Part shown: positions 1 through 64,000 of the stretch, piece by piece
How positions within the stretch are numbered: the stretch's first letter is position 1
Layout: each line of letters opens with the position of its first letter
Origin: Trichosphaerium sp. ATCC 40318
Taxonomy: Eukaryota; Protista; Tubulinea
Reading direction: 5' to 3'
NCBI GenBank assembly: GCA_038496445.1
Contig: JALMLS010000420.1
Coordinates: forward strand, 434,001 to 498,000
DNA: 64,000 bases
Notes under the pieces: generated by a model
What the model was told of the DNA's origin: nothing
Seen by the model: only the letters and a program-made list of their open reading frames with translations
Databases searched by the model: none
Translations under genes and position numbers: made by a program

Positions 1-2271
1 TTCACCTGTAGTTTGTAGGTGACACAACATCTATGAGCAAAATTAGCATGATACACATACAGTAGGTATATGTTGTTACCTGGTATATTTAAGCGTTCTC
101 TATTTTCGTTGAACCAAGCAGACATTAAGTAAGGCATTCCTGATGTAAAATTAGATGAAAAGCACGTGTTGAAAAAGAAGAAGGTAGGTGTACCTGAAGA
201 TGCACTCACACGGCAATCAGTGTTAAACACAGAGCAGTCGGTTTGAGTGTAGCAAGGGTAACATGTACATGTACCAGTATCAGGGTATACAATGCCATTA
301 ACGCAATCAACAGCAGTCAATGGTTTATAAACATCTTTCAGTGTCACAGGCAAATGAACCTTGAATGTAGTGGTTAGGTAAAGCAATGTAGCAAAGCGAT
401 TGTACTTGTTCTTTCATAGTATTGTAGTCTCCTCCGACTGCTTGTCGTAATTTTGGTGTCAAAATACTGAAGGTGTCTTCATGAAGTCCAAGATTTATTC
501 GAACATGTCCAGGTACTCCAGTCATTCCAAAATCGCTTCCACTTAAACGATTGATGAGAAAAAGTGAGACCAAGAACTCAAAGTCTTACCTTGCTACGAG
601 GATCTCGTATTTACTAAAGTGAGCGACGCAAGCCGCGCTGTCAATGAAACTACATTTGACCCACAAAAATGGAGTTCCTTCTTCACTATCAATGGTGAAC
701 TCCTTATTGTTTTCTACAAGTATTAGTAACACTAAGACAGACACTGAAATAGTAAGAGTACCAAATATTTGTTTGATAACAGACCATCTATTATTCATTT
801 CGTTGTTTATCCATGAGATATAATTATCACTGTTTTCCAGTACTTTTTCTATCATTGTAAATGTTCGGAAAACCGTATCCACACTGATATGGATAGTGTT
901 GGCATTTATGTAGCTAGATACCGCTCGCGCTACACTAGAATCTCTAAAACAAGCCCACCCGAAACTCCTAGCAAGACATGTCAACACACGGCCTCACAGT
1001 GAGGACGTACATTGAACTCTGACCAGTAATTGCTTCCATGTCAAACACGTGAATAGGAGCTTCTCTGCTAAGGTCTCCTTTTCTCCATAAAGGCCAATTT
1101 AAGGTCTAGAAACAAGGTGAGTGTACACAATAGTTGGTAAGAAACGAGAGAAGGGTGTACATTATCTTCAATCCAAAAGTTGTTACTTGTGAATTGTCTT
1201 TCGCCGTACTTGCCAGTTGTGTAACTGGGCGCCAAAACAACCTAAAAAGACAAAATGAGAAAGCTGGTACGTGTTAAGAGTGAAGATACCTCAAAAAGAT
1301 TAGATTCAGTAGGATTACTTGATGACCATTTACAACGTTTGTCAGTAAAGTCACAGAACTCTTTGTTGTGTTTTGAATACGGTGCCTCACTGTACATCTC
1401 ATTTACAATGTTTCCTAAGTGTGTCATTATCTTGCGCTAAGATAGAAAGTGCACACAATGCTGTGCGCTGAAATACCTCTATTTTGAGAGTACACGTAAT
1501 TGATCCCTGCTACAAGCATTTCCTAGGTACGTCAGGTGACTGTAGATCGCTCCTTTTATTATTTTTCGTACCTTTCCTACGCCACCTACAATATGGCACG
1601 TTTCATAAGCCTCAATGTTATTGAATTTATCATGGAGCGCAAAGAGGGCATCCTATAGGTTGGTGAGTTTTTTTTGAAAAGTAGTCATTGTTCACGTGCG
1701 CGAAAAGGGCATCGTAAGCCCGAGCAGGAGCTAGTTTTAGTGTAGACGCCTTGTAATGAATATTCGTAAGGTATACGATATGATTGAGGTTCAACAAACA
1801 TTTCTTCATTTTGGTTCCAATAAGCAGATAGAAGTGGTAACGAAGTTCCTAATTTGTAATGACCACGTGTTTTTGGGCAAAAAAATAGTTCACTTACTCG
1901 CTGTATCTATTACGCAATTTGGCGTCGTGCGCGAACAATCGGTACCCTCATGGCAAGGAAAGCATTCGCACTCGTTTGTATCTGGGAAAATATAGCCTTT
2001 ATCTAAAGGAAGCGCAAGTCAGTGTACAACCTATAGTTAATCCTAGCGTACCAGAACAAACACGTTTCAAGTTTTGGGAATGTTTGTGATCACTACCCTG
2101 GTTGGAGGAAGACAATACAACTGGTAAAACGACAACAAGAACAACTGCTACTAACAGTAGAACGCCAACGAAGACTGCTGTGTATTTGCCAATAGAAATA
2201 GGTCTATCACTGCCACCATCGCTAACTAAAAGACCTGAAGTCTCTTGGTTTTGGTTAGGAGAACCTTTCAT
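1..2271 (-). CDS. Type II membrane protein with two tandem alliinase/tryptophan aminotransferase-related (EGF-like + PLP fold) modules; runs off the window start
   Basis: ATG at 2271, then a TM helix (AVFVGVLLLVAVVLVVVLPVV) and an alliinase-type EGF-like segment (CECFPCHEGTDCS). APYS, SFGWACFRD, TPFLWVKC and GSDFG..VRINL match alliinase/TAR motifs. A second EGF-like segment CTCYPCYTQTDCS lies at about 200-330. Multi-exon. Confidence 0.8.
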
Positions 2272-2659
2272 AGTGTGGTGTTCTGTACGCAAAATCTTTG
2301 CTAAATTAAATGTGCATCCAAACTGACATAAATGGCACATGTCAATATAAAAACCCAATTACTTTGTCGAATGATGGGTATCATCCTACCCAAATGGATA
2401 AGTGGTTCTTCTTAGCGTAATATTTCGTGGTGTCATTTTTTTGTGATCTTTGTCAAATTGTGTTGTCAACTGTCTTTCTTGTAAGAAAACTCCCAAAAAC
2501 TTTACTTCCCTTTTAGAAGTTGTCTTATTTTGTCAAAACGCCACGTGAAAAAAACGTCTAGTATTTTAAATATCAAGACTCAAACGCACGTTGGTTCGAC
2601 CTGGTCATGTTTTAACAAATCAAAACAACACTTTATTATTCTACACTTATATCACAATT

Positions 2660-3990
<1,331 letters not shown>

Positions 3991-4607
3991 TCAACAATTC
4001 GGAATTTGCCTATCAAACTCTTTGAAACTTCTAACCTTTTTGCTCTCAACTCGAATTTATAAAAATCATTGCAGTAATAACATAGGAACCATTGAGCCCA
4101 AAAAAACGGCTTGAAATATGACGAGTTTTCTGCAAAGGTTAAAAACGTGATTTTTCACGATAGACGCATCCCACAATTTTTTTTTTGATGTAAATGCAAT
4201 GCTTAAAAAGTGTTTGCTCGACTCTTATAATCGAGGTGCACCAGTAACAGTGTTTCATCGATGAAACTCATTCTAAACAAACAAATCCCAACAACCCCAA
4301 CAACCCCCAAAGCTAAAAACAAAACTTATACTTCGACCGCCTCGTGTGGTATTGGCAAAGGAATGCTTGATAAGTAATCAAGTACCGGCGCCTATTGTAT
4401 CGGACTGACAACACCAGCAGTCTGTACAATCAGTAACACTGTGCACAATCACCTCTTTTTGCATGACTGGCTACCATTCATATTTTGTCATTTCGCTATT
4501 GTCCATACTGTAACACTTGCATTGGCTTTCTGTTTTGGATGGTAAGGCTTACAGGTACAGTTAAGTTTTGGTGAAAGAATCAACAGCTGAGTGGTTAGCG
4601 CCTTCTG

Positions 4608-6098
4608 ATGAGCCAAAACGATGAACCGCCTGCAAAGCGGCAAAAAATGACCAAACAGGTATTGAATGACCAAAATTTGATTAAAAGTGTATTCACACGC
4701 TATTCAGACGCCCAGAGACGAAGAAAAACCCAAGGATACAAGGCCTAGCATTTTTTTTCAACCACCGGCCGCTTTCTCTCTAGAAGAGTGCCTGGATGGT
4801 AATTTAACACTGGTAAAACGCAGCAACACCATTTAAAATCGTTTATCGCTAAGTAACCTTTCAAAGCCTCTACAATTTGATCCAACAGAATCAAATACAA
4901 CTAAACGCGTAGGAATAAATGATGTGGTTATAGGCGAGTCAAAAACGGAGACTGTAAAGGTACATTATCACGTTTTTAAACACATTTTAGGTTTTTTTTG
5001 ACAGTCGTTGTAGTACCATCCATACGCCGTTACGATACCAAACATAGCTAAAATAGCTGAGAATATAAACAATGAACTTCATTTAACATCTCCTGCTGCT
5101 AAAACAATACGTGGGGCAACGACAGAGGTAGCTTTGATGCTTCTAAGAGAGATTATGAGATTTAAGGAAGCAGAACCAAAGAATCAACCAACGATGGTCT
5201 ATCCATCACATGTCAAGGTATTTGAAAGAAGTATAAAGTATATTAAACTCCCTCTTACAATATCAGAGAGTCCTCTTATCGTTCAAAGAGTTTGAGCCGC
5301 TGGTGAAACGAATGAAGGATAAAGGTGAAAAAAACCACGTGTTTTTTTATTCTTAGTTTAATTGTTAGGTGTATCTTTTCAAGAGAGTGGTTTAACGCCA
5401 TCTGTAACACTTTCTGATCTACCTAATAACTTGTACTCTATAAACAAGGTACACTATCCAAAGATCTAGATAATACCGTTCGTAATGTTGCAAAAATTAA
5501 AATTGACATTGTTTGCAAAAGGCTTTTTTGGAAGAGCCAAAAGAAGACGACTTGGTTACTCTGAATCCTCTGTTCATCGGATCGTATGAATGTACGTATT
5601 TTTGGTAGCACGATCTTTGCTTTAACAGTAATATTTGTTCAAGCAGAACACTAACAATTCCGCACCATGGTATTGCTCAAGAAACAGATAAGATAGCTTG
5701 GATTGAAACATAGACTCCTGGAACTGTTGCTATCGCTTTTTAAGACGTTGTTGATTTTGCTACTGGTAAGGCAAAAGTAGGAAACGGTGGCAATAAACGT
5801 TACTGCGAAACAGCTTCAGTACAGAAACAAGGAGGGACTCCGCTTACGCACACAGCTATTATTGGTTTGTAAACATTACTATTCTCAATAAGATGTACTG
5901 TTCTGATATCTTGCATTATTAGAACGAATTAAACTAGTGATTATCAAAATATCTATCTACGGTTTATTTCTGACGGTTTTTTGTACTAAACGCTACAAGG
6001 AACTGCTGGATTATTATTAGAAGTCTTCGTTTTAAAAGAACGCAAGAAGCAGCCCAAAGAAGAATGCAAGACCTAGGTTGGCTACAAAGAATGATGTA
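4608..6098 (+). CDS. Multi-exon nuclear protein with a putative histone-fold domain; 3' end uncertain
   Basis: MSQNDEPPAKRQK (NLS-like). Exons at about 5010-5310 translate as TIPNIAKIAENINNELHLTSPAAKTIRGATTEVALMLLREIMRFKEAE..TMVYPSHVKRVLLSFKEFEPL, which has the helix pattern of a histone fold. Confidence 0.45.
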
Positions 6099-6122
6099 AG
6101 TTTACAGCTTATGAAAAAACAA

Positions 6123-8895
6123 TTATTTGTACCAAGAGATACCGCGGGAGAATTTTGGCCTCTCAAGGCTGTATCTTCGGAGGTTACACCTGAAACAAAA
6201 CATAAGAAAAAAATAGGAACAGGGTGAAATGTTTACCAAAGAGAGAAAAGCATAAATCAGCTCCGGCTGCATCGTAGCAATTGTTTCCATCTGTCCATGA
6301 TCTGCAAGTATTTTTCTTGCCCAAAAATATGTTTTGAGAGTCTCGCCATTGGAACTTGAATCCACTTGAAGTAGAGCTCAATCTCCAAAAGAATTGGTTA
6401 CCCTCGTTTCCATATGATACATAAGGAAGGACGTGAACCCAATAGCTTCCTATTAAAAATAAGAAAGAACCAAAGGATAAACAAAACAAGTTGTTTCTTG
6501 ATGTGCTTTATTTGTTGAAGGTGTCACGTGCCTGGGGATAGAACGCAATCATCTTTCGGTAAGAAAAGAGACAATACATCAGTTGTATCAGGAGCAAGAA
6601 TTTGTGCATTTTCTTCTTTACAAACGACTGGTCCAGGTTTACCTTTAAGCTCAAATGTCAGCTTATATCGGGTATGCTAAGAAATAGTGGTTTGGTTTAC
6701 CTCTACTACTACGGTATATAAACACAGAGACGCTGTCGATATCAATATTTGAGTTTTGTGGCTCAAAGCGACCTTCAACTGTAACTATTTTGATTCTCCA
6801 TTTAATATCTGTTTCAGTTGTTAGCATTTTAAGCCAGGGATATAATGACTTACTGTTTGGAACGAAGAAATCATCAGCAGAGTCACCACCACCGTTAAAG
6901 TCAGGAAAGTATTGTGCAGGGAATCTGTTGGTCAAACAACTTTTGCGTTGATCAAAGAGAATATGTGGAGGCACCTAAAGAATCTATCAATTGACAAGCT
7001 ACAACTACAATTCCTACAGGAGTACCACCGCCTGTTGAAGGAGTTGGCGTAGCGGTTGCAGCTGTTGGTGTCACTGTTGGCGGAGGAGGAGGTGGAGGCG
7101 TTCCCTAGAGTTGCGTTATGAATTGAACAAATCTTTGACAACTTACGCTGCCAGTTGTAAATGCTAGTTTTGCACAAGATTCGGAATCTTCGATATGAGC
7201 TCTAATGACTTGATTTACACGTTCACTCCTACACTTGTTTTTAGAAAACAATGATTAAACAAATATCAACGTACTGGAATCCGTGTTTGCCTACTTCTCC
7301 CATGACTAATGCAAGTTGGCAGTAGGACCAACAAGGTGACTTGTTCAGAGGTCCTGAACCAGTAACACAATAACTCATACATACACCTGTAAGTAAAACG
7401 TCAGAAACTATCACCTGAACTTGATTTAGACTCACCTGCATCTGAAGGTACAGGGCCATTGTTTCCGCAATTATCTATAACAGGCGAAAACTGCTTGGTG
7501 TCGTGAGTATGCTGAGATCCTAACAAATGCCCAACCTGACGTATTAGAATAAACGCGACATAAAAAGAAAGAAGTTAACAATCATACTTCGTGGGCGATA
7601 ATATATGGGTCATGAATGGCATCAAACTCATCTGTACCGTATGTACCAGAAATACCAGCTTCACAATACTTGTATTGATCACATAGGCCACCTAATCATA
7701 TTAGAAATTGCCCTCGTAATCAAGTAAAGCATGCTTACCAACTCTTTGGGCAAATCCACCTGCTCTTCCACCTCTGAGTGCAGCGCCAAAATTGAATTCG
7801 AGATTTGGGAAGGAACGTTCAATATATCCTTTCATAGACGAAGCGCTTCCTGCACCAAAAGAACTTATACCGAGTTGAACAACATCAATTGTTGCAAAGA
7901 AATCGCGTTCATACATAGCAGATACCTAAAAATAGAAATCAAAACAACCTTCGGGCGCACGTGCTACGTTTGATGAAATTAAAAGACAACCAAAAAAAAG
8001 CTAATGTCTCATTTGCCACACGTACCACGCCAATAATGGTCATCATGTAATCACGTGCTTCGGCATCGTTGTTAAATTTGTTTCTGAAGTTACTATCAGT
8101 TTCAAATGCGCCCTTAAGCGAATATTTCTTTCCATTTGTTGTTGATAATCCGTTGCTCTCTACAGCACGCTTTCCAGTTGGATGAAAGCGAGTCAAATCA
8201 GGTTCAGGGATATCAGAATGATGATCAGTTGAGCAAGAGTGATCAACTACTTCATCGTGTACGTTTCCTTGAAGTTCTCCCAACTCAAGAGTATCTGTAA
8301 ATTGCACATGGTGATGGTCTCCGTTAGACCAATGTACCATACCCCTAAAAAGGGCACCAGCGTTAACAGTGACGACCTGCCAAAACGTCAATACATGTAT
8401 GAATAATTGTAAAGTGAAGTGACAAATCAACTTCGAAAAAACAGTACCACTATACTTTTTTGGTCATTCGAAACGTGGCCGGTATACACCTCAGCTTGTG
8501 GAGCAAGATCGGTAGCTTCTTTTCCTTTAACGTAAACTAGAAACTACTAAGCATGGATAAACTAAGATTCACAATACCGCGGGGAGTTGACATATGTTTC
8601 TTCAGCACAAACTGCAAATCTGGTTCGTTTTCATCATGGTGGCGGATACCATACACGTTGAAGGCAAGACTAAGTTTAACGTTAAAATTTGGATACCTAA
8701 AGTTACCAGAAAGGAGATTTCCGCTCAACTAAGGCTCAAATATACGTACCCTGCTTCTACTGAACGTTTATTGCTATGAGACCCAAGAATAAAATCTTTA
8801 GCATGTATACGCAAGAGACCAGGATTGGAAGTAGCGGATACAGCAAATGATGCTAGTAATACAACGCATACCACGTATACCTGAACGCGAGGCAT
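6123..8895 (-). CDS. Secreted reprolysin/M12B-like zinc metalloprotease with Pro/Thr linker and C-terminal domain
   Basis: Signal peptide MPRVQVYVVCVVLLASFAVSA; prodomain Cys-switch-like HSCSTD; HEVGHLLGSQHTH (HExxHxxGxxH) spliced across about 7500-7600; CMSYC Met-turn. Confidence 0.85.
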
Positions 8896-10722
8896 GGTTA
8901 ATGCTAGGTCAGATAGTAAATTATGATACCAGCTTTAGTAGTCTGAAGTGTGAACCATTCCAGGGCACCCTGGGAAAAGTCACCTGTGTCGTTTCCCTTT
9001 TAAAACAACGCCTTTTCCATGTACCCAATACAGCAATACAGCGATAGTTATGTACGCATGGATCAGTTCACAAAATACTGCAAAGCTCGGAAGTACGACT
9101 AATATGGGGCACGTTGAAGAACTAGCGTCGCTAGTCGTTTGGTAAACCTCTACGTTGTAGGTGGCAGAATGGTAATATTTCGGTTTTGTATCTCACAAGT
9201 GAAACCGCTAGTTATGTTAGCTCAGCAGCATTTAAACTGCTTACATAAACATGATGGACGTTAGGCAAGTGTGTCTTGGCACGTGCCAGCATGAAGTTTT
9301 TAAAAATAAACCGGTCTTGGTGCACGGTGCCATATGAATCTTTCACAGCACAGGTGATGCCCTTGTCATAACATAGTTTAGAGATGCCATTCCCATCAAT
9401 TGTTCGAATGTGACAACTCGACATCGCTAGCTACATCGCAAGTACGAAAAAAAAAACATGTGATTTAGAAGGCAGGATCCTTGCTGTATTGTCATAGAAT
9501 TGCTGTGCTTGAAGTACAAGGGAAAAATAACTGCACGCAATGACAACGTTTTTGACGTTGTATACAACGAATATCACGCAAACAACTTTGATAATTTAAC
9601 CAAAATAAGGCTTTAGTCCTCACCCATGTGCGGTATTTCTGATGGAGTTTATCATATTTTGGTATTCTGGATACACTCGCTGTGGTCAAACTGGTGCCGT
9701 TGATAGAGTGCTTGGTGGAGGTTCTTCATTCGCTCATAAAGCGACAATCATTTCTAGCGTACGATTTAGGCGGAGATATATTTGCTACGCACTTTAAAAA
9801 AAGCATGAAAAGATAAAATCAAGCTATTTTTAGGTTGTCAATTGGATGGAACTAGTCCTTGATGCTCTCATTATTTTAACTTCAAAATCTGGATCACGTT
9901 TTTTTGCACCATGCAATTTTATAAAAAATCTTCAGAGCGGGTGTGACTCGCGCAAAATAACGCCTTCATGTTTCTTTCTTTGTAGAAAACGTCTTTTACA
10001 TGAATTCGCACTAATTTGTTTTATTTGGAATGCGCGTCCGCTTCCCATATTTTTAATCTTAGCAACATCAAAACCGTTAGAAAGTGCTTTGATAAACTCT
10101 GCACTTGCCTTGGTACAAAAATAAAAATGGATGCCACATTGCTGCCGAAAAAGTTGTCATTGTTTTTTTTTTCGGATCTATCTACTCTATTTTGGTCTTC
10201 GCACCTATATATAAGCAGAAACCCTAACGTTAAAACCACTAAGAGTATTGGTAAATTAAAGTAGTAGCTAGCGCTGTGCCTCTTGTTCGAACAAACCTCA
10301 CCACTCTCATTACAGGATTTCTTTCCCTAGCTGAAGCCTACAATCGTTGTATCAAATACTGGCTTTATTAATATATTAGATTTTTTGATAGATATGGTAT
10401 GACAGTAGCGGAGTTCATTTACATGTATAAGCAGTTTGGCAATGAAGCCAGCTTTTCGGAAGAACTTCGAAAAAGATAAACAAAGTGAGTACTGCTTATT
10501 TCAAATAACAAATTCTGTTCATGTTAACAGACGATCACTATGGTTAAGAATTTAGCTGGCATAGCTGAGACAGTATTGCAGTCCCTCGAGAATTGAAAAG
10601 TGAATAGTAAAAGTAGTACATGAATGCATGAACAAGCAAAACGAGTTGAGTATCTTAGCTGCATATTTGATTGCTGTAAATTTTAAAGTGTTGCATATTT
10701 TTAGTGAATCTTACAAATATAT

Positions 10723-11978
10723 TCACCGCTTTTTGATTGTTTGGTATATACTTTGCCTGCAATAAGGGCATTCTGTGAGTTTAGAACAACAGGCGCAACA
10801 CAGGTGATGGCCACATGGAACTAGAGTACTAAAGTAAAGTTAGGAAACAATAAAAATAAACAATGTAAAGACTAACCAATCAAGTGCATGCTTGTAACAT
10901 ATAGTGCAACAATCCTGTTTTTCAATATATGCCTTTTGTTGGCGTATCTATATCAAAGTTATAAATTTAAGTGTATACTACCTGTATATCGTACAGTACG
11001 ATTTTTTTTCTGCAACTGTAAATACAAATATTGTACAGTTTCCAGTATTTCTTCCTTTGGTTGATTTTTAAGCATCTCTACTGGGTTACAATCAAATCTA
11101 GTTTCTTCATTCCCCAGAATCAATTCAATAGGTTTGAAAAGGGTAGGGGTCATGCCATGCTCTACTCTGTCTTGTAAGATGGTTGGCGAGACTATTGGTA
11201 TGCTTTGGCTTTCATCATCAACAACAATAGCAGTGGGTATATTATTCTCTGAGTTGTTGTCCTGTAAGGCAGGAACAATCTGTGTACAGTAAATCATAGC
11301 AAGTTCTAGTACTCCTAATTCATCAACACCTTCAAATGAAGCAGGGGAGTAATGATGTACGAACTGTATTGCTCTAGAAGCACAATCTTGTATGTACAAC
11401 TCTAAATTCGGTGAAGCCCATGCTTCTTCATGGTCATCACGTGCATACCAACATGATAAACTTGTATTAAACGAAACAACAGAAGCTCGGTGATCCTTTA
11501 AAAACGCCCTAAGTTTTCTAGGAATACCCCTGCTCATCCAAGCAGAATCATTCTCGAACTCTATTACATATTGATCTCTATTAAAAGCAACAAGTTTTAT
11601 AGGACCAAGACGCATTTGTCTACCTTTAAGCCTTCTATGGAGCTCTGCAGGTATATCTCGGTACGTATAAGTTCCGTCATCATACGCAACAAAAAAGCTG
11701 TTATCAGGGCCCAAAAAAACATGACGCACTCCGTCTCTACGAAGGAACCTTCTTAGATCTGTATCATCAATATGATGGGCTGCACGACCGTCTCGAAAAG
11801 CAACAAAAAACTGATTATCTTCGCCAATAGAAAGCTGCTCAATATTAGTTATATCTTCATCTCCAAGCAATTCTATAAGGTCAGGTGCTTCCATTTGCGA
11901 AATTGCTTGTGTTTGCGTAGTCCATAAACAGTCAGCATTAGGTGCAAATTCTACTATTCTAAATAGTGTTGTTGCCAT
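10723..11978 (-). CDS. RING-finger (C3HC4-like) protein with N-terminal beta-repeat region
   Basis: The 339-aa ORF splices to exons encoding CTICYKHALD..LVPCGHHLCCACCSKLTECPYCR. The N-terminus has repeated xFFVAF/YxDG motifs. Confidence 0.75.
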
Positions 11979-12128
11979 TGCGGTAGAGATAAGCTAATAA
12001 TGGATTAATCACAAAAAACAGCAAGTCCAGAAATCACTTATTCTCAACTTACTCTTTTAGGATTGAGACTTGGAGAATGCTAAACATGACTTAATGTTTC
12101 GAGCTCGAATTCTTTTATTGTTTTACAC

Positions 12129-13242
12129 ATGAGGCTAGTTGTAGTGTTATTAGCGTTGTCTTGTATCTGTGTAACGTACTCAGTCATTGTAGGCGCAATT
12201 GTAGCACCTCATGGCGCAGTGGCCTTCGATCCTGGTTATATACCATGGATAAACGCTACACATAAAGAATGGGTACGAAAACCGCCAACTGTAAAACAAT
12301 AAGTAAATTAGCGCACGAGTTACAATCTTTCTTACCAAAACGTAGGCATACGCTCTAAATAAGGCGTTACTTGACGTTGGTAAACTAACGGTATCTCTTG
12401 AACCGGATATAATATTTTTAAGCACTCCGCATGGCGTAGCGGCTTCTAAGGACTATACAATGTACAACAACAACGATGGCTACGGTAACGCGGATCAAAC
12501 GGAAGGAAAATACACGTTTAAAGGATACCCCAACATCAAACAACCTATCGACATAGAAATAACAAATAAGCTTGTAGAGTCGATGGGTTTAAAGAACTTT
12601 CCAGTTTCTGAGATAACAGCCTTCGCTGAGGGCGAGTCGATGCCTCTAAGATGGGGAGAAGTTATACCACTGTCTTTTATGAACACAAAAAAGTATAATC
12701 CGTCACTTGATCACGTGGCTAGAACGGTCATTTTCTCACAACCTAGGAGACGTATTAAATTAAATGGTTTACCCATGATTAATGAGTTATTACGTCTTGG
12801 TTCATCTCTAGCTGAAGAATTACATGCCATGAAGGAGAGAGTTGTTATATGTATCTCAGGAGACTTAGCTCATACTCATGACAAAGACGGTCCCTTCGGA
12901 TTTTCTGATGAAGCTGAGCCTTATGATGAAGCAATCATGAACTGGCTTTCGAGTTTAGATAGCCGCCATTTAATAGGGACTAACGCTGACGATAAAGAAT
13001 ATTATGATGATTTTGCTGTTGGGAGTGCTGCTAGTTATGTTGAGAAGGCTATTTCTTGTGGGTTTACAGGGTTTGTGATGCTTCAAGGTATCATAAACCA
13101 AGTTGGACGTGAGGTACTAGAAAGACTTTTTTTTTGAACAAAATTAGTTTTTTCTCATTGTAGTTGTTAGTGGACTTCTCATATTATGGCTGGTCCGTAT
13201 CACCCAACTTATTATGGTATGATTGTTGCTTCAATGTATTAA
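12129..13242 (+). CDS. LigB/Memo-like (class III extradiol dioxygenase fold) protein with signal peptide
   Basis: Motifs APHG, IIFLSTPHG, PLRWGEVIPL, VICISGDLAHTH and TYYGMIVA; hydrophobic N-terminus MRLVVVLLALSCICV. Confidence 0.75.
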
Positions 13243-13613
13243 TACAACGTTTTTGTTAAGCCATAGTACATCATCAACTCATCTAGGTTGAAGTAAACTT
13301 TTCGATTACATATCTATGCGACACGTGTCTAATGGTAGTCTATTTGAAAAAAGGGGTCAGTATTTCAGCGACGTAGACTTCAGATTATTCAACCCGACTT
13401 TTTTTTTCCACCCACATACTGAGATTACGTTTTATTTCGAAAAAAAAAGTGGAGGAAAAATTTGAAAGAATAGAACTGTATTGGTACCAAAGGTACCCAT
13501 TAATATTTCAGGTGTAAAAATTCGTTCAGGTTTGTTTAGCGAAAGTGCCCAGTTTTATTGTAACGTGTTTCTATTTTTGCGCACACGTGTACAAAGAGAG
13601 ATATTTAGACGTT

Positions 13614-14156
13614 TCAATCAATCACTATTTCGTTATATGATGTCAACATTGACTGCTCTACTCTTTCAAGTAGCTCATTCTGAAGGTATACAAGTCGTTC
13701 AATAGTACTCATCTTTTGGTTGAGAGTATGAAACAATTGGTGTATGTATAACGCGTCATTATCATCGCCCAAATAGTCTTGAGTGTGCTCAATGTCGGGG
13801 TAGGTAGTACCGTTTTGTGTAGCTTCAGTTGGTACATAGTTTTGCTGTTGAAGATGAGCTTGCCTCTGCTGTTGTTCCTGGTTTTGGCCATTTGTAAATA
13901 CGTGCGTAGGTAGCGGTAGGGCACTCTCAGGTTCTTGAGGTATCGGGGTTTCATCACGGTCGTTACAATAGTTACTTTTAAATACATGATCATCCAAGGC
14001 TCTACGCGCACGTTTCCGTTTTGCTATATCTGTACACGTGGAATCAAGCCCTTTTATGACACATCTGGTACAAGGTCTTTCATCAACGCAGGCGGCATGA
14101 GCAGCACGACAATTTGAACAAGCTTTTTTAACCTGTCGGCGCTTTCGTTTTTCCAT
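13614..14156 (-). CDS. Zn(II)2Cys6 binuclear cluster transcription factor
   Basis: KACSNCRAAHAACVDERPCTRCVIKGLDSTC, followed by a Gln-rich region and a C-terminal coiled coil. Confidence 0.9.
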   Translation of the reverse strand: MEKRKRRQVKKACSNCRAAHAACVDERPCTRCVIKGLDSTCTDIAKRKRARRALDDHVFKSNYCNDRDETPIPQEPESALPLPTHVFTNGQNQEQQQRQAHLQQQNYVPTEATQNGTTYPDIEHTQDYLGDDNDALYIHQLFHTLNQKMSTIERLVYLQNELLERVEQSMLTSYNEIVID

Positions 14157-14213
14157 CTTTTTTTAGAACAAAAAAAGTCAAGACAAATACTGTAGCTGTT
14201 TTTTTTCGATAGG

Positions 14214-16913
14214 ATGGAAAGTGATGAAGAGAACCCAAGCGATATTGATGCTAACGAGAACAGAGAAGCTATTCTAGCAGCTTCAAGGATAAAAAGACAT
14301 GTAACAGGTCATGAAACTGTAGAAGAAATACATAAAGCGATAAAAGAAGGAAGAGATGAGCTTTATCATGAGATACAACACCATCACTTTCTACCAAAAA
14401 AACACACATGTACACCTTTATCCAAGGATAAAAAATACTTTATCACGTGATCCTACGCGCATTCTAACGTTATAGAGGGTATAGGTCACACTTCACTTCA
14501 AACAGCGCTATTTTTTACTGAACCACTCGTTGGTATCCTCTATTGCATTATTTTGTTTGTTAACGCCTTAACCTACGCCGTTTATTGTGCGTATCACGTG
14601 ATACCAAAAAATAGTTACACTGCAGCTTATTTTTACTTCTAGGGATAGCAAGGTCGCAAGGTAATCCCGGAGCTCGATGGGGAGTAAAGCTTGGGTTTTG
14701 GTCATTGTATTTGGGTAACGCCTGTTCTTTTTTTTTATGATGTTATTTTCCAACTTTACAAAAGGGCTTCTACTCGATAGTTATGTTGTCTTTAAAGTAG
14801 CTGGAACTGTCATTTGGGCAATGCTACGTACAGTGTTCTCTGCATCAAAGATATTTTATTACATTGCCGATAGACCCAATTCTTTTTCGGTGGCTGCTTG
14901 GGGTGCGTATTATTAATCTTCGAGAAAGAACAATCAAACTTTTGCTGTTCCGTTTCAGTCTTGATATCTTTATAGCACTTAGTCTGTCGTTTCTTACTGA
15001 TAGTGTGCTTGTCGGCATAACATCTGGAGCACTGTTAACCATACAGAGAGTTTGTTATGCCATCACAGTGTTGGGTTTAGCGCATTTTTTAAAGAACGCA
15101 CTTGTCAAGTATATTCGTAGTACGTCTAATGAAATAGCTCCTTTAATTATCTAGTCTATTAATACTTATACTTTAACAATAGCTGGAATGAATCATAAGC
15201 GTTATTGGAATAGATTACGAGTTTCTCTATACCGAGAAAGAATACTTCGTCAACTTCTTGCAGCAAATCCTGAATACAAACATTCAAGCAAACTAAAGGC
15301 AATGAGCATATTATCTGGTACGTTTACTTCTACTTTGCACACTTATTAATATACAATTAAGAGCATAGAACCTTCTCTAATGCAATCGGAGGTGTACCTC
15401 ATGTTGTAAGTGGTCAAAACACTTGGCACTGAATCGCACAATTCTTAAATAATTCTTAGTTTGAAAAACTCGTAAAAGAAATCGCAAAACCAAACGCAAT
15501 TACTGTCCTTTGTGCAGGATCAAGACTAGTTAATAAGCAAGAAGTCAATCACGCTGCTAAATGTGTAAGAGGATAAATGAGTCCTACCTTAAAGCAAAGG
15601 CTCTATGGCGGTACACACTAAGTTTTTTTCATTAGATTCTACGACTTGTTGATTTTGATGAGAAGGGATACATAACAAAACAAGATTTTTGGCCTTTTTT
15701 TAATTCTAGATGGCAAGCACGTGCTTATAAAATGTTCATAAAGGTAAGATTGTATGTTAAATAATACCTTTTTATATAATTGATGTAAGGATGAAACATC
15801 AGGGAACATATCTTTAGCTAATATAAGACAAACTTTACGTCAAGTTGTGACAAACAGGAATATTTTACTTCGAACTTTAAACAGCAAAGATGAGTACGTT
15901 TTTTTTTTTCCGTCTTAATTCCTATCTCACGTGGTTTTTTTTTTCTATCTTCAAATTGAGCTCATGGTATTCAATTTAGTATTACAAAAGTATTGAGAGA
16001 CTCACTGGGAGTGTTGGCATGGCTTGCAACAGCAGTAGCTTGTTTATTCATTTTCGAAGTTGATTACGAAAAGGTTGTTGTGCCGTTCAGTATGTGGTTT
16101 TGCTTTTGTATTCATTGTTGTTTACTTCTATATAGTCAGTGCTCTTGTGGCCATATCATTCTCTTTTGGAAAATCTGCGCGTGAGGCGTTTGATGGCTTT
16201 ATATTCCTCTTCGTCGGTACAGAGCAAATACAAAACTAAAATAATCAAAAAAACATAACACTGGATTAGTTAACCCTTTCGACGTTGGTGATGCTATTGC
16301 AACTAGGAAATTTAATCGGCTAGTAGTAGAAAAAATATCACTTTTATCTACTACAGCTGTACGCCCAGGTAAAATACCACACAACAATCACTTAACGCTA
16401 ATTAAGACTTTAGATGGACGGAGAATAATATTAAGTAATTTCTTGTTAAAACATGAACATTTAACGAACTACTCTAAAAGTCATGATCACGTGATGATTG
16501 CAACTTTAGAAGTAGATTTTGAAACGCCCAAGAAGAAATTAAGAAAGCTTAGAAAGGGTATATCACAGTACCTCGAACTATACGGCGACGTGAGCAAACG
16601 CATAGATTCTGTTCTCACTTTTTTCTTAGATATACAAACCAAACTTTTTATTCAACTACATTGAAGCATCTGATCAAAATTCTCTTATCATTGAGATCCG
16701 TGTCACCATACTTAACACTGGATGGCGTCAAACTGCAAGATTCCTTGAACGAAGGAACAACATATACTCAGTAAGCTGCGCTTGATTTCACCTGGTTTTA
16801 GTTTTCTAAGTTTGTGTTGTTAGGTCATTTCTACCGTATCACATACTCTTGGCATAAAATCATCATCCAAAGATGTTCATGTTAAACTAAAAAACGATGT
16901 TTCCGAGTCATGA
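14214..16913 (+). CDS. MscS-like mechanosensitive ion channel with EF-hand-like segment
   Basis: Multiple TM exons; DFDEKGYITKQDF; FSFGKSAREAFD; NPFDVGD; LVVEKISLLSTT; DGRRIILSN..LTNYSKS. Confidence 0.85.
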
Positions 16914-17264
16914 ACCACTTCTCAGAAGACTACACCAACAATATCTATTGTAAATAAATCCAAACACAGTTAATTTAATCTTGCATTACCCTATCATTTA
17001 AAGACAAGAACATTGGCAACTACGTTTTTAACTTTCGGTCGGAATCTTACGTTCCCAAATTCTCAACGCAATTTGAAGTATTGTAATAGCGTTATCTTTG
17101 TTAAGGATCTTACGTGAATCGACTTTTTTTAATGTTTTTTATTGTGATACAATAATCAAAGAAACAGATTTTTTACATTTTCTATAGTACAAGCACAGTC
17201 ACCACGTGGTTGAAAAAAAAAATTACAAGAAAAAAAGCGTGGACAACGATCATCATAATCCCAA

Positions 17265-20200
17265 TCATGCAGCCTCTTTTTGTGGAAGACTTAGAACATA
17301 TCGTTTTACAACACGTTGAAGATCAGTAAAATAAAATGGCTTTGATAAAAATTCGTTCATCCCAGACTTGAGAGCTCTCTCTTTCTCTTCACCAAGAGCA
17401 TGTGCTGACATTGCAACAATAGGTGTTTCTTTATCAGTTTGTCTTATTCTTATAGTAGTTTCAATACCACCCATCCTTGGCATCTCAATATCCATTAAAA
17501 TCAATGGAAAAGACATTGTTTCTAAAATTTTCAATGCTTCAATGCCATTAAAAGCAAAGACTGGTTTGATGTCTAAGCATCGTAAAAATTGTTTTAAAAT
17601 AACTCTGTTAACATCATCATCCTATATTAAAACGTAAATAGAAGCGAGAAAAGCAGCAAAACAAAGAAAAAAGAAAAGAAAATAATTTCTATTCAATCTC
17701 TTGTCATTACTTACCTCTGCAACGAGAATGCTCACTCCAAGGCATGTTTTTGTTTTGGCTCTTGGTTTACTTGCAACAAGTTTAGGTATTGGTTTTGTCG
17801 ATATAACACGTTTACGCAACTGTACACTCGAGTCTTTATCAAGAACAAAAAACCTCGAAGATACAGCTCGTTTTGTCTTGAAGGCACTCTTTCGTTTTTC
17901 TGGTGAAGTCTCATCATCACCACTAAATTGTATACTCAGTTAGTATCGCATAAAACAAATAAACAAAACAATATGAACAAAAACTCCAACGAACCCTGTA
18001 TGTATAGGCTGTTTAAAACGAGGTAGACTATTGCAACTCAAACTACGTCTCATTTTAGGTCGTAATATAGCAGACAAGTTTGCGTTGTATATAGGCATCA
18101 CACCAGGAAGAGATTGTCTACAAACAACAATGAGCAAGAATATAACACAAGAGTGCACTACAAGTAACTTTGGAAAAACAAGCCGAATAAAATGAAGCTT
18201 CTTTAGATTTTGTCCGTCGTCTCTTTTTCTTTTTTTTCAGAAAAGTGCAGATTCAATCGTACCTTCGCTCGAATATTAATGATGTCGCCTTTTTCTTTGT
18301 ATAGCGATTGATCTCTCTCCAATCACGTTGTTTTTTGATTTGATCATCTTTGAAGGGTATATTAAATGTAAATGTGCTTCCTTTATGACGACCAGCACTA
18401 AGATGAAAAAAATAAGCAAAAAAAAAACATATAAAGCAATAATAAGACCCACCTCTCAACTGTAATAAAACCACCCATCTTTTTAGATAACTGTTCGCAT
18501 ATAGCTAACCCTAGACCAACTCCTCCATATCTCTTCCGACTCTCAGAGTTAGCACGCCTTTAACAAAAAAGCTGTCAGTTCTTCTACTAATTAAAACAAA
18601 AAACAAACTCAAAAAAAAATCACTCGCTGGAGCTCTCAGAAGAGTCACAAAAACTTACCTTCCAATGACTTGAGTGAAAGCCTCAAATATGCGTTCTTTT
18701 TCATGTTCTAGTAAACCAAATCCTTTATCCTGTACAGCAAAACGCAAAAATCTCTTTCTTCTATTTCTCTTAACTGCAGAAATACCTTCATCTGAGCTCA
18801 TACGCTTTATACTTGCTCGATTAGGACCAATAAGCTTTCTTTGCTTTAGAATAGATTTATCCTTAACCATAGGAGATGAAGAATGGCGACGATGTGAACT
18901 TGTGCTTTTCTTTTTTTTAGCTTGAGCAACTTTTGTTCTAGAAAGAGATACAGCGATAATAACGAATGAATTAGGCGGAGAGAACTTCAATGCATTCGTC
19001 AATAAGTTTGTTAATACTTGACAAAGACGAAATTCATCACCCTGTATAAAAACATTAAGCAAAAGCTTCAAACAACATGCAAAAACTTTCACGTGTTTTT
19101 TTTTTTCTTTTTTGAGTTGTTTCAACTAATGTTTCTTTCTTCTTCATTTGCTAACATACCTGAAAGTAGTTTGGTACGAACTGACCTATCTCTATGCGAA
19201 CATCTATCTTACTACGTAGAGCCATAGGAGCACAATTAGCCATGGTGCTATCTATGAGTGCATTCAAATTAACAATATGATTATCAATTTCCAAGCGTCC
19301 TTGCTCAATCTAACAGACATTAAAAAAAACACCACACAAAATATACAAAAAAAAACATGAATTTTGTTGCGCTTTTTTGGGATCTTCACATGAAACAAAA
19401 AAGAACTTCTTCATAATTTTTTTATAGGTTGATATAAACACCAACCTATGAAAAACACGTTACCTTATTGAGATCAAGAACAGAGTTTATAATAGAGAGT
19501 AAATTTGTAGTACAAGATCGCGCAATACCAACAAATTTTTGTTGGCTCTCAGATAACTCTGTACTAGCCAATAAGTCCATAGAACCACTAACCCCAAAAA
19601 GAGGCGTCCTATCAGGCCATTAAACACATAATAATAATTCCAACAATACGAAAATAATAACGAAACAAAAAAAAACGTGATAAAACAAAACCGCGCCACC
19701 TCCAACAGAAAACCCTCGGGCGCGTATTTGGAATTCTTGCAAATAGAAAAAAGAAAAAAAACAATTCTCGCGCGAAAGTGCGCGACATGTGCGCAAGTGC
19801 TAGTAAAGCTAGCTCTCTTTAAATTGTTTTTTGGTCTTTTGTTTACCTTAGTTCATGACTGACGCTGCTCAAGAATGCTGATTTATGTTCACTAGCTGAA
19901 AGGAACTTATCAAACACGCTATTAGTCTCTGTTTGAAATGTTGACTGAAAGAAAGCATGCCATACAATATTACACAAGAAGGCAATACTACAAGTGAAGG
20001 AGAAAGCGGTTAGTATCAAATAAACACAAAAGATCTTCTCGAAGCTTTTTTTTGTAAAAATAAACAAATCCTTTACACTATTAACCCAATCATGGGTTTA
20101 TCAAGCGCGTGAGGGGCTTTACGAGCGAATCACAAGGTGAAATAAAATTTTTAATTCAATAAAAAAGATACGCTTTTCTTGCTTTCCCAACGTATTTTTG

Positions 20201-20997
20201 AAATATCTTAACGTACCATACTTGATTTACTGTAACGTATGGATCAAACTCTATACCGGATTGCAGTACATACGTAGTGAGCGGTAGAACAAAAAATGTT
20301 GGCAAGGCTATCGATGAAGGGCGTGCTTCTAGAAAGGAAGGGGAATCAAAATTGGGAAGACAAAAGGAAATAGGATTTTTAAGACTAAAACAATTACGTT
20401 GTTTTGCCTAAACAAGTAAACGATATTAATGAGTACCTGTAGAAACCTGCGCGATATGAAAGCCAACAGAAGCGCGTATTGACCATACAATAAAATGAGA
20501 AACTTTTGCTTGTGCTATGCCCAGTGCGATGTAAGGTAGTTGTACGATAACTATTGGGTGTATTGTTTTAATTTAGAGAATTATAAAAAAACTGTTTAAA
20601 TTATTTGTACTTGGGTAAATACGTGATTAACCCGATTACGTACCAGCTGTAATATAGCCGGACACATGCGTGCTACAAATACGATATTTTAAACAGCAAA
20701 TGACAATTAATGATGTTATAATCATCCCAATGATACCATACACTATTGTAAACAGTTAAAAATGAAGCGGTGCCGCTACAATTTACCTGCTAACGTAAAA
20801 TCGAATAATTCGTCGCTGAGCGCCAATACTGGTAGCTGTATGATACAAAAAGCGAGGCTAAATACTAATGCGAGGACTTGAGTCTCCGCACTAGTTGCTA
20901 CGCGTTTTTCTATAATATCATGCGTCCCAGCTACATAACGCAGCGCTGTAGTAAGTTTCATGATAACATCGTGTGCTACCTCCTTTACTCCTATCAT
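17265..20997 (-). CDS. Membrane hybrid sensor histidine kinase with C-terminal receiver domain; start approximate
   Basis: H-box KSAFLSSVSHEL, N-box GDEFRLCQVLTNLLTNALKF, G1 VQDKGFG, G2 GLGLAICEQL, receiver LILMDIEMPRMGG..FLSKP. Several hydrophobic N-terminal exons. Confidence 0.92.
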
Positions 20998-21248
20998 GAG
21001 TACTCAACAATCACTTGGGGTGTGCATGCGGTGTGTATTTCCGTAAAAAAAGGCTTGTGTGTCCGTGAACAATAAAGTGTGCTTTTGTTTTAAGTTCGTT
21101 TTGTCTTAGACGAAAAGCCGTTAACTACATCTCCGATATTATCATCAAAAACCGAATCTACACTTTACAATGTTTATTGTTTCATAATACATGAACTTTT
21201 TACCGGAGTTTGGGTTTTTGTTTTTGACCCTTTTGTTTTACCTCTTTT

Positions 21249-22676
21249 TTACGTCTCTTTTTCGCTGTTTTTGAATGAGTTATTAACTAATGAAAGTCTC
21301 TCTTGTGCTTCTTTTGTTTGCTCGTGAGATTCACCGTAAGTATTCATTGATTCTTTTAGAAAACAAGTAGCGAACTGTTTAGCTTTAATAAGATCTTCAT
21401 TATCACCATTAAAACCTTGTTTTGTATCAAAGTTTATATAAAAATAATTTCTAAGAGCAGCCAAGTGATCTTCTGTTAGTTCTCCTTGTTCGTTATAAAT
21501 ACATAGCGCCCTCGTATATAAAGCTTTAGCATCTGTGATATTATCTTGATAAAAAGCAGCATAAGCCATGTCACTCAAAGCCTTTCCTAAAAGCGTATTC
21601 GCCTTTGAAATTTGTCTTTTAAAAAAAACCCATTAATCAAAAAAAACCTTTGCAAGGAATAGACATGTACGTACGATTCTATCTCTGTAATAATGGAATG
21701 CACATGAATTTCACGTGCTGCTCCACTTGTTTCATAGTGGTTTTCTTGATCAAGTCTACGTAGATTAAGTTACTTAGTTTGAACTTCTTCGGAGTGTGAA
21801 TGAAAAAATGTCAAAGTGTTCTGTTTTTTGTTCAATAAAACTGTCAAGTTTCCTGAATGCGTACACATCTTCATCCAGGGCTTTAGACTCCTTCAAATGT
21901 TCATCCAGTGAAGTTAATGTTTTCTCCAGTGTCTTTACAACCGAACTCCTTATTTTTTCGCTTTTGTCCTTACAAAAAAAGTTAACGGATTGTTTTTACA
22001 GTGAAACCCTCTTTAACTTACAAAATCCTCTAACGTTTGCTCTAAATTTGCTATCTCTAGTTTTGTTGTAACTGCCAGTATGCTTTGCTTGCCTAAGGAC
22101 AAGTCGGTTAGTATTTAAATGTATTTGACACATGTCAACCGGAATGTCTTTTAAAAGGCGCACCATGGAGTATCTCCCTCAGTCTTAAAGCCCTTGTAAG
22201 TAGTTCCCGTCCTTTTTCGTAGCTAGGTGTGTATTAATGTCGCAGGTGATTAAGTAAACGTATAAAAGCTCTACACTTACTCTTTAGACAACAGCGCTGC
22301 CACTCCAGAATTGTGAAGCGCTTGTGCGAAGCTTGTATGGTTTTCGCCTACAGCGCTTTCTGCAATATCTAGAGCTGTGTTTAATTTCTCTAATGCTTCT
22401 TCATGTTTATCTGAGCTGTTTGTTAGCTAAAGTACATTTGTTTTTATATTGTTTTGTAACGCTAAACGTACTATGTCCCATGAGCAGTTGCCCTTCAAAC
22501 GTAAGGTCCTTGGCTTCATCTGGAATTTTTGTTTCTGGCACTAACTCTTCTGCAGGGTACGCAGCTTTAAGAATCGGGTCATAATCACGCCCTGGTTTAC
22601 CAGCTGGCCTTTTCCAAAATTTTTGCGCTGCCTGTGAGCGCTGCGTAGCTAGGCGCAATCCAACTCGCGAAATCAT
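21249..22676 (-). CDS. TPR-like protein, probably mitochondrion-targeted
   Basis: Arg-rich N-terminus without acidic residues (MISRVGLRLATQRSQAAQ); C-terminal helical repeats AKALYTRALCI and YGESHEQT (kinesin light chain-like TPR). Confidence 0.55.
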
Positions 22677-22775
22677 AGCCAAAAAACCGTCGTACACCAG
22701 TTAGTACATTACTAGCTGAGAAATGGATAAAATAAGTCAACAATTGTATTTTTTACGTTATTACGCTTACATAGT

Positions 22776-24115
22776 ATGGCATTAGCACAACGTGGCGTAA
22801 TTTTCGCTAACAGAGCTGTTTTTGAGAAGAAAAGAAAGCAAATTCGCGAAGATGGCCCAAAACGCTTTCAAGGTTCGATTTTCTGATATGATATGCGTAG
22901 TAATAACGTTTACTGTAGTCGTAGCTGACTTTGATAGAACATTAACTACTACAACCTCAATTGCTACTTATGGTATCATTAGTAAGTATGGACCGCTTAC
23001 AGACCACTATCGCGAGCTCATGGCGTCTTTGTATAACACATACTTCCCAATGGAGATTGATCCAACACTTCCAAGGGTAAGGGTGTAAAAATAGAAAGTC
23101 GCAAAGTCTTTGATTGTTGAAAGGATGTTAAAACAGAGAAAATGCTTGAGTGGTGGACGAAGGTATAGTTAACTGGTTCACATCTTTTGGCGACTGCTTA
23201 GTTATCACGTGGCAATCTCAACTTACTCTTTTTAGGCGAATCAAGCTCTTGTTGATGAGAAAATAAATATTAACAATTTCCCGGAAATGGTGACAGATGC
23301 TGGGGTTGTATTTCGAGAACGTTCGTTTATAAGTCTATTTTTAGCAAGACGGATTATAAACTTACCGATTTTAGAAACAAAGGAGCTTGTTGAAGCACTT
23401 GAAACGCGGGATGTACGACACGTTTTATTTTAATCACCAGTTGCCTTTTGCAATGAATTTTACAGCCATCACAGGTACCCCTGCTAGTTTTATCGGCGGG
23501 TATATCGGATTTGATAGAAGAGGTTGTGAAGTACGCATATCTATTGTATTTGCAACGCTTAATGTTGGTTTAAAAGGCAGTTTTGGGGAAGACTTTTTGA
23601 CAATATGCACGTGATATCAAACAGGCTCAAGACTAATCCAGCGGGTACTGTTGTGGGTATAGATGGCATGTATCTCATATTATGTTTGCTTTTACTAATG
23701 AAACTAGGTCCTGTTGTGCATGTACTCAATAAGAATGAGCATTCCATAAACAAAGGAGCTGACTGGTTTAAAAAAATGGAGCATTGCAATAATATCATTT
23801 TACTTGGTAAGCTGAATCTTTCCTTCATTGCTTGATTAACATTAATTGCTAGGTGACCACTTAGGTGATGCTCATATGGCAGATGGATTCCCTAACAAAG
23901 GATCCATCATTAAAATTGGATTTCTTAATGAAGAGGTAAGAGCAGTGAGAACAGGTTTACAAGTTATTCGTGTTTTTTTTCTGAAAGTTGTTTGTTAGAT
24001 CGAAAAGAATTTAGAAGAGTATAAATCTGTATTTGATGTTGTTATTCCTAAAGACAGCACTGAGCAGTCAATGCAATTTCCTCTTTCATTAGTTAATGAA
24101 ATTCTACAAGAATAA
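22776..24115 (+). CDS. NT5C3: Pyrimidine 5'-nucleotidase (cN-III/UMPH-1 family, HAD)
   Basis: VVADFDRTLT, YFPMEIDP, MLEWW, LSAGI, HVLNKN, NIILLGDHLGDAHMADG and KIGFLN motifs. Confidence 0.93.
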
Positions 24116-24482
24116 GGTGGATAGCCTTCTATCTCTGGCTGCACTCGATCTTCGTTTGTGCTAGCTGTTAATAAATGTACATTATTTTCTTTTGAAACCT
24201 TGCAACTGTAAGCCAGATATTTTATAAACCTTAGTGCTTTTTTAAATACAACAGAGACTATGTTTTTTTTTAATTTGTTTATTGCGAAGGACCACCACGC
24301 TAAAATCGGTACTAGAGTTACATTAATGCATCCACAATCCTTGATGTTTGCAGCAGGTGTTAGAGATCTAAGTACAGAAGCTTATAAAATCAGAACTCCT
24401 TTATACAATGCAGGCATGAATGGACATCAAAAAAAAAGTGGTATCATTTTCAAGAATTATTGAAAATTGGTTGTTTTTCTAT

Positions 24483-24985
24483 CTACTCGTCTTCAGCGTA
24501 GTTACAGATCATTTCGAAGATATCTGTGTTGCCAAGAAATGGTTTATCCTTAGCTAACTGAAAAAAGGCGCGTAAGTCTTCTATATCGTCAGAGATTTCG
24601 ACGTTGTCCAGTATTTCCCTAAATACGCGTTAAAAAGGTACGTACAACTTGTTTTTGTTGAAACGCACCCAATTGTCGCCCAGGGATCTGAAGTGCGTCC
24701 ACCTAATGCTTCATTTGGTATTTCATTGTCTTCCGGCGCTTCTTGCAACGTTTCGAATCTTTCTTTTGTAAAAGCGCGCATACAGAAAACTGCAGCGCCA
24801 TAACCGCCCATGGTGAGTGTAGCAAGAATTAAATTGCCACTATCTATTTGCTCTTCAAGGTTTTCCTCATATGAGTATCCCTTGTACCCCTTTCCTCCGC
24901 CTTTACCTTTCTTAGAGCGTTTAGGTTGTTTTTTGACAGTAGATTTTCTCTTAGTGCTGGAGCTTTTTTTTGCTGACTTGGACAT
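24483..24985 (-). CDS. Small hypothetical protein with basic Lys-rich N-terminus
   Basis: 134-aa ORF plus a short terminal exon after a GT-AG intron; no recognisable domain. Confidence 0.55.
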
Positions 24986-25322
24986 ATTTTAAAGGCTAAG
25001 TGAGTGGCGGGTGGCGTAGTGTTGCGTTCTATTCAGTTGTCAAAACAAAAAAACACAAAAACTTGTCGTATTCATTGAACCATCGTTTAAATTGAGCTCA
25101 AATTTTCCCGCTGAAAACGCAGATGGCCTTAAAGATAATACGTGCAATAGGTAGAAGGTAAGCGGCTTACTAACAGGAAGCACGTAATTGGCGGCATTTT
25201 AATTTCGAAAGAAATCATGTGTTTTGGAACTTTTTTAGTCAAACATGTGTCACTTTCGAAGCATAAAACAAACAGTTCCAACTCTTTATTTTGGTGCAAC
25301 CCCACAACAGAGGTAAATCCTT

Positions 25323-26012
25323 TTACTGTCCTGGCAAACCCTTGAGTGCCTTACACTCTCTAAGTGGTCCATTACAGTGGGTTCTATAACAGTTTAGATC
25401 ACCTGCATTACAATCTGAGCAAGCTCCAACAATAGCTAGGCAACCTCCCAATACTTCAACATGGCAAGATTTGTATGCAGCCGGGCAGTTCTCTTTGTAA
25501 CATCTGGCATCGCCTGCATCACATGATTGGCATGTGACGCTCATTGAAGAAATACAACCAGCCAAAGTGTTGACGGTTTGCTTACAATCATTAAGCGCAT
25601 CAGGGCAGGTGTTTCTGTAGCAATTGAAGTCTCCTTCATCGCATTTTGGACAACCGCCAGTGCGAGCAGCAACACATCCACCCAGTGTATTGACAGTGTG
25701 ATGACAAGCCCTGAATGGTCCATTACAGTGCGTTCTGTAGCAGTTTAGGTCGCCTGCATTACAATCCGAGCAAGCTCCTACGCGAGCAGCCAAACAGCTT
25801 CCCAAAGAAGCAACGCTTTGGTCGCATTTGGCGTAAGCTTTTGGGCAGTTTCCTCTGAAGCAATCCAAGTCAGTTGCATTACAGAAAGAACATGCACCAG
25901 TTCTAGATGCTATAGTGCCTAGGCACTGAAGCATGTATTCTGGTCTTGCGTTTGTAGTCGCAATAGCGCATGATAGTGCAATAAGCACAATAACAGTGTA
26001 CACAGAGGTCAT
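25323..26012 (-). CDS. Secreted Cys-rich protein with five tandem ~40-aa six-cysteine repeats
   Basis: Intronless 229-aa ORF with a signal peptide and the repeat LGxCxxxxxGxCxxCxxGDxxCYRxxCxxxxxxC. Confidence 0.9.
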   Translation of the reverse strand: MTSVYTVIVLIALSCAIATTNARPEYMLQCLGTIASRTGACSFCNATDLDCFRGNCPKAYAKCDQSVASLGSCLAARVGACSDCNAGDLNCYRTHCNGPFRACHHTVNTLGGCVAARTGGCPKCDEGDFNCYRNTCPDALNDCKQTVNTLAGCISSMSVTCQSCDAGDARCYKENCPAAYKSCHVEVLGGCLAIVGACSDCNAGDLNCYRTHCNGPLRECKALKGLPGQ

Positions 26013-26549
26013 GAAGTTGTACGGAATGGTAGAAATGTGTTTAGAGTTTTCTTAAGTCGTCTTAAACTTAAACCTTTACAAGACAGAATTAGAACCCTTA
26101 GTACTTGTGGTACCTGTAAGGAGAGGTGCTTTACAGAACTAAGATAACCTGTTTCCTATTTTGGTAGAACGTTCGTGAAACAAGACGAATTCGTTAAGAT
26201 TCTAAAAAAGGCTCGGCTTCTCCCTTCGTTCTTAGTCGTCTAGTGGTAGACATGCTGCTCTTGTGATACCTCAATATCAACGACGTAAACAACTTTAGTG
26301 GGGAGTTAGCATTCCGCGCATAGAGCATAGTTGCGAACTTGTTAGGCACCGTTGGACAATCACTTCACTTTTTTGCTAAGAACCGAATGGCTCGCTAAAA
26401 AAAAGCGACGGATGTATCGGTCAGCTGATAAAATTTAAACATGTACTGGTCCAAAGAAAATAAAGGAGATTGCAGGCGGACAAATAATAGCAATAACAAG
26501 CTTTCTCAAGACAATAAGTTTATGTTCTATCTAAATACTAATCTATTTG

Positions 26550-29002
26550 TTAACTACTTTCTATGTGGGAAGATGAAATTGTCATACTGCTACTGCTATC
26601 GTCACTTGATGTCGAATCCAGGCTACGTTCAACGTTGTTTGGTTCATCAACAACACTTATCTCTTCAGGTGGAGGAGTGCTGGTTCTTGATGCTTCTTCC
26701 TCTTTCCCTACGCTTGATTTACTGGACTTCACTTCCACATCAACGACTCTAATCAGTGTTAGATCATTCTTACAAGCGAAAAGGGGCGTTTACCTCGATT
26801 GGGGATGGCTTCCAGAACTAGTGACAGTGATTCTTTTAGGAGGTTGTAGTACTATAAGTTCGATAGTAATCAATACACTTAAACCAAGCCAAAAAAAGAA
26901 ATAGTACAGTACAACACCTTTTGGGGTGTTTGTAATACCAGTCCTTTAACGTCAGTTAATACTATCAAGTAAAAATGTGAATAACATACACAAGAAGTAC
27001 ATAAAGAACGATCACAACAACTATAGATGAAATGACTGCATACAAGCTGAATATGATCTAAAAAAAAAAGTTGTTAACATCCAAAGAAGTGCTTTTTGAC
27101 CACGTGATGGATACCGATTTTGTCGAACAAGAACAATGTTTTACCAAATTGAAAAGAGGGGTAGCGTTGTGTGAAATCACGTGTTAAGTAAAGGTAAAAC
27201 AAGCCAATAAATAACTTAGTTTTTTTTCAACTTACTTTTCGAAGCTGCGTCTGTTTTTCTTTTCCATGTAGGTGCACGTTGTTTACTCTTTTCTTTAGTA
27301 GGTATAATGTAACAATACAATATGTTAATATACTTATGAAAGATATGAAATTGAGTGAAGCAATAGGAAGTGTATAAAGAAATGCCGGAATCTATCAAGA
27401 TGTCAGCGGCTACAAGCCAGAAAAAAAAACCCTCGAAACTTTCACCTTCTCAAAAGCGTTTAACAACGCAAATGTTATGTTAAATACTATCAAGAATGCG
27501 ATCCAAGCGAAGGCATACCACCTAGTTAGAACAATAAGTTAAAGCCATTGACCAGAGATGACGAAGGTATAGGATTTGTACTTGTATTTAGGTAAACTGC
27601 CTTGAATTTGGAACTTTAGAGATGCAAGTATAGCGTGCCTAAAAAGACAATGTTAGTGAAGATGGACAGTGTGTAAATTTGATTTCTGTTGTACTTACCA
27701 CCACAACGCCATTAGAAACATTGGTGCTATAACAAACGGCAAATGTTGAATAAACAAGAATCTTATTAGCCACACAGGGAAAATCTGTCTTGAACCAAAA
27801 GGATCGATTGAAAATCCAAGGAATAGGACTACACAAATATAAGGAAATAGATCCAATATAGGTGTATTTTACGCTTACTTATAGATGCTATAAGACATGA
27901 TGTAACAGCTGCAACACCAACTGACAAACGACAATCTCCGTATAATTGATAAAGTTGAAAAAGGCGAAAACAAGAGAAGCCAGCGTTGAAAACAAAATAA
28001 CATGCTAGAGATATCTGCCATACCCACATCCAAACAGATCCATACACTTCCATAAAATTATTAGGCTCTACATAAACTGTAAGTAAACAGCATACAATAG
28101 GAAGTAAAATCCGACTTCGGAGTCAAAAAGGTCGCAGAAAAAAAACCAAAAAGTATACAAAAAAAAACAGGACGTTACAAGCATGAGCCATTGTGATTGA
28201 AAAAAACTTTTTCACATTGATTTCAATAAAATCATCGAATTTGATTCATTTGATTTACGCTCGGCGTGTAAAATAACGTTTCTCTGACCTGTTATTATTC
28301 GAACTATTACTATCGATCCATTCGCTGGTTTTAAGAAGAATTCATCAAAGTCGTCCAGTGAAACACTAACTATCGGTATCGTAATACTTGAATGGTCACT
28401 TCCATCATTTGCATACATCTCCTAAACCTCATAAACAAAAATCACGTGACAAAGTTACAGTACAAGTGAGCGAACAACTTGAAAATAACAACCAGGCCTA
28501 AAACTCCTTTTTGGAAAAAAAATAAAAAATCGCACCTCTCCAATATAGCTTCGTTGGGTATCACGTGCACAAATGATTGCCCTTGCTCCCATATTAACTT
28601 CCTTCCGAAATTGAGGTTCGTAAGGTAAGGAGCATCCTCTAATGACTACAATCTTATCTCCGAAGTTATTTAGTTCCAAACAACATAATTAGTCTTACTT
28701 TGCTTGTATGGTTCCGACCTATCAACTATCTTTCCTTCTATCGGAGCGAAATTTACAGTATTACCATCATATTTTTGAACCCATACTTGTATTGTGCTGT
28801 TTAAAATGGCCTCTGGCTCTACGCCTTGCAATACTGCGGTTACAAGCGCCACAAAGGTCACTTGAGGAAAGTTAAGAATCAGCTAATCACGGGTTTTTTT
28901 TGGGTTTTTTTTTTTTGTAAAAATTCGAATTCAGCACGTGTATATCCGTAGAAGTGAATGCGGGTAGTTGATTATGTATTTAAAAATACAAAAACGGAAC
29001 AT
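26550..29002 (-). CDS. PA (protease-associated)-like ectodomain plus multi-pass (probably 7TM) membrane protein with Ser-rich tail
   Basis: Spliced signal peptide MFRFLTFVALVTAVLQG; KIVVIRGC..GARAII..ITIPIVSVS PA-like pattern; several hydrophobic exons; Ser-rich C-terminus. Confidence 0.6.
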
Positions 29003-29454
29003 ACTTCCCGTAAACAAGAGTGTTCCTTTTTTATACCTAGTAGTACTGTATGGTAGAGCGAAATCATCGACTCTGGCTCCTTGTTGTGTTTTTGTGACTT
29101 GTTTTGCTCCTAATTTTTACATTGATTGACTACTGTGCTACAAAAATGGCTGTGTCAACACGCTACAGAAACAAGAGAACAAATTTAGGCTATTCTGATC
29201 AAACTTGTATAGCCACGTGTACAAACAGAGCCAACACGGACCTGTTGAACGACGTTCATACCAATGTTCATGCCATAATTACGCTATACAGACACACGAA
29301 CGTGTTATACAGCGTCACAAAAGATTTGCACCATTCTAAAGGACATTAATTCATCGCCTAAATCATTTGTCCTACAAGGATTTAGGTAACTCAACATACT
29401 AATTTTTGACCATCAAATTCTACCACGGAGAAATACATACCAAGTCTACAAAAA

Positions 29455-30301
29455 ATGCAGCTCATAACAGTATTCGTTATCTGCTGTACAATAGCTTTAT
29501 CAAGCGCAGAATGGCCAACAGGCACAAAGCCAGCCTTTTGCCATGAATTAGGTTCGTTAGACGTTATAATTACTCTATTACTAACGTATGGTACTAGATT
29601 GCCCTGTGTTTAACGTACTTTAAATAAACGACGTAATATTTAACCTCCTTACCTCTTTAAAGGTCATTAAAACAACGTCAGCGTACCAAATACGCGAATA
29701 CATTAACAAAGAGTCATGGGTGGGAACAACGATTCAGAGCACAGACTTGCAAACCGCTATGATGACAGGTTTCATGAAAATATTTGGATACATCTCGGGC
29801 GCTAATAGTGGTATGCTTGAACCTCATTTTTCTGATACTCCTTATCGTTTTAACTCTTGTTATTATAATGTAATGATTGATTTCTATCTATAGATAATGT
29901 ACATATCGATATGACATCCCCTGTTAGGAACCATATCGTACCTGGAGAAGGTCCTTTTTGTAAATCTAATTTTACAATATCTTTCTTCAGCCCTTTCGCT
30001 TGGCAAGATAAAACACCTCCTACACCTAATGATGAAAGCATTACTATCATGACAGTCAAACCATCTAGATACGCTGTCGCTGAGTACGTAATACAAGCGC
30101 ATGAGTATATACTAACGGTTTGTTAAAAGATTCGGTGGATTTGCAATGGAAGCTGAGATTATCTCTGCAATAGAATCACTTAGTGATCAGTTATCCAATG
30201 ATGGTGTAGAATATGAAAGCGATTCTTACTTCTACGCTGGTTATGATGGACCGTACAGGGTTAAAGGTCGTCATAACGAAGTATGGAGGAAGCTTCTCTA
30301 A
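29455..30301 (+). CDS. Secreted SOUL/HEBP2-family heme-binding protein
   Basis: Signal peptide; FCHELDCP; YQIREY; GFMKIFGYISGAN; IDMTSPV; FTISFF; FGGF; YAGYDGP..RHNEVW. Confidence 0.93.
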
Positions 30302-30713
30302 GCACTTCACTCGTATTGTAAAATACAAACTATTATTTTGCTATCATTGTTTTTGTCAATCAAGCTGTGTAGAATGCCAGTTTTTTTTAAGTAGGTGTCT
30401 TTGTAGTACACACTCGATTTCATATACAGCCTAAGCACACCCTTCAACCCATTCGTCTATCTGTTTAAACAGTCCGACAAAATTGTACAACAAATACACT
30501 TCCGCGTATGAAATTTCTGTCCTACCTTGGCGCAGTACTACTCTAAATTGTGTGTTTGTTTGCTATCATAAAAACCCTTTTTTCGGGTATCTTATGAACA
30601 AAATCAAAAACTTGCGGCTGTGAAGTGAAAAAAACAAAAAACTGCGAAAACTACATCCAAAAAAAAGGCTAATTAAGGCGCGTCTTTTCAACAAAAAAAA
30701 GAGCACACAACAA

Positions 30714-31897
30714 ATGCAACAACAAGAAGATACAATCAGTTGCCTCGAAACAGACGTTTCTACGCGTGGAGATCAAATTGAACGTATCAGAGAGCGAATT
30801 GACTCAGTATCGCTTAAAAAAACGTTAATCGACGTTACAGATGACGGTATTCTTTATATTCTCGAATGGCTAGATCTAATAACTCTAATAACCGTTTCTT
30901 CCGTTTGCAAACACCTCTACACAATGTCTACGATCCAACAAAGCTACAATCCAATTCTACCTAAGATACATTCAGTTACAACAGAGTTCCAAAACAATAA
31001 GTACACACTCGACATTGTGATGGATAAGTTCGACCCTAAAATAAACTTAACGGTTAAGATTAAGACTTTTGCAAAGCAAGAGTACGATACAGGTATAAGT
31101 CCATTCTATAGAGATGTGGCACTTGGAACAGAACACGTGGTTACTTCTTTATCAGAAGAAGGACGTAATGATGCTACTGTAAAGTATTCAATTAATGTCC
31201 TTGCTTATCTTCAACAAGCAAGTGACAGAGATGTGTCAGTTATAATTGAGGCCAAAAAGAATGGAAAAACTTCAACTTCAAAACAGTACAATGTTGTGTT
31301 TGTTTGCTACTACATGCTCTATCCACCTTCGTGTTGTTTTGATGGACAAGCGTTGGTACTCATGAGCGACGGATCAAGAACGAGGGCCAAGGATATAGTC
31401 GTTGGAGATAGAGTAAGATCAGCGTCTGGAAGCATTCAAGTAGTGGAGCGCATTGATGCAACTCGTCAAAAAGTCAGAAAAAGGATGGTGTATCTTGGTG
31501 ATTTTTGGATAACACGTGGACATCCAGTACTAGTTGACGGCGAATGGTACATAAATAACATTCGCTTTCTTTGATTTTTGAATTTATTGCAAAAAGCCTC
31601 GCAGAGGAGAGATTATAAGATCTAACTTTTTTTTAAAGGTACAGACCAGATGAGTTGAAGAAGCCTGTTGAGAGGTTATCTGATGGCTTATACAATTTTG
31701 TTCTCGATGGAGAACATACTATATGTGTTGGTAAATCACAAGTATACAAATGTTGTACTCTTGGTAAGTACTGTGGTGTTCGTTTAGAGCGTTTATATCC
31801 TGCTCAAAATAAGAACTATGGAAGAAACTACTTGAAGAAAGTTGACAAAAAAGTCGGCACTGCGAGCAATGCTCAGTGTGCTGCAAAGTATCGCTGA
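30714..31897 (+). CDS. F-box protein fused to a C-terminal Vint-type Hint (intein-like) domain
   Basis: F-box LIDVTDDGILYILEWLDLITLITVSSVCK. Hint block A CFDGQALVLMSDGS..DIVVGDRV, block B ITRGHPV and C-terminal YNFVLDGEH..CCTLG. One GT-AG intron (31547-31638) restores GEW/YRPDEL. Confidence 0.85.
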
Positions 31898-32085
31898 TAC
31901 CACATATTCCAATATACATAAAAACACAACTCAAATTCAAAATACGTTTCTAGGTAGACCGTAAGGTTGTCACGAGTTCATGAAATGTAAAAAAACAAAT
32001 AAAGTTTTTTAGCCTGTGAAAATTGTTTATTGTACAAAGCATGTCCACTATACTGAGTGGTTGAATGCTGGCTATATAATTATAT

Positions 32086-33952
32086 CTATACTATTTGTGG
32101 AGAATCAGGTATCATCATCATTTTTCTAGAACGTGGTGGGTTGATTGTATAATTTTCTATTTTTTTGAGATCTATTTTGCAAGAATGTTCAATAAGTTGA
32201 TCAGTGTCCCATTTCTGTTCAGGTAATTTATTAACAACTATAACGACATTCGATGGTGTAGTATTAAGAAGTGTTTCTAAAGAAAAAAGTTAATAACAAA
32301 CAATACAAGAGACTGAACTCGAACGAACAAAAGATACAACATAAAAAACAAAGTTCGAAACAAATAGTCTTAACAAGTGACATTTGTGGTATAACTGCGT
32401 TGGCAACAACCCAGAAACTCTTGTAAAAATATGATAAGGGTATGGGCTCGAAATACGATGGAGAATTGTAAATTTCTGTTCGATAGAAGAGGTGAAAAAC
32501 AATGACGTTTTTCAACAAATAAACAGTTTTTTCGTGCCTTTGCTATAGAATAGCATGGATAGTGCTATCTTGATTAAGAAATCCATGCCTTCTACAAAGA
32601 ATATATCTAACAGACGAAATACAAGCTCAGTCTCAAACTGTTGAGTGAATAGAGTACGAAGCCAACCACCAACAAATATTTCAATATTGATTTCTAGCTC
32701 CTCAAGGTACGCTGAAAGTTTTGGTGCTATCTTCTGTAGACAGTATTTAAAGTTCTCTAAACAAGCTGGTGTCTCATCATGGAATATTTTGACAACATCA
32801 TAACGCTTTGTTATCTCCACAAATACCCAAAAAGCTGTCTAAAGCGAAGAAGGTTAACACTGATTTTCAAAAAAAAAATCACGTGTGAAATGAAAGGTTT
32901 GGCGTACTTCCTCGTTCAGGTGCATTAGAAGAGTTGCAATAATATATGACATGCCTTGACAGTATCCAACAGACGAATTAAAGTTAGCATAAGCACGTAA
33001 CACATTAGACAAGGCCAGACATCTAAAAAACAAGTCAACGAAACAATACGCTTTGGCAGCAACAATAAAAAGTCCTTACGCATCACTACCACGTGCGAAC
33101 ATTGGGTGAGATGGAAACGTTCGCGGGATATCACGATTAATAGCTTTATCAGCTTCAGTATTTGATTTCGAAGCGTACAACTAGTAGAAATAAGGAACAA
33201 CGAAGGTAATAAGACTTTTATAAAAAAAGGTTCAGAAAAACTTTCAGAATAGGTCTTCACTGCAACGTACGCCGTAAATACCAGGGTTATTACTAAGTGT
33301 CTCTGTTGCGCCACATAATGAAGGCCAAACGATCGAGCGTAACGAGTGTTTTATACCAACTCGCACTTTCTTTGTCAGCTGACACATGGCTTTGTAAGTA
33401 ATTGTTTCTCGTACTCGTAACGTCATAAAGACAGCTGACGTACCTTTGCGCCGTATACTTTTTTATCTCTGTCTTGAATTAATAACATCCACTCTTTAAT
33501 ACTCTTTTCATCTACCTGACCACCAATAGGACTACGTGTTGGGTCTGTTGTAGTTGTAGAAACTAATTTCCGTTTTTAATAAAAAGTTGTTTATTGTTGA
33601 AAACGTACGGGAAGTTTCACAAATGTCACAAACGCGTACTGGGTTCTATTTTAAATAAGAAGAGCGAAACCTTTACAAACTAGAATGTACCTTGTACCCA
33701 AGACGCAACAACTGTGACTTGTTTGATGTACAAGGGCCACAAAAGACGCGTCCACACGCCCGGCAATGATGCTAAACAAGAATTCGTTACATTGCTTCAA
33801 AACGATGTCAAATACCTTTCTATTAAACACATTAAAGCCTCTACCACATATTCTGCATGACGGCACTTCAGAATCTGTACTTGTTGTAAACATTTGTTAA
33901 ATAGAATCGGAAAAATACCTGGCTCCCACCGTGGTAGCGTAGGGCGCAACAT
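32086..33952 (-). CDS. FYVE-domain TBC RabGAP
   Basis: [35 protein letters not shown] (FYVE); [24 protein letters not shown] and WLRTLF (TBC). Confidence 0.92.
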
Positions 33953-34056
33953 TGTACTGTACAATTACAATTTATGGCTATCTTTGACTCAAGTCCGCAT
34001 TTTCGGTTTTTTTGACTTTTCTTTTTTTACCATGTCGTTAGCAGAATGATATCAAA

Positions 34057-36055
34057 ATGCTCCAATTAACTCCTTTCACAGAGGGAAGTCCCCTAGTGAG
34101 TGTTTACCTTGGTCCAAAAGGCAAATGGATGGTACTTGATCAAATAGCTAAGGTTGTGTTTAACTGGGATGTTACTGTGTTCAGACGCAAGATAATATTT
34201 AACCGTGCGTATTGTTCAGTGTAGTAAGTTAGTTTACGTTAAAAAAGAAATGACAACCGGAAACACCTATAAAATGATGAAAAACAATGACGCAAAGCTA
34301 TTACAACAACTACGCGATATTAGTATAGTGGATAAGAAAGCAAAACACGTATATCTGATATCAGTGCGTGAGGCTATCTAAAACAAAGAGTTAACAGCTT
34401 TTATTTAGGTACCGAGCCTTGGTCTGTTCATTCGAAGTTATAGCAGGCGTGCATCACTTTTTACGCGTTTATACGACACTGTGTACCAACTACAGGTAAG
34501 TACAATCAAAGTTAACCGACACAACAACATTTCCTGGTAAAAAAAAGGTCTTGCAATACTGCTCCCACTGTTACCTTTATTTTTACAGGAAAAATAAAGA
34601 GAACGCTTTTAAACAATAATTATTAAACCACTACGTCTAGTTTGGTAAAAATACTCTGGGAACGCCAAAGCGAAAAAGAACTTTGACGGCTGCTGATAAG
34701 AAAAGAGTTGCTGCCAGTCAAAGTTGGACTTGTGCACATTGTAAGCAATCTCTAAATGCTCGTTATGAAGTTGATCATATAGTACAATTTGCACATGGTG
34801 GTACAGACGATCCATCTAATTTACAGGTAACAGTTCTTTTTTTTTTTTTGGTTGAGAAATTAACTGTCTTTTTCTTTTGTTTTATGCCCACGTGGGCTTT
34901 AAGTTTTTTTTTTGTGACGTTATTTGTATTTAACGATTTTGATAAGGCGCTGTGCTCGAATTGTCACGCAGCAAAGACAGATGCAGATCTGTGTAAAGAT
35001 AGACAATCAATTCGTCAAGATGAAATGAATTTTCTAGCGCCTTTGATTTCGAGTCAAATGAACTCTCAGCGACCTTTACCTCGAAAGCCAATTATAAATT
35101 CAAGGTCATTAGATGGATTACAAGATGCTCTAGCAAGTTTTGATAATGCTGATGATGATATATCTCAAGAAAATGATGACAAATTAGGAGAAGAAATAAA
35201 AGAAAGTCAAAAAGATGAAAGCGCTGATTACGATATTTTCGATATCAACACAATGTACAAAAGTAATGATGATAGTAGTCTAAGTATAAACTTGTTTATG
35301 GATGATGACGATTTGCCAGATAAAAATAAACCAAGCGACCGTAGTGAAAAAAAGGATTCATTTAAAGACATTTCAGATAAAGACCTTGAACATCTTGAAG
35401 ACGAAGTCCAAAAAGACTTTGATGCTATTATGGGTGAATCAATTGATGAAGATGCAACACAAGTTGACCTCATCAAGCCTCAGGATGATGTATCTATGAT
35501 TGATATACCTGATGAAGACGAAGAACAAGAAGAAGAAGACGAAAACCTATTTGTTGATGAATATCAATTTAATGAAGATGACGATAAAAACGATGGTGAC
35601 TATATAGCAGACGATGATAACATTAAAAAGCCAGCATCAATACCTAAACCAAGGAAAAAACCAAAGAAGAAGACACCTAAAAAAATAGGCACGTGACCAT
35701 CTTTTTCAACCCCAAACGAAGAAAACAATAACACTATTTTAAGCATCTTAATATTATGTCATAACTGACTGTTTATTAGGTGTACAAGGCGGTAAAGTGA
35801 CAAAAAAAAAGAAAACTCCTAAAAAAAAACCTGGAACTGGATTTTCTGCAAAAGGTTTCTTTTCTCCACCTTCAAAAAACCTATCAAAGAAGAAGATAGG
35901 TAATGTAGTATTAACACCTAGAAAGTTGAGTAAATCAGAGTACGTACAAGCTTTTTAAATTTAAATAGAAAGTTCGAAAATGCTAAGTTTTCCTTAGTGA
36001 CAATAGCGATACGTCATTTGGTATGCAACTACGTAGCTCCGTAGACGCTAAATAA
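34057..36055 (+). CDS. HNH endonuclease-domain protein with N-terminal putative DNA-binding domain, acidic region and Lys-rich tail
   Basis: KKRVAASQSWTCAHCKQSLNARYEVDHIVQFAHGGTDDPSNLQ/ALCSNCHAAKT, spliced; long D/E tract; KKKTPKK repeats. Confidence 0.85.
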
Positions 36056-36368
36056 ATAGAATTGTGAAATAAGAAGGTAGTTGAGTTGTTTGCGAATACG
36101 AACACGTTATGTTGACGCCAACCTCACCAACAGATCTGGCTTACGCGGTTTATCGTGATGAGGGCGTAAAACAGTAGATTGGGGGTATTTTTTGATACGT
36201 TCCCGCTTTTCTGAAGAACCGTTTTTATTACGCTTTGTGCTGTGTAGAGTGAATTGCGTGTTCTAACCTAAGCTTTTAAAGTGTCTCGTTTCATCACTTG
36301 TGGAATTACATACTAATCATGACTTTGATTTTGTTCTTTCGTCATTTCACTGTAGTAGCACTTCTAGC

Positions 36369-38942
<2,574 letters not shown>

Positions 38943-39470
38943 GCGATGGGAAGGGATTTTCTTTTTTTTTTTTCTGTTTATGTTCATCAATATTAAATTA
39001 TGTATTATAGAATTTTCTTTTTCATCATAAGTCGATATCTAGTTAACTTTTTTTCTTGAAACTTTTTCATTTTTTTAATGTATTATGTATGTGTATATTA
39101 TATATTATGTAATTGTTGGTAGTTGGTTGGTGTGTGGCTTGGAATGTGACGAGAGTTTTTTTTTGTTTTTTATTCAGAATATATTGTTGTGATTATGTTG
39201 TTAATACTTTAGTTATAGTTGATCGGTCTAGCGGTGGTAAACAGGATGATAACGCAAAATAAGAGCGAGTGTAGATATTTTGTAAGCCAACAAAGACATA
39301 AACAATTCAACAAGTTTTACCTTTTTGCTATTGCAATCATTGCTGAACTTATTTCTTAAAACTGTTGCTGTTACATTACATGGAAAGTACATATAAATCC
39401 ATGAAGGCTTTATTATTTTTTGACTTTATATTTACATAAGAATTGGCAGTTAAGTTAATTCGTCCTTAGT

Positions 39471-40541
39471 TTAAAACATGAACTCAAAACCTCTTAGTGA
39501 TTCAGGAATACCTTCAATTTTTCGTATACTATGAAATATTCTATGAACGCCAGAAACAGCTTTGATACCATCATCTGTTATACCTTCACAATGACAAATA
39601 TCAATAGTATGAACGCCTTTAAGAGCTTTTATCCCTTCATCTGTAATTTTGTTACTTTGAGCATAAATAGTATGCACACCAGATAGAGCTTTGATACCAT
39701 CATCTGTGATACTTTCGCAGTGACTAATATCAATTGTATGAACATGAGAAAGAGCTTTTAACCCTTTATCAGTTACTAAAGTATTTGAAAGATAAATTTC
39801 ATCAACACCAGATAGAGCTTTGATACCATCGTCTGTTATGTCTTTACAACCTCGAAGATCAATGATGTGAACACCAGAAAGAGCTTTAATCCCTTCATCT
39901 GTTACAGAAGTATAGGAAAGGTCTACATCATATGCACTTGCAAGTGATTTGATTCCTTCATCCGTAATGCCTTTACTCTGTCCAAGTTTAATGGTGTGAA
40001 CGCCTTTGAGAGCTTTGATGCCTTCATCTGTAACACCATCACAACATCCAAGATTAATGGTGTGAACGCCTTTGAGAGCTTTGATGCCTTCATCTGTAAC
40101 TGGAGTATAAAAAAGGCTTATATCATGAACACCAGATAATGCTTTGATTCCTTCATCTGTAACAGTCTTGCAACATGAAAGATTGATTGTATGAACACCA
40201 GAGAATTCTTTGATCAGGTTGTGATCAATAAAGCTGCCGAGTGTGATGTAAGTATGTCGTAGAGTGGCAGAATGTTGTAAGAATATTTTAGTTTGTTCCT
40301 GAGTAGAAATGGTAACAGCATTGTATCCAATAATATCGTGAATGATAGATGCAATGTAGTGACATGTTTGACAAGCTTTAAATCGCGAGCGGAATATGTT
40401 ACGTAAAATTTTTGCTATCATCTCGACAGGAAGGTCTAAGAGGTTCTTTTGAGTAGTACTACAGAAAAGTGGCGTTTAGAACGAGCACAAGGAATATTGT
40501 ACATACGTCTGATTCACGACTTCTATGTTGTTTTTTAACAT
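39471..40541 (-). CDS. F-box/LRR protein (TDEGIKALSGVHTI-type repeats)
   Basis: LLDLPVEMIAKILRNIF F-box-like start after a short first exon, then about 10 repeats of roughly 21-22 aa. Confidence 0.85.
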
Positions 40542-40944
40542 ATCTGAGTAAGTATGAGCTTATTGTTAACGTGCTGCTTCGATCAGGTGAGTGAACTTGA
40601 ATTGAAATACGTTTACTTTTTTTTTCCTAGAATTGCTGTACTTTTGTTGACAGCACCGTAGAGGTTTGATTGAAAATATAAATGAAATCATTTGTTTATA
40701 CGTTGTAGTCACGTTTGAGCTTTATTTCAATGCTTTTAGCCATTGATTCAAAGAAATAATCGAATTTGGGATTTTTTCATGTCATGTGAGCCCAAACAAT
40801 ATTTTTTGTTTTACATTATTTTAAGTTCATTTTGAGGTAAATGGTGCATTTGGTTGAAACGTGTAATGCCAGGTAATTTTATTTTGGTACGGGGGTAACG
40901 AGTTTACGGAATTTTTGGTAGTTTAGTCGTTTTGTGTGTTACAT

Positions 40945-41906
40945 TCATACAAAAAAGTGCGTCTCTCCATTGGATACATCTGTCTGAATACGATGTCCAC
41001 TTTCAATTTCAAGTGCTTTTATTCTGCCTTCTGTAATTGAAGTGCCTGCACAGAATATAGCGTGAAATCCTTTCAATTCTTTTACGCCTTCATCTGATAC
41101 ATGCTCACAGGCTCTAATGCTAAGTGTATGATTTCCTTTTAGTGCTCTTACTCCTTCATCTGTAACTGAAGTGAGATCAAGATGAAGGTTATGAATCCCT
41201 TTCAGTGTTTTGATCCCATCATCCGTCACGTGTTTACACTTTCTAATGATAAGTGTATGGCACCTTGGAGTGCTTTCACTCCTTCGTTTGACACTCCAGT
41301 GTGACTGAGATCAATAGTATGAACACCTGATAACGCTTTAACACCTTCATCTGTTGCTTCAGTGCAAGCAAGGTTAATTGTATGAACCCCTGATAGAGCT
41401 TTTATCCCATCATTTGCAAAGTCGTGTGCGTATTCAAGGCAAATGGTATGAACTCCTGATAGGGCTTTGATTCCTTCATCTGTAACTGCTGTGTAGCCAA
41501 GATGAATGGTATGCACTCCCGACAATGCTTTAACGGCTGTGCCAGAAACGTCCGTTTCCGTGAGGTGAATGGTGTGAACACCTTGTAGTGAACTGACACC
41601 TTCATCTGTTATGTTCATACAATTATGCGTATTCAAGGTAAATGGTATGTACTCCTGATAGTGATTTTATTCCTGCGTCGCTAACCTTTGTATTATCAAG
41701 ACAAATTGTGTGGACTCCTGCAAGTTCTTTTAGATTAGAACTGTTGATAGGACCGTCATCTGTATACGCCGGTTCGTTTTCCACACGTGTAATAGTAATT
41801 ATTGTATTGTTCATAACTATTTGTACTGTTTTATCTTCAACAAATCATGAACACAAGTTAAAGTAATCTTATCATATCCAACAATATCGCGGATGATGTC
41901 AGCCAT
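40945..41906 (-). pseudogene. Frameshifted paralog of the adjacent LRR gene
   Basis: Same repeats split over three frames, with shifts near 41630 and 41260. MADIIRDIVGYD matches IASIIHDIIGYN of the intact copy. No F-box seen. Confidence 0.75.
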
Positions 41907-42026
41907 TAAACTTGGGCAACAGAAAACTTGTGCTCAACAAAATACCCAATAACGCGTATATACCATGAGACCAAGTGCACGTAATTTATCCGTCAAGTTA
42001 AAAAAAAGAAGAAGGTTGTTTTATTT

Positions 42027-45000
42027 TTACATTGACATTAGCTTACGTAATACAGGATTAGAACTTTCCATGACACATTGTCTAAGAGCTTGAAGCTTTT
42101 CCATAACTTGATCTTCACTCAAATCACTTATAGGTGTACTTTTAAAGTCATCCAAGAGAGAATTTATTTCAGAACTTGCTTTTTGTATCTCAACACCATT
42201 TTCAAGTTGAGCGAATGCTTCCTCTGCAAAAAAAGTCAATTAGGTCAAAAATAAATATATCACGTGAAACACACGTGTTTTTTAAATATAAAAATTACTA
42301 TGATAAGCATAATAGCAGTATTTCTAAGACGTACGACCATCAAAGTTTTCCAAGTCAGATGCCTTCTTTTCTGCCATAGCAACAACGTTTTCTGGAAAAT
42401 TAGCAATCTTCGCTACATGGATACCAAAACTTTGATCAGAAGGCCCACTCTTTACTTCATATAGTAGTGTCAAGTTACCATCATCAGTCTAGATAATTCA
42501 ATAAATAAGAAGAGTAGAACAAGGTGTTGCAAAAAAAATCCTTTAACTGAACTTACCCTAGCGTTTACATGAAAGTTACGAACTACTGGGTACTCTTGTT
42601 CCAGGTGAGTCAATTCATGAAAATGAGTAGCAAAAAGGCAAAATGAACCCAACTTTGTTATTATATGTCTAAGCGAGCAATAAGCAAAAAGATCACTGAA
42701 CTGAGAGGAAAATTGTTTTGAAAAGAAAAAAGAAAAAGGTGAGAAAGCGTACTCTGATATAGACCAAGCAAGGCCAAAACCATCGTAAGTTGAAGTACCA
42801 CGTCCAAGTTCATCGATAATAATCAATGAATCTTCAGTCGCTGCTTCTAAAATCATACCAGTTTCAATCATCTCAGCCATAAAAGTTGAAACACCTAGTT
42901 TGTTTTTTTAGTTGCTTCGTGCTCGTATGTTTAGTGGGTGGACTCTTCACTTCAGGCAACGACTAAGATAAAGTAACGTACCACGAAGCTGACTATCACC
43001 TGCACCTACACGAGCAAGTATTTTATCACAAATGCATACTTTAGCTTCAGTACAAGGAACGTAGCAACCCATTTGAGCCATAAGTACAATCAAACCAACC
43101 TAACGTTTTTACAACATGAGAAAATCACAATATCTACAACTGCAGTACCTGACGGATATATGTTGATTTACCACCCATATTTGGACCAGTAATGATAGTA
43201 AATGTTGATGCACCTGAAGTAGAAAGTCAGCGAAATATGGGAAAAACATAAAGGGAATTCTCACCTTTTTTCATGTGAATGTCATTTGGTATGAAAGACA
43301 TATCAGTCATAGATTCTAGAACAGGATGACGAGAACCAACCAAGTGTATTTCATCGTCAGTAAAGATAGGTCTACAATATTCTGCTGCCCCTTCATAACA
43401 AACTGATGCGACACTAGAATAAAATTTAGTTTGGATAAGTAATGTACATGTTGTTATTCAAACCCTAACGTGCCTTGTATAAACATCAAGTAATGCAACA
43501 ATACGATGACATTGATCAATAACAGGAATATAACTCGCTTTATATATTCAGTATGGAGCCACAAAACTTTCTTTTTGACAACCAAAACAAAAAATTGGAT
43601 GAAATTTTACCTGCTGTTTGAAGTACGCCATGTTCTATTTCTTTTGCTTTTTCATCGTACGCCGCATCTATTTTTTCCAGAGTATCATTCACTTTGCTTA
43701 TTTTAGCACCATAAAACTTTACAATTGTTCTGAGGAGAAAGGTAAGCAAACAGTAAAACAATCAAAACTACTGGTTTGATATTTAAAGCAAACAAAGTGT
43801 TGACTTAAACAACATGTTTGTCGTTTATGGTTGCCCTTAAAAATTTCTTCAAACTCACCTAGAAGATCCGGATAGCTGTTTAAATTCTCTTTTAAATTTG
43901 TCTAAACACTTGGCATCCTGATATGATAATTTTAGTTGAACTTCTAACTATGAAATCAAAAAAAGTGTTACCTTCTTAGCGAGAGTGTAGTGGTATCCAT
44001 TAGACTTGTTATTAACCTAAAAGCAAAATTAAGATCTCTAAGATAATATAAAACAATACAGGACTAGTAAATTAAACAGACTACTCATGTGGAGTGGAAA
44101 TATTACAAAGAATCTTTCTTTGGGTTTATACAAAAAAGCAGACCGCTGTTGTTCTCGATTTCAGTGTTTAAAAAGAAGACTGTGTCATTAAAAACTCACC
44201 ATTTTAAAGGAGCTAGGACATCCTAATTGCATCCTAACTCTTTCTTGCTCTTCAGTAAGGCGATCAACAATCATGTCTCTTCTTTTAGCAAGACTTTCTA
44301 GTTTTGGATCAAACTCAGCTTTAATTCTTACTTTATTTCTCTCTAATCCATCTATATCAATAGTTTGCTCAACAAGCATTAGAAAATTCTGTAATTTATC
44401 TTGTTGTTCCTATTCGTTAAGAAAAAAATTAGCAAGTAAACACAGAAAACATTTAAGAAAAAAACAAGAAAGTTTGATCTGTTTTGGTTAATCGTACAAC
44501 GAACGGTTCTGCGAATTCTGATCGTAACAGTAGTACAAACTTTTCTTCATGCTCATAGCAATTGAGTTGGGCGATAATGTTGTCAAGATTGCTTCTTACA
44601 AACCGATATAAGTCAAGACAATCCTAGCATTAAGTCAGAAAAACTTGTCAGTTTGGACATCGATGTCATCAAACGAGGTTTGCTGTACAAGCATTAAAAT
44701 GCACTTACCATGAGCGATCCCTTGCCTCGTTTCATTTTATTAGATATGCGTTCTAAGTCAGGAACACGCCTCAAGCAAGAGCTTCTCAAAGATCCTGTCA
44801 TGCTTGAATCTTCATGGAATATTTGAACAATATCAAGTCTGTGCTCGATGGCAAATTGATCCAAAAGAGGTTGTTTTATCCACTTCATTAGAAGTCTTGA
44901 ACCCATAGCCGTACGACATACATTTAAAAGACCATATAGACATAATTTAGGATTACCTAGTACGGTTAGGGATCAGTTTGTTTCTGAGTGTTTTTTTGAA

Positions 45001-46672
45001 TAGCGATGAAGCCATACCGATTTTAGGGTTTGGTAAAAGATCTAGAGCAGTTACTGCTGCTGGATCAAGTCTCATGTATTGAAGTAAGTCATATGATTGT
45101 AATGAAAAAGTTCCACGGTTCATATCATCGCTCAGAAGCTAATAAAAATACTTTAGGTAACAGTTCAAATTTCCTTATGTCAAAAACAAAACAAGGACGT
45201 ACGTCGAAGTATGATATCAAGCACCCGAGTGCTTGCATCTGTACATCGCTTTCTAATTCATCTAAGTCCATGTTTTAGTTATATCGTTATACCAATATCA
45301 CTCGTTTGATATGGAGAGGAAAGGAAGAGTTACGTACTCATTGCATTAACATATTTTTTGCCAAGTAAATTTTTCAAATCTTGTTCCATATTTGCTGTCG
45401 AAAATGTATCACGTTTCATAGCTGTTCCTATTATTCTACATCTCTCCAGAACTGTCTTTGTAAAAAACCAATATTAGCAAACATACAAGAGTTTCACATA
45501 CTTGTAGCTTGGCACCATCAGTATCAGATTTTGTGAGTTGAGGATACAAACATTCTTTTGCACTTATTTGCAAGAAAAGAGACTAAACTGATTTAACACG
45601 TGCACAACCACGTTTAAAAAAATATAGAACGTACCTGTAAATTGTGTAATTGCGCGTTATCATTGAGCTCGCATACATACATTTTACGAAGAATCTGATC
45701 CGCAAACGCCACACCAACCGTCTTTGTAAAAAGTGTTAAACAAAAAAAAAGACAATTTTTTTTGGCTTATTTCAACGTACCCTCATCCCTTGTTTATTCA
45801 CAATACGCACAGCCACACACATATTCGCTTGTGACATTTGTGCAAGTCCTTCACCTTTATCACCGAACAAAAGGTCCTCTACTTGAGATATATTACCAGG
45901 AGACGCTAAGAAGTCATCAATAAAAAAGAAAACCTAAATCAAAAACTGTTAATCCTGACCTTGGTGTGTCATGCCCCAAGAGCCACCTTGACTGCTATGA
46001 ATCTCAACACGATAGTTACGATCTATTATGAGGACTCTTAATATGTAAGAGAACTGGCTACCCTCGCTGCGAGAAAGTTTTAGAAAAAAAACGTCATCCT
46101 CATTTCATCTATTTCTAACCTTATCGTAATGTACTGAGGTCCGCTGGATTGTGTTCCATGAGAATTCTTATGCTCTTGGCGAATGCCGCTTCTCATGTCA
46201 GAGCTTGTTGAACTGCCAAATGACCTACAATTTTTTTAACACACCATCGATAGTGCTGGCGTATTTTGAGCTAGCGCTACGAAACGTACCGTAATATTGA
46301 AGTCGTTTTAAAAAAATCGCGGGCAATGTAATGTGCGTCGTTGTCATGAGCGCAAAAGTATCCCTTCGTGCGTGAGAAGGCGTAAAAAACAAATAAAGCG
46401 TACTGCACGATGAAAGAACCGTATTAGCGTAGGTGATTTCTAATAGACTTTTAGACTTGATCACAATCGTTAATATACCTGTGGTAACCTATTGTAGTAA
46501 CGAAGAAACGAACTAGCTGTCTTAGACATTTCTAAAATGACTAAGTTCGCAGAATAACAAAACAAACACAATCTACACATGCAAATAAACACCATATACC
46601 TGTTTTTCGCCTTTTGGCAGTGTCAGCATCTTCTGGCTCCACTTGAAGCTTACGCTTACGCCAATTATGCAT
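42027..46672 (-). CDS. MSH2: DNA mismatch repair protein MSH2
   Basis: [16 protein letters not shown]; [14 protein letters not shown]; [14 protein letters not shown]; [14 protein letters not shown]; GVSTFMAEM; [19 protein letters not shown]; FATHFHEL; SFGIHVA. Confidence 0.96.
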
Positions 46673-47195
46673 GTCGGATTGTAAACGTTTGGCAGGCTTG
46701 GTACAACAGGTAGAAACAAAGTCAAGGCTAATTCTGTCGTTTTCTATGAATAACACTTTGAATTTGGCTGTCACGGACATAGTAAAATATCGCGTAGTGA
46801 GGGTTTATTTGCTATTTCCACTTCGATTCTGGCATCCCAGGTGCTTCTGTAGTCAGGATCGTGCAGGACGAAGAACCACAATAATCACGTGACCTTTTTT
46901 TTCAATTTACAAGCACATTTATGATGCGCCAACTTAGCACATTTTACAACGAACAAGTTGCATTTGCTAGCTCATTTTGCTACCTTATTTCTTTCTGCAG
47001 TATGTAGCTTGTACAGTGTGATATCAGTTAGGCTTTAGTACTTTTATTAAATTGTGGGTTTTATGCATAGCAATAGCTGTCTACAAAAGAAGGCCAAAAA
47101 AAAGGAAAACGGTTTGTGAATATTGATTGTATTTCTTCAACTTTATGCAATTATTCGTTTATGAGAATTGTATTTTTTTTGGTTCTTCAATGTTA

Positions 47196-48447
47196 TCACA
47201 TTCTTCTCCCTTTAGTACAGCCGACAAACCCCTTTTTTAATAAATCAGGCAAGAGGTTATTGATGAAGAAAGTTGAAAAAAAAGTAATAAAATAATTAGT
47301 TCGAACGTACTCAATATTGACAAGTGCCTTTTCAGGAAGCTCAATACGGTATCTGTATGGCCTTGCTCTTTCTGTATTTTTAGGATCTTTTGTTCCTTTT
47401 GCTTCAAAGTAGCATACGCTCCTCCCATTGGCTAAAGAAATAATAAGCAAAAGAACTGAGCGTAACCCAAAAATACTATAGTATGAAAAAAAAACAAAAG
47501 TAAAAAAATCACTTACACTTTCCGTGTTCAGCATGATCTGCAATGACAGTTTCAAAATCACGTGTGGGTCTATTTGCCCTCTTCGATTTTGTTATACTCA
47601 GACTAAACAAAAACATCAGAAATCAATAAACAGAGTAACAAAGGAATAAAACATTATTGCTATGAAAGAAAAAACACCTTAAGTTGTGTTCTAATTATTG
47701 ACGTACTCGCTTAGAGAATACTCTTTCGCAACCAAAAACTTTGTATACCAATCCTGTTTAGTTGTCCAGTACTCTGTAGTGCATGGATACTTCCAAAACT
47801 TCCTATCAAGAGTTTTGATGGTGACTTTTTTTGCTTCTCTGTCATAGAGTATCTCATGAGGTTCACGAGACATAGAAGATATAACAATGCTTGAATTAAA
47901 TGTCAGACAACCCGGAGAAAGCAGAAAATTGGAAAAAAACAAAAAAAAAGCCGTTTAGGTACCGTGAGTACAAAAAGTCAGCAATCCCCTAATGGTTGTA
48001 AGCAATGAGCATTTTAGAGTAGTATTAAGTACTCACGAGAATCCAAGCTGCTGGTGCTGCGACGTAAAAGTATATAGGGTCAAGAATAAATGGAATTAGT
48101 ACTATTCCAGGTGCTGTAGCGAAAATCGCGAGCGGCAGGTGGAGTCTAGGCAAGGTACGTTATTTTTTTTCAATTTTTTAAAAAATTGCTTTGCGTGCTT
48201 GTGATTATCCGTTAGATTGCGGTACAACACTTGTTTTTTCGAATTATCAGTGTTTACAGTGTTAGCCTCTAAAACGCATTTTTAGGCTTCAAAAACCATT
48301 ATACGTACCATTTTTAAGTAATTTGGAGCAATGAAGTGTCGCAACTTGTACTGTTGGACGAGTCAATGATTTATTCTGTTGTACTCTTTGCCTACGCGTT
48401 TGAATAGCGATAGGCGAAGTTCTAGATGCAGCACGCCACATTAACAT
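47196..48447 (-). CDS. Probable mitochondrial two-TM membrane protein (possibly TMEM70/186/223-like); boundaries approximate
   Basis: Basic presequence MLMWRAASRTSPIAIQTRRQR, a hydrophobic hairpin, then EILYDREAKKVTIKTL. The family assignment is a guess. Confidence 0.4.
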
Positions 48448-48588
48448 GTTGAAAATCAAATCTTCAGTTGTTCTTAACAGCCCCAACTTAACCTTCGTAC
48501 CAAAAATGTGATCTCACAAGAAGCACAAAATAATGCGTGTGTATGGACATGCTATGTACTGTATGAGCGCAGTGTTCTATAAAATCAA

Positions 48589-49636
48589 TCAATTCTGTTT
48601 ATTCAACTCGGCTATCTTAATTTTAACTTGCTTCAAATATTCTACTTTAGCTTTCAAGTCATAGGCTTTCACACGTGCTATTCATATTATTCAGTAATGA
48701 TGTCAATGGTATCACATGATATTGCAACGTACCTGATGAAGAGGGTACAACAAAGCAAGGTATACTAAGATCATTATTTACAATCAAATCATCCTGCCAT
48801 CCTACTTTGCAAAAAGATTTCTTAAGCACAGTTTTATATATCCCTATACCGTTGAAGCAAACTACCCTTTGAAAGATTTGTTACGCTCTTTGTGTAATCG
48901 TAATGTTAGCCAGTACGCACTTTGGTTTGTAGTTGTTAAGCTTGACAAGTAACTCCTTGAATCCATCACAAAGCTCGCCGTCTGATAGCAAAGCAGTTGT
49001 ATTTGTAGAACGTTTAACAAGACACGTCAATCCAATGCCGTACTTCATAACAGTATTATCCTCACCTACATAACTTAACACGTTTAATAAACCTATGTCA
49101 TTCATTTACCTGGTGTAAGTTGATGTGGTGTCAGACCTACACGCCAAGTGTCAACATACATGAAAAAAAAATGAAGGGTTTAAGCTTAATTTACTCACCT
49201 GAACGCCACAGCATTGGCCAAAAATGGTTTGTCACGTGAGAATACCATTGTTTCCGACTGGCTGATTTTGTGCCAGGGTTATCTCCAATGATAACCAGGT
49301 CTAAATCGGGTGCTAAAAAGTCTGGCAACCTGTAAACACCAACAGTTAGTTTTAATGCGCCATGGATACCACCAAATACATACCCATCATCCTGAGCTAC
49401 ACGCTGACGTTTTGGAGCATGTTGTATGTAGTTTGTAATTAAGTTTGAGGAATTTGGTCGTTTTTTTTTCTGTGGAGTGGTTACAGGTGATTTTTGACGC
49501 GTCGCGGTAGATATGGCGCGTTCTATTGCTTCTAAACAATATTTGGCAAAAAAGACAACCCAAATTTTGTTTTTATGTTCTCATTACGCGTACCGAACTC
49601 TGAAAGCGATATTTCTTCAACTTGTACGTTATTCAT
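48589..49636 (-). CDS. G/T-G/U mismatch DNA glycosylase (MUG/TDG family)
   Basis: LPDFLAPDLDLVIIGDNPG; NHFWPML; YGIGLTCLVKR; VCFNG; VVPSSSAR. Confidence 0.92.
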
Positions 49637-49731
49637 CAAACCTCACTGGATTTAGAAGTTACTTAACAGCTAATCCATTTTAAGCAGCTACGAATTCGTA
49701 CCTCACTTGCCCACAGTGTAAACAACACAGC

Positions 49732-51229
49732 ATGTTGAGAAATACTGTTTTACTTGTCGCTATCTGTATTAGCGTAAGCCTATGTCATATTTGCTTTATA
49801 GACCCTCCACAGCGTGGAAAGCAACTCACTGGGATACCAGGTACGTCATTCTTCAAGTTTTGGGGTTCTTTCGACTTGAAAACACCGAAACAAAGGCTTT
49901 GCGGGGCGAACTATCCGAAAAATTTTTCAGTTTCTGTTTTGGCGAAATCTGCTACGAAACTTCGGTTTTCTTCGCCCTAAAAAAACGAGAATAGAAACTG
50001 ATTTCCCTATTTATGTGGTTATTTTATATACACTAACGCTATCCAGGCGACCCTGCGTGCTATCGTAGAACACCATACTGCGGTGGTATACCGATTGAGA
50101 CGCCAGTAACGACATACAAAGTGAACGAACCTGTCCTTATTCATTTTCAACAAAACTTAAACCATTGGTTCTCTCCAAGGCCTGGTCACCTCGATTTCTC
50201 AATCTCATACACTAATACACCAACTGACGATGATTTCATTGTCTTAAAGACTTTCTCCGACTTTGCAGGACACGAGATGGTTGTCTCAACAAATTTCACA
50301 TTTGTTTTAACTTTTCCACGTGGAAAGACATGTGATCATTGTATCCTTCGTGCGCGTTATGTCTCCAATAACCCACTTGAGATTTCACCAAAGAACAACA
50401 CTGACGCAAGATTTTATAACTGTGTTGACTTTAAGATTGTTGATGATACTGATGGTGATGAACAAGACCAAGGTAGAAGCTCTATGGAGATTCCTGAATT
50501 ACAAGAAGAAAAAGTTGTAGCGAAAAAATCAGTATCCTCAAGCGGTTTTGGATGTACTACTGTTCCACAATGGGAAGGTACTATGACTGAAACAAGGAAA
50601 GAAGGAAAAGTATTTCATCACCTTTGGTATGATGCTGTAGAACAACGATTACGTTGGGATAGAAGTGGCGCAATAAGGTACACCTTTTTTATCAAAACAA
50701 GAAAAAAAGTTGGTTTACCTTTCATTTACTGACGAGTTCTTCCTTAGCCCTTACTACCAACAGTTAACAACATACTACATTACTAAGCCTAGCCTTGTTG
50801 AGTACCTTCATTTTCCTACAAAGGGACAGTGTTTGGCTTACGGTCCTGACGCTTGGTATGATTGGTCTTATGGTGCTTCCGTTGGACAAGCTCTTATTCG
50901 TACGAGATTTACAAATTATTTCTTTCATTTTTCTTCTTTACGTCACGTGCCAATTTATGCTTACTTCTTCCTTCAAAGGTAACGATACAATCTCTGGCAC
51001 TAAGGTATATGTGTGGGGAACAGACCAATTTGAGTGGATAACTACAGTTGACTGCGAACCTGTTGGAAAAGTACAACTTGGTTTGAACCAGGTAGAATTT
51101 TTATGGACTAGCTTCAAGAAAGGTGTTGATGCTTCTGCTTTCGCTCTACCATCAGGTTGTGGTAATAAAAAACCACAAAGCGATTGTGGTGCCACCGAAG
51201 AGCAGATAAAAGAACTATTATCATTGTAA
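49732..51229 (+). CDS. Secreted protein with an N-terminal His1 LPMO-like domain and a C-terminal ependymin-like domain
   Basis: Signal peptide ends immediately before HICFIDPPQRG; QNLNH; CDHCILRARY..FYNCVD; then CTTVPQWEG..WYDAVEQRLR..FALPSGC. Confidence 0.75.
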
Positions 51230-51531
51230 TAAAAACTAATAGTTGCTCCAAAAACGCCTTGTTATTTAATTAACCTTTCTATATTTGAAAACAAACAAGG
51301 CCTCACACGTGTCCCTTTTCAAAAGCTACAGCGCTTTACATTTTCTTTGGAATTGTCAACGTCACGTGATAATGTTGGGTATGCCTGTGCAAAGCCGTTT
51401 TACAAAACAGGAGCTAAACTGTGAGTTTCATGAAAACTTCGCACCGGACTTACTGTGTGGATTTCCCGAAAACAAAAAGAGGAGTTAAGACGGTTAAGCT
51501 TTCGAAAAACATTTCTGGATTATTTTCAACC

Positions 51532-53972
51532 ATGTCACAATCACTGATACTGCTATGTCTTACTCTTACAATAACACAAGCGCTAGCAGGTCAATTTATA
51601 AACTTTCAATTCTCCGGTAGAACAAACCGTCTTTTTATCCCTTCTACTTCATACAGTAATGTACCTGCACCTCTCTTTGTAATGTTACATGGCTGTACGC
51701 AAAATCCAAACGACTTTTCAGGTAGGCCGAACTATTAATGCCCGTTGATCTTTCAAAGGTGTTTTGTACTCTAACTTTTCTTTAGCTGGTACTCAAATGA
51801 ATGTTGTTGCCGAGAAGTATGGATTCTATGTTTTGTATCCTTTACAACCAAGCTCTGCTAATACTAACAAGTGTTGGAACTGGTACCTAAATCACTTCGA
51901 TCTTTCGGATAAATTATTTAAAAATAACATATGCCACGTGTTTTGAGTTTTGTGGCCTGTGGATATGGGTTGACTAAATTTGAGTAGGTTTGAAAGACAA
52001 CATCAAACTAGAGGCAAAGGAGAACCTCAACTCATCGCAACAATGGCTCAAGCAGTACGGAGACTAATGTTGCAAAGTAACAAAGTACTCAATGCTACGT
52101 TTTAGGTCATGGAGCAATACAGTATCGATAAGGAGAACGTTTATGTTGCAGGTATGTTCAAGCCATAGAATTTGATTAAGTGATAGTATCTAACTGTAAA
52201 AAAGGGTTATCAGCAGGTGCAGCCATGGCAGTCATCGTTGGTGCAGTACGTGATTTTCTTTTACATCGGTAACATGTGTCTTATTTAATTGAGTGATAGA
52301 CCTATCCTGATGTATTCGCTTGTATTGGTCCAGCAGCTGGATTGGAGTATCAAGCAGCAACTAGTGTTTTGAACGCTTATACAGGTAACTACTGTTTTGG
52401 TTTCACTCTGTGTAACTTATTTGCTTCGTAGCTATGAGTAGTGGAGGTCCGAATCCACGTACACAAGGTCAGGTTGCTTACAAAGAAATGAATTCTGGTG
52501 GTAAAAATGCAAGACCGCTTTGTGTCGTTGTTACTCAGGTATAATTATGTGCAACCCGAAGAGCTTAACACGTTGCTAGGGAACTTCAGATTTCACTGTG
52601 AACAAAGTTAATGGTTAGGACTTTGTGTTGAGTCCAAATCTAATAACGTATGATTAGGTGAGCAAGTGAGCCAGCAGTGGTCAGTAACGAATGACTTGAG
52701 TTTGTGTGGTGGCACAGAATGTGGTGAAATGCCTTTCACGCCAACGAAATCCGAGAAACTTCAGGTGAATATTCTTTCTTTATTCATTTTAAGTTTGACA
52801 ACACTTATGGTTTATACTCTTGATTAACTATATTCTTAGGTGCCAGGAGGAAGAAGTTATACTGCAAACTACTACGAACAAAAATGTACGCTAACAATAA
52901 CGAAATTAAACGTTTTCAGCAACTGATTTGTGTTCGCATAGCAACTGGAAAAACGTGGATGATTTATCTTGTTAGTACGTAACCCTATACTGATTTCATA
53001 ACCTAATGTTTATAAATTAGTTGATGGTATGGGCCATGCTTGGTCTGGCGGAAGTACATCAGGGACATATACTGATCCAAAAGGACCAAACGCTTCCGAA
53101 ATAATGGCTGAGTTTTTCTTGAACTCAACAGTAAATCCAACACCAGTAACTGCCCCGCCTACTGATGTACCAACTGCTCCTCCACCTACCGCTGCACCAA
53201 CAATTGCACCGCCATCTAACGAGCCTCCAACGATAGCGCCAACAGAAGCGCCAACACCAGTACAAAAACACAATCGCTAAAATACGATTAACTTTTTTAA
53301 AGAGCGGAGATGAACTTGAGTTTATGTCAATTGGCGATGAAGATGGGTATGTAGGAATGCTTGAAGCAGATGGTATGTCCACTTTAGATTGTAAAGTAGG
53401 CGATAAAGGAATGTTTAACGTTGACACATATCGTTTAATTCTATCCTTTGATACTTCCAAAATCCCAGGTATGTTCCACAATGCATTTGTTTATTACTTA
53501 CTTTCTCTATAGCTGGCGCTGAGATTACTGGAGCCAAACTTAGTATCACCAAAAAGAGCTTATCTGGTACTATATCTAGCATTTCTATTGACATGAGCGA
53601 TGGTGGGTTTAGTGGTAAGACTTAAAAAAAGTGAAAGTCGTCTTCTATTCACTTATGAAATAGGTTCTAACAAACTATCAATGTCGGACTATTCCGCTTC
53701 AGCATCATCATACAACATTGCATCAATGCCGGTGCCAATAAACAATAGTCAAGTGTCATCTGTCATACTTCCAGAAAGCTCTTACAAATTCATTAACAGG
53801 CACGTGACATGTAAAGCGAGTCAATTAAGCTAACCTTATTATCAGACAACCAGGAAATAGAACACAATTCAGACTTAAGGAGGAAGCAACAGCTAGTTTT
53901 ACAGCGAACCTCTTATCAGCTTACTGTGGAGGAACACAAAACCCTCCTACTCTAGTGGTGTCTTACTCATAA
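51532..53972 (+). CDS. Secreted PHB depolymerase-family esterase with Pro/Thr linker and C-terminal beta domain
   Basis: VMLHGCTQ; CWNWF; GEP; [12 protein letters not shown]; YPDVF; GMGHAWSGG; TDPKGPNAS; many introns. Confidence 0.93.
53128..53260 (+). repeat. Coding Pro/Thr low-complexity linker repeat
   Basis: [33 protein letters not shown]. Confidence 0.7.
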
Positions 53973-56900
53973 TCATTGCTCTTAACTAATAAATCCTTTC
54001 AATTGCATGCAGTCAAGTTCTTAAATGTTTGTGGTTTAAACCAAAACGGTAGGCATGAAATTTGGCTTCATAAGTCTTCTAAGAGACCATTGTCTCGCGT
54101 TGATTGAGACAATGAAAGCGAAACAAGGGAGTATTGGATAGAGAAAAATCGTGAAGAAAAAATACCAAAAAAGTGCAAAAAAAGTCTTGGTTTTGACTTC
54201 CGTCAGCAATGCTGATTTATCAAGCGGCTTTCGATCAAGTACGTGGTATTTCAAAGACGAAGCTAAGGGCTCTTAAGAGGGCGATTGTCTAAAATGGCGA
54301 AACCTCATAGCTGCTACAATGATATTCGAATTCTTACAAAATAATATCTCTTAGACTTCTTGGTGATGGCTCAAAGGACTGTAGGCTTCTTCCTTCAAAT
54401 GTACACCTAAATGTCATGAAAAGTGTAAGGTTGTGCACCTAACCTAATAAACAGCGAACTTAATCCAGGGCAATCAGTTGTTCATTGTTACGTATTTATG
54501 CTGTTTTTTTTACATGTCCACGTATTAAAGATGTTGAAGTGTTGATAGAATCGTCCACACTCGCTTTAATGATGCTGAATCTGCGACAGTATTCCCGGAG
54601 GTCATTGTACTGGATTACACGGAAAGCGTGGTAGGAGTGTACTGAACCGGAGTTTAAACAAAAAATTCGGATATTCCGTTCTCGAGAAAAAGTGAAGTAC
54701 TTGAATGAACCCTAAATCAACAGTACGCGTAAGTATTCAACAAATTACCCTAACAAGTTGCGAGAGGAACAATTGCAAATATAGAAAACAAAAAAAAACA
54801 AGCCTAGAACTATCACGTGATTTATTGACATCTGAACTGTTCTGGCAAGGTAGGTTTGTACCTGTATAGGAGTTACGAAAGAATTAAATGTGCTAACCAG
54901 TGACACGTTTTCTGGAGGTCCGTTTGTGTGTTATCATAACCATTACAGTAATAAAGTTGAACTGAAGGCATTAACCTTTCATAATACTGAAGTTGCGGCA
55001 GCGCTGAACAAATTTTAGTGGCCAACATACATGCTTGTTACTCATATACTAGTGACGTTGCCAAGGAAGTTCTTCTGTGACTTCCATCACAAACTTTGCT
55101 ACAACGAGTACTAGTAGCGATTGAAGTTCTTAGTGAGTGGCTCTATTGATGTATAGAAAGTATGAACCTGTTGGGAGGTAATAGGGTAGCAGCGGCGAGA
55201 AGAGTGTTGAACATGAGTTGAAAAAATGTCCGTAATATCCATATTGTTTCTACTACAACCAGTCTTCGCTCTCTCCAAGCAATAAAGCATTGCAATAAGG
55301 CAAGGAAATAGCTTTTTAACTCAAGTAGCATAGCACTAGCGTCTCTTTCTAACATGTTGCTACAGGCAGTGGAGGGATCATAAGGTGTCTCCGTTCGGGA
55401 GATACCTTCTACAAGATATAATGCTACAATGCTAGTAAGAGGCTCCCTGATTTCATGGTTTACTTCACACCAACGCACATCGACTTTTCTGACGCTGTAT
55501 AACACAACGAAATACTTTATTTCTGAGCTTCCGACTCGAAGCAACCGCGTAAATTAACACCCCTTCGTTAAACACTACAGGCACGTGATTTTTATTATCT
55601 TTCAAGTTAAAAACCCCAAAAGAAATCACCTCTGAGATAAAATACTTTAATAAATTACTCATCATTTACCTTTTCTAGACGCGACAACAAAGTTCGTACC
55701 TCCATTACCGCTTGGTTACATACGAGTAGTTTTCAAAAAACCCAACAAAGAAATCAGCCAGACGCTAGCTTAGAGGAAAAAAGCAGTCTGGGCGTCTTTT
55801 TTAGCTTTCTCGTAATATGGTACACCGGTCGAACCATCCCATTTGTCTTTAACGATAAATCATTACATATGACAGTCGTCCTGAAATCACATTGCCAAAC
55901 TCAATCACTGGCATTCCACCCTCTTCGCCAACTCCAAAGTATTCACAACATTCACCTATCACCATGATACCGACTACAAACAGAAGCCCTCAGTATTGTA
56001 CCGTACTAAACACAAGTAATATGGACGTCCCTACATACAGCGAGGTGAGCTTGGCCGCGAATGGCAACAAAGATGGTAAAGGTAATAAAGACAATGAGAG
56101 TACAGTACGTTGTTTTAAAAAGCAAACAAAACAGTATCCAAAAAATCTCTTCTGGAAGTAATTTTTTTATTCTTTGAGGTTAATTTTTACAAAGGATCCC
56201 TTCTCCCTCTTCTCATTGGACTATGACCCAATGCTGCAAAAGTTCTTCGGTAAAAATACTAGACCTATATTATATGCATTGGCTATGACAATATTCCTCA
56301 ACCTTGGCGTTGTACCTGTTGAAGGTCAGGAGGGAAGATATTATAATGTGATGTACGACGGTTTTTTTTACACTTCTTCAATATTACAATTACGGAGCGT
56401 TTGGTTTAACTTACCCATACTAGTAACCACGACTCGTTTATGCTCTCCATTGCAATTTTCTGCTCAGAGAAGAGTAAGAGACCTATTAACGCGTATAGCA
56501 CGTACAGATCAATATCTAGGTAAAGCCTTTTAATTTAAAAAAGGAACAACAGTTTGGTTTCTGAACAAAAAAAAAGTGTAACTTGTCTATTCGTAGGTGG
56601 GTTAATATGCTTGATACGCGTAAAAAAGGTCGTTCTTGGCGATTTACATTGAAAAAAACAGAAGCTGTGCGTTGGTGTGAAGTGAAACATGAAATAAGCA
56701 GCATTATAAATGAAAGCCTTGCTGTCACGTGGGTATGGAAGTGCAATAATAGTTCATCATACATGGAGCTTGATTCTTTCGACTTTGCTGTAAATATTGA
56801 TGCAGTGGCATGGGCTTGTTCATTATAACAAATGTAATAAACAAACGGAGGTTGGGGCTACATACAAAAGGCATTTTTAAAAAATTGTGAACACAGGAGT

Positions 56901-57403
56901 TTTATTACTATTACGCAGTTTATTGCTATTTCGGAAAGTGCACACCCCTACGTTTTCGGAAAATTTACATGTGTTTCCACAAAAGGTCTGGTTACAGGAA
57001 CACCTCAACAAAACGCATTCATCCAAAAGCAACATCATACCAAGCATCATTAACTTTGTAGATGTTTTATAGTTTTCATAGCTTGGCTATTTACCTGTAA
57101 CGTGACGGAGCGAAAAATAAAAGGTACACCCAAAATGAAACCTACAATAAGAAGTAATCTTTTAGTTCATTTTGCGAACCAAAACATTGCTGACAGTGGT
57201 TTCCACGCTTGAAAATAGCAAAGGGAAGTAAAATTCAGCTCCTTTTTTTCGAATTCGCCAAAGGCCGTTTGATTTCGGACCGTTTACGGAGCGGAGCGGT
57301 CTTTGCGTTTTGGTTCGTACCTGTTTTTTTTACCACCCCAGAATGACAACGTTAGTCAAACCAAGTACATGCAAGTAATGATCAAAACACAGCATATTTT
57401 AAT

Positions 57404-57871
57404 GAACTAAAGGCATTGGCTGGGGTTCGTACAATCGATCTGGCTTATACATCAGTGACCGATGATGGTGTGAAAGCATTAATTGGTGTTCACACAATTA
57501 ATCTTTGCTTTACATCAGTGACTGATGAGGGCGTTAAAGCATTGGCTGGTGTTAAAAAGATTTGTTTGAGTTACACATCTGTAACAGATGAAGGCATAAA
57601 GGCACTAGTTGGTGTTCATACCATTTTTGTAGCCAATTGTTATCACGTGACAAATGAAGGTGTTAAAGCACTGGATAGGGTTAACACTATTCGCATTAAT
57701 GGTAGTGGTGCTACTATTGATGTCATTGCATCACTTGAAAGTCTAGAAAATATTGTTGTTCTTAGCTCTAAAATTGCTTCAGCAATTAAAAAACAATTTC
57801 CGCATGTTAGAAGTGTTTGTGGCAGTTTTAAAGACATCATACTAAAGGATTTCGCTGATAAGCACCCCTAA
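57404..57871 (+). pseudogene. Third, 5'-truncated copy of the GVHTI-type LRR gene family (fragment or short gene)
   Basis: Four to five VTDEGVKALxGVHTI repeats; no in-frame ATG or F-box upstream. Confidence 0.6.
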
Positions 57872-58256
57872 GAGAGTATATCTTTTGTTCACCACAACAT
57901 GGTACAGCAAAGGCAATAATTGAAGTTTCTTAAAGGGATCAATGGATTTTTGTAATTAGATTGCCATTAGTAGTACCATTTTACATCTTGTTTATGGTTC
58001 AGGTATTTGAAAGTGATCATGTCGCAAATGATATGTCGGGTTTCATTTAAAGCAGAGACATTTCTTGGACAAGAGCATGTTTTGAGTTTTCTAGGCCTAC
58101 AATCATGTAAACCCTCGTGTTGTACTAAGAAATGGTATGTAATTGCCTGTTCCACAGGACTTTGCCTATGTGAGAAAAAGTGCTTCTTGTTTTAGAACGT
58201 GATTAGACAGAAATTTGTAGAATTTTGCTTGCAAAAGTTCATAGTGGTTAAAAACA

Positions 58257-60984
58257 ATGGTAACGCGTATTATAGTTTACGTGTTTGTCGCTCTAGCATT
58301 TATACAGGTATGAGCAGTACTAAAATACGTACATTTTCCTACCAAAACGAACGATACTTGTTATTACGTTTTGTTTTGACTGTGATATATTGCAAAGTGT
58401 TAAATCACATTTATAATTGGCGAAACGGTCAATAATAATGGATTTGCAATAGGTGATTGTCTCTCAAACGCCACCAACAGCGCCTACTGGTACATAAAAC
58501 TAAAAACGACTTCTATTTACCTTTTCAAGCCCCAATTGCTCCTATTGCGCCAGTAGCACCTACAACAGTTCCACCTACGAGCATTGCGCCTACAACTACC
58601 GTCCCACCCACAACTGTTGCACCTACAACTACTGCCCCATCTACAAAAGCACCTACAGATTCTCCAACACCTGTTGAACGTCTTATATGCTATATCTCAC
58701 CAGAGGGTTTGTCGACAGCACGTGGTTTTGTTTTGTTTCATTTGATTATTTTCGTTTACATCTTTCCACAGAACAACGGCACTGAAAACTTTCCTTTCTT
58801 CAACTTGAGCGATTGCTTCCATTCGCGTCCAAACTCAACAGTTGAAAAAGAAGCAATCATCATTGCTTCCAGTACGTTGTAACAGCTTAATCTACTTTCA
58901 GTAAAGTTTATTTTTAGGTGGTATGTACAACTACACAACTCAACAAAAAGCTGTTCTATCACGCCTAAATATTACAAGCATTACCATACAATCTACAAGC
59001 CAAGATGAAAAACCTATATTCCGCGGAAGCAAAGGATTGGTGCACACGGAAAACGAGTAGAACAGTCACATTTATCTTACTTTTTTCCTACAGGATCTTT
59101 GTTTCGATACTTCTATGCCACATATCATCGACAATATAGATGCTTACCCTTTTAAATTATGTGCTAATGGTGATAATTTCATTAATGACACAGTTAGAAT
59201 AGAGAATAGTATCTTACGTGATGGTAACGTTAGTTTAAAATTGTATACAAGTCAAAAAAAAAACTATTACTCGCTTGCTTTGTAGTAAATGCTATCTTTT
59301 TTTAGTTCACATCAACTTGGAGTTAATGAAGTCATTCACAGCAATATCTTCTACTATATCTGATCGCCTTGATCTGCCAAAGTTCTTATATTAGATGGAA
59401 TAATAATGGAAAATGTTATGCTATCAAATTTGGACATAAGTACGATCTTCTAACTCTTCTTCACTCAGTTTGTTCGCTGATAATATTCTACCCCAAAAGT
59501 ATCTCCCACCTGCTCAGAGCTGAACTTGTATAATGTCACCAGTTCACATGTGTATTATTCAACGAAATGTAAGAAAGGTAAGAAAAAGTTGCATTTAAAG
59601 TCTTCTTTTCGGATGCTCTTACCTAAAAACAATAACCTATTTAGCAATTATCAAGTCAAGTACTTTTGCAAAATCAAGCTTAGCTCTTGGTACATCAACG
59701 GTTGTCGAAATTGACGAATGTTCTTTTAATGCCTACAAAGGAAATCAAGATTCCGTAAGTTGATATTAATTTTTTATTGATCTACACGTTCTAAGTCTTT
59801 TCATAGCCTCTCCTAACCCTAGGATCGTTTATTAGTATTCAATATTACAATATATCCATACTTAACTCATCATTTACGGATAACTCGTACGTACAAACAC
59901 AACAGAACAACAGAACTCCTTTTTTTATTATTTGACAACAATTTAACAAGCGTTATGTTTTATTTCACAATTACTGTTTTTATGTCTATATTCAATACTT
60001 AAGTAAACATAGTGTTGAGTTTGACACTCCAGTAGTGTCTTATTTTTCTACTATATTGATCGACAGTTACTTTGGAAGATCAAGCAATTCATCAATTGCT
60101 ATCAGTGGATGTAGTTTTGTAAACAACACTGCAACTAGAGGCAACCTAACAGTCTTTGCAACCCCATTTGGTATTACTTCAGCAGACGCAATAGCCATCT
60201 ATTGGCCTAAAAATAGTGTACTTGATTTCATTGTTGAACCTAAACCATGTACGTTTTATTGCATCCACTTTAAATTGAAATCGATTTCTCGTACTTAAAA
60301 CAATTATAGCTTGTTTCCCCGGTACTGGTAGTTCGTCACAGAATCAGTCATGTTTTATGTGTGACTATGGTAAATATTCTCCACAAGGTGCTGAATGTGA
60401 AGATTGTCAAGTCGGTCACATTGCAGAAACTCGAGGTCATGCCGAGTGCACTGGTTGTTCTCCCGGAACATATCAAAATATGACGTACCTAGACATACTT
60501 TTACTTTAATTGATTTGCAACTTAGTGGACAAGAGTCCTGTGATTTGTGTCCTAGATGGACAATAGCCCCAGAAAAAGGACAAGCAAATTGCGCGTATTG
60601 CGAACCAGGGTTTTTCACTATGGACAATGAGCTGTGTCAAGCGTGTCCTTCAGGTTTGAACATACATTAAAGTATATTGTGTTGTAACAACACTTTTACT
60701 AGGTCAGTACCAAACACCTTATGACTCACACAGCCCACTCGTATGCACTGATTGTAAGTGGTTTCAAGGATCAAAGAAAGGGTCTATTAAGTGCAGCTGT
60801 GCGTATTTGTTCTTGCAAATGTAGTTTTGTCTCTTTCTTTACTGACCGTTTTTTTCTGTCAGTCGGAAGCCCACTTATCTACGTCGCCATCGCTGCTAGT
60901 ATATTAATTGTAGTATTGATTATCGTTGCGGTATTCATGATGTGTTGTAGAAAGAAAAAACGAGAGGGATACATGCAAGTTTAA
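58257..60984 (+). CDS. Type I membrane surface/lysosomal protein with mucin-like PT linker, Cys-rich (CxPG) repeats, TM and short tail
   Basis: Signal MVTRIIVYVFVALAF; APTT repeats; CxPG/CxxG repeats; TM LIYVAIAASILIVVLIIVAVF; tail ends GYMQV*. Confidence 0.75.
58529..58675 (+). repeat. Coding APTT/PPTT mucin-like repeat
   Basis: APTTVPPTSIAPTTTVPPTTVAPTTTAP. Confidence 0.7.
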
Positions 60985-61573
60985 GTCAAAACAACTAAAA
61001 TGAACTGTTCCTTTCTCAAGAAACCGAGAAAAAAAAAGCACAAATATCTGTCACCTTTTTTATATTGTGACTGTTAAGCGTCTCTTGACGTTGCACGTTA
61101 CATGACTAGTTTTCCAACAATGTTATCGCCTTGTTTGGCCGATCCTAGTACCAATTTGGCGTTGGAACAATAGCTCTTGCTTCGCAATATACAAGGACTT
61201 ACAACCCCTACGCGCAAGTTGCATTGCTTAAATAATGTTTGGTTGACTTGTAAGCTTCAATGAAGGAAAAGTGATTGTACATTGCATAAAACCAAAAGTT
61301 TTTATTTTCGGGAACATTATCACGCACAATTACCTTTGGTTGCGTGCTAATATAGTTCCCAACCATAGGACAAGGCATGTGTGACCCATATATTGAATAA
61401 AAACGCAACTATGGCCGAAATGGAATGGGTATTTCTTATTTGGCTTATAGAAAAAGTGCGTTCGTTTAACAGTACATTAATAGGCCCACGCCACTCGTAC
61501 AAAGCCAAAAACAAGAAGAGAAAGCAGAAAACCAAAACCGCTGCCGAGAATCGATAGTGTACAGCGAGCCAGT

Positions 61574-64000
61574 ATGAGGTCCCGACGTATAAGCAGTGTA
61601 CATCGTTTACCGCCTAAAAAGCCAGCTCCACTTGAAAAGGGCGTAAGTGTACCACCAAATTTAATTGGTTCGATAAATCACTTACACAAACGCAGGGCAG
61701 TTCACCGGACCTAAAAGATAAACAAATTTTTCGACCCACCCTACAAAGACGCAATTCTGAACCAGGACTATCCGGGGCGATAGCTGCACGCGAAAGTGAT
61801 AGCATAGAAACAAACAGCTCAGAAACAATTCATAGCAATTCGGCAACTGGATGGTACTACCAATAAAACTACTTTTACAGCGTGTTTATAGCTTATAGGA
61901 AGCGTGTTAGAAGAAATAGACAATATCGTACAGCACCAAGAGCTGTAGTTGGTACAAGAGGCTCAAAACTAGTACTTGATCCAGATTTACACGAAGGTAT
62001 GGTCTTTCTGTCCAAAGACTGTTTTTTTTTGAACGAGTCGCCTTTCTGACAAAAACTCCTCTAATAACCAACTAATATAGGTTGGCTACGCTACAATAAG
62101 AATCTAAAGTGGTTTAAGCTTAAACGCTATAAGCTAGAGTGCTATGATGAGATGTTTAGCGAAATACCAAATGCCAACATAAGCCTTGAATTTAGATACT
62201 TAAAAAGGATATCTGTACGCATATATTAATCATCACAAAGCGCCTGCAACATTATACAAAAAAAAAATAACCAACTGTTCAACAAAAAAAACAAAAAAAA
62301 TATCCATATCCAAGGACTACGTTTATAGCGATGTGTATCTTTGTAGTATGCTAAAAAAGATTTTTAGAGTGCAAAAGAAAAATGGGGCTTTAAAATATGC
62401 TCAAATGGAGGAGATGCTTCTCAAACTGCTTTACTTTATGCTGAAAATGAAGATGAACGTGATAAGTGGATAACCAAGATATGTGAAGTGTTATCTTTAT
62501 TCCAAAAGCAAACAAAGAATGGAGGTAAGATTGTCAGATGAACAAACAAGAAGGAAAAAAAAAAAAAAGACGTTTATTTTGAGGAGCCTTCTGTGGCGTT
62601 TTGTGGCTTTTTTTTAGGAACTCTTGGATTCGCTTTATGTTAATGATTGTTTAGGTAAGGTTGTTGATGTATTGGGATTCCCTAGTATAATGATATCGGC
62701 TTGGGTTGGTACATGGAATGTTGGTAATGCTATACCTGGGGATCTAACAGAATGGATTCCACATGAAGAGCGTTATGATATTTACGCTATTGGAGCACAA
62801 GAATGTGTTTATAAGGCACGAAATGGTCAACATAGCGTGCATAAAGACTGGGATACAAGGATAACAGTTCTCTTCGTACGTATCATTAAAGGCACCTCCA
62901 ACACGCAAACAAGAAAACAAATCACATTTTTTTATTACTTTCTATTGAAAGAAAAAAAAAACAAGCCACGTGTTTTTTGTTTCGGCACGTGTTAGTAATT
63001 TTTATTCACGTGTTTTCCTACACTAAGACATAAAAGAGGAACTAGAAAAGCCTTGTGCAGAGCTCAAAAGGTTTTTCGTTTTTCTGCTTTTTTGGCGTCT
63101 TTGGGTGCTAGAAACCTTCTTTTTTTAGTAATTGTTGCTTATGCAAATTTAGGGTGAAGACTACGAGGTTATTGCTACTCATAGTTTAATGGAGATCCGA
63201 AACATTGTAATTATAAAAAAGGAACTTATTAAACATGTATCTCAAGTAGGCACGCATTCAGTGCCTACTGGCATTGGTAACGTAGTAGGAAACAAGGTAA
63301 GTTATTTTTAGTCACCGCAACACGTGCGCCAATGTGTACTAAGCACAAACTTCAACAGTTGTACTTTACTATCCATCTGCATGCCGAAGAAGTTCTTGTG
63401 CACAAGAAATTCTTTTCACCTTTTTTCTTTCTTCATTCTTATTGTATCTTTAAAGGGCGGTGTTGGTATTTCTTTTATGCTATATGACGCTTCTTTTTGT
63501 TTTATATCAGCTCATTTTGCTGCACACCAAGAAGAAGTTCAGTCACGTAATGAAAATTTTAAGGGTGAGTGGCTAGACTTATTGCTTTTTGGGCAAATAC
63601 TGATTGTTGATTTTTTTTTTGTAGATATCTTGTCTGGTTTAAATCTCAGCAATCCAAAAGGCATTGATGTCACAAATATGTTTCAATTTGTATTTTGGTA
63701 TGGCGACTTGAATTATCGAATAGAAGCAAGTCGCTCTGAAGTATTAAGAGAGCTTGAAGAAGGACATTATACAAACTTGTTATGTACGATATATTTTTAG
63801 TTTTCACAGAATTTGTTGTGAGTCTCCAAAGAGCGCTCTAAAATCCTTTCTTGCACTGATTTTGAATCATCTTCTATGCATTAACTTACGCTATTGAGCC
63901 TCCATCTTTATTTCTGTTCACTGGTGTGCTATGTATTGATGTTTGTTTTTTTTAGGTAGAGATCAACTAATGAGAGAAAAAGAAGAGAGTAAAGTGTTCG
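61574..64000 (+). CDS. PH-domain inositol polyphosphate 5-phosphatase; runs off the window end
   Basis: PH motifs GWLR..WFKL and AENEDERDKW; GTWNVGN, DIYAIGAQEC, GNKGGV, SAHFAAHQ, FWYGDLNYRI and DQL. Confidence 0.93.

What the first reader, a model, noticed from the sequence alone, without database searches (positions are those of the whole stretch)
30714..31897. F-box protein fused to an apparently catalytically intact Vint-type Hint domain: a possible self-cleaving SCF adaptor
Seen: an N-terminal F-box-like motif, about 120 aa of beta-rich middle region, then YPPSC|CFDGQALVLMSDGS. This gives a Cys nucleophile in block A, TxxH (TRGH) in block B, and the Vint-style end YNFVLDGEH..V..CCTLG..NYG. 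Established: Vint Hint domains are normally described behind a VWA domain, and Hint domains perform an N-S acyl shift that cleaves the chain or attaches a nucleophile, as Hedgehog does with cholesterol. Inference: the F-box half could be released as a C-terminal thioester and ligated to a lipid, small molecule or substrate, coupling SCF ubiquitination to autoprocessing. I know of no described F-box-Vint architecture.
Basis: partly seen in the sequence, partly recalled or inferred. Interest (0 to 1): 0.9.

Follow-up and report, generated by a model that had tools for sequence, protein, structure and literature searches.

The report
F-box protein ending in self-cleaving Vint domain
This is an intact two-exon gene of an amoeba-like protist whose protein joins a probable ubiquitin-ligase docking motif (F-box) and a small beta-sandwich to a hedgehog/intein-type self-cutting domain, a combination that recurs in a few unnamed protist sequences but that I found in no paper and that nobody has tested.

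Summary
Window 30714-31546 plus 31639-31897 (+) encodes a 363-aa protein. It has a probable F-box (residues 41-75; Pfam PF00646, just above its cut-off), a predicted Ig/FN3-like beta-sandwich (about 79-203), and a complete Vint-type Hint domain (204-346). The Vint domain carries Cys208 as first residue, T267-R-G-H270, and a family-invariant Cys316.

The F-box and Vint blocks A and B lie in one uninterrupted ORF, so the fusion does not depend on the intron. The intron (31547-31638, GT..AG) is supported by homology only. Four spliced, transcriptome-like public assemblies cover both neighbouring genes but not this one.

At least six other public proteins, one from Arcella intermedia and the rest unnamed, pair an above-threshold F-box with a C-terminal Vint. 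Vint also follows VWA, WWE, methyltransferase, TSP1 and LIM modules. I found no paper on F-box-Vint.

This scan had already noted about seven such genes elsewhere in the same genome; two were followed up.

Best reading: intracellular autoproteolysis at Cys207|Cys208 through a thioester, releasing an F-box plus sandwich fragment. Cleavage, Skp1 binding and any ligation of the fragment are untested. Class: new variant of a known kind.

The parts
30714..31546 (+). Exon 1 (codons 1-277 plus two bases of Trp278). It holds the start ATG, the F-box, the beta-sandwich and Vint blocks A and B.
   Evidence: ORF list and sequence. An in-frame stop lies 31 codons upstream of the ATG.
30834..30938 (+). Probable F-box, residues 41-75 (VTDDGILYILEWLDLITLITVSSVCKHLYTM...). 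V41-T42 stand where L-P usually is.
   Evidence: PF00646 21.7 bits against a cut-off of 20.5, E 1.8e-4; PF12937 E 4.4e-3. hhalign against the relatives' F-boxes gives the expected register, E 0.025. The family N-terminal profile hits almost only F-box proteins in the PDB.
30948..31322 (+). Middle domain, residues about 79-203: a predicted 7-8-stranded Ig/FN3-like beta-sandwich with no sequence relatives. It is the presumed substrate- or partner-binding part.
   Evidence: AF2 on this domain alone: pLDDT 70, pTM 0.63. VIA-align best matches are FN3-type receptor domains, Z 6.4-7.8. No Pfam hit and no sequence relative among the fetched proteins.
31332..31337 (+). Predicted scissile site Cys207|Cys208. 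Cys208 is the Hint block A nucleophile.
   Evidence: Cys208 is invariant in alignments A2 and A3 and is position 1-2 of the Vint, Hint and Hom_end_hint profiles.
31512..31523 (+). Hint block B: T267-R-G-H270.
   Evidence: I-T-x-G-H-P is invariant in 13 of 13 family sequences. It aligns to ITPKHP of the solved Vint domain 8r2c.
31547..31638 (+). Intron: 92 nt, GTACAT...AAAG, phase 2. If retained, a stop follows at 31572-31574 and the Vint domain is truncated.
   Evidence: The frame is restored and gap-free alignments run across the junction. GC is 0.28 against 0.39 in the exons, and an RNA-supported neighbouring intron starts GTACGT. No RNA contig covers this gene.
31639..31897 (+). Exon 2 (last base of Trp278, codons 279-363, and the stop TGA). 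It holds the C-terminal half of Vint (to residue 346, nt 31843) and a 17-residue hydrophilic tail.
31751..31753 (+). Cys316, in the motif C-C-T-L-G. It is invariant in the family and is a candidate second catalytic Cys.
   Evidence: Invariant column C115 of A3. The motif aligns to C..LG of 8r2c. The analogy to Hedgehog C143 (PMC12054796) is inference only.

Best explanation
This is a real, intact nuclear gene for a cytosolic 41-kDa protein built of a short N-terminal helix, an F-box, an Ig/FN3-like beta-sandwich and a C-terminal Vint-type Hint domain. The most likely mechanism has four steps. (1) After folding, the Vint domain performs an intramolecular N-to-S acyl shift in which Cys208 attacks the carbonyl of Cys207, assisted by Thr267 and His270 and possibly relayed to Cys316. 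(2) The resulting thioester is resolved, by default by water or a small thiol. (3) This frees a 23.6-kDa F-box plus sandwich fragment (pI 5.3) from the 17.7-kDa basic Vint fragment (pI 9.6). (4) The freed fragment acts as, or is regulated as, a substrate receptor of an SCF ubiquitin ligase. Shown here: the gene structure, the domain identities and the conservation of the catalytic residues. Inferred: cleavage, Skp1 binding, and what cleavage is for (maturation or unmasking of the receptor).
For: One ORF carries both the F-box and Vint blocks A and B. The full Vint matches end to end: 178.9 bits against an HMM built without the window sequence. The relatives' Vint profile (A3) hits the solved Vint domain 8r2c at 1.3e-15, then the PI-SceI/VMA and Prp8 inteins and Hedgehog. 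Cys-1, G-D and I-T-x-G-H-P are invariant in 13 of 13 relatives at only 19-28% overall identity. A further Cys is invariant in the 11 full-length relatives and present in the window protein as Cys316. F-box scores above the Pfam cut-off in the window protein and in P0003, P0011, P0018, P0027, P0064 and P0029, all of which carry a C-terminal Vint. There is no signal peptide: the first 30 residues have mean hydropathy -1.1. Buerglin 2008 (PMC2362128) already argued that Vint proteins are processed inside the cell and noted U-box-VWA-Vint proteins, so pairing an E3 module with Vint has a precedent.
Against: There are no biochemical data for any Vint domain in the searchable literature. There is no expression evidence for this gene. 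The F-box is marginal: 21.7 against 20.5 bits, it lacks L-P, a small HMM of the relatives' F-boxes did not find it, and AF2 draws one long low-confidence helix. The residue before the nucleophile is Cys or another bulky residue in the family, not Gly as in Hedgehog. One relative (L002) has Tyr in place of Cys-1, which hints that a non-catalytic role may suffice. I could not model the whole Vint domain of this protein.
Confidence: 0.6

Rival explanations
1. The Vint domain does not cleave. It acts as the C-terminal partner- or substrate-binding module of an ordinary F-box receptor, as the non-catalytic Hint-like AXH module binds partners, and the protein works full length.
For: In canonical F-box proteins the part C-terminal to the F-box binds substrates. 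Pfam AXH profiles cross-hit many of these Hint domains. L002 carries Tyr instead of Cys-1 and was still recovered from a short, intron-less contig.
Against: Cys-1 and T-x-x-H are invariant across 13 relatives that are otherwise only 19-28% identical. That pattern is what selection on catalysis would give. The Tyr in L002 may be a sequencing error.
Confidence: 0.17
2. The thioester at the end of the F-box fragment is resolved by a specific nucleophile (a lipid, a small molecule or a lysine of a target protein), so the SCF adaptor becomes covalently anchored or covalently tags its substrate.
For: The chemistry is that of Hedgehog cholesterolysis and intein-derived thioesters (established knowledge; PMC12054796). 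Vint recurs with ubiquitin-system modules: U-box, WWE (P0032) and F-box.
Against: No adduct-recruiting region is visible. After the Hint core only 17 hydrophilic residues remain, and nothing resembles a sterol-recognition region. There are no data at all on Vint products.
Confidence: 0.13
3. This copy is a silent or decaying paralogue of a multi-copy family and has no function of its own.
For: No contig of four spliced, transcriptome-like runs covers 30305-32021, although both neighbouring genes are covered. No RNA run was listed. The N-terminal 207 residues have no relatives in public data. The F-box is degenerate.
Against: Both exons are open over 363 codons. The splice sites are canonical. 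Every family-invariant residue is kept, and the copy scores 178.9 bits against the family HMM. The runs are small assemblies that hold only abundant transcripts.
Confidence: 0.07
4. The hydrophobic stretch 46-64 is a membrane anchor rather than an F-box. That would place the sandwich and Vint in a lumen or outside the cell, as in secreted Hog proteins.
For: The 19-residue Kyte-Doolittle maximum is 1.75 at residues 46-64. AF2 draws a single long helix over 43-74. The Pfam F-box score is only just above the cut-off.
Against: Asp and Glu lie inside the stretch (E51, D54). The register fits the F-box consensus exactly, from I-L-x-x-I-L-x-x-L-D to V-C-K-x-L. Three F-box profiles are the only N-terminal Pfam hits. 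Relatives with the same layout have clear, non-hydrophobic F-boxes.
Confidence: 0.03

Closest known systems
VWA-Vwaint-Vint proteins (Buerglin 2008, PMC2362128; Pfam PF14623; solved Vint domain PDB 8r2c)
   Same: It has the same Hint subtype: a C-terminal Vint with block A Cys and block B T-x-x-H, and a C..LG motif near the end. It has no signal peptide, so processing would be intracellular. Some founding members also carry an E3 module (U-box).
   Different: It has no VWA or Vwaint domain. An F-box and a small beta-sandwich precede the Vint. The Vint is shorter than the Pfam model: in the relative P0001 only profile positions 2-114 of 166 are matched, whereas classical VWA-Vint hits P0058 and P0038 match 1-166.
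Unnamed F-box-X-Vint proteins in public data (P0001 Arcella intermedia EP01124; P0003, P0011, P0018, P0027, P0064, P0029, L001)
   Same: The order of modules is the same, and so are the invariant residues: C, GD, ITRGHP, W-RPDE, YN, C..LG.YC..R...P. Vint identity is 40-55%. The window protein groups with P0003, P0030, P0054, P0013 and P0027 in the Vint tree.
   Different: The N-terminal 207 residues of the window protein share no detectable sequence similarity with any of them. Their middle parts differ: an FN3-like 'F-x-V-x-A-x-N-x-x-G' signature, a GRDP-like region, or an added LIM domain.
Hedgehog/Hog proteins
   Same: Both have a cargo domain followed by a Hint module that starts with Cys, and the predicted chemistry is the same (N-S acyl shift, thioester, release of the N-terminal fragment). 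A conserved late Cys may parallel Hedgehog C143.
   Different: There is no signal peptide and no sterol-recognition region. Pfam Hint PF01079 scores below its cut-off (22.9 against 29.7). The residue at -1 is Cys, not Gly. The protein is cytosolic rather than secreted.
Canonical F-box substrate receptors (Skp2, Cdc4/Fbw7, TIR1, FBXO2 and others)
   Same: It has an N-terminal F-box of about 40 residues followed by a separate fold that could bind a substrate. FBXO2-type receptors also use a beta-sandwich.
   Different: I know of no characterised F-box protein that ends in an autoprocessing domain. The L-P dipeptide that usually opens the F-box is missing.
Inteins
   Same: They share the Hint fold and blocks A and B. 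The PI-SceI/VMA and Prp8 inteins are the next-best PDB sequence matches.
   Different: There is no C-extein, because the domain ends the protein. There is no terminal His-Asn plus nucleophile, so protein splicing is impossible and only N-terminal cleavage can occur.

Membership tests
Vint-type Hint domain (Pfam PF14623) | Profile match above Pfam's gathering score | tested here: met
   29.8 bits against 27 on exon 1 alone, which holds only half of the domain. The relatives' HMM gives 178.9 bits over both exons.
Vint-type Hint domain (Pfam PF14623) | Block A nucleophile (Cys) as first residue and block B T-x-x-H | tested here: met
   Cys208 and T267-R-G-H270 are invariant in family alignments A2 and A3. 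They align to 8r2c.
Vint-type Hint domain (Pfam PF14623) | Founding architecture VWA-Vwaint-Vint (Buerglin 2008) | tested here: not met
   No VWA or Vwaint hit at E up to 10. Classical members P0026 and P0058 show both.
Vint-type Hint domain (Pfam PF14623) | Autoproteolytic cleavage at the residue before Cys-1 | not testable with these tools
   This needs expression of wild type and C208A/H270A mutants. No published Vint biochemistry was found.
F-box protein / SCF substrate receptor | F-box profile match above the gathering score | tested here: met
   PF00646 scores 21.7 bits against 20.5, E 1.8e-4, residues 43-75. PF12937 and PF18511 are below threshold. The match is marginal.
F-box protein / SCF substrate receptor | Conserved L-P dipeptide opening helix 1 | tested here: not met
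   V41-T42 stand in that register. Relatives P0001, P0003 and L001 have L-P.
F-box protein / SCF substrate receptor | Three-helix F-box fold | tested here: inconclusive
   AF2 gives one helix over 43-74 at pLDDT 46-54. The confidence is too low to judge.
F-box protein / SCF substrate receptor | Binding to Skp1 | not testable with these tools
   This needs a pull-down or a complex prediction with the organism's Skp1. Earlier notes mention Skp1 genes in this genome, which I did not check.
Hedgehog/Hog proteins | Secreted N-terminal cargo (signal peptide) and a sterol-recognition region after the Hint module | tested here: not met
   The N-terminus is hydrophilic (mean KD -1.1) and only a 17-residue polar tail follows the Hint core. 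PF01079 scores 22.9, below 29.7.
Inteins | C-extein and a C-terminal His-Asn plus nucleophile for splicing | tested here: not met
   The protein ends 17 residues after the Hint core, and no Intein_splicing hit was found.
FN3 / Ig-like beta-sandwich (middle domain) | Fold match to solved FN3 or Ig domains, or a profile match | tested here: inconclusive
   There is no Pfam hit. The domain-only AF2 model (pLDDT 70) matches FN3-type receptor domains at Z 6.4-7.8, below the level the tool calls specific. Foldseek TM is at most 0.42 among the hits with E of 1e-3 or better.

The most novel reading that the evidence does not exclude
The Vint domain turns the F-box plus sandwich fragment into a C-terminal thioester, which is passed to a defined nucleophile: a lysine of a bound target, a lipid or a metabolite. 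An SCF adaptor would then become covalently attached to its substrate or to a membrane. That would be a self-activating 'covalent degron' system, found in an expanded gene family of amoeboid protists and parallel to U-box-VWA-Vint and WWE-Vint proteins.
Probability: 0.13. Interest if true: 0.9.

Novelty: new variant of a known kind. Interest (0 to 1): 0.55.

Why it matters
Hint domains are known for two biological uses: protein splicing and cholesterol-tagging of Hedgehog. The third eukaryotic branch, Vint, has a solved structure, but I found no published function for it. A family in which Vint sits behind an F-box, and elsewhere behind U-box and WWE modules, points to a link between thioester-forming autoprocessing and ubiquitin ligases inside the cell.

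If cleavage occurs, these would be, to my knowledge, the first SCF receptors matured or armed by their own Hint domain. If the thioester is transferred, it would be a new way of marking proteins. The genes are small (363 codons), so the idea is cheap to test in vitro. If nothing cleaves, the finding reduces to one more shuffled domain combination in a protist with a large F-box repertoire.

Tried and rejected
- **Word-indexed protein searches:** the search with exon 1 and the search with the family profile returned only one and two proteins, so that database hardly holds this family.
- **ESM Atlas:** the feature search on residues 1-206 gave no usable hit.
- **Pfam on the middle regions** of the window protein and nine relatives gave nothing relevant.
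- **phmmer and blastp** of residues 1-207 against all fetched proteins gave nothing.
- **A five-sequence HMM of the relatives' F-boxes** did not detect the window's F-box. hhalign found it only weakly.
- **AF2 of exon 1 with a 13-row alignment** was poor (pLDDT 56). Foldseek on that model gave only TM 0.2-0.3 hits.
- **Metagenome scan** found just two loci.
- **RNA evidence:** no RNA run was listed, and the laid contigs miss the gene.
- **Literature searches** for Vint biochemistry, the 8r2c paper, or F-box plus Hint found nothing relevant.
- **Gene-model artefact, rejected:** the idea that two genes were joined by a wrong model fails, because the F-box and Vint blocks A and B share one ORF.
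- **Intein, rejected:** there is no C-extein.
- **Hedgehog-like secreted protein, rejected:** there is no signal peptide and no sterol-recognition region.
- **Not done:** I did not predict the structure of the whole spliced protein or of its complete Vint domain.
- **Not done:** I did not establish the organism's identity. Earlier notes call it amoeba-like.

Full report
**Gene model**

The + strand carries an ORF from the ATG at 30714 to a stop at 31574 (286 codons). An in-frame stop lies 31 codons upstream of the ATG. A 92-nt GT..AG intron (31547-31638, GTACAT...AAAG) joins it in frame to 31639-31897. The product is a 363-aa, 41.3-kDa protein.

The intron has 28% GC against 39% in both exons. 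Its 5' end resembles the RNA-supported neighbouring intron at 30084-30129, which starts GTACGT. If the intron were retained, a stop would follow nine codons later and the Hint domain would be cut in half.

Direct RNA support is missing. No RNA run was listed for the gene. I laid the contigs of four public runs on 29800-32800. They skip introns in the upstream gene (SOUL-like) and in the downstream RabGAP-TBC gene, so they are transcript assemblies. None covers 30305-32021.

The junction is nevertheless well supported by homology. A transcriptome-derived protein of Arcella intermedia (P0001, EukProt EP01124) aligns without a gap from residue 208 to 345, straight across GEW|YRPDE (47% identity, E 2e-35). 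An HMM built only from relatives matches residues 204-346 end to end (178.9 bits, HMM positions 4-142).

The fusion of interest does not depend on the intron. The F-box, the middle domain and Hint blocks A and B all lie in exon 1.

**Domains**

Pfam on exon 1 gives:
- Vint PF14623: 29.8 bits (cut-off 27), residues 208-276.
- Weaker hits of the same clan: Hint and Hom_end_hint.
- F-box PF00646: 21.7 bits (cut-off 20.5, E 1.8e-4), residues 43-75.
- Sub-threshold hits: F-box-like and F-box_5.
- No VWA and no Vwaint.

*Vint.* Exon 1 alone weakly hits the solved Vint domain 8r2c (E 0.016). The profile of the relatives' Vint domains hits 8r2c at 1.3e-15, followed by the PI-SceI/VMA intein, the Prp8 intein and Hedgehog.

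Cys208 (first residue of the domain), G231-D232 and I266-T-R-G-H-P271 are invariant in 13 family sequences that are otherwise 19-28% identical to the window protein. In the second half of the domain, W-x-R-P-D-E, Y-N, C..L-G..C..R and P are invariant or nearly so. The window protein has all of them.

Cys316 (nt 31751-31753) sits in the invariant Cys column. By analogy it could play the part of Hedgehog C143, which was recently shown to carry a branched thioester (PMC12054796). I could not test that equivalence.

The domain ends the protein apart from a 17-residue polar tail. Splicing is therefore impossible, and nothing resembles a sterol-recognition region.

*F-box.* The stretch V41-T-D-D-G-I-L-Y-I-L-E-W-L-D-L-I-T-L-I-T-V-S-S-V-C-K-H-L-Y69 fits the F-box consensus in exact register. 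It lacks the opening L-P and is unusually hydrophobic: the 19-residue Kyte-Doolittle maximum is 1.75.

A profile of the family's N-termini, window included, finds almost only F-box proteins in the PDB. These include Cdc4 (1.2e-4), KDM2A/B, TIR1, FBXO3, FBXL3, Skp2 and cyclin F. A profile of the relatives alone aligns to the window stretch in the right register, but weakly (E 0.025). A smaller HMM missed it.

I rate the F-box as probable, about 0.8. A membrane-anchor reading is a low-probability rival.

*Middle domain.* Residues about 79-203 have no Pfam hit, no relative among the 70 fetched proteins and no ESM Atlas look-alike.

AF2 on exon 1 with a shallow alignment was poor (pLDDT 56). The domain modelled alone gave pLDDT 70 and pTM 0.63, with eight strands.

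VIA-align against 48,161 chains puts FN3-type cytokine-receptor and fibronectin domains on top. The best is 1jrh_I at Z 7.8, rmsd 2.7 Å over 94 residues; gp130, LAR, IL-4R and MPL score Z 6.5-7.5. The whole-exon model gave the same class of matches.

All Z values are below 8, which the tool's own notes call possibly just a common arrangement. Foldseek matches are weak: TM is at most 0.42 among the twelve hits with E of 1e-3 or better. I therefore call the domain an Ig/FN3-like sandwich at moderate confidence and nothing more specific.

Several relatives show the FN3-like signature F-x-V-x-A-x-N-x-x-G before their Vint domain.

**How common is the architecture?**

An exhaustive phmmer search of 1.84 billion cluster representatives with exon 1 gave 62 hits at E up to 1e-3. 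All of them match through residues about 200-277 only. About twenty of the hits are 290-420 aa long with the Vint domain at the C-terminus.

The F-box passes Pfam's cut-off in:
- P0003 (26.2 bits)
- P0011 (22.6 bits)
- P0018 (22.4 bits)
- P0027 (25.4 bits)
- P0064 (24.5 bits, preceded by a LIM domain)
- P0029, a 1227-aa protein (25.1 bits)

It is just below the cut-off in L001 (19.6 bits) and P0001 (13.9 bits). Apart from Arcella, the sources are unnamed JGI contigs of 1-1.4 kb and Logan assemblies.

The nearest Vint domains also follow other modules. These are VWA-Vwaint (P0026, P0058), WWE (P0032), a methyltransferase (P0054), five TSP1 repeats (P0038) and tandem Hint modules.

A maximum-likelihood tree of 39 Vint domains places the window protein with P0003, P0054, P0030/P0070, P0013 and P0027 (support 91/72). 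It shows F-box carriers in at least two clades. Resolution is weak and several branches are long. I conclude only that Vint is a promiscuous C-terminal module and that F-box is one recurrent partner.

**Literature and earlier notes of this scan**

In the searchable library only Buerglin 2008 (PMC2362128) treats Vint. It describes VWA-Vwaint-Vint, argues for intracellular processing, and notes four members with an upstream U-box. No paper combines F-box with Vint or Hint in one protein. I found no paper for 8r2c.

Earlier notes of this scan list about seven other F-box-Vint genes on other pieces of this genome. Two were followed up with the same conclusion, and one is a LIM-F-box-FN3-Vint gene. 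First-reader notes also mention a large modular F-box repertoire and Skp1 genes. I did not see those sequences. My conclusions rest on the calls cited here.

**Mechanism**

*Shown:* the gene structure, the order of domains and the conservation of the catalytic residues.

*Inferred from the established chemistry of Hint domains:* Cys208 attacks the Cys207 carbonyl (N-S acyl shift), helped by Thr267 and His270. The thioester is resolved, and a 23.6-kDa acidic F-box plus sandwich fragment separates from a 17.7-kDa basic Vint fragment.

Because no nucleophile-recruiting region is visible, hydrolysis or thiolysis is the default outcome. Transfer to a lysine, lipid or metabolite is the exciting minority case; I put it at about 0.13.

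Against catalysis, one metatranscriptome relative (L002) has Tyr in place of Cys-1. This could be a sequencing error or a non-catalytic member.

**Verdict**

The finding is a new variant of a known kind: a Vint/Hint autoprocessing domain with an F-box partner. It recurs in this genome and in a few other protist sequences, is undescribed in the literature I could search, and is entirely untested at the bench.

Noticed in passing
L002:130-1164 (+): A metatranscriptome relative of P0013 has Tyr where every other family member has the Cys-1 nucleophile (..TFKGYFDGRSMIKMADL..). This is either a sequencing error or a naturally non-catalytic Vint.
   Followed up: no
L001:15-347 and 76-1041 (+): A clear F-box (LPYEIFPYILKYLDLEDIIRL) and the FN3-like plus Vint part lie in two different frames of one 1073-nt contig. 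This is a frameshift error or a short unspliced intron.
   Followed up: no
P0064, P0054, P0032, P0038 (public proteins): Close Vint domains sit behind LIM+F-box, a class I methyltransferase, a WWE domain and five TSP1 repeats. In L003 a methyltransferase gene lies just upstream of the Vint gene P0070, so the two may really be one gene.
   Followed up: partly
window 34683-35696 (+): This 337-aa ORF has an HNH endonuclease motif (PF01844, 27 bits) near its N-terminus, which is unusual in a eukaryotic nuclear window.
   Followed up: no
window 32277-32537 (- strand gene, RabGAP-TBC): The intron skipped by contigs of all four runs reads GC..AG on the coding strand (aag|GCACGA...TTTAG|aa). It is an apparently non-canonical GC-AG intron.
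   Followed up: partly
window 29893-30301 (+): The upstream neighbour ends in a SOUL haem-binding domain (PF04832). It has a 46-nt GT..AG intron (30084-30129) supported by one contig of run X2.
   Followed up: partly
window 39471-40421 (-): This 316-aa ORF is full of RNI-type leucine-rich repeats (LRR_6, 105 bits). It may belong to the F-box-LRR repertoire that earlier notes mention. No F-box was seen in this ORF itself.
   Followed up: no
window 12460-13137 (+): An ORF with a LigB-type extradiol ring-cleavage dioxygenase domain (PF02900, 39.8 bits).
   Followed up: no

What the first reader, a model, noticed from the sequence alone, without database searches (positions are those of the whole stretch)
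49732..51229. His-brace LPMO-like domain fused to an ependymin-like domain
Seen: His directly after the predicted signal cleavage (SLC|HICF..PPQRG), a second His (QNLNHW), and a CxxCxL..Y...FYNCxD end, followed by a C..PQWEG..YD..R.R ependymin-type domain. Established: His1 plus a second His form the copper brace of LPMOs, and ependymin-related proteins bind lipids and are lysosomal or secreted. Inference: a copper enzyme targeted to lipid surfaces, for example prey envelopes in phagolysosomes, possibly in an unclassified AA-like family.
Basis: partly seen in the sequence, partly recalled or inferred. Interest (0 to 1): 0.7.

Follow-up and report, generated by a model that had tools for sequence, protein, structure and literature searches.

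The report
Copper His-brace domain fused to ependymin
This intact four-exon gene of a microbial eukaryote encodes a secreted protein that joins a small LPMO-type copper "histidine-brace" domain to an ependymin-type lipid-binding domain; this pairing is widespread in protists, I found no paper on it, and it points to copper chemistry at lipid surfaces.

Summary
Window 49732-51229 (+) holds one gene of four exons with three GT-AG introns, about 380 aa. An 18-residue signal peptide is followed directly by His (SLC|HICFIDPPQRG). A second His sits in FQQNLNHW, and the N-domain ends in CDHCILRARY...FYNCVD. Both domains meet inside exon 2, so the fusion is not a gene-model artefact.

The gene belongs to a family of 536 cluster representatives. 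The N-terminal His is invariant and follows the signal peptide in all 66 members that have their start. The second His and the Phe of FYNC are also essentially invariant.

I modelled a homolog that is 47% identical to exon 2 (pLDDT 91.5).
- Its N-domain matches only LPMO or LPMO-like structures; AA15 is best, then AA10, AA9, AA11 and X325.
- Its C-domain matches EPDR1 (Foldseek E 2e-8; sequence profile E 2e-14, with the four clade-wide cysteines aligned).

The functional idea, an oxidative enzyme working on lipid surfaces or prey envelopes, remains inference. A non-catalytic copper carrier of the X325/Bim1 type is the main rival. Brace geometry could not be measured because no coordinates were available. 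No paper in the library holds both "LPMO" and "ependymin". I rate it a new variant of a known kind, interest about 0.65.

The parts
49732..51229 (+). Whole coding region, ATG to TAA: four exons (49732-49840, 50047-50677, 50748-50899, 50979-51229), about 380 aa
   Evidence: Sequence and translations. Exon pieces are colinear with homologs and with the domain profiles.
49732..49785 (+). Signal peptide, 18 codons (MLRNTVLLVAICISVSLC)
   Evidence: The same leader-then-His layout occurs in 66 of 66 relatives. SignalP was not run.
49786..49788 (+). His1 codon (CAT), the predicted mature N-terminus and first brace ligand
   Evidence: Invariant in 65 of 65 relatives. Aligns with His1 of JdLPMO10A in the HMMER alignment.
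49786..50441 (+). LPMO-like His-brace domain, about 150 aa, interrupted by intron 1
   Evidence: Pfam LPMO_10 E 0.0013 and BIM1-like E 0.0036, both below cut-off. The homolog model has pLDDT 96.8. All Foldseek hits shown are LPMO or LPMO-like.
49841..50046 (+). Intron 1 (GT..AG, ACTAAC branch-like site). The junction codon GGC gives the Gly of the family motif PGD.
50163..50165 (+). His58 codon (CAT) in FQQNLNHW, the candidate second brace ligand
   Evidence: Invariant in 80 of 80. It is the only other invariant His in the domain.
50412..50414 (+). Phe codon of FYNCVD, at the axial position
   Evidence: 83 of 84 are Phe. Aligned with the Tyr (chain residue 184) of the YRNCADI motif in the AA15 structure 5msz, and with Phe in the AA10 chains 7okr and 5aa7.
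50442..50552 (+). Acidic interdomain linker of variable length (DDTDGDEQDQ...SSSGFG)
   Evidence: This is the lower-confidence segment, residues 150-178, of the homolog model. It is poorly conserved.
50553..51226 (+). Ependymin-related (LolA-fold) domain, starting at Cys of GCTTVPQWEG and interrupted by introns 2 and 3
   Evidence: Foldseek to human, mouse and frog EPDR1: E 2e-8, TM 0.65-0.73. Profile against EPDR1: E 2e-14 with four Cys aligned. The window pieces hit the profile at E 2e-12, 8e-12 and 6e-7.
50678..50747 (+). Intron 2 (GT..AG; junction codon AGC = Ser)
50900..50978 (+). Intron 3 (GT..AG; junction codon CGT = Arg)

Best explanation
Shown: the gene encodes a protein with a signal peptide and two domains. 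The N-terminal domain of about 150 aa has the LPMO beta-sandwich fold. It carries the sequence hallmarks of a mononuclear copper histidine brace: His as the first mature residue, a second invariant His, and an axial Phe in an AA10/AA15-type F-Y-x-C-x-D motif. The C-terminal domain is a homolog of ependymin-related protein EPDR1, a LolA-fold protein with a hydrophobic groove. EPDR1 binds anionic lipid membranes and has been proposed to act as a lysosomal lipid activator or transporter. Inferred: the protein binds one copper ion at the brace and works in the secretory or endolysosomal space. The EPDR domain takes the place that a carbohydrate-binding module has in ordinary LPMOs. It either docks the copper domain on a lipid surface or lifts a lipid-anchored substrate out of the membrane. 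The copper site, once reduced, then uses O2 or H2O2 to oxidise a glycan at or on that surface, for example a glycolipid head group, lipopolysaccharide, or envelope polysaccharide of ingested prey.
For: The fusion lies in one exon. The family has 536 representatives, 151 of them at E<=1e-30, and many cover both domains. His follows the leader in 66 of 66 members. H1, H58 and F140, plus the polar residues flanking the brace (Q9, R10, Q53, Q54, N55, N57, E129), are invariant or nearly so across euglenozoans, Chromera, an amoebozoan and the window. That degree of conservation is what one expects of an active site with a conserved substrate. The homolog model has pLDDT 91.5 and pTM 0.88. The N-domain hits only LPMO-type structures, with AA15 best at E 1e-6 and TM 0.66. 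F140, C143 and D145 align with Tyr184, Cys187 and Asp189 (5msz chain numbering) of the AA15 enzyme. The C-domain matches EPDR1 at E 2e-14. EPDR1 lipid binding and the activator proposal come from PMC6363788. There is no C-terminal hydrophobic GPI-type signal. Named hosts are mostly phagotrophs.
Against: No coordinates were available, so the brace geometry, the openness of the fourth equatorial site and the shape of the putative substrate face were not examined. The structure is that of a 47%-identical homolog, not of the window protein. More members hit the Pfam BIM1-like model, a non-catalytic copper binder (46 of 65), than LPMO_10 (40 of 65). The domain is as small as X325. Invariant acidic residues (D90, E129) could occupy the fourth copper site. 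Nothing was tested on localisation, copper, lipid or substrate. Chromera, a phototroph, also has the gene.
Confidence: 0.5

Rival explanations
1. It is a non-catalytic copper-handling protein of the X325/Bim1 or CopC type. The brace binds copper tightly, with a carboxylate filling the fourth site. The EPDR domain tethers the protein to membranes so that copper is captured, buffered or handed to a transporter, for uptake or for loading phagosomes.
For: Pfam BIM1-like is the most frequent family hit (46 of 65; best E 8e-8; some members above the cut-off, such as P0114 at 31.9 bits). The domain is a compact 150 aa, like LaX325, which is also a Foldseek hit (6ibi, E 8e-4, TM 0.56). D90 and E129 are invariant. 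X325 members showed no polysaccharide activity (PMC7924993).
Against: AA15, AA10, AA9 and AA11 enzymes outrank X325 in Foldseek. The C-terminal motif and the axial Phe are of AA10/AA15 type. There is no GPI signal. The distribution is not fungal. A plain metal carrier would not need so many invariant polar residues around the brace.
Confidence: 0.3
2. It is a copper oxygenase whose substrate is the hydrophobic ligand itself. The EPDR groove holds a lipid, sterol or carotenoid-like molecule, and the brace oxidises it, as proposed for mononuclear copper sites that attack C-H bonds.
For: pTM of 0.88 for a two-domain chain suggests a fixed domain arrangement. The LolA/EPDR fold binds diverse hydrophobic ligands, and VioE, an enzyme, is among the structural hits. 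A sponge EPDR binds a carotenoid (8i34; PMC10470211).
Against: No known LPMO-fold protein oxidises lipids. The relative position of groove and copper site was not visible. The linker is long and variable.
Confidence: 0.1
3. It is a metal-free binding or structural protein, with the LPMO-like domain acting only as a glycan- or protein-binding module.
For: The first known family members of this fold were described as chitin-binding proteins. UniRef labels the Chromera member 'Chitin-binding type-4 domain-containing protein'.
Against: Strict invariance of a His placed exactly at the mature N-terminus, together with the second His, is hard to explain without metal binding.
Confidence: 0.05

Closest known systems
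AA15 and AA10 lytic polysaccharide monooxygenases (Pfam LPMO_10; e.g. TdAA15A 5msz, JdLPMO10A 5aa7, CBP21 2bem)
   Same: Secreted. His is the first mature residue in an H-x5-P-x2-R start. The fold is a beta-sandwich. A conserved strand motif (H/N-C-[IV]-L-x-x-x-[YW]) is followed by [FY]-x-x-C-x-D, with the aromatic residue at the axial position. These are the best Foldseek and best PDB profile hits.
   Different: Identity is only 10-22%. TM-scores are 0.45-0.66. The PDB sequence-profile E-values are not significant (0.1-0.3). The window piece falls below the Pfam cut-off. The domain is much smaller, with a short L2 region, and has its own invariant QQNLNH motif. It is fused to an EPDR domain rather than to a CBM. 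Activity is unknown.
X325 / Bim1 LPMO-like copper-binding proteins (Pfam BIM1-like_dom; LaX325 6ibh-6ibj)
   Same: A small domain of about 150 aa with the LPMO fold and an N-terminal His brace. It is the most frequent weak Pfam match in the family.
   Different: X325 proteins are fungal, GPI-anchored and have an Asp as the fourth copper ligand. Here there is no GPI signal, the hosts are protists and some animals, the Foldseek rank is lower than for the true LPMOs, and the fourth ligand could not be checked.
Ependymin-related proteins (EPDR1/MERP; Pfam PF00811; 6e7o, 6jld, 6jl9)
   Same: LolA-type fold. The C-x-x-P-x-x-W-E-G start. The four cysteines of the two clade-wide disulfides align. The D-P-S-x-F-x-P-P-x-x-C end is shared. 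Both are secretory proteins (PMC6363788).
   Different: Known EPDRs are described as stand-alone single-domain proteins; here the domain is the C-terminal half of a fusion. Only 18 of 62 relatives reach even E<=0.1 on Pfam Ependymin. The vertebrate-specific third disulfide is incomplete.

Membership tests
LPMO superfamily (His-brace copper proteins of the AA10/AA15 type) | His as the first residue of the mature protein, directly after a signal peptide | tested here: met
   Window: SLC|HICF. The same layout occurs in 66 of 66 relatives with an N-terminus, with a small residue at -1. The cleavage site is inferred because SignalP was not available.
LPMO superfamily (His-brace copper proteins of the AA10/AA15 type) | A second conserved His that completes the brace | tested here: inconclusive
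   H58 in QQNLNHW is invariant (80 of 80) and is the only other invariant His. HMMER put it five residues away from a later His (chain residue 91) of the AA15 chain. An ungapped register from the shared G-S-T aligns the two, but that register is my reading, not a structural superposition.
LPMO superfamily (His-brace copper proteins of the AA10/AA15 type) | Axial Phe or Tyr in the C-terminal strand motif | tested here: met
   The Phe of FYNCVD (83 of 84 Phe) aligns with Tyr184 (chain numbering) of 5msz and with Phe in 7okr and 5aa7. That Tyr184 is the axial residue of TdAA15A is from my own knowledge.
LPMO superfamily (His-brace copper proteins of the AA10/AA15 type) | LPMO beta-sandwich fold | tested here: met
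   AF2 model of the homolog N-domain, pLDDT 96.8. Every Foldseek PDB hit shown is an LPMO or LPMO-like protein, with the best at E 1e-6 and TM 0.66. This was tested on a homolog 47-49% identical to the window, not on the window protein.
LPMO superfamily (His-brace copper proteins of the AA10/AA15 type) | Score above the Pfam LPMO_10 gathering cut-off (23 bits) | tested here: not met
   Window exon 2 scores 19.9 bits; that piece lacks the first 19 mature residues. 40 of 65 relatives hit at E<=0.1, and a few pass the cut-off (P0096 27.0, P0116 26.3, P0019 23.2).
LPMO superfamily (His-brace copper proteins of the AA10/AA15 type) | T-shaped copper coordination, copper binding and oxidative glycosidic bond cleavage | not testable with these tools
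X325 / Bim1-like copper-binding proteins | Score above the Pfam BIM1-like_dom cut-off (27 bits) | tested here: not met
   Window exon 2 scores 18.2 bits. 46 of 65 relatives hit at E<=0.1, and a few pass the cut-off (P0114 31.9, P0109 29.1, P0009 27.3).
X325 / Bim1-like copper-binding proteins | C-terminal GPI-anchor signal | tested here: not met
   The C-terminus is an EPDR domain ending in the hydrophilic ...CGATEEQIKELLSL. Relatives end similarly.
X325 / Bim1-like copper-binding proteins | Asp carboxylate as the fourth equatorial copper ligand | not testable with these tools
   Invariant D90, E129 and D145 exist, but their distance to the brace could not be measured. D145 corresponds to the structural Asp of the AA10/AA15 C-x-D motif.
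Ependymin-related proteins (EPDR) | LolA-type EPDR fold | tested here: met
   The top 17 Foldseek hits are EPDR1 (human, mouse, frog) and the sponge EPD protein, at E 2e-8 to 3e-6 and TM 0.63-0.73. Tested on the homolog model.
Ependymin-related proteins (EPDR) | Significant sequence similarity to EPDR1 over the whole domain | tested here: met
   The family C-domain profile against human EPDR1 gives E 2.1e-14 over profile positions 3-173. The window exon pieces match that profile.
Ependymin-related proteins (EPDR) | The four cysteines of the two disulfides conserved across EPDR clades (C42/C172 and C113/C210 in human EPDR1) | tested here: met
   The four family cysteines are 61-63 of 62-63 conserved and all are present in the window. 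They align with the EPDR1 cysteines. The disulfide pairing is taken from PMC6363788.
Ependymin-related proteins (EPDR) | Score above the Pfam Ependymin cut-off (32.3 bits) | tested here: not met
   The window pieces give no hit. 18 of 62 relatives hit at E<=0.1, best E 1.5e-7.
Ependymin-related proteins (EPDR) | Hydrophobic groove that binds lipids or other hydrophobic ligands | not testable with these tools
   This needs coordinates or binding assays.

The most novel reading that the evidence does not exclude
This is a new, ancient eukaryotic family of copper oxygenases whose built-in EPDR 'activator' domain extracts or presents lipid-anchored substrates (glycolipids, lipopolysaccharide, lipoprotein-linked envelope polymers, or lipids themselves) to a histidine-brace site. 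It would be the first LPMO-type chemistry directed at membranes rather than at crystalline polysaccharide. It would also be a Rosetta-stone clue that free EPDR proteins, whose function is still open, work together with oxidative or glycan-processing enzymes.
Probability: 0.2. Interest if true: 0.85.

Novelty: new variant of a known kind. Interest (0 to 1): 0.65.

Why it matters
LPMO-type copper sites are known for attacking crystalline polysaccharides, and their partner modules are usually carbohydrate-binding. A conserved fusion to a lipid-binding EPDR domain, found across distant protist lineages, suggests a new substrate class or place of action for histidine-brace chemistry: membranes, glycolipids, or bacterial envelopes inside digestive compartments.

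It also gives the poorly understood ependymin family a concrete, testable functional partner. If the protein is catalytic, it would define a new auxiliary-activity family. If it is not, it extends Bim1-type copper handling well beyond fungi.

Tried and rejected
- **Whole-protein profile against PDB sequences:** no hit at all. Only the separate domain profiles gave hits.
- **Viral relatives:** none found in IMG/VR by pattern search plus tblastn. BFVD gave only weak LPMO-type hits (two unnamed entries, fusolin, GP37) and no two-domain analogue.
- **Bacterial and archaeal species genomes:** one hit. That contig, filed as a Verrucomicrobiaceae MAG, carries PIP5K, a protein kinase, a cathepsin-B-type protease with propeptide and a fragmented OPT gene, so I take it for a mis-binned eukaryotic contig. 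This scan used only two peptide patterns, so absence from bacteria is weakly supported.
- **The window's own protein or transcript:** not found. The best match to exon 2 is 47% identical. An exact look-up of a neighbouring ORF also found nothing.
- **Organism:** not resolved beyond 'an MMETSP organism' with a monofunctional thymidylate synthase. The window is not human.
- **Pseudogene or merged gene model:** rejected. All conserved positions are kept, the frame is open across both domains within exon 2, and there is a single copy in the window.
- **Long-architecture relatives:** their C-terminal region had no Pfam or PDB sequence match.
- **Literature:** no paper holds both 'LPMO' and 'ependymin', and none of the papers listed contains 'ependymin'.
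- **Tree:** the quick tree did not resolve the window's nearest labelled relative.

Full report
**What is in the sequence**

The window is eukaryotic: about 37% G+C and short spliced genes. Between 49732 and 51229 on the + strand lies one gene of four exons.
- Exon 1: 49732-49840
- Exon 2: 50047-50677
- Exon 3: 50748-50899
- Exon 4: 50979-51229

All three introns start with GTAC and end with AG. The junction codons give Gly, Ser and Arg. The Gly completes the family motif P-G-D.

Exon 1 reads MLRNTVLLVAICISVSLC|HICFIDPPQRGKQLTGIP. Exon 2 carries FQQNLNHW, CDHCILRARY and FYNCVD. After an acidic linker, still in the same open frame, it carries GCTTVPQWEG...WYDAVEQRLRWDR. The two domains are therefore fused within a single exon, and the fusion cannot be an artefact of joining neighbouring genes. 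Exons 3 and 4 finish the second domain.

I built no joined protein of the window gene, and I neither searched nor folded one. Structural statements rest on natural full-length homologs.

**The gene model and its family**

Exon 2 alone found 15 relatives of 180-366 aa that cover it end to end at 38-53% identity. The four exon pieces align colinearly with them.

A profile of 13 members was scored against 1.84 billion representatives. It found 536 proteins at E<=0.001 and 151 at E<=1e-30. Two architectures appear:
- proteins of about 340-460 aa that match both domains, as in the window;
- proteins of about 470-570 aa that share only the first 170 residues.

Profiles of the two domains, run on the six-frame translation of the window, hit only this gene, in consecutive profile segments. 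The window keeps all 33 positions that are at least 90% conserved. This is an intact, single-copy, canonical member.

**The N-terminal domain**

- In 66 of 66 members that have an N-terminus, an invariant His follows a 13-25 residue hydrophobic leader with Ala, Gly, Ser or Cys at -1. That is the layout required for a histidine brace.
- Invariant or nearly invariant positions are H1, C3, P7, Q9, R10, C23, C30, Q53, Q54, N55, N57, H58, G65, D90, Y122, E129, F140, C143 and D145.
- Pfam gives only sub-threshold hits for the window piece: LPMO_10 at 19.9 bits and BIM1-like at 18.2 bits. Across 65 members, 46 touch BIM1-like, 40 touch LPMO_10 and 3 touch AA9, with a few above the cut-offs.
- An AlphaFold2 model of the N-domain of homolog P0019 (47% identical to exon 2) has pLDDT 96.8. 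Every Foldseek hit shown for it in the PDB is an LPMO or LPMO-like protein. AA15 from Thermobia is best (E 1e-6, TM 0.66). AA10, AA9, AA11, AA16, AA13, fusolin and X325 follow.
- The domain profile's three best PDB sequence hits are two AA10 chains and the AA15 chain. Individually they are not significant (E 0.1-0.3), but the printed alignments are informative.
  - The start H-x5-P-x2-R lines up with HGWVTDPPSR of the 142-residue AA10 chain.
  - The strand H-C-I-L-R-x-R-Y lines up with (E)HTILARW in AA10 and NCVLQWFW in AA15.
  - F140, C143 and D145 line up with Tyr184, Cys187 and Asp189 (5msz chain numbering) of the AA15 enzyme. From my own knowledge, that Tyr is the axial residue of TdAA15A.
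- The axial position is thus Phe, as I recall for most AA10 enzymes.
- HMMER did not align H58 with the AA15 His at chain residue 91 (which I recall as its second copper ligand). An ungapped register from the shared G-S-T does align them. I mark this as my inference.
- No coordinates are exposed by the tools, so the brace geometry was not measured.

**The C-terminal domain**

The full-length homolog model (pLDDT 91.5, pTM 0.88) has human, mouse and frog EPDR1 as its best PDB matches (E 2e-8, TM 0.65-0.73). The sponge ependymin-type carotenoprotein, VioE, LolA and RseB follow.

The C-domain profile hits human EPDR1 at E 2e-14 over the whole domain. The alignment covers the C-x-x-P-x-Q-W-E-G start, the D-P-S-V-F-x-P-P-S-x-C end and four cysteines. 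According to the EPDR1 structure paper, those four form the two disulfides conserved across EPDR clades (PMC6363788).

Pfam Ependymin is reached at E<=0.1 by only 18 of 62 members, and not by the window pieces. The domain is a divergent but genuine ependymin-related domain.

**Distribution**

Members with a named source come from:
- diplonemids (Flectonema, Rhynchopus)
- the phagotrophic euglenid Entosiphon
- the amoebozoan Vermistella
- Chromera velia, whose protein UniRef names 'Chitin-binding type-4 domain-containing protein'
- MMETSP transcriptomes

The long architecture occurs in Ancoracysta and in the annelid Owenia.

No relative was found in IMG/VR viral contigs. The single hit among bacterial and archaeal species genomes lies on a contig whose other genes are eukaryotic, so it is probably mis-binned.

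A quick tree splits the family into two well-supported halves. The window falls in the larger, purely two-domain half, without a resolved nearest labelled relative.

The window's organism is represented in MMETSP, because a neighbouring ORF is 100% identical to an MMETSP transcript. It has a thymidylate synthase with no DHFR domain fused upstream. By established knowledge that fits Opisthokonta or Amoebozoa, but I did not identify the organism. The window is not human.

**How it most likely works**

Shown: a signal peptide, an LPMO-fold domain with brace-type invariants, and an EPDR domain.

From the literature: the histidine brace binds copper tightly and supports oxygenase or peroxygenase chemistry in LPMOs, but only copper binding in X325/Bim1 and CopC (PMC10952591, PMC7924993). 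EPDR1 is a lysosomal and secreted protein with hydrophobic grooves. It binds anionic-lipid membranes and was proposed to be a lipid activator or transporter (PMC6363788).

Inferred: the EPDR domain replaces the carbohydrate-binding module of ordinary LPMOs. It brings the copper site to a lipid surface or presents a lipid-anchored glycan to it, and the reduced copper site then oxidises that substrate with O2 or H2O2.

I favour catalysis over mere copper carriage for four reasons:
- the brace is surrounded by many invariant polar residues across very distant lineages;
- true LPMOs outrank X325 structurally;
- the C-terminal motif is of AA10/AA15 type;
- there is no GPI anchor.

The margin is modest, about 0.5 against 0.3.

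**Novelty**

No paper in the library holds both 'LPMO' and 'ependymin', none of the papers listed contains 'ependymin', and no dedicated Pfam family exists for the N-domain. The survey of EPDR evolution found EPDRs with the Pfam model, which most of these proteins fail (PMC6280359).

I rate this a new variant of a known kind: a distinct LPMO-like clade in an undescribed, conserved fusion with an EPDR domain.

**Limits**

- The structure is that of a homolog, not of the window protein.
- There is no transcript evidence for the window gene.
- The cleavage site is inferred.
- Copper binding, activity, lipid binding and localisation are all untested.

Noticed in passing
Relatives P0096, P0116, P0134 and others (not in the window): A second architecture exists: the same His-brace N-domain followed by about 380 residues with no Pfam or PDB sequence match. 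It is found in the predatory protist Ancoracysta and in the annelid Owenia fusiformis, so this N-domain family reaches into animals.
   Followed up: partly
L007 (JAIYDP010000152.1, 14867-35955): This contig is deposited as a Verrucomicrobiaceae MAG. It carries a family member (P0009) next to a cathepsin-B-type protease with propeptide, and also PIP5K, a protein kinase and a fragmented OPT gene. It looks like a eukaryotic contig mis-binned into a bacterial MAG.
   Followed up: partly
window 51530-53280 (+): The next gene downstream encodes a signal-peptide protein of the Esterase_PHB (PHB depolymerase / feruloyl esterase-like) family with a Pro/Thr-rich C-terminal tail. It is another secreted degradative enzyme.
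   Followed up: partly
window 49191-49328 (-): An exon of a uracil/thymine DNA glycosylase superfamily gene lies on the opposite strand about 400 bases upstream of the start codon.
   Followed up: no
window 2660-3990 (-): A thymidylate synthase gene in several exons has its own short N-terminus and no fused DHFR domain. This hints that the organism belongs to Opisthokonta or Amoebozoa.
   Followed up: partly
window 12460-13134 (+): A LigB-type extradiol dioxygenase ORF is 100% identical to an MMETSP transcript. Its next-best relatives, about 40% identical, are from marine invertebrates.
   Followed up: partly
window 30714-31574 (+) and 34683-35696 (+): One ORF combines an F-box with a Hint/Vint domain, and a separate ORF of 337 aa has an HNH endonuclease motif.
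   Followed up: no
window 50553-51226 (+), EPDR domain: The mature protein has an odd number of cysteines: six in the N-domain and five in the EPDR domain. The last one aligns with EPDR1 Cys222, whose partner Cys88 is missing here. It may be a free thiol, a dimer link or an interdomain bond.
   Followed up: no
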